Below are positions 1 to 64,000 of a stretch of 64,000 nt of DNA, in pieces; within the stretch, counting starts at the first letter, position 1; each line of letters begins with the position of its first letter. A program made the translations under genes and the position numbers. This DNA comes from Heteronotia binoei (taxonomy: Eukaryota). The notes under the pieces were generated by a model. It saw only the letters and a list, made by a program, of their open reading frames with translations, did no database searches and had not been told where the DNA came from. The DNA lies in NCBI RefSeq assembly GCF_032191835.1, contig NC_083226.1, positions 21,948,001-22,012,000 of the forward strand. The letters are read 5' to 3'.

Positions 1-722
1 GAAAATCATTTGCCTCATTTTAAGAAATATGCAGAAGGGGAGAGGGAAAGGGGCAGGAGTGAAGAAAAGAGGGGGCTGGCAGCATAAATCAGGTATGAGT
101 TTATTAGTTATACATAATGGATGGTGAAGGAGGTCAGAGGTTCCAGCTCATGCACATTAATAGGCATTCCGCTCTATACACCCAAGGATGTATCCAGCTA
201 GCTCAGTAGCACATAACATGAATTGCAGGGGTGATGCAAGCCCAGATGTGTATTTGTATCCACAGCAGGGCTGTTTTTGTAGAAAAAGCCTAGCATGAAC
301 TCATTTGCATATTAGGCCACACCCTTCGGTGTCACCCTTGTTCCACACAAGGCTTTTTGGTAGAGAACAGAGGCTTTGCTCTGTAGCTTCTGTGCAACTG
401 AGCAAGCCTGCAAAGCAAGCGGTGATGCAGAAGGAAGCAAAAGAGAGAGAAGGAAGCAGATGACCGTGAGCTGCTCGCGGGCTTGATAGGATCCCTCCAG
501 GGGCCTGATCCAGCCCTCGGGCCACACATTTGAAACCCCTGGCCTAGAACATCTCTCTTCTGTTCTCCTTGTACAATCCCACAGAAGCAAAGTCTGTGTA
601 GGGTCTTATTTCTGAGCTCCTGCCTACCATTTAGGAGGACTGTAATAAGCAACTTTCTACCGCCTGCTAGAAGACCGTCATTGGAGCTCTCAGAATTAAC
701 AGCACAAACCCTGAACCTCATT

Positions 723-1661
723 TTATGCTCCCAGAGTGATTTTGTGCCTCTGGACCATTTTCAGGAATGCCTGTTTTACATCCTTATTCCTTAGACTGTA
801 TATCATGGGGTTGAGCATGGGAGTGACAACACTATAAAACAAGGAGACAATTTTGCCGTGCTCCAATGAGTGGCTTGACCTAGGTCTCACATACGTGAGC
901 ATAGCACTGCCATAGAACATAGCCACCACAATCATATGGGAGGCGCAAGTAGAGAAAGCTTTGCATCTGCTCCGGGAAGAGCGTATCTTCAAGATGGCTG
1001 CTAGGATGCAAGCGTAGGTGGCCAGGATGAATGAAAAGGGACTCAGGATGACGAGGACCCCAATCACAAACACTATGATTTCATTGAGGTGTGTGTCTGC
1101 ACAGACCAGTTTTAATAGAGCCAGGATATCACAATAGAAGTGGTTAATCACATTGGGGCCACAATAAGGCATCTGCAGGGTCTGGACTGCATGGACCATG
1201 GCAAAAAGAAACCCAGAAATCCAAGCTGATGCTGCGAACTGGACACAAGCTCTGTGGTTCATAATATCTGTGTAGCGTAGAGGATGGCATATCGCAACGA
1301 ACCGATCATATGCCATTACTGCCAGAAGGACACATTCGGTAATACCCAGGGCCAGGAAAAGGTAGATCTGAGCCCCACAACCAGCAAATGAGATGGTCTT
1401 CTTGGGGCTCCAGAGGTTGGCCAGCATCTGAGGGACGGTGCTGGTGGTGTACCAGATGTCCACAAAAGAGAGGTGGCTCAAGAAGAAATACATGGGCGTA
1501 TGGAGATGAGTTTCCAGCCAGATGAGGGTCAGGATGGTCAAGTTGCCTGCTAGAGTGATGCTGTAGACCACGGTGAAGATCCCAAACAGGATTAGACGCA
1601 TCTTGGGACTACTGGAAAGTCCCAGCAGAAGAAATTCTGTCACCGTGGATTGATTTCTCAT
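723..1661 (-). CDS. Olfactory receptor, class II, family 2 (OR2A-like), intact, 312 aa
   Basis: The ORF has the OR motifs LHTPMYFFLSHLS, MAYDRFVAICHPLRY, KAFSTCASH and PMLNPMIYSLRN, plus N-terminal NQS. The start is placed at MRNQSTV (1661) because the upstream ORF-track extension runs through a pyrimidine tract and CAG acceptor. Confidence 0.96.
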   Translation of the reverse strand: MRNQSTVTEFLLLGLSSSPKMRLILFGIFTVVYSITLAGNLTILTLIWLETHLHTPMYFFLSHLSFVDIWYTTSTVPQMLANLWSPKKTISFAGCGAQIYLFLALGITECVLLAVMAYDRFVAICHPLRYTDIMNHRACVQFAASAWISGFLFAMVHAVQTLQMPYCGPNVINHFYCDILALLKLVCADTHLNEIIVFVIGVLVILSPFSFILATYACILAAILKIRSSRSRCKAFSTCASHMIVVAMFYGSAMLTYVRPRSSHSLEHGKIVSLFYSVVTPMLNPMIYSLRNKDVKQAFLKMVQRHKITLGA

Positions 1662-2635
1662 CTCCTGCTGCTGCTGCTGAATGAAGGGAAGAATAGACAC
1701 CATGTAAAATGCGTTGGCTGCCAGCATGAGCCCTTTTCGGTTGTTAAGATTTTGGGGGCCCTTCCTTGCATGCTGCCCTGGCGTGGATAGCCCAGCCTAG
1801 CCTGATCTTGCACCCCAAAATAAAGAGGCAGACTCAGTATTTGGGTAACTAAAGGGCCACTTTATTTAAACAACAACTGAAGCAGCAAGGGCAATCTTAA
1901 CGTAATAGGTCAAGCCAAGGGTCAACCCTAAACCCTTCCGTGTCCCATCTAGGGCAAGCCACCCTGCCCATGGCATGAGCCATCCAAGGTATGGCTTATA
2001 CCTAACCAGACAGGTATTAATCAGCTCTCCCCTTCTCAAGCTCCAACTTCCCAAAACCATAAAGCTTGAAGGAAGTAGTTGTTCTAGGGTGTTTCCCCAC
2101 ATAGTCTACATTCACAGCTGTGAGCCATGAGCTACAGTACAGCCAACTACCTGATCCTGATAGACCACTTGCACCCCAAATAGGGATGTGCCACAGGTGC
2201 TCACCTTTTCATTCTCCTTGCCTCCAACTCTCTCCTGCTATTACTAAGGCCAAGCTTCAGCTTAGGCACTTGTGCCCACCGGATGGCCCAGTGCCATTCA
2301 CAGCCCTTGCTGCAAGTCTTCTATAAAGACCCTGTTACTCTTTTCAGACAAATGAACACCATCCACTCTATACAGGTTGTCCAATTCAGCCCATATATCC
2401 AGATGTGCCAAGTAAACTCCTAACTCGCCCTCCAGGGCCTTCTGAAGTGCCCTGTTTGCCTTCTGTCTGGCTCTCTCAATCCCAGAAGGGTCCCATGCCT
2501 TCCGCCATATTCTGCATGGCAGCATTGCAGACCACAAAATCAGGACTCCTGGCCACCTGCTCTGGATAAACCATAAGTCCTCTTGGGCCTGCAGCGAAAG
2601 AGCCTTCCCTTTCACTAAACCAAGGTCAACCAAGG

Positions 2636-3723
2636 TATGGGCTGGGTTGCCATCAATATGCTAACCACACCCAGCTCTATCTGCTTATGGACGGCCGGCC
2701 CGCTTGCGCCCCAGATAATCTGGACCGGGCGTTACAGGCAGTGGCTAGGTGGCTTAGGCTGAGCAGGCTGAAGCTGAATCCGGCGAAGACAGAGGTCCTT
2801 TGCTTGGGTCGCTGCGGCCCGGGAGGGGAAATCCCCCTACCAGCTTTTGACGGCGCGCCGTTGACAGCATCGAGCAGGGTCAAGAGCTTGGGGGTACTAT
2901 TGGAGCCTTCACTGACGATGGAGGCTCAGATAGCAGCCACTGCCAAGTCCACTTTCTTTCATCTTAGGCGGGCGAGGCAGTTGGCCCCCTTCCTGGAGCG
3001 CGACGACCTAGCAACAGTGATTCATGCTACGGTCACCTCGAGGCTGGACTACTGTAATGCCCTCTACATGGGGCTACCCTTGTGCCGGACCCGGAAACTG
3101 CAGCTAGTGCAGAACGCCGCTGCCCGGCTGCTATTAGGGCTCCCAAGATGGGAGCACATACGGTCGGGGCTCCGGGACCTGCACTGGCTGCCAGTAACAT
3201 TCCGAGTCCAGTACAAGGTGTTGGTCATTACCTTTAAAGCCCTATATGGCCTAGGACCTGCCTACCTTAGGGACCGTCTCTCCCCACATGTTCCCCAGAG
3301 AGTACTACGGTCGGGTTCACAAAACCTGCTGGTAATCCCCGGGCCAAAGGAGGCCCGTCTAAAATCCACCAGGGACCGGGCCTTCTCAATAACGGCACCT
3401 TACTGGTGGAACCAGCTGCCGGAGGAGGTGCGGGCCCTGCGGGACCTAGGACAGTTCCGCAGGGCCTGTAAGACAGCCCTCTTCCGGCAGGCCTATAACA
3501 TCTAACTGACAATGAGGATACCTTCTGAATGGAACAAAAATGCACCTACAGACCGCTGGTTTTTATTTTTATTTGTTTTATTAATTATGGTTTAAATTGT
3601 ATCTGTAAATGCTTTTAAATTGAATCTGTGTAAATTATTATGTTGTAAGCCGCCCTGAGACACTCCGGTGAGAAGGGCGGGATATAAGTCTAAATATAAG
3701 TAAATAAATAAATAAATAAATAA
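2636..3723 (+). mobile_element. L2-clade LINE, 5'-truncated 3' end
   Basis: Degenerate RT motif GCHQYANHTQLY (from YADD) at about 2645. ORF 2687-3505 has LKLNPAKTE, LDYCNALY, LQLVQNAAARL and LHWLPV. It ends in a GTAAGCCGCCCTGAG 3' tail and (TAAA)n. Confidence 0.9.
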
Positions 3724-3762
3724 ATTCTCCCCTGTTGCAAGAAAGATTACAATTGGTTCATT

Positions 3763-3975
3763 CAGGGTGTTTTTGTAGAAAAATACGTGGTGGAGCTCAT
3801 CCAGGGATTGTTATGCAGCTGCACCTACTATTCAATGGACAAGGAGGTGGAACTCTCAGAAGGAGGAGGAGGAACTGTCAGAAGGAGGAGGTGGAACTCT
3901 CCGAAGGAGGAGGAGGAACTCTCAGAAAGGTTCAGGAGCTGTGCTCCTGTGAGCTCCCACTGAATCTGAGGCCTG
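3763..3975 (-). mobile_element. Non-autonomous hAT MITE (CAGG termini)
   Basis: Perfect 8-bp TSD GGTTCATT (3755-3762 and 3976-3983). Same family at about 17312-17470, 30238-30407 and 38583-39037. Confidence 0.85.
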
Positions 3976-6900
3976 GGTTCATTTATTTCACACTCCCAAA
4001 GTGAATGACCAAGATGTGAGGCGGAGGGTCCTTCCTTCCCTGAAAGGGCAGTGGCAAGATCCCAAGTACCAGGGACTCCGGCTGCCCTGCCACTCCACTA
4101 TGCCCCACTCTCTAGGGCCCAGCTGGAAACTAACCGGCATCTGTTTGGCTTGATGGGCTACCCAGAAAACCATGCTGTGCCCGCAGATGAGGATTCTTTG
4201 CCTCTCCTTGTTAACCACAGCACCTAAAAGAAGATACAGTTAACATCCCAACCAACAATTCAGCTGCCCGACTGAGGAAAACCCTTTTCAATTAAGGGAA
4301 AACAAGGGGACGCATATAAGAGTGGTATGCAGAAGACAACCAGTGGCCAACCTGCTGAATTGCCAGGCCACAGTATCCCAAAGCTGCCATAGCAGAGGCA
4401 GCACCAATCCTGAAAAACTCCTCCAAACCTGAGCTTTTCCAAAGCACAGGTTGTTATTGCCCAAAACTGGTAATTTTAAGATCTGCTCCCTAGTGGCTAT
4501 GGTGAGATCATCCCCCAGAGGCATACCAGAATTGCCAAAGGATAGGGCATGAAATGGGACTGACCCATATGGCATTGAGCAATGAGCTGGATAACCTCAT
4601 GCCCCCCACTGGAGGCCAGGCAAAGCAGTGGGCTGAGAAATGGAGGGCTACCACCCCCCAAAACAAAGCACTTGGTGCTGCCTGGGCCACCATGGCCCCT
4701 AGAGATGAAGCCTGAGCTCCCATGCTGGCTGGCATCTGCGAAGGCCCCCAGGTGTAAAGCAGTCCTTGTGTCTGGGAAGTAGTTGCTGAGGCTGAAGGAG
4801 GGGAACCTGTAGAGAAAAGCTGGCTGGGTACGCCAACCCCCACCTGCCCTGACAGTTGCGTGGTTGTTGGCTGTGGTGCACCTGACGGTCCTGGGGTAGC
4901 AAGCAGACCCCAGGATCAGGCAAGGCTGTGGTACAGCAATGTAGACTTACCTTCCTCTTCTTGAGAAATCACCTCCACAGCCACAGCTGACATTTCCACA
5001 GGTCATTCCTGTTCCTTGGCTGCACCCTGAGTGCCTGTCTCGCTGTCTGGAGCTGGTCGGTCTCCATTTCTACCACTATTTCCTTGTCCAGATGCCCTGG
5101 TCCTTCATCTGGACCCACCTTGCAGGGCAGAAAGGTGTGCTAATATCTCGTTTTGAAAAGCAAAATTAGTCACCCAACTGGTGCCTCTGTGGCCTACAAA
5201 CCTTCTAGGTTTGTTATGGCCTGCCTAGTCTGGCCTGCCTAGTCCCCTCTCTTGGTCTGTTATGGCCTGCCTAGTCTGGCCCTCCTGCTCATAATCAAAA
5301 GAGTTAACCAGATGCAGCCTCGTAAGCCTCTTAAGCCTCTTAGCAGTCTGCTTAGCCTTCTTGGGAGCCATAGCCCAGCAAGATCTACAGCCAGTAAATG
5401 CCTGTGACAAGGATAACCCTCTCACCAGGCTTGCCCCACAAACAACAACAACAAAAATTGGTTCGGTTCACGGTTTATGGGTGCACCACAAACCAAAGCA
5501 CGAATCTCACAAACCCAGTCAGCTCACCTATGAACTGAAGCAGCTTCATGCCCAAAACATCTGAACTATGAGGAAAGCCTACACCAGTGGCTCATTTGTT
5601 TGGGGGTCTAAACAGCTGAACCATGGGAGCAATACAATATAAATAACTGGTGCCAGCATGTAAATAGAAAAATAATCAAATCACCAGTCAACAATAAATA
5701 TTCACACTCTCATTGTCTGTACATGCTATTGATTTAGTGCAAATATAAGACAAAATAAAGAACAAAGGAACAATAACGTATTTGTACTCCCCCAAATTAT
5801 GCACTTAAACATTTCTACATAAGAACCAGTCTTAACCAAGTCCATAAGTAAGTGTTTTAGAGTAGAGTCCTTAAACATTCCGCTGTGACGTTGCAAAACA
5901 GAAAAAGGAGGGACCATATAGAAAGGAGTCCTCACGGTTTCGCTTGTCTCACACTTCATCAGCCTCTTTTCTCAGTGTTTTTCAGAACCATAGTAATTAT
6001 GTTACAGATACGGATCAACGCATGCTCTAAACCTCTCTTCTTTATTTTGTCTTATATTTGCACTAAATCAATAGCATGTACACACAATGAGAGTGTGAAC
6101 CATGGGAGCAAGCTGCCCCTGCAGCTCAGTTGTTTCTAATCTAAAAACTACTGAGCCACACAATTTGCTCCACACAGCTCAGCTATTTTTCAACTAAAAA
6201 GCTGAGCTGTGGGGGCAGCTTGCTTGGTGCTGCACAGTTGTTTAAAGGGGCTTTCTTCAGTTACCAATGCTTCTTAAGAAAGCCCCTTTAAATAGTTGAA
6301 CCATGCAGAGCAAGCTTCTTCCCTGACTCAGCTGCTTAAAGGGGCTTTCTTGGCAGCTAGCCCCAAGCTTGGAGCCATTTAAACCCCTGTTTTCTGTTGC
6401 CCACAGCTCTTTTTCGGGAAGAGAAGAAAGGGTTTAAGCTCCTGTTTTCTGCTTTTCACGAACCACTACAAACTGCATCAAAATTCATGAAAGTTCATAA
6501 CAGTTCTTAGTTCACGAACATTGCTTCATGAACCACCAGCACACCAAAATTTATGATGAACTCTAGTTTGTCAGTCAGTTCATGCCCATCCAACAATTTG
6601 GAGGCATCTTAGAGTGCCTTGTTGATAAAGGTCTGGAGATCAGAGACAGATGCTGGAGGCAAATAATGGGATTTACAACAACTGAAATCTAATTTATAAA
6701 GGTGTTGATTGGACTGGTTATGTATATATATTTCTCTCCTCTCCCTCCCATCATCTCTGCTCAAATGTTTTGCAGCTCCCCCCCCCCAAGCATTACAAGG
6801 CTTCATTTGTAAAACTGTAAATCAATTTTTAAAGCGAATTTCTTATATCTATTTTATATTTCCTATTTATACATTGTATATTCTATGCCTTGCAATATTT

Positions 6901-9900
6901 TATTCTGGTGTCCCTTGCTGAAATGTTAGGATTGCTCTGGCTGGATGCCGTAATAAAATTTCATTCATGTTTATCAAAGGTGATAATGGGATTAGTGCAG
7001 ACCCCATAAAACCTGACATTTATTCATTTATGAAAAATAAAAGGCAGTGAAATCTGCTTTATATTGAAAGCAATACTGAAGTACAGACAAGAACAGGACA
7101 AAAGAGATTTAATACATGCATACAATTCCAGCTATTCACAAAAGAAACTAAAACAAAGGTTAACTTAAGCATTCCCTGAACCTGCCTGCCCAGATTACCA
7201 ATGCCTGGAAGAAACGCACAAATTTTTCACTCTCATTGGAATGCTGCTTCTTTGGACCTCCAATAAGACCTTAACTAACACCTTCACTCCAAGTCAAGAT
7301 GGCAATGCTAGAGCAGTGGTGCAGTTAGGTAATTTGAGACTCTGGACTTAAGGCCCTCCCCCCCCCCAAAAAAAAAATAGAGCTATGGTGTACTTTTGAG
7401 TCTACCTGCTGAGTCTCTGAGTCAGGGATTCAGATTTCTGCCCCCAAATCCAGAGCTGGCAACACCATTATTCTGCAGCAAGAAGAGCATTTTAGCAATG
7501 TCTTATATTTACAGTATGTTTCTATTTCATGCTCTGGAGGATCCTTCTAAGAGGGAATTGAAGACCCAAGCTGCAGAAAAGATAATGATTAAGAGAGACG
7601 GTCTACAGAGATAGTCTTGGCTGCATTCTTTTTTTAAAAAAAAATTCCTAATTATCTTTGAAGGAAACATTCTGCAATTTTAAAAGAGATCCCGGGACCT
7701 CATTTCAAAGTTCATTTGAGGGAAGCTGGAGATACCTTCTCATGTCTCAGAAATGAAGAGAAAAGAAAAAAGATTTTCTAACTCCTCGTTCGCTGGACAT
7801 AACATTGACCCTTAACAGCTAACTGAAATAAAGCATGAATATTTACCAAGGAGAAAAACTGAAATTAGTTTCTTGTTTGGGGAGTTCAGATGAATCCTTA
7901 GAAACAGGTGCAAGCAGAAGAGGCTGTTCAAACACTCATCATGCAGTAGAACTGTGGCTGAGTGGTACTACTCTTGGAGGCTAACTTCTGGGACCGCCGC
8001 CCCCCCCCCCCCATGATAACATCACCAAGTCACATGGGGCATCCGATTTGGCACTCCCAGAAGGCCAGGGCCCTTGGCAATCACCTAGTTTGCCTAGTGG
8101 CAGGGCCGGCCCCGGGAGGCTGAAGGTGGAAGGAGGTATTTTTGAATGTTTCCTTGAATGACCCACTGTACTCTTTATGAAGGTAATGTCTGTTTTGTTA
8201 GCAAACATACAAATATGCCAAGTACCCTCTGGGAAATGAAGCAGAAGGTTCCCCCCACTCCAGCAGACTTAGCTTCTTGTCATGTTCTCAGGGGTCATGA
8301 CAGTTCTCATTTGACTCAAGTCAAGTCAGGGATCCCCTGACCTGATTTGCAATGGTGGGAGAGGGGTTTCAGTCTTCACTCCAATGCCATTTTTTTAAGC
8401 AAAAGCAGTCATGGGGGAGGGGGCTATCTGCCCTGCTGCTGGGGATATGTCCTGGGATCGTGTGATCCAGTCCAGTCCCAGGATACATGGACTCTGGCTA
8501 TGGGAGAACTGCTGGAGTGCTTGTCAATGACCCCAGAACCGATGACCTAGGCACCTTCCCATTGTGCTAGGACACCCAAGAGATGGAGTTGAGCAATGGG
8601 AGGATTCAGTGGCCAAGTTGCAGAGGCAGGGAGCAACAGAGATGAGGTGACTGTGAGGCTGGGTGGTGACCCAAAAGCAATGTTATGAGTGCCCCCTTGG
8701 GCTGATGCCCCCAGGCCCTTTTCTCCAGTGTTCACAGCTGATGTCATGGACCACCTCCGCACTCTGACCTCCACAAGGTGAGCTGAGGCAGGTGGTTTGG
8801 TCATCCTGCAGATAATGGGCATCATTGAGTTTTCAGGGCCAGCAGCTGAGGTGCAGTGGGCAGACTCAATGTCAGTTGAGCAGCAGGAACTGGGGGCAAT
8901 GCAGAAGCCAGAAGCCAGCCTGATCCTCCAGAGGTGAGGTGGGTGGTGTAGCTACTGGTGCCCCAAGTGATGTGAGGGATTCTGGCCCCTTGCCTGAACA
9001 CTAGGCATGTGGCCTAGGCTGGCTGTGCCTATCCCTCCATCCTCTCTTCCATGTGGGTGGCAATCAATTGGCAGTTGCTGGAGAGCCACCAAGAGTGGCA
9101 CAAAGCCTTCTCCAGGGGTCAGCAGTGGATGGAAGGACTGGCAGCATCTATGACAGTGTCTTCCAGGCACCTGGTAGGGCTGCTTACAGTCATGAGGCAC
9201 ATCAGGAAGAAAAAGATGTGCATCAAGAGGCTGCTGGGGGACCAGTCGAAGGTGCTTCAGGCCCCTGCACAACACTCCACTCCCCTCCTGCTCTGCTGTC
9301 AACAGGGAAAGCATGGAGATTGGCATGATGGCACCCTCAGCTGTGAGGTCATCCTGCTGAAAAGCACAGTAACCAGTGAACCAAGGTCTCCCATGGTTGC
9401 ACAGACTATCCATGGCGTCTCCCCTTCCAAGGCCTGTGCCCCATGTGGACAGGGGGCCAGCTTGGGGTGGCCATGGGGGGAATGCTGGGCCCCATGCAAA
9501 CACTGTCAGATGCCCAGGGATTTGTGACTGGACTTGGTCCCTTTAAGCGAGTGTTTGGGAGTGTAACGGACATGGAACCAGCAACTCTGGCCCCACCCCT
9601 TTCCGCCCCTGGGCTCTGAGGTGTGCTTGGCTCAGCCCCATGCATGGAGATCCTGATTGGTTCTGGCTGCCTTGTCCATCATGGCCCTGCCTCCTTGCTC
9701 TAGCATGGCAGAGAGGGGGCTGTATGGCAGAGAGGGATCAGGTTTGCCTAGTTGCTCTTGAGATTTTTAATTCTTCAGAAAGAAATTAATTTGTACTCAG
9801 TCTTGCATATGAACTTATGTACTCACGTGCTGTTAAGTCACAACCAAAACCATAGCAAGGGACATTCAAGGCAAGTGAGAAGCAGAGGTGGTTTACTGTT

Positions 9901-10398
9901 GCTTTCCTTTTCAGAGTCTTCCTGGGTGGTCCCCCATCCAAGTCCCAGTTTTGCTTAGCTTTCAAGGTCTGACAAGATCAAGTCATAACATACCATACAA
10001 TGTCCCCATGTATACAATCTTAAGCAGGGGTGGAATTCTAGCAGGAGCTCCTTTGCATATTCTACTTAAGTTCTTAAGTAGAATTTTACTTTCAAGACAA
10101 TCAAATGCCTTTTCTATATCAAGGAACTCAAATGTAACACAAAGCATCTTCCCTCTAAATATTTAGTCTTATGAGTAAGATGGTTGTCACACAGTCTAGA
10201 ATGAAGACGGATGGCTCAAAATGAACAATGTTCTATTTTTAGACTCACCAACTGAAAAACAGCCAATATATTATAATCATCATTATCAGAGCAAAGGTTT
10301 TTATTCTTTTCAGATTTTGTTATTAAAACAAACCTCCTTTCCAAGAAACAGGAAACTCCTTTACTGAGTAAATGTTATTCACAAGTAAGGCCCAGGGG

Positions 10399-12773
10399 TA
10401 GGGATGTGCATTCGGCTCGGCCGAGCCATATTTACAGCCGAACCAGTGTTGATTCGGCCGCATACGGAATAGCCTGCAGCCGACTTCCATAAGCGCCCAT
10501 TACACGGCAGCCGAATAGGCTCGTTGTGTAGTTACAAATAGCTATTCATAAGCAAACAGCTGTCAATTCAAAACAAAAGGCGGCAATTAGCTTCTGGAGC
10601 TTCAAAGGAGCTCCTTTGGCACCTTCCCGCCTCTGCCTTAACATCCCTGGGATCAGGGAGGGGGGAGGGGGAAGGGGGAAGAGGAGCCCCAACAGCCAAT
10701 CCAAAGCATGCATTTGTAAAATACATTGGAAATGCATGCTTTGAAGGGCTTTCTAAGGAGTCTTCACTTCCTGGCTGACTCCTCCATGCTGTGTGTAAGA
10801 GATTGCTTAAGCTGCTGCAGCTCTCTCACTCAGACTTCCCTGGAAGACAAGGTAAAACACTTTTTGGGTTCTTGTTTTTATTTATTGTTGGTAAAAGGAC
10901 TTTTTTTAAAGACTTAGAGTCCCTTTACTTATCCAGATTTGGGTGGTGGTGGGGTAGCTTATTTGGGGTTTCTGCTTGGGGAGGGGGCCTGGGGTGGGGG
11001 GGTTTGCCAATCTGCCCATATCTTAATTTAGTGAGAGGACTTTTAAAAGTGCAGTGTCCTTTTACTTCTCCTGATTTGGGTGGCTTTAATTTCTTGGGGT
11101 TAGGGTGAAGGGTTTTTTTGGGGGGAGGGGGTGGCAAAGTTCCTGTATTGTTAAAAGTTAATTTTTTACTGTTTTAAAAGTATTCAGTGTTTGATTTGTT
11201 GCTGCTGTGCTGCTGCTATTACTCTTTTCTTTGGGTTCTTGGGGCGGGTGCTGTTTGGCCTAATTTCCATTGTTTAAAAGGCCACTTTTGTCCCCCTTTT
11301 CTTGTTGGTGAAAAGGCCACTTTTTTTTAACACTTGGCCTTTTGTGATTCTGCTGGTTTTGTTTTGGTTTTTTAAATTGCCTCTGGTTGGTGTGGGGGTT
11401 GGTGAGGGTGTGTGTGGGCTGGGTCACTTTCTTGTTTTTATAGAGTAGGTTGTGTGTTCTGTGGCAGGGAAGCTGGCACCTGGGTGAGAGACCCAGAACC
11501 AGCGGGCTTTTTGTGGTTTGCCAGCTCTCCCCTTGTTATTTGGGGCAGGGCTGGAGAGCTGGCATCTGTAGATTGTGTGTTCTGTGGCAGGGAAGCTGGC
11601 ACCTGGGTGAGAGACCCAGAACCAGCGGGCTTTTTGTGGTTTGCCAGCTCTCCCCTTGTTATTTGGGGCAGGGCTGGAGAGCTGGCATCTGTAGATTGTG
11701 TGTTCTGTGGCAGGGAAGCTGGCACCTGGGTGAGAGACCCAGAACCAGCGGGCTTTTTGTGGTTTGCCAGCTCTCCCCTTGTTATTTGGGGCAGGGCTGG
11801 AGAGCTGGCATCTGTAGATTGTGTGTTCTGTGGCAGGGAAGCTGGCACCTGGGTGAGAGACCCAGAACCAGCAGGCTTTTTGTGGTTGACAAGCTCTCCC
11901 CGTGTTATTTGGGGCAGGGCTGGAGAGCTGGCATCTGTAGATTGTGTGTTCTGTGGCAGGGAAGCTGGCACCTGGGTGAGAGACCCAGAACCAGCAGGCT
12001 TTTTGTGGTTGACAAGCTCTCCCCGTGTTGTTTGGGGCAGGGCTGGAGAGCTGGCATCTGGGTTTGCTGCAAGCAGGTCTGCAGAGCAGACCTTGAGCAG
12101 ATTGTGTTTTGTGTGGCAGTGAGGTTGGCAACTGGGTTTATGTTGGTGCCAGGCCTGCAGGCCCAGGGTTCATAGATTAGATAGAGGGATGTAGTGCATT
12201 TGGGGCCTATAGAGATTCTCTGGTGTGAAGTTAGGTTTGGCTTTGGGTGCCCCAGGAATTGGACCCCATGGTCCAATTTTTTTGGGACTTGGGGGGGTTG
12301 GAGGGGAGAGTCCCCTTCAGGTCTCCTGCAAATTTGGGGGCTCTCCCTCAAACCCCCTCCCCTCCAGGCGGCTTCAATTATATCCTATTTGCCATTGATT
12401 TTAATGGCCCATAGGGTATAATGATGGAATAGGGGCACCCTCTTTGGGTGCCCCTGGAATGGGATCCCCTGGCCCAATCTTTTTGGGACTTGGGGGGGTT
12501 GGAGGGGAGAGTCCCCTTCAGGTCCCCTGCAAATTTGGGGGCTCTCCCTCAACCCCCCCCCTCCAGGCGGCTTCAAATATACCCTATTTGCCATTGATTT
12601 CAATGGCCCATAGGGTATAATAGGGCCGTATATTCGGTAATAGCCGTGCATCTACCGTATATGCGGCTATTCCGAATACGGTATTCAGTAGCGCATGGGG
12701 AATCCGAAATTTTTTTCCCTGTGCACTTCCGAATCCGTGTAATTCCGATTTTTTTTTTTTTTGCACATCCCTA
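10399..12773. mobile_element. Non-autonomous hAT element (2.4 kb) with TIR TAGGGATGTGCA
   Basis: Starts TAGGGATGTGCA and ends TGCACATCCCTA; perfect 8-bp TSD CCCAGGGG. A related inverted copy lies at 20833-22031. Confidence 0.9.
11451..12060. repeat. 123-bp tandem repeat, about 5 copies, inside the hAT element
   Basis: Unit starts (TGTGTGTTCTGTGGCAGGG) at 11451, 11574, 11697, 11820 and 11943. Confidence 0.95.
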
Positions 12774-13923
12774 CCCAGGGGTTCATAGTTCAACCTCTAG
12801 AGCATTTGCAGAATTCAGCCATAAAACCATTGAGATCAGGTGCTTTGTTCTTATGTATCAGTACCATGGGGATGATCCTGCCCCTATCCTACCACTCCTT
12901 AGGCTGAAGGAAGGCTCTTTGGAGGATGATTGGATCCAGCCCCAAAGCTGTTTTCACTTCTTCCAAAACTGACAGATCAAGACTTTTTCATCTTCTTTTG
13001 TCTCTTGGGTTATATTTAATTGTGCTCACAATTTATCGTTGATCTCTCTCTCTGAATTTTGAGGAGTATATAAATTCTTATAAAAGTTAGAGAACTCTTG
13101 TATAATGTGTTCACTAAGAAAAATTATGGCTTCATTCTTATTCATTATAGATGAGACCAGGGCACTTTAAAAAAAAAAGCCCATCAGGGACTCATTTACA
13201 TATTAGGTCACGCCCCCTGACATCACCATTGTTCCACACAGGGCTTTTTTGTAGAAAAAGCCCAGCAGGAGTTCATTTGCATATTGGGCCACACCTCCTG
13301 ACATCGAGCCATTGAGCGTTCCTGTGCATTCCTGCTCAAAAAAAACCTTGGATGAGACTTGTTAAACTGTAATGGAAAGGCAAGAGGACTGCGACTTAAT
13401 ATGAGAAAAGGACAAAAACCAAAGCATTAAAGCCACAGCTACTCAAGACAAATGGAGAAAAGAGGAATGTGGAATACTGAATTTCAAACTTTACTACCCT
13501 GTGAACACCTGATAGGAGAATGATTTCTACTTTACTCTTAGTTTAAAATGTTCATTGACTTCTTGGTCCAGATAACTTTCTCCCAAATTATGTGGTAGAT
13601 ATTCCCAAGAGATATCCAAAATTGGAACTGAATATGTTTGTTACTGCTCAGCTGGTTTCTAGAAGTCACAATTTTTTTCCAAAAAAGCAAGAATGTATTA
13701 TCAAAATACAGAGATGCTAAGATTGCTTAAACGCATATCAAAGATCAAATAGTATAAAAATAGTATTAAAAGATGAGCAAGATTTCATCCTGAGCAAGGA
13801 TTTCTCCTATTGTGATGCCTGTGCATGCCATAGTTCCTGCCAAGAGCTTTTCTGGAGCCTCAAATCATTGAGGGCAGGGCATTGTGGCTGAGTGTGGGTG
13901 AGTGAATGACAAGCCTAACTCAT

Positions 13924-14069
13924 NNNNNNNNNNNNNNNNNNNNNNNNNNNNNNNNNNNNNNNNNNNNNNNNNNNNNNNNNNNNNNNNNNNNNNNNNNNNN
14001 NNNNNNNNNNNNNNNNNNNNNNNNNNNNNNNNNNNNNNNNNNNNNNNNNNNNNNNNNNNNNNNNNNNNN
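13924..14069. other. Assembly gap (146 N)
   Basis: Run of N; the right side begins inside a SINE. Confidence 1.
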
Positions 14070-14310
14070 TTTATACCCCAGAATCAGAGACTCAGAGCAC
14101 TTACAATCTTCTATATCTTCTCCCCCTACACCAGACACCCAGTGAGGTGGATGGCGCTGAGAGGGCTCTCAAAGCAGTTGCCTTTTCAAGGACAACTCTT
14201 GCAATAGCTATGGCTAACTCAAGGCCATTTCAGCAGCTGCAAGTGGAGGAGTGGGGAATCAAACCTGATTCTCCTAGATAAGAGTCCGCACACTTTACCA
14301 CTACCCCAAA
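14070..14310 (-). mobile_element. tRNA-head SINE with L2-like tail
   Basis: Reverse complement of the copy at 32824. Confidence 0.8.
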
Positions 14311-15211
14311 CCGGCTGGAAAGCTGGTTAGTTGGAGATTAACTGTGCTGACATTTGTTGGATACACACCACTAGCAAAATCTCAGAACAGGGAAAACATG
14401 GACCAAGTTTTATCTATTTACTTACTTCTCTTATACCCCACCTTTCTCTCCATGGGGACCCAAAGTGGCTTATATCATTCTTCTCTTCTCCATTGTATCC
14501 TCACAACAACCCTGTGGGGTAGGTTAGGCTGGGAGTACATGATCAAGGTCACCTAGAAGTTTTCATGGCAGAGCAGAGATTGCCAAAGACTCAAGAATCA
14601 AAGAGCATATTGGAACTTTCGCTTATTATGACACAAATTTGTGTTACATCAAAATCTGTAAACATCCAGATAACACCCTGGATGATATTCTTTCTAAACA
14701 GAATTGTCTCCCTATACTGAAGCCGGGAGATACAATTAGAAAGCAACATAGCCCCAAGCGGAATATTCGTATTTGGTCTCAAGGTGGTGGGGGGGAATAC
14801 TTCAAGGAGGGAAGCTGGGACAAGGTCTCTGAGGAATCTCTTGGTAAGACATTCCTTGTGCTTCAAATAATCTATTCGAATCCTTTGAGCATTGAGATAC
14901 CAGACGTATTCCTGTTCCATTCACCAGTTAAAAGCAGGTTGGACAAGAAGTGAATTCTATGTGGCCTGTGCTGTTCCCTTGCTTGGAGTATACTGTGAGA
15001 CTTACTGGGCTGAAGACCATAGAATGCCTGAAAGGGAAGTGAAACCTTTATCACTTTTCTCCTACCTAGACACGGATGGACTCATTCTAGCATCACTTCC
15101 TGCCTGATGTCGCCAGGTAAAGTCTTAGTCTGAGTGAACTATTTGTTATAATCAAGCATGGGTAATGGTAGTACATGAAGGGAAGCCTAGTAACAGTAGG
15201 TGGTAGTGATT

Positions 15212-15487
15212 ATGATGATGATGATGATATTGGATTTATATCCTGCCCACTCCAGTCTCAGAGCAGTTCACAGTCTCCTTTTTCTTCCTTCCCAACAACA
15301 GACCCCCCCTGTGAGGTGGGTGGGGCTGAGAGGACTCTCACAGCAGCTGCCCTTTCAAGGACAATCTCTGTCTGAACTATGGCTGACCCAAGGCCATTCC
15401 AGCAGCTGCAAACGGAGGCGTGGGGAATCAAACCCGGTTCTCCCAGATAAGAGTCCGCACACTTAACCACTACCCCAAACTGGCTCT
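15212..15487 (-). mobile_element. tRNA-head SINE with L2-like tail
   Basis: Reverse complement of the copy at 32824, with a (GAT)n tail. Confidence 0.85.
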
Positions 15488-16277
15488 TTTAATGCTTTCC
15501 ACACACCCACTGTTTTCTTACTTCAAATCACCCCCTAGTGATCTCTTATTTTCCTTGCAAAAATTTCAAGTACATTTCAGGTGGATCAAAAGTCACAAGG
15601 GTGCTTTGGAGTAGAGAAGTGGTTCTCTGGTTCCAATTGTCACCTTCCAAAGTGGCTTTTCCTCTTTAAAAGGGGTTAGGTAGTGGAGGCACCATTTGCA
15701 GCAGAGTTAATGCATGTTTTTATATAAAATGGAAATAATTCTTATGGCATTCGATGGTACCATTTTGTGCTATACCACCTTGCTGTCATATCATGTTGTA
15801 ATTGGTTTTATTATGATTTTATTGTGATTTTATTTCTATTTGATATACTCCGCTGTGAGCCCGCAAATGGGGGAAGGGGCGGAATATAAATAAACAAATA
15901 AAAAGAGACGTATTTATTTATGGTTTACTAGGCCTTTCTACTTGCAGAATCATCACAGATGCATTTCCTGGGAAGTAAGTCTGACAGGGCTCCCTTGGTC
16001 TCACTCCAAATAAATGCCCATGAGTATGCACAAGAACAGCTTGATCCTATATCTAGCTCTTCTTTGAAAGTTCAATGGAGTGTGTTTAGGATTGCAGTCC
16101 TGCTCTCCTTTAATTGGGATAACCAAAAATCCAGGTGGGCAGCCATGTTGGTCTGAAACAGTAGAACAGATTTTTTGAGTCCAGTGGCACCTTTAAGACC
16201 AACAAAGGTTTAGTCAAGGTATGGACTTTTATGTGCACTCACACTTCCTCAGATACATTATAATGGAAGTTAACAGT

Positions 16278-16365
16278 AGGTAGATAGATAGATGGTAGAT
16301 AGATGATATATGAGACAGACAGACAGATAGGTAGGTAGGTAGGTAGGTAGGTAGGTAGGTAGGTA
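16278..16365. repeat. Compound tetranucleotide microsatellite (TAGA/CAGA/TAGG)
   Basis: Read directly from the sequence. Confidence 0.9.
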
Positions 16366-16533
16366 GTATGGTCTACATGGACTGACAGAGGCTCTTCAGG
16401 GTCTCAAATGGAGATCTTTCACATCACCTGTTGCCAAATCCTTTATATGGTGGTGGTGAGGACGGAACCTAGGACCATCTGCATGCAAAACAGATGTTCT
16501 ACCTCTGAGCCACAGTCTGGGTTCAAGTCAAGC

Positions 16534-16648
16534 CCATGTCCTGGTGGACCTTCTGATGGCACTTGGGTTTTTTGACCACTGTGTGACACAGAGTGTTGGA
16601 CTGGATGGGCCATTGGCCTGATCCAACATGGCTTCTCTTATGTTCTTA
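16534..16648 (+). mobile_element. CR1 LINE 3' end
   Basis: GGACTGGATGGGCCATTGGCCTGATCCAACATGGCTTCTCTTATGTTCTTA, the typical CR1 3' UTR and tail. Confidence 0.7.
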
Positions 16649-16666
16649 AGAAGCACTGCGGGGGAT

Positions 16667-16967
16667 TGGAGGAGGAAGAGCAGGAAGAGGAAAAGAAGAA
16701 GAGGAGGAGAAGATTGGATTTATACTCTGTCCTTCACTATCCAAAGGAGTCTCAGAGAAGCTTACAATCTCCTTTCCCTTCCCCTCCCCACAACAGACAG
16801 GAAGATGGGGCTGAGAGAGCTCTGACAGGAACTGCTCCTGAGCAGAACAGCCCTGAGAGAATTTGTGGCTGACCCAAAGTCACATCAGCAGCTGCATGTG
16901 AAGGAGTGGGGAATCAAACCCAATTCTCCCAGATAAAAATCCGTGTACTTAACCACTACACCAAACT
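16667..16967 (-). mobile_element. tRNA-head SINE with (GAA/GAG)n tail
   Basis: Same family as the copy at 32824, in reverse orientation. Confidence 0.8.
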
Positions 16968-17877
16968 AAGACCTTACCAGCAGCAGTGTGGCCCCAAGAC
17001 AGGATAAAAGACACATTACTGTTGGCTCCAGACTGCATTCAAAAATGTATTTGACAAGAGACAGTACACAATTAAACCATTATTCAAGAGAAGTGTACCT
17101 GACCATGACAGCAAGCTATCTAGATGAGACATCTGGTGGGACTTGGGGATCCCCTGGAATTACAATTCATCTCCAGACTACAGAGATCAGTTCCTCTGGA
17201 GAAAATGGTTGCTTTGGAAGGTGGACTGTATGGCAGTATACCCCACTGAAGTGCTGTCTTTCCCAGGCTCCATTCCTAAATCTCCAGGATCTGGCCACTG
17301 TACCCCTCAAACCAGGGGTCATTTTGTAGAAAAATAGATGGTGGAGCTCATCCAGGGATTGTTATGCAGCTGCACCTACTATTCAATGGACAAGGTGGGA
17401 AGGAGAAGGTGGAACTCTCAGAAAGGTTCAGGAGCTGTGCTCCTGTGAGCTCCCGCTGAATCTGAGCCTTAATCAAACCCCTGCCAGTAGCCAGAGAGGA
17501 CCTGGGAATCCTAGAAAATTATTACAAAACATTTTCACCTTGATCCAAATTTGAGAAGTTATTGTATTTGTTAGATGAGGGATTGTATGTATGGATTCTT
17601 TATCTGAAAATGTGCATGTTCAATAAGGAAACATGGATGTGAATTAGTTGTGTGATAGATTTTGTGTTATAAAAGCATCACGTATTCCTGTGATCCCCAG
17701 CGTAGTGCCTTGGTGACTCCTGCTTCCCAAAGCAAATAGCTGGCCCTGTCTTTGCTCATGAAGCGTTTTAAAACAAAAACCAGGAGGCATCACCTTTGAG
17801 TCTTCTAGGAGCACCCATTTGGAAACAGCAGGCCCGATTATAGAAGGGAAATTGTCTTAGAAACTCACAACGTTTTG

Positions 17878-18966
17878 TTGCTGCTGGACCAGGCGATGCA
17901 AGCCGTGGCAGGCTGGCTCAAGCTGAGTGGGTTGAAGTTGAATCCAATGAAGGCAGAGATCCTATGCCCGGGCTGTGGCAGTCTAGGAAGGGAAATTCCC
18001 CTACCAGTCTTTGACGGTGCGCCACTGAAAACAGTGCGCAGGGTCAGGAGCCTGGGGGTACTACTGGAGCCTTCCTTGTCAATGGAGGCCCAGATAGCAG
18101 CCACTGCTAAATCCGCCTTTTTTCATCTGAGACGGGCGAGGCAGTTGGCTCCCTTCCTGGAGTGCGATGACCTGGCAACGGTCCATGCAATGGTCACCTC
18201 GAGGTTAGACGGTCACCTCGAGGTTAGACTACTGTAATGCCCTCTACATGGGGCTGCCCCTGTGCCAGACCCAGAAACTGCAGAACGCAGCAGCCAGACT
18301 GTTAATGGGGCTCCCTAAGTGGGAGCACATACGGCCTGGGCTGCGGGAACTGCATTGGCTGTCAATTGTGTACCGGATCCGATACAAGGTGCTGGTTACT
18401 ACCTTTAAAGCTCTATATGACCGAGGACCTGCCTACCTTAGGAACCGTCTCTCCCCATATGTTCCCCAGAGAGTGCTTCGATCTAGCTCCCAAAATCTGC
18501 TGACAATCCCTGGGCCGAAGGAGGTCAAATTAAAAACAACAGGAGATAGGGCCTTCTCGGTTACAGCACCCCATTGGTGGAACCAGCTGCCAGAGGAGGT
18601 GCGGGCCTTGCGGGACATTAACCAGTTCTGTCAGGCCTGTAAGACCGTCCTCTTCCAGCTGGCTTTTTAATGTGGAAGTAGTATTCCATCTCTATGCAAG
18701 CTATGTTGTATGTGTAGCACCAAATTGATCTGTGTTTTAAATTTGTTTTATTGATGCTCTGTTTTTTTGTTTTAATGGGGTAATTTGTTTCTTTATTATC
18801 TGATTACTGGAAATATTGTATTTATATTATGTTATGTTATGTTATGTTATGTTATGTTATGTTATGTTATGTTATGTTATGTTATGTTATGTTATGTTAT
18901 GTTATGTTATGTTATGTAAGCCGCCCTGAGCCTGCTTCGGCAGGGAGGGCAGGATATAAATTAAAA
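17878..18966 (+). mobile_element. L2-clade LINE 3' fragment, frameshifted
   Basis: ORFs 17875-18237 and 18248-18670 are homologous to 2687-3505. There is an internal duplication of GGTCACCTCGAGGTTAGAC and the same 3' tail at about 18917-18960. Confidence 0.9.
18827..18917. repeat. (TTATG)n microsatellite, about 18 copies
   Basis: Read directly from the sequence. Confidence 0.98.

Positions 18967-19050
<84 letters not shown>
18967..19050. repeat. (ATT)28 microsatellite (L2 tail)
   Basis: Read directly from the sequence. Confidence 0.98.
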
Positions 19051-19051
<1 letters not shown>

Positions 19052-19440
19052 GTGGCAGCCAGTTTGTACAGGTCCTTTCTCTCACAGCAGCCATTTTGTG
19101 ACAGGATCCCCTACTCTTGCTCAAAACCTCCAAAGTGCCCATAGGGTCAACATGTCTGAGGAATCACTGAGGTACATTTTGTACACTTACCATAGAGTTG
19201 TTAAGAAACTATATATCACTGACATTAACTATACAGGGTTTTAAAGCAGGTTCTTCATACACATCATTTAAATCCAGGGATTTTTTTAAAAAGCAGGAAA
19301 GCAATTTCAGCAGGGTGGTGTCAGAGGGTGTGGCCTAACATGCACATGAGTTCCTGCTGAGCTTTTTCTACAAAAAAAGCACTGTTTAAATCAATATGGT
19401 AACACGTCACTTTCTCTTGCACAGAAACTGGAAAGCTAGC

Positions 19441-20370
19441 ATGCAGAATCAAACTTCTGTGGCTGAATTCTTCCTACTGGGTTTCTCCAAGAGCCTGAAG
19501 ATCCGCCTCATACTCTCTGGGTTGTTTTCTGTGATCTACACCATCACACTGGCAGGCAACACAATCATCCTGACGTTTATTTGGCTGGATTCTCGACTTC
19601 ACACTCCCATGTATTTCTTCCTGAGTCAACTCTCCTGTGTGGACATCTGCTACACTTCCAGCACTGTCCCTCAAATGCTGGCTAACCTCCAGCACCCAAG
19701 ACAAACTATCTCATTGATTGGTTGCGCTGTTCAGATGCATGTTTTTCTCACCTTGGCTATCACTGAGTGCATTCTGCTTGCCGTCATGGCATATGACAGG
19801 TATGTGGCGATATGCCACCCTTTGCACTACACGTTCCTCATGAACAAAAGAGTGTGTTTCACACTCGCTCTAACATCCTGGGTTAGTGGTCTTTTGTTGC
19901 CAGTAGTACACACTTCTCTCACATGGCGCTTGCCATTCTGCGGTCCCAATCAAATTGACCACTTCTTCTGTGAAATGCCAGCGGTCTTGAAGCTGGCCTG
20001 CACTGACACTAAAATTATTGAAAATGTCACTTCCTTGGGGTGCATTTTCACCTTGGTCACTCCCACCTCTTTCATCATGATGACTTACGTCCGCATCCTG
20101 AGAGCCATCTTCAAAATGAAATCAGCCCACAGCCGGGGCAAAGTGTTCTCCACATGTGGCTCCCATATTACTATGGTGGTGCTCTTCTATGGCAGTGCCA
20201 TGTTTATGTACATGAGACCCACGTCCAGCCGCTCAGCAGAAAAGGACAAAATAGTCTCTCTCTTCTACAGCGTCATCATCCCCATGCTCAATCCCTTGAT
20301 ATACAGTCTGAGGAACAAGGATGTGAAAGGGGCCTTGATAAAAATGCTGCAGCGTTGCAGAGTTTCTTGA
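19441..20370 (+). CDS. Olfactory receptor, class II, family 2 (OR2A-like), intact, 309 aa
   Basis: Motifs WLDSRLHTPMYFFLS, MAYDRYVAICHPLHY, FSTCGSH and PMLNPLIYSLRN. ATG at 19441 (MQNQTS) lies downstream of the acceptor TTTCTCTTGCACAG. Confidence 0.96.
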   Translation: MQNQTSVAEFFLLGFSKSLKIRLILSGLFSVIYTITLAGNTIILTFIWLDSRLHTPMYFFLSQLSCVDICYTSSTVPQMLANLQHPRQTISLIGCAVQMHVFLTLAITECILLAVMAYDRYVAICHPLHYTFLMNKRVCFTLALTSWVSGLLLPVVHTSLTWRLPFCGPNQIDHFFCEMPAVLKLACTDTKIIENVTSLGCIFTLVTPTSFIMMTYVRILRAIFKMKSAHSRGKVFSTCGSHITMVVLFYGSAMFMYMRPTSSRSAEKDKIVSLFYSVIIPMLNPLIYSLRNKDVKGALIKMLQRCRVS

Positions 20371-20609
20371 CCAGGCCTGTAGCTAGGAGAGGGTTCACAC
20401 CAGGCAATGCCCCCTCCCAATTTGTCCCGCCCAGTTAGAAGATTGGTTGTGCCATGTCCAGGCCTTTTTTTGTATCAGGAACTCCTTTGCAAATTAGACC
20501 ACACCCCCTGATGTAACCAGTCCTCCTGGAGCTTACAGTAGGCCCTGTACTAAGAGCCCTGTAAGCTCTTGGAGGATTGGCTACATTGGGAAGGGGTGTG
20601 AGGATGAGG

Positions 20610-22620
20610 AGGTCAAAGAAATGATGGTCCAATGGGCCAAAAATATAGGAATCTGGAATTAGAAAAGTGGGAGCAGGTCTGGGAGACAAATGCTAAAATG
20701 ACAAGATCGATGTCATATAAAGAAAATATCTTTAAAATGATATATAGGTGGCAAAGAACACCGGAACAAACTAGCAAAAATGTATTTGGGGTTATTCAGT
20801 TTATGCTGGAAGTATGAAAAGCAGGTGAGTACTAGGGGTGTGCAAAAAAAAAATTCAGAAAAAATCAGATTCGGAAATATACAGGGCCAAAAAATTCGGG
20901 ATACTGTATATTTCCAAATACCAGTACTCAGAATAGCTGCATATACGGTAGGTGCGTGGCTATTTCTGAATATACGGCCCCATTAAACCCTATGGCCATT
21001 GAAATCAATGGCAAAATAGGGTATATTGGAAGCCACCTGGAGGGGAGGGGGTTTGAGGGAGAGCCCCCAAATTTGCAGGAGACCTGCAGGGGACTCTACA
21101 AACCCCCCAAGTCCCAAAAAGATTGGGCCAGGGGGTTCCATTTCAGGGGCACCCAAAGAGGGTGCCCCTATCCCACCATTATACCCTATGGGCCATTGAA
21201 ATCAATGGCAACATAGGGCATAATTAGAGGCTACTGGGGGGCAGGGGGTTTAAAGGAGAGCCCCCAAAACTGCAGGGAACCTGCAGGGGACTCTGCCCTA
21301 CAACACCTCCAAGTCCCAAAAAGATTGGGCCAGGGGGTCCAATTCCTGGGGCACCCAAAGCCAAACCTAACTTCACACCAGAGAATCTCTATAGGACCCA
21401 AATGCACTACATCCATCTATCTACTGTATGAACCCTGCTGGCCTGGAACCAATATACGTCACTGCCACACAAAACACAATCTGCTCAAGGTCTGCTCTGC
21501 AGACCTGGCTGCAGCAAACCCAGATGCCAGCTCTCCAGCCCTGCCCCAAACAAAGCGGGTAGAGCTGGCCAAGCACAACAAGCATGCTGGTTCTGGGTCT
21601 CTCACCCAGGTGCCAGCTTCCCTGTCACAGAACACACAATCTACAGATGCCAGCTCTCCAGTCCTGCCCCAAGCAACACAACTCTCAAACACAATCCCTA
21701 AAACCACCCTTATTAGTGGGGCAGCCTATTTAGTGGCCCTAGTCAAACCGAAAGCGCCCTCAGACTCCAAAAATAACTCTATAAAACATGAAAGTGACCC
21801 ACCCCCACACAGCCCACACATCAACCCCCACACCAACCAAAGGTAATTTAAAAAAAAATGTGACAGAAAGAAACTTAACTTTTACCCCACCCACCCCAAA
21901 ACCAGAACCAGGAAAAGGAACAACAGGACAGGGTGCAAAACCAGCAACAACAGAGAATAGATCCAAACAGATCACTGAGAAAAGGCCAACAAACTCAACT
22001 GTTAAAAAAAGTGACCGAATGCACACCCCTAGTTGGTACCTATTACACGACATGTGGTGGACCTGTAGGGTTACTAAGAGGTACTGGACAAAAATCCATG
22101 AATTAATGCAAAAAATTTTGAAAGTGACAATACCTTTCAAGCCTGAGCTATTCTTGTTGAATATGTTTTTTACTAAGATGGACAAAACAACAAAATATAT
22201 GTTAATTCATATAATTGCTGCAAGAATTCTTTTTGCGCAATGCTGGGAGAAAAAAGAGATTCCGGCCATAGATGACTTGATAGTAAAGATAATGGAGATA
22301 GTCGAAGTTGATGAATTTACATATTTGCTTAACACTCAATGATGTAAGAAGAAGGTACAGAATTGGTCAAAATTTTATGAATGTAAATGGAAAATGTAAA
22401 TAATATTTAAGAAAAAATGGTAGGAGACCAAAAACTGAGGGCGAAGAAGGGAAAATAAAAAGAGAGAGAGAAATGAATTGTTGCATACAATTAGATGTTA
22501 TAGAGAGTAACTGCTAACCTCATCACTGTTTTTGTTATTTATCTAAAGATGTTTGAGTTGTGTATGTGATTATTACGTTATGTGTAAATTTTGAATAAAA
22601 TATGGAACAGCAAAAAAAAA
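20610..22620 (+). mobile_element. L1-clade LINE ORF2 3' fragment, split by a hAT element
   Basis: Reads KENIFKMIYRW...CWKY before 20833 and HDMWWTC...YWTKI...AARILFAQCW after 22031. Ends with AATAAA and an A-rich tail at about 22600. Confidence 0.75.
20833..22031. mobile_element. Non-autonomous hAT element, inverted relative of 10399-12773
   Basis: TIR TAGGGGTGTGCA...TGCACACCCCTA; flanks GTGAGTAC/GTTGGTAC (6/8). Carries only about 1.3 units of the 123-bp repeat. Confidence 0.85.
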
Positions 22621-23769
22621 AAAGATTTGATGACTGCAATGCACTTTGAATAGTACTGCCCTTCAAAAGTGTTCAGGAACTTCAGATAGTGTAGAATGCT
22701 GCAGCCAGACTGTTGACTGGAGTGGGTCATGGTGACCACATCACTTCAGTCTCAGCCCATCTACAAAGGCTGCCCATTTACTTCTAGGCACCATTCAAGG
22801 TGCTGGTGTTGACCTATAGAGACCTACATAGCTTGGGACCAGCATACTGAACAACCATCTGTTCCTTGCAAACCACCCTGACTGTACAGTCATCCTTCAA
22901 GGCTCTGCTTCAGATGTCCCAAGCCACCTTCTGAGATTATTAGATAAAAAAAGGTATTCATAGTTAATGAGATAAACAACAAAAGAAACAACTACTATGA
23001 TATGCTGGGTAACAATGTTTAATAAAACCATTCAAAAACCTTCGTATTATCTTTTTATACATCATATTGTAACAGAGGTCCAATCCTCACATTCCCATAC
23101 TACAAAAAAAGTCCTATGAGCACCTGGATGTAAGCTCATTTCGTCAATGGACTTCCTCAGGAGTAATACTTCCCATGTTTCTTCCAGGGTTACCAGCCAC
23201 TAGTACCAACCCAATGTGTCCTTCTGCTACATCTTCTACCTCAAGCTCTCTCATTCACTTAATAACACTTAAGTACATATATTTGTATTAGGAGCTTGAG
23301 GATAGGAGCCAGCTGGCCATCCAATAGGAGCCAGCATTGCGGGACTTGTGGTAAGAATTATTTATAAATTGATTGAAGCAGAGCTACACCAACCTGAATA
23401 TCCGATGAAGCAGACCAGTGAAATGGCCCGATCTAGCATACAGCCCCATCATTGGAACGTGTGGGGGGTTGTTGCTACTTCTTTACCCACTTGCTATCTC
23501 TAAACTATGGATTAGATCCTGATATGAACTTTGTGAGACTTGCAGTGGGACTAGAGAAATTTATTTGAGATTTCTGAGTCCGTTTGTTTATTTATTCATT
23601 ACTTATTTATTACTTTAATTTTTTCTCTTGCCCTCTCCGCAAGTGGACTCAGGGCGGCTAACAGTCTGTTCATAATACAATTTGAAACCAATAAAATACA
23701 ATTAAAACATTTTGTGGTGCTGTACAACTCTGATATGGTGGGATCTTTCTTTTTTGCTGTTAGTGATCC

Positions 23770-24725
23770 TAAAATGTTCGTAGCTCCTCAATGGTGTGAG
23801 GTGGCAGTTCTCTCCCAGTTTAGATGTTGAAGGCCTGTCGGAATAGTTAAGTTTTGCAGGCCCTGGGGAATTGAGAAAGACCCCACAGGGCCTTATGGCC
23901 TCTGGGAGGGCATTTCACATTTCTGGTGCTGCCACTAGGGTTGCCAATCCCCAGGTGTGGGCAGGGGATCCCCCGGTTTGGAGACCCTCCCCCCGCTTCA
24001 GGGTCATCAGAAAGCAGGGGGAGGGGAGGGAAATGTCTGCTGGGAACTCTATTATTCCCTATGGAGATTTATTCCCATAGAAAATCCTGGAGAATTGATC
24101 TGCGGGTATCTGGGGCTCTGGTGGGGCTGTTTTTTGGGGTAGAGGCACCAAATTTTCAGTATAGCATCTAGTGCCTCTCCCCAAAATACCCCCCAAGTTT
24201 CAAAAAGATTGGACTAGGGGGTCCAAATCTATGAGCCCCAAAAGAAGGTGCCCCATCCTTCATTATTTCCTATGGAAGGAAGGAATTGAAAAGGTGTGCT
24301 GTCCCTTTAAATGTGATGGCCAGAACTCCCTTTGGAATTCAGTTATGCTTGTCACAACCTTGATCTTGGCTCCACCCCTAATGTCTCCTGGCTCCACCCC
24401 CAAAGTCCCCAGATATTTCTTGAATTGGACTTGGCAACCCTAGCTGCCACCGAGAAAGCCCTAGCCCGTTTGGAACACAGCCTGGCTTCCTTTGGTCTGG
24501 GGATGGACAGTAGCACTGAATGCAGTGCTCTCTGGGGAACATGTGGAGAAAGGCGGTCCTGTAGACAGGCAGGCCCCTGACCATAAAGGGCTTTAAAGGA
24601 CAAAACCAACACCTTGAAATGGACTCGGAACACAATAGGCAGCCAGTGCAGCTCTTTCAGTACTGGCTGAATGTGCTCCCATCTAGGGAGCCCCATTAAC
24701 AGTCACGCTGTAGTGTTCTGCAGCC
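23770..24725 (-). mobile_element. L2-clade LINE fragment, split by a hAT MITE
   Basis: The minus strand reads MGLPRWEHIQPVLKELHWLPIVFRVHFKVL, homologous to the other L2 copies. Confidence 0.75.
23936..24442 (+). mobile_element. hAT MITE, TAGGGTTGCCA (Blackjack-like) family
   Basis: TAGGGTTGCCAA...TTGGCAACCCTA; perfect TSD GCTGCCAC. Confidence 0.9.
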
Positions 24726-25176
24726 TGTTTGTAATACAAAATTATTATGCACATGTATTACTACACTTTGTGAACGCTTCAATTTTTGTATCTTTTGTAC
24801 ACTTACCAATAAGTATTTTTACTACACTAATTTTCCAGTAATTTTCGGACGTGTGCCTCTTTTTTGTTTGTTGGATATCTACTCCACGGCTTCCTCTACG
24901 TGTTATTTTGCCCCCAATGTAATGACATCATTTTGGGGTTTCATAGGAAGCGACTGCTATGACAGAGAGGTACAAGATGTCTATGTCACTTCTGGTGAAA
25001 TTACGGAGCAATGTCAGTGACATCACCATGTTGCCCGAAAGAACTTCCTCTTATGTTTTGCATCTCAATTCATAGCTCCAGAAGACATAGGGTCTTCCTT
25101 GGGATTTAAGAGGGATATAAGCCTTTAAAATAAATATGATAGGAGAAAAGCCTTAGAGGAATCAATGAATGAAAGC

Positions 25177-25956
25177 TAGGCTTCCCAATCCCCAGGTCCC
25201 AGCAGGGGATCCCCCATTTTTACAGGCTTCCCCCCTCCCCCAGCCAGCTGGCCGGTGGGGGAAGCCCCGCCCCCACAGTCATCATATAGTTTTAGAGCTC
25301 CTGCAGGCTTAGAAACCTGCAAACAGGTCCCTTTTTAAAATGTGTGCCTTTAAGGCTGAGCAGGAAACAGGAAGGGCTTCATGGCAAAAGGTCAGTAACA
25401 GTTTCGTCGGAGAAGGGCCCCTCCCTTTGTTTTGCTTTCGTTTTCAGAGGAAGTAAAGTTCTGCAGGAACAAGACCCAGTAAGTATTTGTGTGTGAGAGA
25501 GAGGGAGGGGGCAGGGGATTCCCTGGTTTGGAGGCCCTCCCCCCACTTTAGAAAACGTGGTGGGGGGAGGGAAATGTCTACTGGGCACTCTATTGTTCCC
25601 TATGGAGAAGGATTCCCATAGGGAATAATGTGGAATTGATCTGCGGGTATTGGGAGCTCTGGGGGGGGGCTATTTTTTGAGGTAGAGGCACCAAATTTTT
25701 AGTATAGCATCAAGTGCCTCTCCCCAAAATACCTCCCAAGTTTCAAAACGATTGGACCAGGGGGTGCCCCTATCCTTCGTATTTCTTATGGAAGAAAGGC
25801 ATTTAAAAAGGTGTGCTGTCCCTTTAAATGGGATGGCCAGAACTCCCTTGGATTTCAATTATGCTTGTCACACCCTTGTTCCTGGCTCCACCCCCAATCT
25901 CCTGGCTCCACCCCCAAAGCCCCCATTTATTTCTTGAATTGGACTTGGCAACCTTA
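25177..25956 (+). mobile_element. hAT MITE, TAGGCTTCCCA/TTGGCAACCTTA family
   Basis: Termini as above; TSD ATGAAAGC/ATGGAAGC (7/8). Confidence 0.85.
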
Positions 25957-26725
25957 ATGGAAGCTGTGTGTGTCTTACAGAAGATTGCTGCTGACTCCTT
26001 TGAGACTTAGGGTTGCTAGCTCCAGGGTGGAAAATTCCTGGAGATTGAGGAGTGAAAACTGAGTGATGGGGTTGGGGGAGGGGAGGGATTTCATCAGGGA
26101 TTAATGCCATAGACTTCACCCTTTGAAGCAGCAATTTTCTCCAGAGAAATTGATCTTTGGAGATCAGTTGCAATGTTGAGAGATTTCATGGCTGCATCTG
26201 GGGATTGGCAGCCATATTGAGACTCGAGGTTTCGGACCAGGTAGACCCTTCCTGGATATTATTGTTTCCTCTCCATGAGCATATACGGTGCTGCCTTAAA
26301 CTAGTCAGCCCGTGCTACTCCCTTATGTTTAGTCTAACCAGGAGCAGATCTCCACCGTATAAGAGGTCTTTCACAGCATTGCTTAGAATTCCTCTTAAAC
26401 AGAGAAACAAGGGATGGAATCTTATGACTTGCAAAGTTCCTTGTGTCTCCACAGCATTACAGTCACATTCTATGTGTTCCCACTGAACTACAGTCATGCT
26501 GTGAACTGATACAAACTTAAAAGTAGACAGAAGGCATTTCCTTGTCCCCGGACACCTAATGAGGATATGTTTCTCTGAAGTACTCTGCAACGGCTTGCAA
26601 TGGAAGTCATGCTTACAATAATACCAATATCAGCAGGTAAGTTTTTATTTACTGAAGAATTGCCACTTTTACAAAAAGTGAACAAAATACAATAGCAAAC
26701 GATGATCCCAAATTTTAGATCCATG

Positions 26726-26797
26726 CCATGCATGCATGCATGGATGGATGGATGGATGGATGGATGGATGGATGGATAGATAGATAGATAGATAGAT
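26726..26797. repeat. Compound microsatellite (ATGC/ATGG/ATAG)
   Basis: Read directly from the sequence. Confidence 0.9.
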
Positions 26798-28539
26798 ATT
26801 ATTCTTCCTTTTTATAAAACGAGAGGATATTTTGAAGTCTTGCTTCAAACTGTAATCATTTTATTCATTCTTTTCCTGTGTTAACATTATAGTCTGCTTT
26901 TCTCCCTGAGACGCAAAACAGATTGCACAGTGTAAGTCAACACAAACAATAGGATGAGACATCTAAGAAGCAGTGGTCTTGGATTAGGATTACAGAAATA
27001 ATGACTTTCGTATATTGGCTACAATACAGAGTTCAAGGCAGGAAAGAAATGGCAGAAATAATGTAGCGACAACAGGAAAATATATGCAATGAACAGATAT
27101 GTCCAAAGGAAGGGTTAAAGCTAGAAACCTATAAAGTATATACATTTCTTTATTGATTTATACCCCACTTTTCTCCCCAAGCAACGGGGACCCAAAGGAG
27201 CTTAATTTTTTTCTCCACTCTTCCACTGGATCCTGTGAGGTAGATTAAACTGAGAGTTTGCGACTGGCCCAAGGTCAACTAGCCAGCTTCCGCAGCAGAG
27301 TGGGGATTTGAAGCTGGTGTTCCCGTATCCTAATCAGATACCCTCATCTTACACCATGTAGGCTGTAGTAAATAGAATCTTCCTCCTCATCAGGGCAGGA
27401 GATGGGTTTTAAGAGGGATCAGACTCTGAATGATATGCAAGAAGGATCCCTCTCTAGCAGACTCTTTTCAGATATTTGTTTCTAGCTGTTTGTATGATCA
27501 TTTGACCCTTTACCAAAAGCTTAGAACAGGGGCGTTGAACTCATTTGTTATGAGGGCTGGATCTGACATAAATGAGACTTGTCATTTCCACTGCAACATT
27601 TTGTGTTGACCGTGTGGATGTGATTGCAAATACAAATGGAGGTTCATTGTCCAAAAATACTCAGTATGGAATATATATTGCAGTAGCACCCACAACTCTG
27701 TATTTAGAAGAGGACTGAAGACTGTGAGATTCGATGACAGACCAAAGGACTTCAGGGACACCAATTGACTAAGGCAAGAAAGGTAAACAGTTATTATTAT
27801 CTTTTATTTGCATGCATAAATATGAAATATTTATTATAACATGAAATTATAATATGAAATATTTATTATAACCTATCAGCGGCTGTCAATGCAGAGGAAA
27901 CAGAAAGGTTTCCAAAGGGCACGTTAGAACATGGAGAGAGGGACATAAAATTTCCTGATGATAGATCTTTAAGATGCAGTTTGCACACAAGGTAGAAAAT
28001 GGGGGAGGGGCAGACCATGGAAGCTAATGATAGAGTGAACAGACCAGAACAGGGTTAAGAGAAAAGCTTTGAAAATCCCAATAGAAAGTTGAGATTTTAG
28101 TTATGACTGAGTACCAACTCCTTCAATTTTATAGGTTCTATGTAGTTAACAGGGAAGCTTCCATGTCATGTCTCAAATCTTCTCTTGTTGATGTTGAACA
28201 CAAGAGCATCTGTGTTGGATCAGACACATGGTCCATCTAACTGAGCTTTCAGTAGCCGACGAGATGACCCACCCTGAGACTATAAACAGGTTTCAGAGGT
28301 CTCAGATGCCATCAATGGACCTGTCTCCTTTGATGATGCCTAATCCCCTTTAAAGCCAATAATGCTATAGCCATCATTACCACCTCCTATGGCATTGGAT
28401 TCCACAAGGCCATCACTTTTTGAATCAAGAGTAGAGCTAAAAATGTGGAATCTTGTGATTTGCTTTTGGTTAAGAGTTCACTTAAAGCCAAAGGGCCTAA
28501 TCCCATTTTTTACTTGCAGCAGACCCCTATCCTTTCTGG

Positions 28540-29196
28540 TGTGCTAAGATTATTGAAAAAATCAGATCGATTGGGCTGAATCCAGAACTTTTTGATAGGG
28601 GCATGAATGAAGCAAAAGTTCTGGAATTTTGGAGACTGAGTGACATTGAGCTCCAAAATGATAAAGCACTGCTCCCCGCAAATTATTCCAGATTAAAATC
28701 ATGGCCAGATTATACATCCGCTCCTTACTGTCAAATATAACATATGGGAGACATAGATAGATGGGCTTCCTCAAGGGCTCGCCTTGATGCTTTTCCATCT
28801 GCAGTATTAGCTGGTAGGTTCTCCCATCTACCAATGCAGAAACGATGTTGTATTTGTTCAGAAAAAATTGTTGAAACGGTCTCTCATATCCTTCTCCACT
28901 GTGAACTTTATCAAGAGGAAAGATTGCGCCTAATTACCCCACTTTTAAACAAATTCAAACCCTTGGAGTTTTACATAAATTTTAGAACTGAGGTACTTCA
29001 GAAATTTTTATTAGAAGATAACACAGAGCTCAATAACTCAGGCAGTTGTAAGATTTTGTTACATTGTAATTTGTAAGAGGAAATATTTGGAAGAGCCTTG
29101 ATTTCATGGACTGTACTCTTATGAGTTGTCTTGTTGTCTTCCTTTATTGCTGTTCTGTTCTGGTCTTTGACTGAAATAAATATTGATTGATTGAAT
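28540..29196 (+). mobile_element. LINE 3' fragment with C-terminal Cys/His motif (RTE-X-like)
   Basis: ARLDAFPSAVLAGRF...KRCCIC...ETVSHILLHCELY, followed by AATAAA and (TTGA)n. A similar fragment lies at about 45860-46260. Confidence 0.5.
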
Positions 29197-30237
29197 CAAG
29201 AAATACTTCATTAATTTGTTTGTCTGTCCTGAATCTGCTGCTCATCAACTTCCCCAGGTGCCCACAAGTTCTGTTATCATGGGACAGAGACATAAGGTTC
29301 CCTCTTCGCATTTTTCCTACCTTGTATGTAATTTTATATGACCCTATCATCTTTTCTCTAATCTAAAAAATCCCGACATCCATACCCTTTCTTCATAGGG
29401 AAGGTGCTCCAACTCCTGGATCGTTTTGGTTTCCCTTTTCTGCACCTTATGCATGCTACAAATATTCTTACATTGACTAGGACAGTACACAGTATTCCAT
29501 AGACAGCCATACCATAAACGCATACAAAGGTGTTAAGACATTGGTTGAAAATCTAGGCATATCCTATCAATATGTTAATTGTGATATTCTTGTATATTAA
29601 ATTCCCAAGCCACAAGCCAAAGTCTTTTTTTTTTTTTCCACTAGCTGGTCAAATCCATCACTAGATGGTCAAATCTATTTTTGATACATTTTGTAAATGC
29701 TGCTATCAAACCTTTACAAATCTGACTTAGAAAAATTGTAGAGGAATCTAAAATGTTCAAGGACTATGTTGAAGACCTTCCTTTCCAGCAGATTACGTCT
29801 CATAGCCTACTATTCTGCTCAGCCCTTTAAGGAGACTTCTGCCACAGCTGGAAGGCTTCAACCTCAACTGAGCAGGATGGTAGAATGCAAACCATTTTCC
29901 TGGGAATGCAACATGAGAGCAGTCAAGTTGCAACCTGAGCAAGGCCCTTTCAAGGCAAGTGAGAGGCCGAAGTGGCTGGCCATTGCCTTCATTTGCAGAG
30001 TCGCCCTTGGCAGTCAGCCATCCAAGCTCTGACTCTGTATAATTTCTGAGATCTGACAAAACTGGGCTATACCATGGCACATTCCCTGCCTGCAACCCTA
30101 AACAGCAAGTTAAAAATCCCTGGAAAACATCTTCTGAGCTCAGAGGTCTTGAAATATAGCATGATAAAACTAAAACAAAAAATTATGGGGAAAATATCTA
30201 ATTTTACATCTCCTTAATTTTACATCTCCCTTAGGAG

Positions 30238-30407
30238 CAGGCCTCAGATTCAGTGGGAGCTCACAGGAGCACAGCTCCTGAACCTTTCTGAAGAGTTCCT
30301 CCTCCTCCTTCTGAGAGTTCCACCTCCTTGTCCATTGAATAGTATTGCAGCTGCATAACAATCCTTGGATGAGCTCCGCCACCTATTTTTCTGCAAAACG
30401 ACCCCTG
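30238..30407 (+). mobile_element. hAT MITE (CAGG termini)
   Basis: Perfect TSD CTTAGGAG. Confidence 0.9.
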
Positions 30408-31710
30408 CTTAGGAGAGAAATTACCCAAGAAGTAGATAACTCTCTTGCAATGACTAGATGACACACAACTTCCTTCCCAGCAGAAAGACTTCTCCGTGTT
30501 AGCTTAAAGATGAGAAGGATCTATTAACAACTGCAGACAACACATTTTTGGCAACGAAGTTCTAGTTGTACATTAGCAGAAACTTTTTAACTTAGGAGTT
30601 CTAGTTGTACACTGGGAGAAACTTTTTTAATTCTGGTTCAAGTGGTAAATTTGTGTATGGCCTCTACCGCTTACAGATTTCAAGCAATTTCATGCAACAA
30701 GAAATGTAACGTATCGGGGAGAAGGCCCAGCGTAACCAACTTTTCAAGCTGTGGCAGATGTAAAAGGCAAGAGGTAAGGAATCCAACTGGCAGTAAGATG
30801 AGTGTGGGCCAGGAATGCTGACCCTTCTTCCTTCCTCTACTGGGCACTCCGTACACACCTTGATATTTAAGGCATATATGGACTGTCTACTCCATTACAA
30901 ACCTACATGACTGCTATGGTCATCTTCCCCACCCCACCATCGAAGATTCAGCAGGTGGCAGACCAGTAGAGGACATTCTTTGTTGTAGCACCAAGTCTCT
31001 GGAACTCTCTCTCCAAAATGACTTGCTTGTCTCCTTCTGTTGCCATTTTCCAACAGTGAGTGAAGACTTTTTTGTTTCATTTGGCATTCCTTCAGTGATT
31101 TCTCTTTCCTGCCCTATGGTTTTGTTGTTGGTTTTCAATAATCCTCCCACTCCTCTTTGCCACTTTCCCAGTTCTCAGTGTTAAATTGAATTCTCTTCAG
31201 CAGTCAGTTCCCATCTCTTTCTTCTCAACTGACGCTATCCAATGAAATCCCTTTGAGCAGCCTGTCACTCAAAGATTCTCTGGCTCTGTGAGGCATTAAT
31301 GAACCCTTCACAGTCCAGCACATCTATATAGAGCACTTATAAATTTCCAAAGCACAATCTGTCACAAAAGGTTTCTATGTTTTAATTATGTACATTTTGC
31401 CATTTTAAAATAAATATTCAGATATGTGAATCTATTTCACCATTTTCTTTTTTACATTCTGGAAGGTCTATATCAAGGATCTTTACATAAAAATAAAATA
31501 AAAGTGTTTCAACAAAAGCATTTTCTGATATGCACATTTTATGGTATATCTTGTGTATGCTTATTGAATCCTAAGCTATACAGGTAACATGCCATGCATT
31601 TGAATAACTTTCATTTTTACAGCAATGGAAGAAACCAGTGTTTTTAAAAGATTGGGGGGGGGGGAACCTTCTCTTTCTTTTCTACAGGAAACCAAAATTC
31701 AGCAGCTGCC

Positions 31711-32652
31711 ATGTGGAACCAGACTTCAGCAAAAGAATTCCTCTTCCTTGGTCTCTCTAGGAACTTCAAGATCCGTCTCATTCTTTTTGGGTTATTCTTT
31801 ATGGTCTATATGATCACACTGGCAGGTAATGTGATTATACTGGTGCTTATCTGGCTGGATTCTCGCCTCCACACTCCCATGTATTTCTTCTTGAGCCATC
31901 TTTCCTGCGTGGACATCTGCTATACCTCCAGCACTGTCCCCCAGATGTTGGCCAACCTTCAGAGTCCTAACAAACCCATCTCGCTGATTGGTTGTGCAGT
32001 GCAGATGTATACATTCCTAGCCTTGGCCACCACGGAATGCATACTCCTTGCAGTGATGGCGTATGATAGATACGCCGCCGTATGTCACCCCCTGCATTAT
32101 ACCTTCCTTATGAACAAAAAGGTGTGCATCAAACTGACCGTGGCAACATGGACCAGTGGCCTTTTATTGCCAGTGGCACATGCAGTCCTCACGTGGCGGT
32201 TGCCTTTTTGTGGCTCCAATTTGATCGACCACTTTTTCTGCGAAATGCCCGCACTGCTGAAGCTGGCATGTGCTGACACCAACACGGTGGAAAAGCTCAC
32301 TTCGTTTGGATGCATTGTCACCTTGGTCACACCCATCTCCTTTATCATGATCAGTTACACCCGCATACTGGCAGCCATCTTAAAAATCAAATCTACACAA
32401 AGTCAGTGCAAAGCTTTCTCGACGTGTGCCTCTCATGCATCCGTGGTGGTGCTTTTCTATGGCAGCGCCATATTTATGTACATGAGACCTGAGTCTAGTC
32501 ACAGTCCAGGTCAGGACAAAATGATCTCTCTCTTCTATAGCATTGTAATTCCCTTGTTCAATCCCATAATATACAGTCTGAAGAACAAAGATGTCAAAGG
32601 GGCATTGATTAAGGTACTGCATAAATGCAGGTCTTGTTGCTCACCCAGTTAG
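31711..32652 (+). CDS. Olfactory receptor, class II, family 2 (OR2A-like), intact, 313 aa
   Basis: Motifs WLDSRLHTPMYFFLSHLS, MAYDRYAAVCHPLHY, KAFSTCASH and PLFNPIIYSLKN. Close paralog of the OR at 19441. Upstream acceptor TCTTTCTTTTCTACAG. Confidence 0.96.
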   Translation: MWNQTSAKEFLFLGLSRNFKIRLILFGLFFMVYMITLAGNVIILVLIWLDSRLHTPMYFFLSHLSCVDICYTSSTVPQMLANLQSPNKPISLIGCAVQMYTFLALATTECILLAVMAYDRYAAVCHPLHYTFLMNKKVCIKLTVATWTSGLLLPVAHAVLTWRLPFCGSNLIDHFFCEMPALLKLACADTNTVEKLTSFGCIVTLVTPISFIMISYTRILAAILKIKSTQSQCKAFSTCASHASVVVLFYGSAIFMYMRPESSHSPGQDKMISLFYSIVIPLFNPIIYSLKNKDVKGALIKVLHKCRSCCSPS

Positions 32653-32823
32653 TTCACCCATTAGTTCACAATCAGTGCAATCCAAAGCTGACTTACACCT
32701 TCGAAGCCCATTGGCTTTCGGGGGACTTAGAATAGTGTACTTCTTCTTAGGAATGAACTGCAAGCCCTATATTGTCTACTGTGACAGGTCATGGCTTTCC
32801 ATGACCTGTCACTCCTGTTCTAG

Positions 32824-33099
32824 GAGAGCCAGTTTGGTGTAGTGGTTAAGTGTGCGGACTCTTATCTGGGAGAACCGGGTTTGATTCCCCACTCCTCCAC
32901 TTGCACCTGCTAGCATGGCCTTGGGTCAGCCATAGCTCTGGCAGAGGTTGTCCTTGAAAGGGCAGCTGCTGTGAGAGCCCTCTCCAGCCCCACCCACCTC
33001 ACAGGGTGTCTGTTGTGGGGGAGGAAGGTAAAGGAGATTGTGAGCCGCTCTGAGACTCTTCGGAGTGGAGGGCGGGATATAAATCCAATATCTTCTTCT
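32824..33099 (+). mobile_element. tRNA-head SINE with L2-like tail
   Basis: Box A TGGTGTAGTGG, box B-like GGTTTGATTCCC, and 3' GTGAGCCGCTCTGAG shared with L2 tails. Confidence 0.9.
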
Positions 33100-33910
33100 C
33101 AACAATGCTGGGGAAACAATGGCCACACACCTGTGGGCAGGAAGAAAGAAGAACCACGTGCAAGGTGGAACTTGAAAAACTCCACAGAAGGTCCCTCGAT
33201 GAAGTCTAAAGTGAAATGTGTAGGGATCTGAAAAACTTCAATAAATCTTGTCACCTTGCACCTGGTTCTTCTTTCTTCCTCTCCAAAGTCTCCAACCAGA
33301 GGTCTTTCCTAATGCTGAGAGTCTTCTATGATTCCAAAGCTTGAACCCAGTCCCTTCTTTTGTGCTTGGCTTCTGACTCAAGCCAAGCATTTGGGATCAA
33401 ATGAGAATGCAACTTGGGATGTAACATGGGAACCATTGCTACGACCACCTCTGCTTCTTACTTGCCTTGAAGGCCCCTTGCTGGGGTCACCATAAATCAA
33501 TTGCGATTGGACAGCACCTACACACACAGATACCATAGCTATTCAGTAGGGGTGCAGTCTTAAACGGATTATTAATCAAGCGATTAATTGATGGCCAAAT
33601 AAAGCTGCTGCAGTAGGGGGGGAAGGTAATCTGTAAAGATTGGAAGGCTTGTTTGTGGCTAGAATAAGGGATTAAACAGATGAGATTCAGTTTTCCCAGA
33701 TTGCCTTAAAGGGCAATAGCACTTGTGTGTGGAAGAGGTGGCTTGATTCTTTCCCCATGCTTAGTCACCAATCAAAACCACCACAACTCCACAGATGGGG
33801 AGGGGGTATTATTAGCCTTCGCAGTAGAAAAAGACATTGGGAGTGACCACATACGCATTCCCCACCCCAAGTCACGCCCACATCTACCTCATCTGAGGAC
33901 TGGCTGCGAC

Positions 33911-34106
33911 CAGTGTTCCCTCTAAATTGAGTTAGCGTGAGCTAGCTCATAGTTATTTAGCCTCCAGCTCACACATTTTTGTCTTAGCTCAGGAACAAAA
34001 TAGCTCCAGAGCAAACTCATTTATGCAGTCGCTCACAACTTTCATGCCAGTAGCTCACAAAGTAGAATTTTTGCTCACAAGACTCAACAGTTTAGGGGGA
34101 ACGTTG
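33911..34106. mobile_element. hAT MITE (CAGTGTTCCCTCTAA termini)
   Basis: CAGTGTTCCCTCTAA...TTAGGGGGAACGTTG; flanks GCTGCGAC/GTTGGGAC (6/8). Confidence 0.65.
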
Positions 34107-34728
34107 GTTGGGACCAGATTAAATAGCTACTGGGAACCTCTAAAATGTATGTAGGGTGCATTTCCCAGCTCACTGAATGACCAGGCGCATGCTATACCTG
34201 CCCAGCATGCGCATGAGCAGTCTGAATGCTCCTCTTGCATGTACGCAGCTCATGCCTCTCCCAGCAGCAGGGCAGGTGAATGCTGTGGCATGGATCAAAG
34301 AGAACCAGTTTTTCAGAGCCAGGATACTGCTGCGCCAAACCTCTTGTATGGTCTCACTCATTCTCTCTCACAGCCCATCTTTGTCCCTTCTAGAGCAGAC
34401 AGTGTCTCAATGGTTCACTTTAGAACTGGGAAAACACAGAGGTTGAAGGGTTAAACTCATTCTTTTCACGTACATCACTCTCTTAGTCTAAACTGAAGCC
34501 CCATATTTTCTTTAAACATCCAGAAGATCCCTTCATGGATATACCAGTGTCTGTTTTGAAGCCACATGGTGCATAGAGCTCTTGAGAAACAAATGTCAAC
34601 TGATAAAGAGAGTGAAAAAAGCATGTGAGAATTGGCTAAAAGCTTCCAGGAATGTGTATCTTCAAAGTTTGCAGAAATCTGGTACTCTGTGATCCAATAT
34701 TTAAATGAACAGGATATATTATCTAGTA

Positions 34729-34900
34729 CAGGAGTGGAATTCTAACAGGAGCTCCTTTGCATATTAGGCCACGCCCCCCCTGATGTAGCCAATCCTCCAA
34801 GAGCTTGCAAAAAATAGACTTGTAAACTCTTGGAATATTGGTCACATCAGGGATGTATGGCCTAATATGCAAAGGAGCTCCTGCTAGAATTCCACCCCTG
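34729..34900. mobile_element. Palindromic hAT MITE (CAGGGGTGGAATTC family)
   Basis: Near-perfect fold-back; perfect TSD ATCTAGTA. Confidence 0.9.
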
Positions 34901-35270
34901 ATCTAGTAATCCATATTATACAAATACGATTTTAAAAAAATAATTAAATGATGCTTGCTCGTTCAGAGATTGGTTATAGAAGACAGCTGATTTAGCAGTG
35001 CACTAAAATAAGAGGGTGATTGTAATTTTAAAGCGTACTGCTTCATAGGAATTTCATGAAATGAAATCTTTAATCCTGTATTATATGTACAAGTTATATA
35101 TTGTTTAACAAAACTGTAACATTGTTTATCAAAATTTTAAAAAATTAAAATATAAAAAAGAGAGAATTGGCTAAAAGCATCAGTCAATTCTGTTACTCTT
35201 TAAATAATAAAGCAAGAAAACAACCAGAAAGGCAGGTCAGACCACTGGCAGATTTGCAATAGAATCCCTG

Positions 35271-35557
35271 AGAGCCAGTTTGGTGTAGTGGTTAAGTGTA
35301 TGGACTCTTATCTGAAAGAACCGGGTTTGATTCCCCACTCCTCCACTTACAGCTGCTGGAATGGCTTTGGATCAGCCATAGCTCTCCCAGAACAGCCCTT
35401 GAAAGGGCAGCTGCTGTAAGAGTTCTTTCAGCCCCACCCACTTCACAGGGCGTCTGTTGTGGGGTGGGGGGAGGTAAAAGGAGACTGACTGCTCTGAGGC
35501 TCTGGGATTCAGAGTAGAGGGCAGGATATAAATCCAATATCATCATCATCTTCTTCT
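35271..35557 (+). mobile_element. tRNA-head SINE with L2-like tail
   Basis: Homologous to the copy at 32824. Confidence 0.85.
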
Positions 35558-36036
35558 GGGGTAAAAGGTGAAGACAGCAGAATTCTTTGCATTGCGCTTT
35601 GCTGTGGGAAATGCTGCAACCAGTCCCCGCCACCCCCAGGGATTGTAAGTGGAATAAGCACATCAAACAGAGAAGAGATCAAATTCCAGAGTCAACTGGC
35701 AGATTAAAAATTAATCCACATTGAGATTGTGATCGTTGAACTCTACCTGCAGGGTACAAACAAGATTTCTTGTTGATGAATAGGAGAAGATACGCAAGCA
35801 CTCAAGTCATTCTCTCTCTCTCCCCTCCCCCCCCCCCCTCCTCACACACACTCGCAAAAATGCTTATAAGCTGTAACTGGACTTTGGGGATTTCTGCAGC
35901 CAATTCTTGATCCAGTTTGGCTTCTTAACTGCATTGATCCCCCTTCCTTTCCACATAGCATCCTCTGCCACTCATTGCTGTACCCAATTTTTCTTCATTT
36001 TTTTCTAACCATGACCCTGCAAATATTACTATGCAT

Positions 36037-36334
36037 AAAGGTAAAAAAGGTAGTCCCCCATGCAAGCACCAGTCATTTCCAACTCTGGGGTGACATTGCA
36101 TCACGGCGTTTTCAAGGCAGACTTTTTACAGGGTGGTTTGCCATTGCCTTCCCCAGTCCTCTATACTTTCCTCCCAGCAAGCTGGGTACTTATTTTACTG
36201 ACCTCAGAAGGATGGAAGGCTGAGTCAACATTGAGCCGGCTACCTGAACCAGCTTCCGCTGGGATCGAACTCAGGTCATGAGCAGAGGGCTCCGACTGCA
36301 GTACTGCAGCTTTACCACTCTGCGCCACGGGGCT
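36037..36334 (-). mobile_element. Sauria-SINE-like element
   Basis: AAAGGTAGTCCCC...GCAAGCTGGGTACT...GGAAGGCTGAGTCAAC...GCCACGGGGCT. Copies at 42361-42656 and 44621-44910. Confidence 0.8.
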
Positions 36335-36422
36335 GCTATTACTGTGCATAAAGGAGAGCAAAAACTGCCATTATGTGCGGAAAAGTTCTTTTTTGCATTA
36401 TATTCATGGTTATATAACCTGA

Positions 36423-36666
36423 GATTGGATTTATACCCCGCCCTCCACTTGGAACCTCAGTTTACAATCTCTTCCACTTCCTCTTATCACAACAGACACC
36501 CTGTGGAGTAGGTGGGGCTGAGAGGAGAGCTCTGAGAGAACAGCTCTGAGAGAACTGTGACTGGCCCAAGATCATCCAGCTGGTTGCATGTGGAGGAGTG
36601 GGGAATCAAACCTGGTTCCCCAGATTAGTGTGCTCAGCTCTTAAAGACTACACCAAACTGGCTCTT
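36423..36666 (-). mobile_element. tRNA-head SINE with L2-like tail
   Basis: Same family as the copy at 32824, in reverse orientation. Confidence 0.75.
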
Positions 36667-38582
36667 GAAGCATATGGAATGCGGGGGTCTAGAAAATTCC
36701 AGAATCCAAAGTCAGTCAGCAAACTCTGGACAAAGATGCTGTGGATGTTGCTCAGTTGCCCATGTCATTCTCGATCATCCTGGATGCTGGGTTGGTTCTA
36801 GCCCCCATCAGACCCCCTGGTCACTGAATCAAGTGAGGGTCCTCTTCTTCTGGTGAAAACCAAGGGTGGAAACTGCCTTTTCAAATAACCCAGTCTTTTT
36901 TTTTTTCAAATCCCAAACACCTCATTGACGTTTGTCATTGCCAGAGATGAGGTGTCAATCACTTCAGAGCCATTTCTTAGATTTCCTTTCAACCAACTGC
37001 TTTGTGAAAATGCAGTGTCACATTGGGAACAGTGCAGGCACCAAAGCACGCACCAGGAATCAGAAGCTAGCAGGTAGCCATGAGTACTGTACATGTACAA
37101 AACAAGGCAACAGTTCAAGCAATTAAAAGCTAGCAAGACCACCTAGCCTAGGGCGCAGCCGCAATCCTGTTCACAAGACACACAAATTGTTTGCTGCTCA
37201 ACCAAATCTTTCTTGGTGTGGTGGCAAATCCCAGCTCCCTCATTTATTGGATGTGGGGTATCCACTATTGGCTAATCAACCATCTGTCACCATCTCTGGC
37301 CTCCCACTGGCTGACTCCCCTGCCCCTACCTACTGCAGGCCTGAGAATGTTGAACAAGCCATCAAAACAGTCTTACCTCAGAGAGAGACAGATCTCTGAT
37401 GCTTCTGTCTTCTCTGTCAACCGGCCTCAGAAAGACCTGCCACTCTTCAGTGGCCTCATGAAAGGCATCATGGCCGCCAGTGGCAACAGACCTCTGCCAC
37501 CCTATCAATGGCCTACACAGATAGTGTTCCACACACGCAGCCTCCAAAGGCTACTGAAATAGCCAGGGAGGAGACTGACACCTCCAGGCGTTTCCTCAGA
37601 GGTCATAGCTATCCCAGTTTTACTGTCTTTCCTGCCTCTTTCCTGTCACTCCCTCTCTCCCTCCTCCCCTCAACCTTGCCCCAGGATGGTTGCCTAAGGA
37701 GGAGATAGGGAAGCCTCACAGGGTTGTTGTTTAGATTAAAGGAGGGGAGAGAAATGAGGAGAATGATGTAAGCTGCTTTGGTCCATCCTCCCCCCCAGTG
37801 AAGAAAGACTGTCCTTTTCCTATGTAGAGATTCAGAGAGGGGGAAGGCAATGGAAAGCTGAAGTCAGAGGGGCAGATAAAGGGAAGGAGATAGGGTTGTC
37901 AACTCCAGGTTAGAAAATTGCTAGAGATTTAAGGAGTAGGGTCTGGAGAGGGTGGAGTTTGAGGAGGGTTGAGGCCTCAGACAGATACAATGTAATTTCC
38001 TCCTGGGCAACCACTGTTGCCAGTCTCCAGGTGAGGGCTGGAGATCACTCAGAATGACAACTGCTCTCCAGATGGCAGAGATAAGCTCCCCTTGAGGTGG
38101 AGGGGGGGAGTGAATGCCTTCACTTGGGTTGGTGGGAAGATAGCAAGGGTGGGGGAGACACTCAAACTGGGAATGGAGAACATTATTTGCTGCTCTGAGA
38201 CAAGGGGAGGAAAGGCAATCAGGGGTGGCCAACGGTAGCTCTCCAGATGGTTTTTGCCTACAACTCCCATCAGCCCCAGCCATTGGCCATGCTGGCTGGA
38301 CTCTAAACAGGTATGAAGTGAGTTACAGTCACAGTGCTAAAGCAGGGGTTAACATCACTGTACCATTTCCCCAATAACAAAGGCCACACACATTTCTATC
38401 AACTGTGGTCAGAAAATAAGATAGATATTATATGGGCAGAGGCAGAAGGATTTATAAGCTCCAAGACAATGGCAAAAACTACTTAAAATGTATGTTTGTG
38501 AGTACGATAAAGACTGAAGTTCAATGTGAATCTGGTTCTTGATGTCCCAAAGAACTGTCAAAATGGCCCTCTTAGATGTGCA

Positions 38583-39037
38583 CAGGGATTGATTTGTAGA
38601 AAAATAGGTGGCAGAGCTCATTAGCATATACCACGCACCCACCCACCCCCAGCCAAAAGCAACCCGACACAAGAAAGGAGAGCCCCGTGCGAGCGAGACT
38701 TGTTTGGGTTGGCTAGAGATCTAGCCAGCCCAAGCAAGTCTCACTCACCTGGGGCTCTCCTGGGCCTCGCCCCTTCCACAGTCAAAAGGCCAACAAGCCA
38801 CCCACCACCCAAAATCACATAAGAAGTGGAGAAAGGGTCTAGGGGTTAATGAGGGCTGCTGGGGGCATGGCAAAGCCCCTGGTGACTGGCTGGCTGACTG
38901 CCTATCTCCTAATCCAGGGATTGTTATACAGCTGCACCTACTATTCAATGGACAAGGTAGGAAGGGAGGAAGAGGGGGAGCCGTCAAAAAGGTTCAGGAG
39001 CTGCTCTCCTGTGAGCTCCTGCTGAATCTGAGGCTTG
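38583..39037 (-). mobile_element. hAT MITE (long variant) inserted in the TAS2R upstream module
   Basis: Same termini as the 3763 and 30238 family; flanks GATGTGCA/GTTATGCA (6/8). Confidence 0.7.
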
Positions 39038-39095
39038 GTTATGCAAGGCAGAAGTGTACAACATGATACCTACTCAGTAACAGAACCCTCCACTG

Positions 39096-39136
39096 ATTTG
39101 CATCTCACACCCTGTATATCAAACCATGACTATTAA
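39096..39136 (+). promoter_or_regulatory. Candidate TAS2R promoter: octamer ATTTGCAT + 27 nt + TATTAA
   Basis: Octamer at 39096-39103 and TATTAA at 39131-39136, 110 nt upstream of the ATG. The same arrangement occurs at four other loci. Confidence 0.65.
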
Positions 39137-39240
39137 CACAGTCCCAAAAGCCAGAATTTCCCCTGCGAAACGTCGCACAGAAACCAGGAGAGACACCATT
39201 GGATTCCTCTTCCTCCCCTCTTGGAGATTTCTCTCTGAAG

Positions 39241-40185
39241 ATGATGGTGGTGGACAGAAACCTGTTTTCCCCGCTGGGCATATTTTTTCTAATTGTATTT
39301 GGAATCAAGTCCATTGTTTCCCTGTTAGGGAATGGATTCATCCTAGCCGTGAATGGCCAGAGCTGGCTCCGCAGCAAGAAGATGCTCCCTTGTGAGTTCC
39401 TCTTAACCATTCTGAGCCTCTCCCGTTTTCTCTTGCAGTGGGTTATTGTGAGCAGCCAATTTGTGTATTTCAGCTCTCCAGAGACATACACATATGGCAT
39501 AAATCAGCAGGCATTCTCTCTTAGCTGGATGTATTTGAACATAGCCAGTCTCTGGTGTGCCACATGGCTCAATGTCTTCTACTGTGTGAAGGTCATCAAC
39601 TTTGCCCACCAGTTCTTTGTATGGCTGAAGCCTAGAATTGGGGTATTGGTATCCAGATTCCTTGGAATATCACTACTAGCTTTCATCATCTGCTCCGTTC
39701 CTCCAATCATGACCTATTACGAAGAGAAAAACTGCCGCAATCACATCGGAACTCTAGCAGAGGACATCAGCCGAAGCGAGACTTGTGGCAGCCGTTTACT
39801 TACAAAGTTAAGTCCTCTCCAGTTCTCTTTTACTGCCATCAATTTTAGCATCTGCTTAATGGCATCCCTTGTTTTGCTTCTCTCTTTGTGGAGGCACACG
39901 AGGAATCTAAAGAAGGGTGGCCTCAGCCCCAAGGACCTCAGCACTAAGGCCCACCTCAGAGTCATGAAGCCTTTGCTTCTCTTGCTCTTCTTCTACATTG
40001 TACATTTTCCTGCCATGATCATTGTTATGGGCGATATTCTCCAGTATGGTAAGCTTGAGCGGCTGATTTCTGACATTGTCCTGGCTTCGTATCCTTCTGC
40101 TCACTCCGTCATCTTGATAGTCACCAATCCCAAGCTGAAAAAAGCATACATCCATATTCTAAACCTGAAAAGAAGTGCTTCCTAA
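39241..40185 (+). CDS. Bitter taste receptor TAS2R (TAS2R39/40-like), intact, 314 aa
   Basis: LGNGFI, LSLSRF, NIASLWCATWLNVFYCVK, FVWLKPRI, SLWRH, AHLRVMK and YPSAHSVILIVTNPKL. The ORF-track start at 39199 is TTG; the first ATG is 39241. Confidence 0.95.
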   Translation: MMVVDRNLFSPLGIFFLIVFGIKSIVSLLGNGFILAVNGQSWLRSKKMLPCEFLLTILSLSRFLLQWVIVSSQFVYFSSPETYTYGINQQAFSLSWMYLNIASLWCATWLNVFYCVKVINFAHQFFVWLKPRIGVLVSRFLGISLLAFIICSVPPIMTYYEEKNCRNHIGTLAEDISRSETCGSRLLTKLSPLQFSFTAINFSICLMASLVLLLSLWRHTRNLKKGGLSPKDLSTKAHLRVMKPLLLLLFFYIVHFPAMIIVMGDILQYGKLERLISDIVLASYPSAHSVILIVTNPKLKKAYIHILNLKRSAS

Positions 40186-40754
40186 ACAGGAGGAAAAGGT
40201 GGTGATTCTGTGTGTCTTTTTTATCTTGTCCATTTCTATTCTTTTTGTCATTCTGCCGCAAAATGCTTATAGTGCTGAAACTACGGAGCAAGCTGTCACG
40301 AGCACTGCTTTCAGTATGAACAAGTAAAGTGAAATATGCAGTGCAAGAACGGAAAGTAGTTAATGCCTACAAAACACATGATGCAGTATAACGGAACAAA
40401 ATACACATGTGCATGTTAACTATGGAGGGATAGAAAAGTGGAGAAAATTGGCACATGCACAGAAAAACAATTCCCAGATATACTGTACAGACAACTCAGT
40501 TATTCCATGCTTGCTGTCTCTTCACATTAAGCACATATCTTTAAAAAACAGGGAGAAGGGATGCGCAGATAACACAATGGATTCCTCAATCAAGATAACA
40601 GGAATGCAGTAAAACAAATTGTTTACTCCTTCACCAAAACTATGGCTCATACTTATGCAAAAAAATGTAACATTACAACCAGTCCTGAGTAAACAGCTTT
40701 CGGTAAAAACCAAATGAGATAGCTGAGACTTGAGGCAGAAAGAAAGGCTTGGTC

Positions 40755-40843
40755 ATGCAAATGGAGTCATGCCCCTCCCCATATACATGCAATGGAATGC
40801 ACAGCCTGTCATAGGTTGGAAAAATAACTTCGAGGATTTGCAT
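40755..40843. promoter_or_regulatory. Two octamer motifs upstream of the second TAS2R
   Basis: ATGCAAAT at 40755-40762 and GATTTGCATCTC (octamer 40836-40843), about 105 nt upstream of ATG 40948. Confidence 0.55.
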
Positions 40844-40947
40844 CTCTCTGTGTAACATGACCTATTTGAATACCCAGCAGATGCTCAACCAGACAGAAGC
40901 AAGCAAACTCAAAAAGAGAGACAGAACTTGGTCTGTCTTGGACAATA

Positions 40948-41901
40948 ATGAGTCACGAAATTTCATTGTCCCTTAGGACTCTTTATCTGTCCGTGTTTAG
41001 CACGATGTCCATTGTAGCCTTACTAGGGAATGGATTTATCATCGTTGTGAATGGCTACAGTTGGCTCCAGAGTCGGAAACTGATCCCTTGTGGCCTTCTC
41101 CTGACCTGTCTGAGCCTCTCCAGGTTTCTAATGCAGGGGCTTCTCATGACGAACCGATATCTCTATCTCAGCTCTCCAGGGACTTATGAGTTTAGCTGTA
41201 CGGAGCAGATCATAAACATGGCCTGGAACTACTGCAACATGGCCAGCTTCTCGAGCGACACCACTCTCAACGTCTTCTACTGCCTGAAGATCACCACCTT
41301 TGCTCACCCCCCGTTCCCCTGGTTGAAGTCGAGAATTGACAAGCTCGTGCCACAACTGCTTGCGATACCCTGCATTGCTTACGTGCTTCTCTCTCTCCCT
41401 TCGTACATAGCTTATGTGAAGGCAGGACAATGCAACGTTCTGACAGCAAACGGGACAGAGTGGAGAAACCCAAAAACCAATGAAGTGTTTAAGTTCTTGG
41501 CTCCTGCTCAGTTCACTCTCCCTGCCCTCTGTTTCGCCGTATGCTTAGCCGCGTCCATTCTTTTGTTCGTCTCTCTGTGGAGGCATACGAGGAACCTGAA
41601 AAGGAATGGCCTGGACATGAAGGATCTCAGTACTCAGGCCCATCTGAATGTCATGAGGTCTCTGTTGTGCTTCCTTGTCTTCTTTGTTGTCTATTTCGTT
41701 GTATTGAATGTTACGTTTGCACATGATTTTCGGTTCGACAGCAGTGGAGAACTGATCACCATCATTCTGATTTCTTCCTATCCTTCTGCTCATTCAATCA
41801 TCTTAATAGTGACCAATCCCAAACTGAAAGAAATGTGTGTCCGAATTCTGAACATTGTTAAAAGGTTCTCATGTTCTTCAAGCAGCGGCAGTGCCGAATA
41901 A
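40948..41901 (+). CDS. Bitter taste receptor TAS2R, divergent paralog, intact, 317 aa
   Basis: LGNGFI, LSLSRF, LNVFYCLK, FPWLKSRI, SLWRH and YPSAHSIILIVTNPKL. Confidence 0.95.
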   Translation: MSHEISLSLRTLYLSVFSTMSIVALLGNGFIIVVNGYSWLQSRKLIPCGLLLTCLSLSRFLMQGLLMTNRYLYLSSPGTYEFSCTEQIINMAWNYCNMASFSSDTTLNVFYCLKITTFAHPPFPWLKSRIDKLVPQLLAIPCIAYVLLSLPSYIAYVKAGQCNVLTANGTEWRNPKTNEVFKFLAPAQFTLPALCFAVCLAASILLFVSLWRHTRNLKRNGLDMKDLSTQAHLNVMRSLLCFLVFFVVYFVVLNVTFAHDFRFDSSGELITIILISSYPSAHSIILIVTNPKLKEMCVRILNIVKRFSCSSSSGSAE

Positions 41902-42360
41902 AGCCCGCATGAGGCAAAAGCCACCGAGCGCACAGTTTGTAAGCACTTGCTGTATTTTGTCAGGTTCTGTTTCTACGAATACCATCGTAAATGGAACTAG
42001 CATTTAGTGTCTTACTGGATGCTCCCAGAAACCTCTCCCTTTCTTCCTCAACTCTGATCCCCCTGTTTCCGATGGAACACACACACTGCATTCACATTTC
42101 AGTCCTGACCTGGCCTTTTTTTGGTTATGTTGGAGTGCTAACCTGTATTGTGAGATAATCTTTGTAATATAAACGTTGAGCATTTAGGTGTAAAATGTAC
42201 AAAGTTCAGACTCCTTAGAGAGTCTCATCTTGCCTTTTTGGGTGGTGTGGAAATACACCTACTATCTTTGTCAAAGGTCTCAAGTCCCCCATGTAGGTGA
42301 GAGCTATACAGATACATTATTTGTAGACAGGTAATCCGTGTAATGATATCTGTACTTCTA

Positions 42361-42656
42361 AAGATAAAGGTAGTCCCCTGTGCAAGCACTAAGTTGTTAT
42401 TAACCATGGGGTGACATCGTATCATGACATTTTCTTGGCAGACTTTTTACAGGGAAGTTTTCCATTGCCTTCCCCAGTCATCTAAACTTTCCCCACAGCA
42501 AGCTGGGTACTCATTTTACCAACCTTGGAAAGATGGAAAGCTTAGTGAACCTTGAGCCAGCTACTTGAAACTCAGCTTCTACCGAGATCGAACTCAGGTC
42601 ATGAGCAGAACTTGGACTGCAGTACTGCAGTTTATCACTCTGTGCCACGAGGCTCT
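42361..42656 (-). mobile_element. Sauria-SINE-like element
   Basis: Homologous to the copy at 36037. Confidence 0.8.
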
Positions 42657-43249
42657 CTTTGTCTTTCTAGCTTGCATCAAAAACCATCATTTAGGGATCG
42701 CCAACATGAATTCCATCGGAAGGAGGAGAGGTAAAAGTTTCCAGATTTGTACAGTAGTGTGGGTGGGCTACAGCTATACCGCATTTCAGCTTAGTTGCAC
42801 AAGCCATGTAGTATGCAAATAATTTTGATGCCACAAAGACTGCATGAATTCCAGACGACGTTAACATGGGAAATGACTATGAGTGGACCTTCCAACGTTG
42901 TAATTGTTAATTAAAAGGAGATGCAGGCAGGGAAGACTCCAAGTATGTTTGGAGCATTAGTGCATAGAGAAGTGTGTATCTCAGCAGGCTCATTTCTTCT
43001 GGAATGCTTCCTCGCATGCTTCTGTCTTTGCAAATCTTTGCTGTAGGCTAACAAAAGCAAAGTGTTCCCTCTACGCCAACTAAGACTTTTAAAAACGTAT
43101 TGCATACAAGAGTAGTACTTCAAGATTTCAGGAGATCTGCTGGCATATTTTCCAATGTGCTTTGTCATTTATTTTGCGGATAGTCCTTTACATCCATTAG
43201 TTCTTGTTCAATGCAGCACTATGCAGAGTAACTCCAATCTCAACCCATC

Positions 43250-43555
43250 AAAAATAGTGACCAATTTCCCACTCACCTTGTTCCAGTCTCGTTGCTCCTT
43301 TTCCCTGCGGGGCTCCTGCTGGATTTCGCACAAGCTGCCCTGAGCAGGCAAGTTGCCCCGCCCCTTTTCAAGGTCCCTCCTCAGCAGACAGAAACCGGTT
43401 TTCAAAGGATCCTGCCTGCTGTGGAGGGGACTTGAAGAGAGGCAGGGCAACTCGCTGGCCCGGGGCAGCTTGTGTGAAATCCAGCAGCAGCCCCGTGAAG
43501 AAGAAGAGAGAGAGTGGCATAAGGCGAGTGGGAAATCAGTCAGTAACTATTCACA
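43250..43555. mobile_element. Imperfect fold-back MITE
   Basis: TTTCCCACTCACCTTG...CTGCTGGATTTCGCACAAGCTGCC pairs with GGCAGCTTGTGTGAAATCCAGCAG...CATAAGGCGAGTGGGAAA. Confidence 0.6.
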
Positions 43556-44620
43556 TCCAACAGACAATGTGTACACAGGAACTCAAGAGTGATTAGGCAC
43601 AGGAAAATTCCATACACCAAAGAGTTCCGGTGGACAACTGATTGAGCTTTCTCAACTGGACAGGGAGTGAGATGAGACATGCATATGAAGGTCTGCCTCC
43701 TCTTGTCATCCTTGAGAAGACGCAGCCTTATTTTTGATACCTGACACTGAAGTAAGAGGCTTTACCCTAGCATTGTTCAGAAGGCACCATATGTTTTCGT
43801 GGGTGAGGGAATATCACATGCTTGTATGTGCTGTATCTGGCTGCATTGTTCTACTGTGCTTAATAAACCAGTTGAATGGTATATCTAACCAGTTGTGTGT
43901 GGTTTGTCTCTATCCCATTGGAATCCTAACTGAACACAATGATTAACCTTTAGAAAGGAAGAGTTACAGTTACGGAACTCCTAGGACACCAGAATATTCC
44001 CACAGAGCACTCAACACACGGGCAACAATCAAATGCCCATAATGCAAGACCAGTGGCTTGTAGCCTACCACCCTGCTTAGCAATGTTGGAAGAACTCCTG
44101 AAGCAAAAGAAGTTGTCCTCCATTGGAAGAAGCCTTCATCCAAGGAGAGCTCCTTGAACCTTCAAACTAGGCAGAACAGAGTAGTAGGATAGAAGCCATT
44201 GGTTTTGACTACATTTGGGTGACTTTAGTGCAACAACTTGCCTCACAGGATGGTTGTAAGGATCAAACAAGGAACAGAGAACAATCTGTGTTGCTCTGAG
44301 GAACTTGAAGGAGAAGAATAAGAAAAGATTGGATTTACACCCCCATACTTCACTACCTAAAGCAGTCTCAGAGTGGCTTACAATCTCCTTTCCCTTCCCC
44401 TTCCCCTCCCCTCCCCAAAACAGACACCCTGTGAGGTGCAGGCCTCATTTTGGGCAGGAACTCACAGGAGCAGAGCTCTGGAACCACTAAGTTTTTATTG
44501 TGCTCTTTCTTTCTTACCACCACACCCGAGGTTTTTTGTAGCAGGAATTCCTTTGCTTATTAGGCCACACACCGCTGATGTAGTCAATCATCTAAGAGCT
44601 TACAAGGCTCTTCTTACAGG

Positions 44621-44910
44621 AAAGGAAAGGTTCCCTGTGCAAGCACCAGTCGTTTCCGACTCTAGGGTGACGTTGCTTTCACAACATTTTCATGGCAGAC
44701 TTTTTACGAGGTGGTTTGCCTTCCCCAGTCATCTACGCTTTCCCCCCAGCAAGCTGGGTACTCATTTTACCAACCTTGAAAGGATGGAAGGCTGAGTCAA
44801 CCTTGAGCCGGCTATCTGAAAACCCAGCTTCCACCAGGGATCAAACTCAGGTCGTGAGCAGAGCTTAGGACTGCAGTACTGCAGCTTTAACTCTCTGCGC
44901 CACGGGGTCT
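44621..44910 (-). mobile_element. Sauria-SINE-like element nested in a MITE (about 44530-44940)
   Basis: Flanked by the duplication TCTTACAGG (44612-44620 and 44908-44916). Confidence 0.8.
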
Positions 44911-45212
44911 TACAGGGCCTACTGTAAAAAAAGGGGGGGAGCCCTGCCCCCCTGCAAATACTTGCTTCTGGGCTCCATTGTTCAAACCCCCTGTGAAAAT
45001 TTTGCTGAACTCTAAGATTTGATATCCTTTCTATTTCTAAAAATGGGGAAATAACCAAAGCAAGACAGATGGAAATCTTCATCATGCCACTGTGGCCACA
45101 CAGGAGAAAGTAATTTTAAAAGTATGATGGGAGTAAGGTTTTTTAATGACAATTATAATTCAAGAAGCATTTTAAGGTAGATGCTAAGCTCCTTGCTAGA
45201 ATTTCACCCTTG

Positions 45213-45620
45213 CATGAAAACATAGTCACTTTCAAACAATACATTCCACAAAGGCATCCTCATGCAGCATTAAAAGCTGATCCATGGATTGGAGAAGAAA
45301 CAATGGCTTCTATAGTCCTTCACTCCACACAGTGCTCATCTTTTCCACAGAATGTATGATGCAAAATGGAAATCCTCTTCCTGATGTCCCAAAGCACTGT
45401 GAGAATGGCCCACCGCAAGTTGTTATACTCTGGGTTGTGCAAGTCTGGAAAAAAAATCTCTGGGCAGATGTGTACAACGTGATACCTCACTGCATCACTG
45501 GTAAAAGAATACTCCATAGATTTGCATCTCACTCTCTGTACATCACGCTACAACTATTAATACAGCCCTCCAAGCCAGAGTTTTCTCTGCAAAACATCAC
45601 ACAGAACCCAGAAGAGCAAC
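45213..45620 (+). promoter_or_regulatory. Orphan copy of the TAS2R upstream module, no CDS follows
   Basis: Aligns with 47452-47870. Octamer at 45520-45527, TATTAA at 45555-45560; homology stops at about 45620. Confidence 0.75.
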
Positions 45621-46312
45621 AGTTTAATAATTACATATACGTTACATAGTCGAAACAGAGCAAGAGCTAAACTGCACAGCATCAGTAGTACTGTAATTCA
45701 TGGCAAGATCTGCTTCTTGACGTTTTTGTTGCTGCAAAAACAAGGTGGGAAGTGTTTTGATTACAGACACCTAGAAACATAAGTTTCAAAGAAAAATTTC
45801 CAGCTCTTTGCATCTCTATGTCCACCACTGCCTGTTCAGAGGATTGCCTTTTAGTCAGTTAAGTTTAACTTGCAAACATCATACATAATGCATATTTAAA
45901 AGACTACTGTCGCGGAAAAAAGAAATATACCTATTTAAACCAATGTTGCATCTACTGTTCATGACACTGAATGCCAGCAAGATGTAATAAGAAACCCAGA
46001 TTTTGTGGTTCCTGAAACATTCAGATATAACATGAACATGGCCCAATATCTTAAAAATATAGACTATCCCCCCGTATAGAAGGGCTTTTACCCTTGGCAG
46101 GTGCAATGCTATGCCATCTAAAGTAACAGAAGGGAGATATCGAAGGACCCCATACAGTGAAAGAATCTGCGCATGTCCCATGGGTGAGGTGAAAATATTC
46201 TCATTCATTGATCCCTCTATAAGGAAGTCAGGGACAAGACAATTCTCCCTATTCTGGAACAGTCTAAGGTGCTAACAGAAAAGATATATCTGGGGAAATT
46301 GTTGATTGATGA

Positions 46313-46836
46313 TAGGGTTGCCAAGTCCAATTCAAGAAATATCTGGGGACTTTGGGGGTGGAGCCAGGAGACTTTGGGGGGTGGAGCCAGGAGACATTAG
46401 GGGTGGAGCCAAGATCAAGGCTGTGACAAGCATAATTGAACTCCAAAGGGAGTTTGGGCCATCACATGTAAAGGGACGGCACACCTTTTCAATTCCTTCC
46501 TTCCATAGGAAATAATGAAGGATAGGGGCACCTTCTTTTTGGGCTCATAGAATTGGACCCCCTGGTCCAATCTTTTTGAAACTTGGAGGGTATTTTGGGG
46601 AGAGGCACTAGATGCTATCCTGAAAATTTGGTGCCTCTACCCCAAAAAACAGCCCCCCCCCCAGAACCCCAGATCAATTATCCATGGTTTTCTGTGGGAA
46701 TAAATCTCCATAGGGAATAATAGAGTTCCCAGCAGACATTTCCCTCCCCTCCCCCCGCTTTCTGACGACCCTGAAGCGGGGGGAGGGTCTCAAAACTGGG
46801 GGATCCCCTGCCCCCACCTGGGGATTGGCAACCCTA
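46313..46836 (-). mobile_element. hAT MITE, TAGGGTTGCCA family
   Basis: TAGGGTTGCCAA...TTGGCAACCCTA; TSD ATTGATGA/ATTTATGA (7/8). Confidence 0.85.
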
Positions 46837-47932
46837 ATTTATGAAATACCAGCGACCACTAGAATGACAGCTAGGTTTTGTGCCTAAGTGATCAAACAGA
46901 AGAATAGTTTTGAATAATAGTTGCTTTTCCTTTTGGTGTAGACTTTGTGGAGCTATTACAAATGACTACTGCTATGTACTAAAATTTTATCTACATTTTA
47001 ACGCTGCTGTATTATATATGGACATGTATTTTAGTAGTATACCTCTGATAAATTGGTACATTTTATTTTTTCCTTTTTTTGATGCATTTGTGCTTTTTAT
47101 CTGGTTTATGACTGTTATAATCTAGCTATCACTTATTGTTCTATAGTACAATGTAATAAAAGGCAAAAATGAAAGCAAAATTCTGTTTTCTCTTTGGAAG
47201 CAAATTGAAATGGAAAAGAGAGTGGTTGAAGACGAAAAAGTATAGAGAAGCAAAGGAAAGGAGACAAACGGAAGGGATGTGGCTGGAGGAAAAAGTGGCT
47301 GAACCAAAGAGGAACGGTGTCTAAGTTATGCTTTTTCACGCAGGGCCCAATAAAAACCGGGCTCTACATGGCACAAGGCCGTTTCTGCCCCCACTTCTAA
47401 ACTGGGCACCATCAGCATATCAGCCTTAGCTAAGAGGCCCATCCCAACTCACATGCAAACATAGTCACTTGCAGACAATACATTCTGCAATGACATCCTC
47501 CCATAACATTAAAAGATGGCTAGACTGCAGAAGAAACAATGGCTTCTACAGTACTTCATACAACACAGTGCTCATCTTTTCCACAGAATGGGTGAGTGTA
47601 TGATGCAAAATGGGAATCTTCTTCCTGATGTCCCAAAGCATTGTTGAGAACGGCCCACCACAAGTTGTTATGCTCCTTGTTGTACAAGTCTGGAAAAAAA
47701 TACCTGGGCAAATGTATACAACATGATACCTCACTGCATCATTAGTAACAGAATCCTGCAAAGATTTGCATCTCGCTCTCTATATATCATGTTACAACTA
47801 TTAATACAGCCCTCAAAACCAGAGTTTTCTCTGCAAAACATCACACAGAAACCAGAAGAGCCACAATTCATTTGCCTTGTTTCCATCTTAAGAGATTTCT
47901 CTCCAAAAATCTTAAGAGATTTCTCTCCAAAA

Positions 47933-48010
47933 ATGGTAATGATGGACAGGGATCTGTTTTCCCCACTAGGAGTCTTTTTTATCATCATTTTTGGAATTGA
48001 GTCCATTGTT
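47933..48010 (+). pseudogene. TAS2R 5' remnant (26 codons) with intact upstream module
   Basis: MVMMDRDLFSPLGVFFIIIFGIESIV, then unrelated sequence. Octamer at 47764-47771, TATTAA at 47799-47804, and a 24-bp tandem duplication just before the ATG. Confidence 0.9.
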
Positions 48011-48307
48011 TATATATGGAATTTATTACTTTTACTAACAGAAGAAACAGAACAAATGAACAATACACACACATACACATATATATGTTACTGTGATTAT
48101 ACATAAATGATCATCTTTCATGAACACAGACATGCCCACAGATAAAATGATAAACAATCATTCCTCTGTTGTGTCTAACTGCATATTATTCTGTATATTA
48201 CAATTATCAAACCAATTACAACCAGCTGTTAAGTTTCTTAAAGAACCAAAGTAAAAAAACAAGAAAATAGAATAAAGGTCAAAACAATGTTGTTGTAAGT
48301 TTGTTAC

Positions 48308-48997
48308 TAGGCTTCCCAAACCTCCCGCTTCATGTTGTAGAGCTCCTGAGCCGTTTGCAAAATGTCTGCCCCTTTAAGGCTGGACAGGAAGCAGGAAGCA
48401 GGAAGGGCTTCTGAGGACGGCCCCTCCCTTTCTTTTGCTTTCCTTTTCACAGGAAGTAGAGTTGTCCGGAGGAAGATCTGGTAAGTGTGTGTGTGTGAGA
48501 GGGAGGGGGCAGGGGATTCCCTAGTTTGGAGGCCCTCCCCCCCTTTAGAAAGCGGGGGGGGGAAATGTCTACTAGGCACTCTATTATTCCCTATGGAGAA
48601 CGATTCCCATAGGGAATAATAGGAAATTGATCCGTGGGTATTGGGGGCTTTGGGGGAGCTATTTTTTGAGGTAGAGGCACCAAATTTTTAGTATAGCATC
48701 TAGTGCCTCTCCCCAAAATACCCCCCAAGTTTCAAAACGATTGGACCAGAGGGTCCAATTCTATGAGCCCCAAAATATGGTGCCCCTATCCTTAATTATT
48801 TCCTATGGAAGAAAGGCATTTTAAAAGGTGTGCTGTCTCTTTAAATGTGATGGCCAGAACTCCCTTGGAGTTCAATTATGCTTGTCACATCCTTGTTCTT
48901 GGCTCCACCCCCAATGTCTCCTGGCTCCACCCCCAAAGTCTCCTGGCTCCACCCCCAAAGTCCCCAGATTTTTCTCTAATTTGACTTGGCAACCCTA
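48308..48997 (+). mobile_element. hAT MITE, TAGGCTTCCCA/TTGGCAACCCTA family
   Basis: Perfect TSD TTTGTTAC. Confidence 0.9.
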
Positions 48998-49221
48998 TTT
49001 GTTACACCGGGGTGTTTTGGCCTTTATTCTATTTTCTTGTTTTTTTACTTTGGTTTTTTAAGAAACTTAACAGATGGTTGTAATTGGTAGATATAAGGCT
49101 TAATGTGCAAGCGGTTAGTTGAGAATTTCTCCAGGTTGGGTGCTGTGTGTTAGTGATCCTATGACAAATTATGTGAATAATAAAATGACTATTTTGTATT
49201 TGGAAACATTGTAAGTACTGG

Positions 49222-49692
49222 CAGAGACTGACCAAGAGAGAGATCTTGGGGTCGTGGTAGATAACTCACTGAAAATGTCAAGACAGTGTGCGTTTGCAAT
49301 AAAAAAGGCCAACACCATGCTGGGAATTATTAGGAAGGGAATTGAAAACAAATCAGCCGGTATCATAATGCCCCTGTATAAATCGATGGTGCGGTCTCAT
49401 TTGGAGTACTGTGTGCAGTTCTGGTCGCCGCACCTCAAAAAGGATATTATAGCATGGGAGAAAGTCCAGAAAAGGGCAACTAGAATGATTAAAGGGCTGG
49501 AACACTTTCCCTATGAAGAAAGGTTGAAACGCTTGGGGCTCTTTAGCTTGGAGAAACATCAACTGCGGGGTGACATGATAGAGGTTTACAAGATAATGCA
49601 TGGTATGGAGAAAGTAGAGAAAGAAGTACTTTTCTCCCTTTCTCACAATACAAGAACTCGTGGGCATTCGATGAAATTGCTGAGCAGACAGG
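49222..49692 (+). mobile_element. CR1 LINE ORF2 3' fragment
   Basis: ERDLGV, KKANTMLGIIRK, RSHLEYCVQFWSP, EKVQKRATRMIKGL and LGLFSLEK. Confidence 0.92.
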
Positions 49693-50119
49693 TTGTGATT
49701 GCAGTTCCCAAACTGGCGTGGCTGCAACTAGACTGCCGCTTCTGCCCACTTTCAGAGAATCCTTCTTCAGGCAGCTCACCAAGGGATACAGTTTCAATTT
49801 GGCTCTGCTCTGCTTATCTCCAGGGATCAAGCACGGCTCCACACTTCTCTTTCTCCTTAGCTTCTACTTATCTGCAATTCGCCTGCATTGGTGAACTGGA
49901 CTTCAGGAAGTCCTACAAATGAAGAAAAACACTGAACATTGTAAAATGGACTGTGAAATAATTTCAAATTAATGTGGAAAGTATTGTGATTTAAAATATT
50001 GTTTTCAATATATATTAGTTAAAGCTCTCACGGAGTGTCCTCTTATATACCTCACACCAGGTCGGCTCCTGCCTCGCCAGATGACACCACCGCTGCCTGG
50101 CCGCCCATCCAGAGACTGA

Positions 50120-50385
50120 GGGCGTTTTCCCACAGAGCTTACCTCGGAGCGACGTCCCTCTTCACGGCGCAGCGTCTGCGCGGATTTCCCACCAACTGCT
50201 CTGCAGAACCAGGAAGTGCCGGACCTTTTGCGTCGCAGATGTAAACCGCTAAAAACCAGTTTACGTTAGCGATGCAAAAGCCGCAGCTCTTCCTGGTTAT
50301 GCGGAGCAGTTGGTGGGAAATCCGCGTAGACGCTGCGCGGTGAAGAGGGACGTCGCTCCGAGGTAAGCTCTGTGGGAAAACGCCC
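50120..50385. mobile_element. Fold-back MITE, PIF/Harbinger-like
   Basis: About 100-bp near-perfect TIRs GGGCGTTTTCCCACAGAGCTTACC; 3-bp flank TGA on both sides; CpG-rich. Confidence 0.75.
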
Positions 50386-50795
50386 TGAGCCGCTGAGCCT
50401 CTTCCTCCACTTCCTCCTCTTCTGGTATGCAGTAGCCCACCCTTGCCAAGAGATGGCACCGTAAGCAGTGGCCTACTTGGCTGACACCTTAGCACCAGCT
50501 CTGCCTGGGCTGCAGAAAAAAAAGTCCCTAAATTGGAATGTTTATCTCTTCGCCCCCCCCCCCGCCCCCCTCACTCCAGATTTAAAGCAATAGTTCTAAT
50601 TGCTGGAAATATGTGTATAACTTGATACCTGGCTGCATCATTAGTAACAGAATCCTTCCTCAGATTTGCATCTCACTCTCTAAATATCGTGCCACGACTA
50701 TTAATAAAGCCCTCAAAGCCAGAGTTTTCTCTGCAAAACATCACAAAGGAATCAGGAAAGACACAATTTAATTCGTCTGGTTCCCAAATACGGCA

Positions 50796-51706
50796 ATGAT
50801 GGACAGAGAGCTGCTTTCCTCACTGAGAGCCTTTTTTCTGATCATCTTTGTAATCGAGTCCATTGTTTCCCTGTTAGGGAATGGATTCATCCTAGCCGTG
50901 AACGGCCACAGCTGGCTCCGCAGCAAGAAGATGATCCCTTGTGAGTTCCTCTTGACCGCACTGGGCCTCTCCAGGTTCCTTATGCAGTGGATTTCCATGA
51001 GCCATCAATTTGTGTATTCCAGCTCTCCATATCTATTTGATAAAACAGAGCAGGCATTTGGCTTTTCCTGGACTTATATCAACACAGCCAGCCTCTGGTG
51101 TGCGACATGGCTCAGTGTCTTCTACTGTGTGAAGGTCACAAACTTTACTTCCCCTCTCTTTTTATGGCTGAAGCTAAGAATTGGGGTGCTGGTGCCCAGA
51201 CTCCTTGGAATATCTCTCCTAGCTTTCATAATCTGCTCTGTTCATCCAGTTATTAGGCATTTTGAAGTTGATAAATTACCAGAGAACACCAGCCACAGTG
51301 AGGTTTATAGCACCAATCGTTTAATGTTTTTAAATACTCTTCACATTTTTTTTACTGCCATCAATTTTTGCATCTGCTTAACAGCATCCCTTGTTTTACT
51401 TCTCTCTCTGTGGAGGCACATGAGGAATCTGAAGAAGAGCGGCCTCAGCACCAAGGACTTCAGCACTCAGGCCCACCTCAGAGTCATGAAGCCTTTGTTC
51501 CTCTCCCTCTTCTTCTACATTTTGCATTTTGTTGTCACAATTATTGTTCTAATTAATGTTTTCAACTATGGCAAGCTTGAGCACCTGATTTGTGAGATAC
51601 TCCTGACTTCGTATCCTTCAGTACACTCAATCACCTGATATTTACCAACCCCAAGCTGAGGAAAGTGTGTAGCCATGTTCTAAACTTCAGAAAAAGTACC
51701 TCATGA
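50796..51706 (+). pseudogene. TAS2R with a 1-nt deletion in TM7 (pseudogene, polymorphism or assembly error)
   Basis: ORF 50796-51638 stops at YPSVHSIT*. Adding one base near 51634 restores LIFTNPKLRKVCSHVLNFRKSTS* (TGA 51704-51706). Octamer at 50664, TATTAA at 50699. Confidence 0.85.
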
Positions 51707-51990
51707 AGAGGACATGAGCTGCCTTCTATCCAAGAGAGAAGACCCTACGGGCTCATCATTCTGTCTCTTTCTGTGTTAATAGCCTATTGTTGCTAGGTAC
51801 AGAAGTCTGGCAGATATTTTCCAATTGTGAGGACAGCCAACTAACAGAAAAAAGATGCAGACAATTCACCCACACCTTTGAATTTCTGGAAATGGAGGAT
51901 AACACCAAGGGCATTGTGGGGCCAGTCTCTTCACGTTGCTTCAACCTTGGGGAAGGTCTGTTCACTGCCTTTGAAAGAACCGGGGTACAC

Positions 51991-52500
51991 CTAGAGATGT
52001 CAAGGCCTGGAAAAAAACCAGAAAAAAATGGAAAAACCCCTGTTTTTTCCCCGTTTGTTTTTTTTTTTTTGCCTGAAGCCTTTTTTTGTTTTTTTCCAAA
52101 AAAATGGAAAAAAGAAAAAAAAATTGATTATGGAACGTTTTATTTTTAACATGATGAGTAAAATATTTTAAGACAAAGTGTTCAAACAGTAAACAGGTCA
52201 GGAGATTGTTGATCCATTTGTTACAATTACACATAAATATTATTTTAAAAGTAAATTCTGTTTGTAATAATTGTTGGATACATTATATTTTTAATGCTAG
52301 TTGCGATAATTTCATGCCAAGTAAAATTGTCCATGGTCATATTTTATGTTCCTAAGGTAACAGAATGACTTTCAATCTGGAAAAGAAAAAAGAAGTGCTA
52401 ATGCAGCATTTTTTTCAATTTTTACAAAAATTTCCATTTAAAAAAAATGGAAAAAAAACCTGGGAGGTTTTCCGAGCTTCAAAATTTCCAGAAATTTTAC
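51991..52500. mobile_element. Insertion (TAGAGATGT... hAT-like) absent from the paralogous block
   Basis: The paralog at about 61876-61890 reads GGGTACACCTGAACCTGC without interruption. Confidence 0.6.
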
Positions 52501-53087
52501 ACTTGAGCCTGCCTTAAAACACACACCTCTTCTCAAATCCTGTCTTCAGCCATTTTTAATTTAGACACATTTGCTTCAGGTAGCTTAATATCCTGTTTTC
52601 TTGGTGGAAAATTTCAATAGACTAAAGGACAATTTCATTCACTCCCGAGACACTTTCTAACTGTTTCTAAAACAATCCGAATGATCCAATGCTATGAAGG
52701 AATCTCTGTGGGCCAGTGTGGTGTGACAGTTCAACTTAGTTATGAATAGGGGAGAGCTCGGGCTTGTTGCAGCAACCCTGGTTTTGCCCCAAAATGGGGA
52801 CAGAAGAGCCATGTATGCTGTCCTAATCGCTTTGAAGGCTGCCCTTTAAATGTACTGGAGAGATACATCTCAACAGCATTTGGGACTTTCTTGATGACAC
52901 ATCAGTGCTTTTGGAGAGAGACACTCAATTGTTTTTCTCCATGGGAAAGTGATTCTTTTTTCATTTCTTTTTCACCTTACTGTCTTAAGGATGTTGACTC
53001 CTAAAGTAGCCGGACTGAGCAGTTCAGTGTGATTTAATCTCTAATAAATGTGCACAGGATTACTAAACCTTGTATGTCCATTGATAT

Positions 53088-53266
53088 TGGCTTTTTTTGT
53101 AGCAGGAACTCCTCTGCATATTAGGCCACACACCCCTGCTGTAGCCAATCCTCCAAGAGCTTACAATAGGCCCTGGACTGAGAGCTCTGTAAGCTCTTGG
53201 AGGATTGGTTACAACAGGGGTGTGTGGCCTAATATGCAAAGGAGTTCCTGCTACAAAAAATTCCCT
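53088..53266. mobile_element. Palindromic MITE (GGCTTTTTTTGTAGCAGG family)
   Basis: Fold-back structure; absent at the paralogous position about 62490-62510. Other copies at about 20459-20600 and 55333-55513. Confidence 0.8.
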
Positions 53267-54289
53267 AGATGTGATCCTTCTGCTTTGGGATTGCACTGGA
53301 GAACTCCTACTCTCCCGGCTTTCTGCAAACTAAGCAAAACTGAATTATTCAAGAGGGCTTTTTTGTACATGAAATAGAGCTGTACTGTAACAATATGGTT
53401 CAGAAGAAGCTTGGGGTAGAGATGAGTTAGGGAGTGTAGACTATACCACTGTGTTTAATTCATGCTAAAGCTGTTTTAAAAAAATGCTTAATTGAAGTAT
53501 TTTAAAATCATGGAAACTTTGTATGTTTTTATTTTCCTTTTGTATGCCTGGTCTAAGGACTGCAATACCAATAAACATTAAATTAAAATTCATGCTATTT
53601 GTTGTTGTTAAAGAGGTTCCTTTTGTGTAATGTTTGCATTTGTTTCATGCAGGGATTTTCTTGAGCAGAAATGCGCAGGAACGCAGTTCCGGCTGGCTTG
53701 GCATCGGGGTGTGTGTGTGTGGCCTAATATGCAAATGAGTTCCCACTGGACTTTTTCTATTTAAATAATGGTGATGTCGGGGGGGTGTAGCCTGATATGC
53801 AAAAAAAGCCCTGGTTTCATGTTTCATGTGTCATTAGGGTTGCCAATCCCCAGGTAGAGGCAGGGGATTGCTTCTGTAGAATCAAGATGGCCAGATCTAT
53901 TTTCTCCCTTCTCTGCCAGTCCTCAGATTTTTGTACTTCACCAGGCCCAAGAGAATGGTCATAGAGCCCCAAGAGAGGAAAGAGAAAGGCCAACAATATG
54001 GAAGGGTGACAGCCACAAATCCTGACATCCCAAGCACTGTGAAGGTGGCACACAACAACTTATTATAGCCTTGGTCATATGTTTCTGGAAAAAAAATCTC
54101 TGAATATTTGTGTACAAGACACCTGGCCATGACCCTAGTAACAGCATCCCCCTTACATTTGCATCTCAATCTGCGTAGCGTTATTCGAGTCTTATGAAAA
54201 CCTCAAGCATCAGTTTGCTCTGGTGAACGTTAAAGTAAAACAAAGAGAGCCACACCCTAATTCGACTTGTTTCCTGACATTTGTCTCAG

Positions 54290-54600
54290 TGTTGTGTATG
54301 CGAACCAAAGTGAAGACTTATATGGGTGTCCCTGCCAGGCTCATTGGAGCCATTTGCACTGAGCTTGGGGACTCAGGAACAATGGGCAGCAGGATCCAAA
54401 TCCCTGCTGCTCTGCTCCAATCACAGGCCCCCTGCTGGTTTGAATGATCCAATAACGTGCTTGCGCGGGAACCCAGGGTTGTATATAGACTGGCTCACTT
54501 AGCCAATCTTAGAGTGCAGCCCTATACTATGCTATACCTAATAAAGAGCTATGTTCACTACCACCTCGCCTCTTCATTGCATTGAACCCACTATATTATA
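54290..54600. mobile_element. Probable solo LTR
   Basis: Begins TGTTG, has AATAAA at about 54539, ends ...CTATATTATA (degenerate TACA), with 5-bp flanks CTCAG/CGCAG. It separates a TAS2R 5' leader from its CDS remnant. Confidence 0.5.
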
Positions 54601-54617
54601 CGCAGAATTTGACAGTG

Positions 54618-54790
54618 ATGGGACAGAAACATGTTTAACCCACTACATGTCATTCTCCAGGTTTTTTACTGCATCGAGTCTGTTGCTGTCATTTTAGGGA
54701 ATAGATTGATCGCAGCTATGTACAGGTACAGGTGGCTCGAAAGCAGGAATTATCCCCTTGTGGTTGCATCTTGACGAGTTTCAATATCTG
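54618..54790 (+). pseudogene. Degraded TAS2R 5' remnant
   Basis: DRNMFNPLHVILQVFYCIESVAVILGNRLIAAMYRYRWLESR aligns without gaps to DRNLFSPLG...LGNGFILAVNGQSWLRSK. After a frameshift it reads PCGCILT. Octamer at 54157-54164. Confidence 0.8.
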
Positions 54791-54921
54791 TGTGTAAAAC
54801 AAAACTCCTGTGATTGTTTACCCATTTACTGCACTTCTGAATCAATACGAACAAGTATATGGGACACCATTGGCCATCAGATACCTAAAGGGATCTCATC
54901 CAACAAAATTTGAGACTAGAA

Positions 54922-55227
54922 TGATGCTTTCAATGCCGAGGAGGAGGAGGAGGAAGAAGAATGGTGGTGGTGGTACTGAATTTATACCCCACCCTACGCT
55001 CTGAATCTCAGTCTCAGAGCAGCTTACAATCTTTACCTCCCCCCCCCCTCACAACAGACACCCTGTGAGGTAGGTGGGGCTGAGAGAGCTCTCCCAGAAG
55101 CTGCCCTTTCAAGGACAGCTCTGCGAGAGCTGTGACTGGCCAAAAGCCATTCCAGCAGCTGCGAGTGGAGGAGTGAGGTTCTCCCAGATAAGAGTCTATG
55201 CACTTAACCACTGCACCAAACTGGCTT
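54922..55227 (-). mobile_element. tRNA-head SINE with L2-like tail
   Basis: Same family as the copy at 32824. Confidence 0.8.
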
Positions 55228-56542
55228 CCAGAAGATCACTTTTCCATATAGAAATCTGGCTATTCTGACTTCATCACTTAGAGAAATTGCCCATTAATCT
55301 GTCACTTAGCTATCTCAAATTCAGGTGTAACGCAGGGCTTTTTTTGTAGCAAGAACTCCTTTGCATATTAGGCCACACACCCCTAATGTAGCCAATCATC
55401 CTGGAGCTTACAGTAGGCCCTGTATGAAGAGCCCTGTAAGCTCCAGGAGGACTGGCTACATCAGGAGGGTGTGGCCTAATATGCAAAGAAGTTCCTGCTA
55501 CAAAAAAGCCTCGAGCATAAGGTAATATAAACTAGGCCTTCAAGGCATCATGCAAAGAGGAGGAACTCTGGAAACTGGGAGGGATTCATGGGCTCACTGG
55601 GATATATGTGGGCTTCCCAAGCAGGGCCAATACCACCTCCCTCAGGCTGCTGAGAAGATGGCACAGGGGAAGGCTGATGCTGCTTTTATCCACTGGCTGC
55701 CAATTACCAGTCTGCGATGGGCAGCTTGCCAGTTTCACCTGCCCACTCTCTTTTGTTCTCAGATGATTTTTTGGGGGGAAAGTGGAGGAACGGAGGGTGA
55801 GAGGTTATTGTGAAGCTGGTAATCTCACTACTAGTCACTCTGGCTGCAACCGTCTAGGAGTTTCCCCAGTCTCTATTGCCTTTGGGGGAATCCCTAGAAA
55901 GTCCTTGCCATAGTGACATCAGTTCCAGTTCCCAAAAGTGACATCGTTGTGTTATTGATGCTCTTCCTCCCTGCAAAGTTCTCAGGTCCACTAGGGCTTT
56001 TTTCATTAAAAACAATTGGCAATTGAAAATTATTACAATATTATAATAATACACACAGCTGCTTCTCCGAGTCTCCAATTTTCACCTTTTTCTTTAAAAA
56101 AGTTTCTATCCTATTTGATTACAAAGATATGCCTTTCTTCCCTTTCTCCACTCTGATTTTGCTTTCTTCCCTTCTTCAACTTTGATTTTATTTTCCCCCT
56201 ACCTTCCTTCTTGTATTTCCTGGCAGCTTGGTTCTTCATCCCTATGACCTTTCCTTAGGTTTCCAAATGAAATTGTAGTAGCCATTTCAGGTTACCTAAG
56301 AAACCACAATGTTCAGACAATGGGAAATCCATGCATGTTCACACAATGCAGCAATGCTGCATACCATACTTCAGAAATGCAACTGCGGCCGGATCCAACA
56401 CCATGTGAACAGAACGTCAGCACAACATTTACTGAAGGCCATTGTGTAGATAACCATGGTGGTAGACTAGACTAAAAGATGATGAGTTATCTGCAGGTTT
56501 GCTCATGTTCCCCTTGCTACAATGTGCTTGTAGTGGATTCGC

Positions 56543-56830
56543 TACAAGGTGCTGGTTATTACCTTTAAAGCCCTATATGGCCGAGGACCTGCTTACCTTA
56601 GGGACCGTCTCTCCCCACACGTTCCCCAGTGGGTACTTAGACCTGGAACGCAAAGTCTATTAGTGATCCCCAGGCCGAGGGAGGCTAGTTTAAAGTTCAC
56701 CAGAGAGAGCTTTATCGATTGCTGCCCCCTACTGGTGGAATCAGCTGCCGGAAGAGATTAGGGCCTTCTGGGACCTCACCCAGTTCCGAAAGGCCTGCAA
56801 GATGACACTCTTCCAGCTGGCCGTTAATTG
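56543..56830 (+). mobile_element. L2 3' fragment
   Basis: YKVLVITFKALYGRGPAYLRDRLSP. Confidence 0.8.
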
Positions 56831-56899
56831 ATTATGAACGGCTGATACAGTAGTAGAGAATGACATCTAATAACTACTGAAGCCATTGGGAATGAAATA

Positions 56900-57340
56900 A
56901 CATCAACGATATTAGCACCAGACTATTATGTGCAGTTGTGGAAGCAAGAAAAAATACCAGAGAAATGGGATTGGATTGTAAAAGTTATAACATGGAGTGA
57001 AATGGACAAGTTAACAAGAACCTTAAGAGACTATGATTTAGAAGTATTTAAGATGGAGTGGAAAAAGTTCAGAAGATACGTAGAAAAAGAGTGGAAAATA
57101 AAAGGCCATTGGACAATTTTTGATAATGACTAAGTATAAGAGGGAGGAGGATATGAATTTTGGTTCTTATTAATTAAGGGTACCTTTAATATTAATATTT
57201 TAAGTATAGTACACCGGCGGGGGTCAAGTAATGGGGGAGGGGTGGTTAGAAGGTAATATATGGGATAGAGGAAAAAAGTAGTTTGTAATGATGTAAGAAA
57301 TTGAATATACTACCATATGTTACTAATAAAATTGTTTGAA
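56900..57340 (+). mobile_element. L1-clade LINE 3' end
   Basis: QLWKQEKIPEKWDWIVKV...EMDKLT...WKKF, then a 3' UTR with AATAAA. Confidence 0.7.
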
Positions 57341-58963
57341 ACAAGAAAACTCTTTAAAACCTCCTTTGCACAGAAAGTTAAAATACCTATGTATGCACTT
57401 TACAACATGATCATGTTAGAAGACTTTTTCAAGAACAAAAGCTGGGGATAACAGTTCCCATAAGACCAGCATAGGGAAAGGTTAGGGAACTATTTTTTGG
57501 CACCAGTGAGAGAAAAAAACACATTTACCATATAAATCACTGACCCCCATTTGTATCATTATGCAAGGTTAGTAAATACAGCTCCTATAAGAGCTATGAA
57601 ACTACGGGGGAACCCTTTAATTCTGTCCCAGTGGGTCCCTTGGCTCTTTGCCTTTTTTAAGGTCTCTGGGCAACCTCTGGGAGAAGAGCTTGCAACATCA
57701 AAATCTCCCAATGCGGACTATGCAGTTTAGAAGATTAAAAGAAAGTCTGGCATCATCCCAAGCCTAGGAGGAATACAAAGAAGAGGAAGAAAGATAGGAA
57801 AATCTATAGAAAAGAATAATCAGAAAATTAAAGGGAAAGAAATTGTATGTAAGACAAGTTAAGTGGTTGAAGTTCATGTAATGTAGTATATTTTGTCAGC
57901 AAAAGAGGCAGTTCTTGGATAGACCTCTGAGAGTGCAAGTTGGTCTGTGATTTTTTTCCATGATTGTTTTGATCATGTTTTTTTCAAACCAGAGGGAGAT
58001 TGACGGTGAGGTGTTAGATTTCCAAAATGATGCGATGGCAGTTTTCGCCACTGTCATGCCTAAGGTTGTGCCTAAGTTTTGGGATTGTAGAGTTGTTCCT
58101 TAACACGAATTCTTATCAGTTGCTCCTTGGAAGTTTCCATAGCTGATAATTTGGGAGCAGGAGAAACTAAAGTTTTGGTCTCATTAATAATGCTGGCATC
58201 AGCAAACTGTAACGCCTTCTCATTGAGTAGATAAGGGAAGTGCTGGCTGGAGCAAACAGTAGGTGAACGTATATCCAAGAAGTCATCCATCCCACTCTGC
58301 TTTCTCTGGGGTGCCAAAAGTTCGTTGGGGGGGGGGTGTTTTCCTCCCCATCTGTGCTCGTTACTTTAGAGTTCTATCAGTAGAGACCAAAAATTGTGGA
58401 GCTAGTTGTAAAATTGGTTTGACTAGCTAAATCTGCTGAGCTCCGTAACAGTCTTGTATAAAAGAAAGAAAAAAAAGAAACAAGAAATAATAATTTTTCA
58501 AAAGTTTTAAAAATTATGAGGCAAAAAAATATTAAAGCCTCGGTCTCTAGTTCTGCTCTGAAAACTGTTATATCAAGGCCAGCCAATTAAAAACATTCAC
58601 AGGCTTATCAGCGTGTCAGCACTAGAAAATAAAAGTCTTTAAATGAAAAACAGCTGCCTGCCAATGCAGTTTTCTGAAAGAAAAGCAGGCTTTCTATGCA
58701 GCTAGCCAAAAATAGCCACAAGAATAAATATAAAATGTGAATTAGATATAAAATACCACAAGTCAGCGAACAGCCTGATAAGAATGCTGCCTAGGCTTCC
58801 CAACCCTCCCGCTCTGGCGGGGGACGCCAGGATTTCCACCCTCTTCCCCCGCTCCCCCCAAAAACGGAAGCGGGGGGAGGGGGGAAACGGTGCCACGAAC
58901 ATGGCGAGCCGCCCCATCCCGGAGCGGGCGACGACGCCCCCTCCCCTCACAGCTGCTCCTCCG

Positions 58964-59811
58964 TGGCGCTGTTGGGCCAAAGGCTGCCGAGAGCGGGCAA
59001 GCCAGGCAAGGGGGCTCTGCTCTCAGCCAGCGGCCGTCTCCCAAAGGAGAAGCAACGGGGGCGGAGTGTTGAGGGGGGCTTGGTGCCCTCACCGGCCCGG
59101 CCCCCCTGCTCGCACGTGCAGCCGCCGCTCCCTCTGGCTGGCTGGGCGGCTCGGGGCGGGCGCGGCGTTGCCAGTGGCTGAGAGAGGTGCTGACGGGCCG
59201 GCCGACAGGCGTGGCGAGGCGAGGCGGGGCAGCTGTAGCGGGCCGCGGGAAGGGAAGAGAAGGCCGGTGAGCAGCAGGTCGGGATGGCAGCGGCGGCGCT
59301 CGGGAGGGGCAGCTGGAGCTGCGTCAGGCGGGCGAGGCCAGCACTGGCGGCGCCCTGAGCCAGCATGTCCCGCAAGAAGTCCCCGCGTGGCAAGGGCGCC
59401 TCTTTGCCCTCGTCCGCGCTGCCCACCGCCCAGCAGCAGCGCGGCGCCAAGGCGAGGGGCGCAGCCGGCGGGCGCGGAGGGGCAGAAGCCGGGGCGGCCA
59501 ATGGGGTGGTGGCACCGCTGCCCGGCCGGCCCTCCCTGAGCAGCAGCGGCGAGTTCTACGACGTCGCCTTCAAGGTGATGCTGGTTGGTGATTCTGGCGT
59601 CGGCTCTCAGCCAGCAGGGCGTAGCCGGAGGCCAGCACGTTCTTCTTGCCCTGCGCGCACATCCGCCCCACCACCCTCCCGACCACCTCGCGGGGGCTGG
59701 AAACCTGCAAGGGACGGAAGCGGGACACGTGCTCGGCGGCGGCGTGGGCAGCCCCACGAGGCACTGGGCCAGCTGGCCGCGGTAGGCCGGCGCGTCTCTC
59801 TCCTGCAGCAG
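58964..59811 (-). pseudogene. TERT: TERT N-terminal (TEN) fragment, split by the RAB26 insert
   Basis: The minus strand reads LLQERDAPAYRGQLAQCLVGLP (59811-59746) and VSSPREVVGRVVGRMCAQGKKNVLASGYALLAES (59704-59603). It continues in frame as RAPLPGLPALGSLWPNSATE from 59018. Compare remembered vertebrate TERT: [53 protein letters not shown] and SYLPNTVTD. Confidence 0.8.
59365..59604 (+). pseudogene. RAB26: RAB26 5' fragment (80 codons, ends within the P-loop), probably spliced
   Basis: MSRKKSPRGKGAS...PGRPSLSSSGEFYDVAFKVMLVGDSGVG matches remembered RAB26 MSRKKTPKSKGAS...PGRPSL...FYDVAFKVMLVGDSGVG. Homology stops before KT. Confidence 0.9.
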
Positions 59812-60529
59812 CCCCCGATTCCAACCCAGAGGGGGAGCGGAGCGCGCTGCGCCGCTGCCCCCCCCCCCCCCGCAGCTGCTCCTCCGAGAGGGGCCCAATT
59901 TGAGCCCATCTCAGAGGAGCAGCCACGTTCCCCGGTGCCGTTTCCCCCCCCTCCCCCTAGCTCCACCCCAGTGTCTCCTGGCTCCACCCCCAAAGTCTCC
60001 TGGCTCCACCCCCAAAGTCCCCAGATATTTTTAAATGGGACTTGGCAACCCTAATGCTGCCGCCCAAAAACTGCAAGTCAGTCCAGTCAGAGTTGTTCCA
60101 GTATTGAAGAAAGAGTATTTCTGGAGAGAACGGCACAACCTGTAATCTTATTCACGCCTTCAGGTATTGTTCTCCAGAAAATTTCCAATGAAGGGAAATG
60201 CCACCAGCGACATGCAAAAGAAACAGTGGCACCACACCCTTTCTAGCAATCAGATGAATAAGAGTGGGACATTAATTGCAGTTTTTTAGGGCTAAGCTAC
60301 CCCCTGGTTAAAACTGTAAAGTCTGGTAGTTTCATGTGTCTTGATGATGAGGCATCTAGAGTGGGGTTCCAAATCTTTGACCACTGCTCTTCAGTGAAGT
60401 CTTTATTACAGTCTCTATTCCAAGAGCACTGATAAGATATAAGTCTAGAGGAAAGCAATAGTTCTAATTCTAAAGTTATGTACAATATGATACCTGGCTG
60501 CATCGTTCGTAACAGAATACTTCCTCTTG

Positions 60530-60570
60530 ATTTGCATCGCACTCTTTGTATGACATGCCGTGACTATTAA
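60530..60570 (+). promoter_or_regulatory. Candidate TAS2R promoter: octamer + 27 nt + TATTAA
   Basis: ATTTGCAT at 60530-60537 and TATTAA at 60565-60570, 91 nt before the ATG. Confidence 0.65.
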
Positions 60571-60655
60571 TACAGACACCAAAGCAAATGTTTTCTCTGC
60601 AAAGCATCACACAGCAACCAGGAGAGCTACAATTTAATTTGTCTTGTTCCCAAAA

Positions 60656-61597
60656 ATGGCAGGGATGGGCAGAAGTCTGTTTTCCCCACTGGGAGTCTTT
60701 ATTCTGATCGTTTTTGGAGTCGAGTGCATTCTTTCCCTGTTAGGGAATGGGTTCATCCTAGCTGTGAATGGCCACAGCTGGTTCCGCAGCAAGAAGATGC
60801 TCCCTTGTGATTTCCTACTGACCACTCTGAGCCTCTCCAGGTTTCTCTTCCAGTGTGTTTCCATGAGCAGCCAATTTGTGTATTTGAGCTCTCCAGAGAC
60901 ATTTCTATATAGTAAAGCAGAGCAGGCATTTGCGTTCTCCTGGGGTTATTTAAACATAGCCAGCCACTGGTGTGCCACGTTGCTCAATGTCTTCTACTGC
61001 ATGAAGGTCACCAACTTTGCTCATCCTTTCTTTGCATGGCTGAAGCTGAGAATTGGGGTGTTGGTGCCCAGATTCCTTGGAATATCTCTCCTAGCTTTCC
61101 TAATCTGCTCTATTCATCCAGTCATTAGGCATTTTGAAGATGAAACATGCAACAATCTCACAGGAAACCTACCAGAGAACACCAGCCACAGTGAGACTCA
61201 TGGCATCAACTGTTTTATGTTTTTAGATATGCTTCAGATTTATTTTACCGCCACCACTTTCAGCATCTGCTTAATGGCATCCGTTGTTTTGCTTCTCTCT
61301 CTGTTGAGGCACATGAGAAATCTGAAGAAGGGCGGCCTCAGCACTAAGGACTTCAGCACTCAGGCCCACCTCAGAGTCATGAACCCTTTGCTTCTCTCCC
61401 TCTTCTTCTACATTTTGCATTTTGCTGCCTTGATCATTGTCCTCACTGACGTTTTCACGTATGGCAAGCTTGAGAAGCTAATTTGTGACATATTCCTGTA
61501 TTCGTATCCTTCAGCACACTCCATCATCTTGATATTCACCAATCCCAAACTGAGGAGAGTGTGTACCCATGTTCTAAACCCCAGAAGTTCCTCATGA
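60656..61597 (+). CDS. Bitter taste receptor TAS2R (TAS2R39/40-like), intact, 313 aa
   Basis: LGNGFI, LSLSRF, LNVFYCMK, WLKLRI and YPSAHSIILIFTNPKL. The ORF-track start at 60644 is TTG; the first ATG is 60656. Confidence 0.95.
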   Translation: MAGMGRSLFSPLGVFILIVFGVECILSLLGNGFILAVNGHSWFRSKKMLPCDFLLTTLSLSRFLFQCVSMSSQFVYLSSPETFLYSKAEQAFAFSWGYLNIASHWCATLLNVFYCMKVTNFAHPFFAWLKLRIGVLVPRFLGISLLAFLICSIHPVIRHFEDETCNNLTGNLPENTSHSETHGINCFMFLDMLQIYFTATTFSICLMASVVLLLSLLRHMRNLKKGGLSTKDFSTQAHLRVMNPLLLSLFFYILHFAALIIVLTDVFTYGKLEKLICDIFLYSYPSAHSIILIFTNPKLRRVCTHVLNPRSSS

Positions 61598-62631
61598 AGA
61601 GGACATGAGCTGCTTCCGTCCCAGAGGAAAGACCCTACAGGCTCATCACTCTGTCTCTTTCTGGGTCAGTAGCTTATTTTCTCTAGTTACATAAATCTGA
61701 TAAACATTTCTCAGTTGTGGAGTCAGCCAACTAACACAAACGGATGAAGATAATTCACCCACATCTTTGAATTTCCTGAAATGGAGGATAGCATTTCCTG
61801 TGGTGGTTGGGTTACTCCCTTCACATTGCTTCATCCATGGAGAAGGTCTGTTTACTCCCTTTTGAAATAACCAGGGTACACCTGAACCTGCTCTAAAACA
61901 CACACTTCTACACAAATCCTGTCTTTCGCCATTATTTCTTTAGACACATTTGCTTGTGTATCTTCATATCCCATTTCTTGGTGGAGAACTTCAATAGACC
62001 AAAGGGCCATTTTATCCATTCATGAGACTGTTGCTAACAATTTTAAGGCCACTTGAATGATTCAGTAGTATACAGGAATCTCTGTGGGCCAGTGTGGTGT
62101 GATGATCTGAATTTGCCATCTGTCCTGTCATGACACTTGTGTGGGGTGGGGTGGGGGAGAGCTCAGATCAGTCAACCTAACCTACTTCAACACAACCCTG
62201 GTTTTGCCCCAAAATGAGGACAGAAGAGCCATATATGCTACCCTAATCTCTTTGAAGGCTGGCCTTAAAATGTACTGGACAGATACATCTCAGCAGTATT
62301 TAGGACTTTCATGATGACACACAGGTGTCTTTGGAGAGAAATGCTCAATTGTTTTTCTCCATGGGAATGGGACTCTCCTTTTTTTGCCCTACTGTCTTAG
62401 GCATGTTGACGCCTAAAGTAACCTCACTGAGTTCAGTGCGATTTACTCTCTAGTAAGTGTACACAGGATTTACTAAACTGTTCTCTGCCCATTGATTTTA
62501 GTAGTCTTAGATGTGATCATTCTGCTTGGGATTGCACTGAAGAACACCCACTCTCCTGGCTCTCCACGAACTATGCAAAACTGAATTATTCAAGAGGGCT
62601 TTCTGTCCAGGAAACAGAGCTGTACTCTAAC

Positions 62632-62793
62632 CAGGGGTGGAATTCTAGCAGCAACTCCTTTGCATATTAGGCCACACACCCCTGATGTACCAAGAGCTTA
62701 CAAAACAGAGCCTTGTAAGCTCTTGGAGGACTGGCTACATCAGGAGTGTGTGGCCTAATATGCAATGGAGCTCCTGCTAGAATTCTACCCCTG
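62632..62793. mobile_element. Palindromic hAT MITE (CAGGGGTGGAATTC family)
   Basis: Perfect TSD ACTCTAAC; the empty site is in the paralog at about 53384-53391. Confidence 0.92.
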
Positions 62794-62889
62794 ACTCTAA
62801 CTATATGGTTCAGAAGAAGCTTGGGGTGGAGATGAGTTAAGAATTGCAGACTATACTGCCTCTGACTCCCAACCCTGGACACTGCATCT

Positions 62890-63410
62890 CTTGCACCGGT
62901 TCAGAAGGTGAGGAGTCTGGGAGTGATACTGAATGCCTCACTTACCACGGAGGCCCAGGTCACAGCAGTTGCTCGATCTGCCTTTCACCACCTTTGGCAG
63001 GCCAGGCAGCTGGTGCCCTACCTATACCCCCAGGATTTAGCTACTGTGATCCATGCAACGGTCACGTCCAGGTTGGATTACTGTAACTTGCTCTACACAG
63101 GCTTACCCTTGCGGCTGATCCAGAAACTCCAGCTAGTGCAAAATGCGGCAGCATGGCTATTAACTGTATTGCCTTTAGAGGCAAGCATTCAGCCAGAGCT
63201 GCGCCAGCTGCACTGGCTACCTATTGAGTACCAGATCCACTTCAAGGTTTTGGTACTGACATTTAAAGGCTTACGTGGTCTGGGACCAACATACCTGAGG
63301 GACCGCCTTTCCCCATATATGCCTCAGACGTCGTTGCGATAGGCTATGCAACACCTCCTGACCACCCCTGGCCCTAAGGACGTCCAACTTGCCTCAACCA
63401 GAGCTAGGGC
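62890..63410 (+). mobile_element. L2-clade LINE fragment
   Basis: RSLGVILNASLT...LDYCNLLY...LQLVQNAAAWLL...LHWLPI. Confidence 0.85.
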
Positions 63411-64000
63411 CTTGTATATAGTTTAAGAACCCAGTGTGGTGTTGGCTGTGTTAAACTATTGCTCATCAAAGTGGATGGACAATGGCAGACAAAGGCAGTC
63501 ACAAATCTGCTAACTTATACAACAACACATTTGGCCTCCCTTGTGGTGACATCATGCTTTATTACAGTGCTATCCTATTGTTATTACCATCGTTTAAGGT
63601 GGGTCTACAACTGGTTATTGATATGCTGTGCCCTGTCCACCGGTGGTGCGTTTTATTGTTTTTAATTTTAATTTTAATTTGGTGCTTTAACTTTGATATG
63701 TAGGTTTTTATTGTTATTTTTATAAGTTGTGATCCACCTTGAGCCCGTGTACGGGAAAAGGCGGAATATAAGCCTACTAAATAAATAAAAATAAACTTCT
63801 GGCACTCCCCCCCCCCTGCACTGATAACATCACCGAGGCACATGGGGATGCCCAATTTGTCGCACCCAGAATGCTGGCAATCACCTAGTTTCCCTGGTGG
63901 CAGAGTGGACCATGGCTGTGCAAGGAAATTGACCAGCCTTTTTTAGAGCCTAAGAGACCAATACAATGTAGTGTTGGGTCTCTAGGAGACCTCAAACTAA

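Follow-up and report, generated by a model that had tools for sequence, protein, structure and literature searches.

A non-autonomous hAT-type DNA transposon in the genome of Heteronotia binoei carries a fragment of the host telomerase gene TERT and, inside that fragment, the 5′ part of host RAB26 in spliced form. We consider it probable that the RAB26 part is a tailless retrocopy of spliced mRNA, made a single time by internally primed LINE-type TPRT in a copy of the element that already had TERT, and that the element then spread the insert to at least 34 places. That the insert comes from RNA is, in our judgement, almost certain. The later spread of the RAB26-bearing element was likely by ordinary cut-and-paste transposition. 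Positions refer to the window, the whole 64,000-nucleotide stretch that was analysed.

The element and the RNA origin of its RAB26 insert

The entire pack element (58792–60053; 1,262 bp, no strand assigned) is framed by 8-bp TSDs with the same letters (58784–58791 and 60054–60061, both on the plus strand) and ends in an imperfect 12-bp pair of TIRs (left, 58792–58803, plus strand; right, 60042–60053) that match at 10/12 nt. Both ends read TAGG-C/G, so that the YARNG terminal motif is present; short TIRs with this motif are a hAT feature in the relevant passages of PMC3014272. The element is non-autonomous and, by its 8-bp TSD and its short YARNG TIRs, of hAT type. No autonomous partner with matching TIRs was found at the 22 hAT transposase loci examined as 6-kb stretches. 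There are at least 150 hAT dimerisation-domain matches genome-wide, many of them in frames of ∼940 amino acids; many of these transposase frames are open (region set L091–L100), which suggests a young autonomous family. The label ‘Blackjack-type hAT’, considered for the element, was dropped, no paper on it being found in the literature searched.

The kilobase around the insert, at 73% GC, is the sole GC-rich kilobase of the 64-kb window. The window itself is a chemoreceptor cluster, with four TAS2R frames at 39241–41901, 50796–51638 and 60656–61597 (Pfam) and olfactory-receptor-like frames at 723–1727, 19396–20370 and 31711–32652, one of which was confirmed by Pfam and the others named by appearance only. 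The element lies upstream of the last TAS2R frame, with 603 bp between the element end and the ATG.

The left arm (58792–58963, plus strand) and the right arm (59813–60053, plus strand) are common to a cargo-free parent family. Between them lies the minus-strand TERT exon-1 fragment in two parts: a downstream part (58958–59031; 84% identity to host TERT, named by PDB search), the first 6 nt of which are common to the element arm, and an upstream part (59603–59812; 79% identity to host TERT). The RAB26 insert separates them and reads on the plus strand. It consists of a 333-nt leader (59032–59364) corresponding to the DNA directly 5′ of the host ATG (a putative 5′ UTR), with a GC box at 59058–59067, followed by the exon-1 coding part (59365–59574) and the first 30 nt of exon 2 (59575–59604) in an intronless join to exon 1. 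The last 2 nt of this exon-2 piece are common to a 13-bp duplication (copies at 59019–59031 and 59603–59615, both on the plus strand), which an exact search found just where the first-pass annotation had placed it; with up to one mismatch allowed, the 13-mer has 2 matches in the window against 0.18 expected. The same annotation held that removing the insert rejoins the TERT frame. It does so, the flanks reading VLASGYA/LAESRAPLPG...WPNSATE, and 28 natural one-copy sites agree; the window copy nevertheless has a separate frameshift (spacer of 38 nt versus 45 in the host).

The sole non-element match of the RAB26 piece is on the minus strand of G000:C20. This is host RAB26, in which exon 2 has 36/37 residues identical to human Rab-26 (PDB entry 2g6b; PDB sequence search). 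Here the leader and exon 1 are contiguous, and a 5,464-bp GT..AG intron interrupts the gene exactly at the K/V junction, where the first-pass annotation had expected one. In the element exon 1 runs directly into the 30 nt of exon 2, and the intron is missing in 10/10 full copies, which bears out the proposal that the contiguous exons came from mRNA or cDNA. The exact spliced junction occurs at 10 genomic places, all within elements, and the one-mismatch matches are unrelated DNA in 13/13 cases. In the genome search the exon-2 probe matched the RAB26 gene only (1 match), as did the first 402 bp of intron 1 (1 match), and neither the exon-2 probe nor the spliced-junction search found a free RAB26 retrocopy in the assembly. 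Shared differences between the insert copies and live RAB26 amount to 18/562 columns, 1 of them coding. The leader, put at about 330 nt before, matches DNA directly upstream of the host ATG and not a third locus. The coding piece does comprise 80 codons, but these correspond to host codons 1–84, the window copy lacking 12 nt of a CAG-rich run. The insert stops in the P-loop, before its lysine, directly on the duplication and with no poly(A). It thus shows the features of a tailless retropseudogene: it is intronless and 3′-truncated, has no oligo(A) and has a TSD of 13 bp, within the 8–35 nt range.

The probe for the 3′ end of the intron returned matches dominated by a SINE (best 40 of 1,404 candidates). 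Near its 3′ end, intron 1 of RAB26 (L040:1050–1700) contains a tRNA-like SINE segment in a tandem array of about four units, and similar arrays occur elsewhere; no clear TSDs were seen for this SINE in 20 loci.

Copy census and order of capture

We counted 62 TERT-bearing element copies. Of these, 28 have TERT only and 34 carry RAB26 (10 in full, 24 with internal deletions). The TERT-only copies are the RAB26-free elements that the first-pass annotation thought worth looking for, and all 28 have the 13-mer once. The junction pattern search gave 64 matches, of which 2 were unrelated (C3, no element) and 2 were second matches inside duplicated copies; it missed 2 known copies, and the census is near complete, yet a lower bound. 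L027 and L028 have common flanks and were counted as one insertion. The element TSDs of the TERT-bearing copies are perfect in 44/62 cases and match at 7/8 positions in 15/62, with damaged ends in the remaining 3/62. An 8-bp TSD of their own, with no more than one mismatch, in 59/62 copies shows that these moved in the manner of hAT-type DNA transposons. Cargo-free copies behave similarly (16/20 perfect, 4/20 with 7/8 matches). These parental elements are 583–637 bp long (∼610 bp), have the same arms and number at least 40 full-length copies (best 40 of 4,762 candidates). One of them (L072:198–800) is made up of two GC-rich modules with a near-perfect 24-bp hairpin in each. Part of the cargo is internally duplicated in tandem in two copies, L030 and L037 (1,458 and 1,024 bp).

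TERT was captured first, and RAB26 was inserted once, shortly before its burst. The RAB26-bearing copies have common derived markers, from which it follows that the insertion occurred once. A diagnostic column has T in 29/29 RAB26 rows; of the 26 TERT-only rows, 24 have C and 2 a gap. At 3/4 diagnostic columns the letter of the cargo-free family is the TERT-only one. The 5′ junction is identical in all RAB26 copies and the 3′ junction in 10/10 full copies. In a first tree (55 rows) all 29 RAB26-bearing rows form one clade with a bootstrap of 75%, rising to 99% without L074 (28 rows). A second tree (66 rows, shorter arms, rooted on 11 cargo-free copies) did not recover the clade and placed the RAB26 label with 3 changes, only 1 of which is forced by well supported branches; this tree neither supports nor rejects a single origin. 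Both trees were built without L023, L030, L037 and L069 (truncated or duplicated) and L011, L027 and L028 (deleted arm), and the second also without L131 and 8/20 cargo-free copies. We rejected the idea that the empty copies are revertants produced by recombination between the 13-mers: 0/26 empty rows fall inside the RAB26 clade and they carry the ancestral states. Per copy, the RAB26 piece differs from the host gene by 6.6% and the TERT piece by 18%; the divergence among copies is 6.1% in the TERT-only group and 5.2% in the full RAB26 group. The similarity of the 6.6% to the 5.2% among full copies places the RAB26 capture shortly before the burst.

The TERT piece spans ∼285 bp of exon 1 and matches the single host TERT (G000:C14), the best protein matches of which are reptile TERTs. 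Its capture left a 6-nt overlap at one junction, with none evident at the other, and no duplication, and an internal stretch of the parent was lost. Host non-TE sequence thus lies between TIR arms with a parental locus elsewhere (C14), junction microhomology and distinct TSDs, as in Pack-TIR elements. Because host TERT has no intron in the captured stretch, the piece is uninformative on whether the template was RNA or DNA; for the same reason we discarded the notion that the piece keeps an intron. A duplication belonging to the TERT capture was likewise discarded, the repeated 14-mer in question belonging to the two modules of the parent element. TERT was apparently captured before RAB26 by DNA gap-filling. 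The nested build-up claimed at the outset therefore stands as three tiers of elements, but the tiers were made by two different mechanisms: a replacement without a duplication for TERT and an insertion with one for RAB26.

Over 78 codons the commonest codons of the TERT-only copies (compared with L051:4985–5275) contain no stop and differ from the host at 19 residues. Where the captured and host sequences can be set against two other reptile TERTs, these agree with the captured piece at 7 sites and with the host at 2, and at each of the 34 bases that differ the host has G or C. Judging from sequence comparison, the captured TERT seems to record an earlier form of the host gene, and the pattern points either to GC-biased fast evolution of the host subtelomeric gene since the capture or to a related lineage as the donor. 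If the former is right, the element would preserve an earlier version of host telomerase. In host TERT (L051:4700–5365) one frame runs from the ATG across what we take to be the position of the human first intron; the intron appears to be absent.

Junctions and competing explanations

At the 3′ end of the insert the target and the RAB26 mRNA overlap by exactly 2 nt (GC) or, if one mismatch is allowed, by 4/5 nt, and the duplication then measures 16 bp, likewise with one mismatch; of the 2–3 nt (GGC) reported earlier, GC holds exactly. At the 5′ end, directly at the join, the host gene has the last 6 letters but one of the 13-mer. The first-pass annotation missed this 6-nt match; one of such length occurs at 5/1,010 host positions. 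A reverse-transcribed cap can leave an extra G at a 5′ junction. We did not adopt this reading for the extra G here, which conflicts with the 6-nt upstream match and is indistinguishable from a later substitution. Both junctions would fit TPRT with nicks 13–16 nt apart, going by the general TPRT model as outlined in PMC5322556.

The size of the duplication and the composition of the target send different messages about the enzyme. We surveyed ACCTTT-tailed (Sauria-type) SINEs, which passages of PMC13295347 link to BovB: 22/30 loci had usable TSDs, 7–14 bp long with a mode of 13 (7/22) and with 17/22 at 11–14 bp. The RTE/BovB insertion signature given in the same source is Tn-TA, and the SINE TSDs start with T in 17/22 cases and with TA in 13/22, with a mean GC content of 31% and a maximum of 62%. 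The target of the insert is 69% GC, starts with G and has no T-run upstream; it lacks the Tn-TA signature of RTE/BovB and equally the A-rich TT/WAAAAWW site of L1. With a GC-rich target and no A-rich site, the insert works like a tailless retrocopy and is not filed as an L1-type member. The likeliest enzyme would be an RTE/BovB-type one or a relaxed L1 ORF2. Such a mixed signature, a LINE-like stagger in a non-LINE target, is a test case for the enzymes that make retrocopies in reptiles.

Put together, the preferred course of events starts from the ∼610-bp cargo-free family that still exists in the genome. In one copy ∼285 bp of TERT exon 1 took the place of an internal segment, probably by template switching at the 6-nt microhomology that the junction displays, and this copy then multiplied to 28. 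In one TERT copy, staggered nicks 13–16 nt apart would have exposed a 3′ end that paired over 2–5 nt with RAB26 mRNA at a point 30 nt inside exon 2. From there cDNA synthesis would have run back to ∼380 nt upstream of the ATG, with joining at the 6-nt match and fill-in yielding the duplication. The RAB26-bearing copy then multiplied with fresh 8-bp TSDs and yielded internal-deletion derivatives. We count the 2 exact nucleotides, which make for short priming, against the LINE-type step.

LINE-mediated retroposition and RNA-templated repair had been offered side by side in the first-pass annotation, and we retain both. The second would dispense with a LINE endonuclease: spliced RAB26 mRNA or cDNA would have annealed by microhomology to both ends of a staggered break in the element, and the gap would have been filled. 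The microhomology at both junctions (6 nt and 2–5 nt), the lack of poly(A) and the GC-rich target without an L1 or RTE signature all suit such a repair, and the element is break-prone, with 8 distinct large internal deletions among 24 derivatives. Spliced tail-less pieces of mRNA joined by microhomology were captured at Cas9 breaks in mouse zygotes in cases described in PMC4516963, but these insertions are, by that account, mostly without target duplication, the exceptions being of 4 bp and 10 bp, whereas 13 bp is the local RTE-type stagger. Within the element family itself none of the deletions called for filler DNA, and the capture of TERT produced no duplication. We therefore regard break repair as a real but rather unlikely alternative to LINE-type TPRT.

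Two further schemes would place the capture at the level of DNA. A 6.1-kb stretch of the RAB26 gene could have been taken up and the intron lost within the element, either by microhomology-mediated deletion or through a spliced element transcript and gene conversion. Passages of PMC3014272 describe uptake of large genomic fragments by hobo-type hATs of lizards, internal deletions are common in the element family, the leader may include promoter DNA and the intron ends share 6 nt (AGGTGA). This splice pair, however, is just 1 of 118 repeat pairs of ≥6 nt, and 1 of 1,948 pairs of ≥4 nt, whose deletion would remove ≥5 kb, and most deletions use 0–4 nt; no intron-bearing intermediate is seen, the 402 bp at the 5′ end of intron 1 being single-copy, and the 13-bp duplication is left unexplained. 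We hold this course of events to be extremely improbable. Scarcely better is the chance that the element captured, as DNA, a processed RAB26 pseudogene that once lay elsewhere and has since been lost. This would account for the missing tail and the missing LINE signature, and capture of pre-existing retrogenes has been described for bat Helitrons in the relevant section of PMC4224331. No RAB26 retrocopy is present in the assembly, though, and the shared differences are few (18/562, 1 coding); moreover, a duplication together with empty sites is what the same section of PMC4224331 takes as the mark of insertion into an element.

Fate of the cargo and comparison with known systems

In the host, the DNA that corresponds to the 333-nt leader is 381 nt long and directly precedes the ATG. 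The leader lies within a CpG island that starts several hundred bases further upstream, and it has one perfect GC box and three upstream ATGs; given these last two features it could be promoter DNA instead of 5′ UTR. All 24 deletion derivatives (L011–L030, L073–L075 and L078) have kept the leader start and the GC box and have lost the splice junction. The 8 distinct large internal deletions among them have many of their right breakpoints in one 40-bp stretch of TERT; most deletions in the family have overlaps of 0–4 nt and none needed filler DNA. Retention of the leader has a rough p of ∼0.02 for five events, but these are non-independent and leaderless copies are harder to find, so that the value is a lead only. 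In the window copy the RAB26 ATG opens a 229-amino-acid frame that runs through antisense TERT. Pfam gave no match for the three cargo fragments or for this chimeric frame, and the names used here come from PDB sequence searches. In the RAB26 coding piece 29/90 distinct substitutions are synonymous against 35% expected (p = 0.66), and 5/10 full copies have frame-changing indels; with substitutions that look neutral and indels of this kind, a protein function for the RAB26 piece was rejected. There is no evidence of function in the cargo, which is most likely a neutral passenger. RTE/BovB-type reverse transcriptases are generally held to be restricted to RNAs that share their own 3′ end. A bolder proposal, which we think improbable, is that such an enzyme copied a cellular mRNA by internal priming at a GC-rich site, and that the hAT element then favoured the CpG-island leader and dispersed a promoter-like cassette over 30 or more loci, including one that lies 603 bp 5′ of a bitter-taste receptor gene.

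The ingredients of this history are known separately. The literature searched, which takes in few subscription journals, had no report of a cut-and-paste transposon that multiplied a spliced piece of mRNA without a tail; this is weak evidence that the combination of such a piece with a hAT element is new. Every intermediate of the RNA-to-DNA relay is present in one genome: the empty element, the element with TERT, that with spliced RAB26 in addition and the deletion derivatives.

As a transposon, the element resembles hobo_AC and its non-autonomous families in Anolis, for which the passages concerned in Novick et al. (2011; PMC3014272) give an 8-bp TSD, TAGGCTT termini, uptake of extraneous DNA and many deletion derivatives. 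The TSD length, the TAGGCTT start, the uptake and the derivatives are alike, but the TIRs differ after position 7 and the Anolis cargo is genomic DNA with old TE fragments; the terms ‘host gene’ and ‘exon’ are absent from its text. In the animal Pack-TIRs of Tan et al. (2021; PMC8277862), host sequence lies in TIR transposons with microhomology at the junctions, and a frog hAT is one of the multicopy cases that have distinct TSDs, as far as the parts of the paper bearing on them go. The TERT step fits this class, whereas the RAB26 step differs in being RNA-derived and in having a duplication.

The RAB26 step is closest in form to the tailless retropseudogenes of Noll et al. (2015; PMC5322556), in the relevant passages of which the copies are 3′-truncated with an (almost) complete 5′ end, have no oligo(A) and TSDs of 8–35 nt, occur also in the green anole and are ascribed to L1 machinery at TT/WAAAAWW targets. 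Shared with our insert are the 3′ truncation, the lack of oligo(A), a TSD in the 8–35 nt range, a short overlap between target and RNA 3′ end and the inclusion of mRNAs among the sources. Theirs, by the same passages, have A-rich targets and priming sites and are ordinary genomic insertions; ours is GC-rich in both respects and was multiplied as the cargo of a DNA transposon. The products of repair described in the corresponding parts of Ono et al. (2015; PMC4516963) likewise are spliced mRNA fragments without poly(A) and with microhomology at the junctions, but usually have no TSD and were obtained at experimental Cas9 breaks.

For an RNA copy nested in a DNA transposon the precedent is the bat Helitrons of Thomas et al. 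(2014; PMC4224331), with four cases and 118 copies in vespertilionid bats in the section concerned. There, as here, a retroposed intronless mRNA sits in a DNA transposon that has a host gene fragment, is flanked by TSDs, has empty sites and was amplified. The bat elements, as portrayed in that section, are rolling-circle transposons and their retrogenes are 5′-truncated with a poly(A) tail, in contrast to a hAT-type element with a tail-less insert that is 3′-truncated in exon 2, keeps the 5′ part and entered a GC-rich target. With bat Helitrons as the earlier example, counts of this class in cut-and-paste elements may be too low: intronless copies of multi-exon genes were purposely discarded in the main survey of animal Pack-TIRs, by its own account in the passage concerned, and an ARF6 retrogene in MER20 was noted there as ambiguous (PMC8277862).
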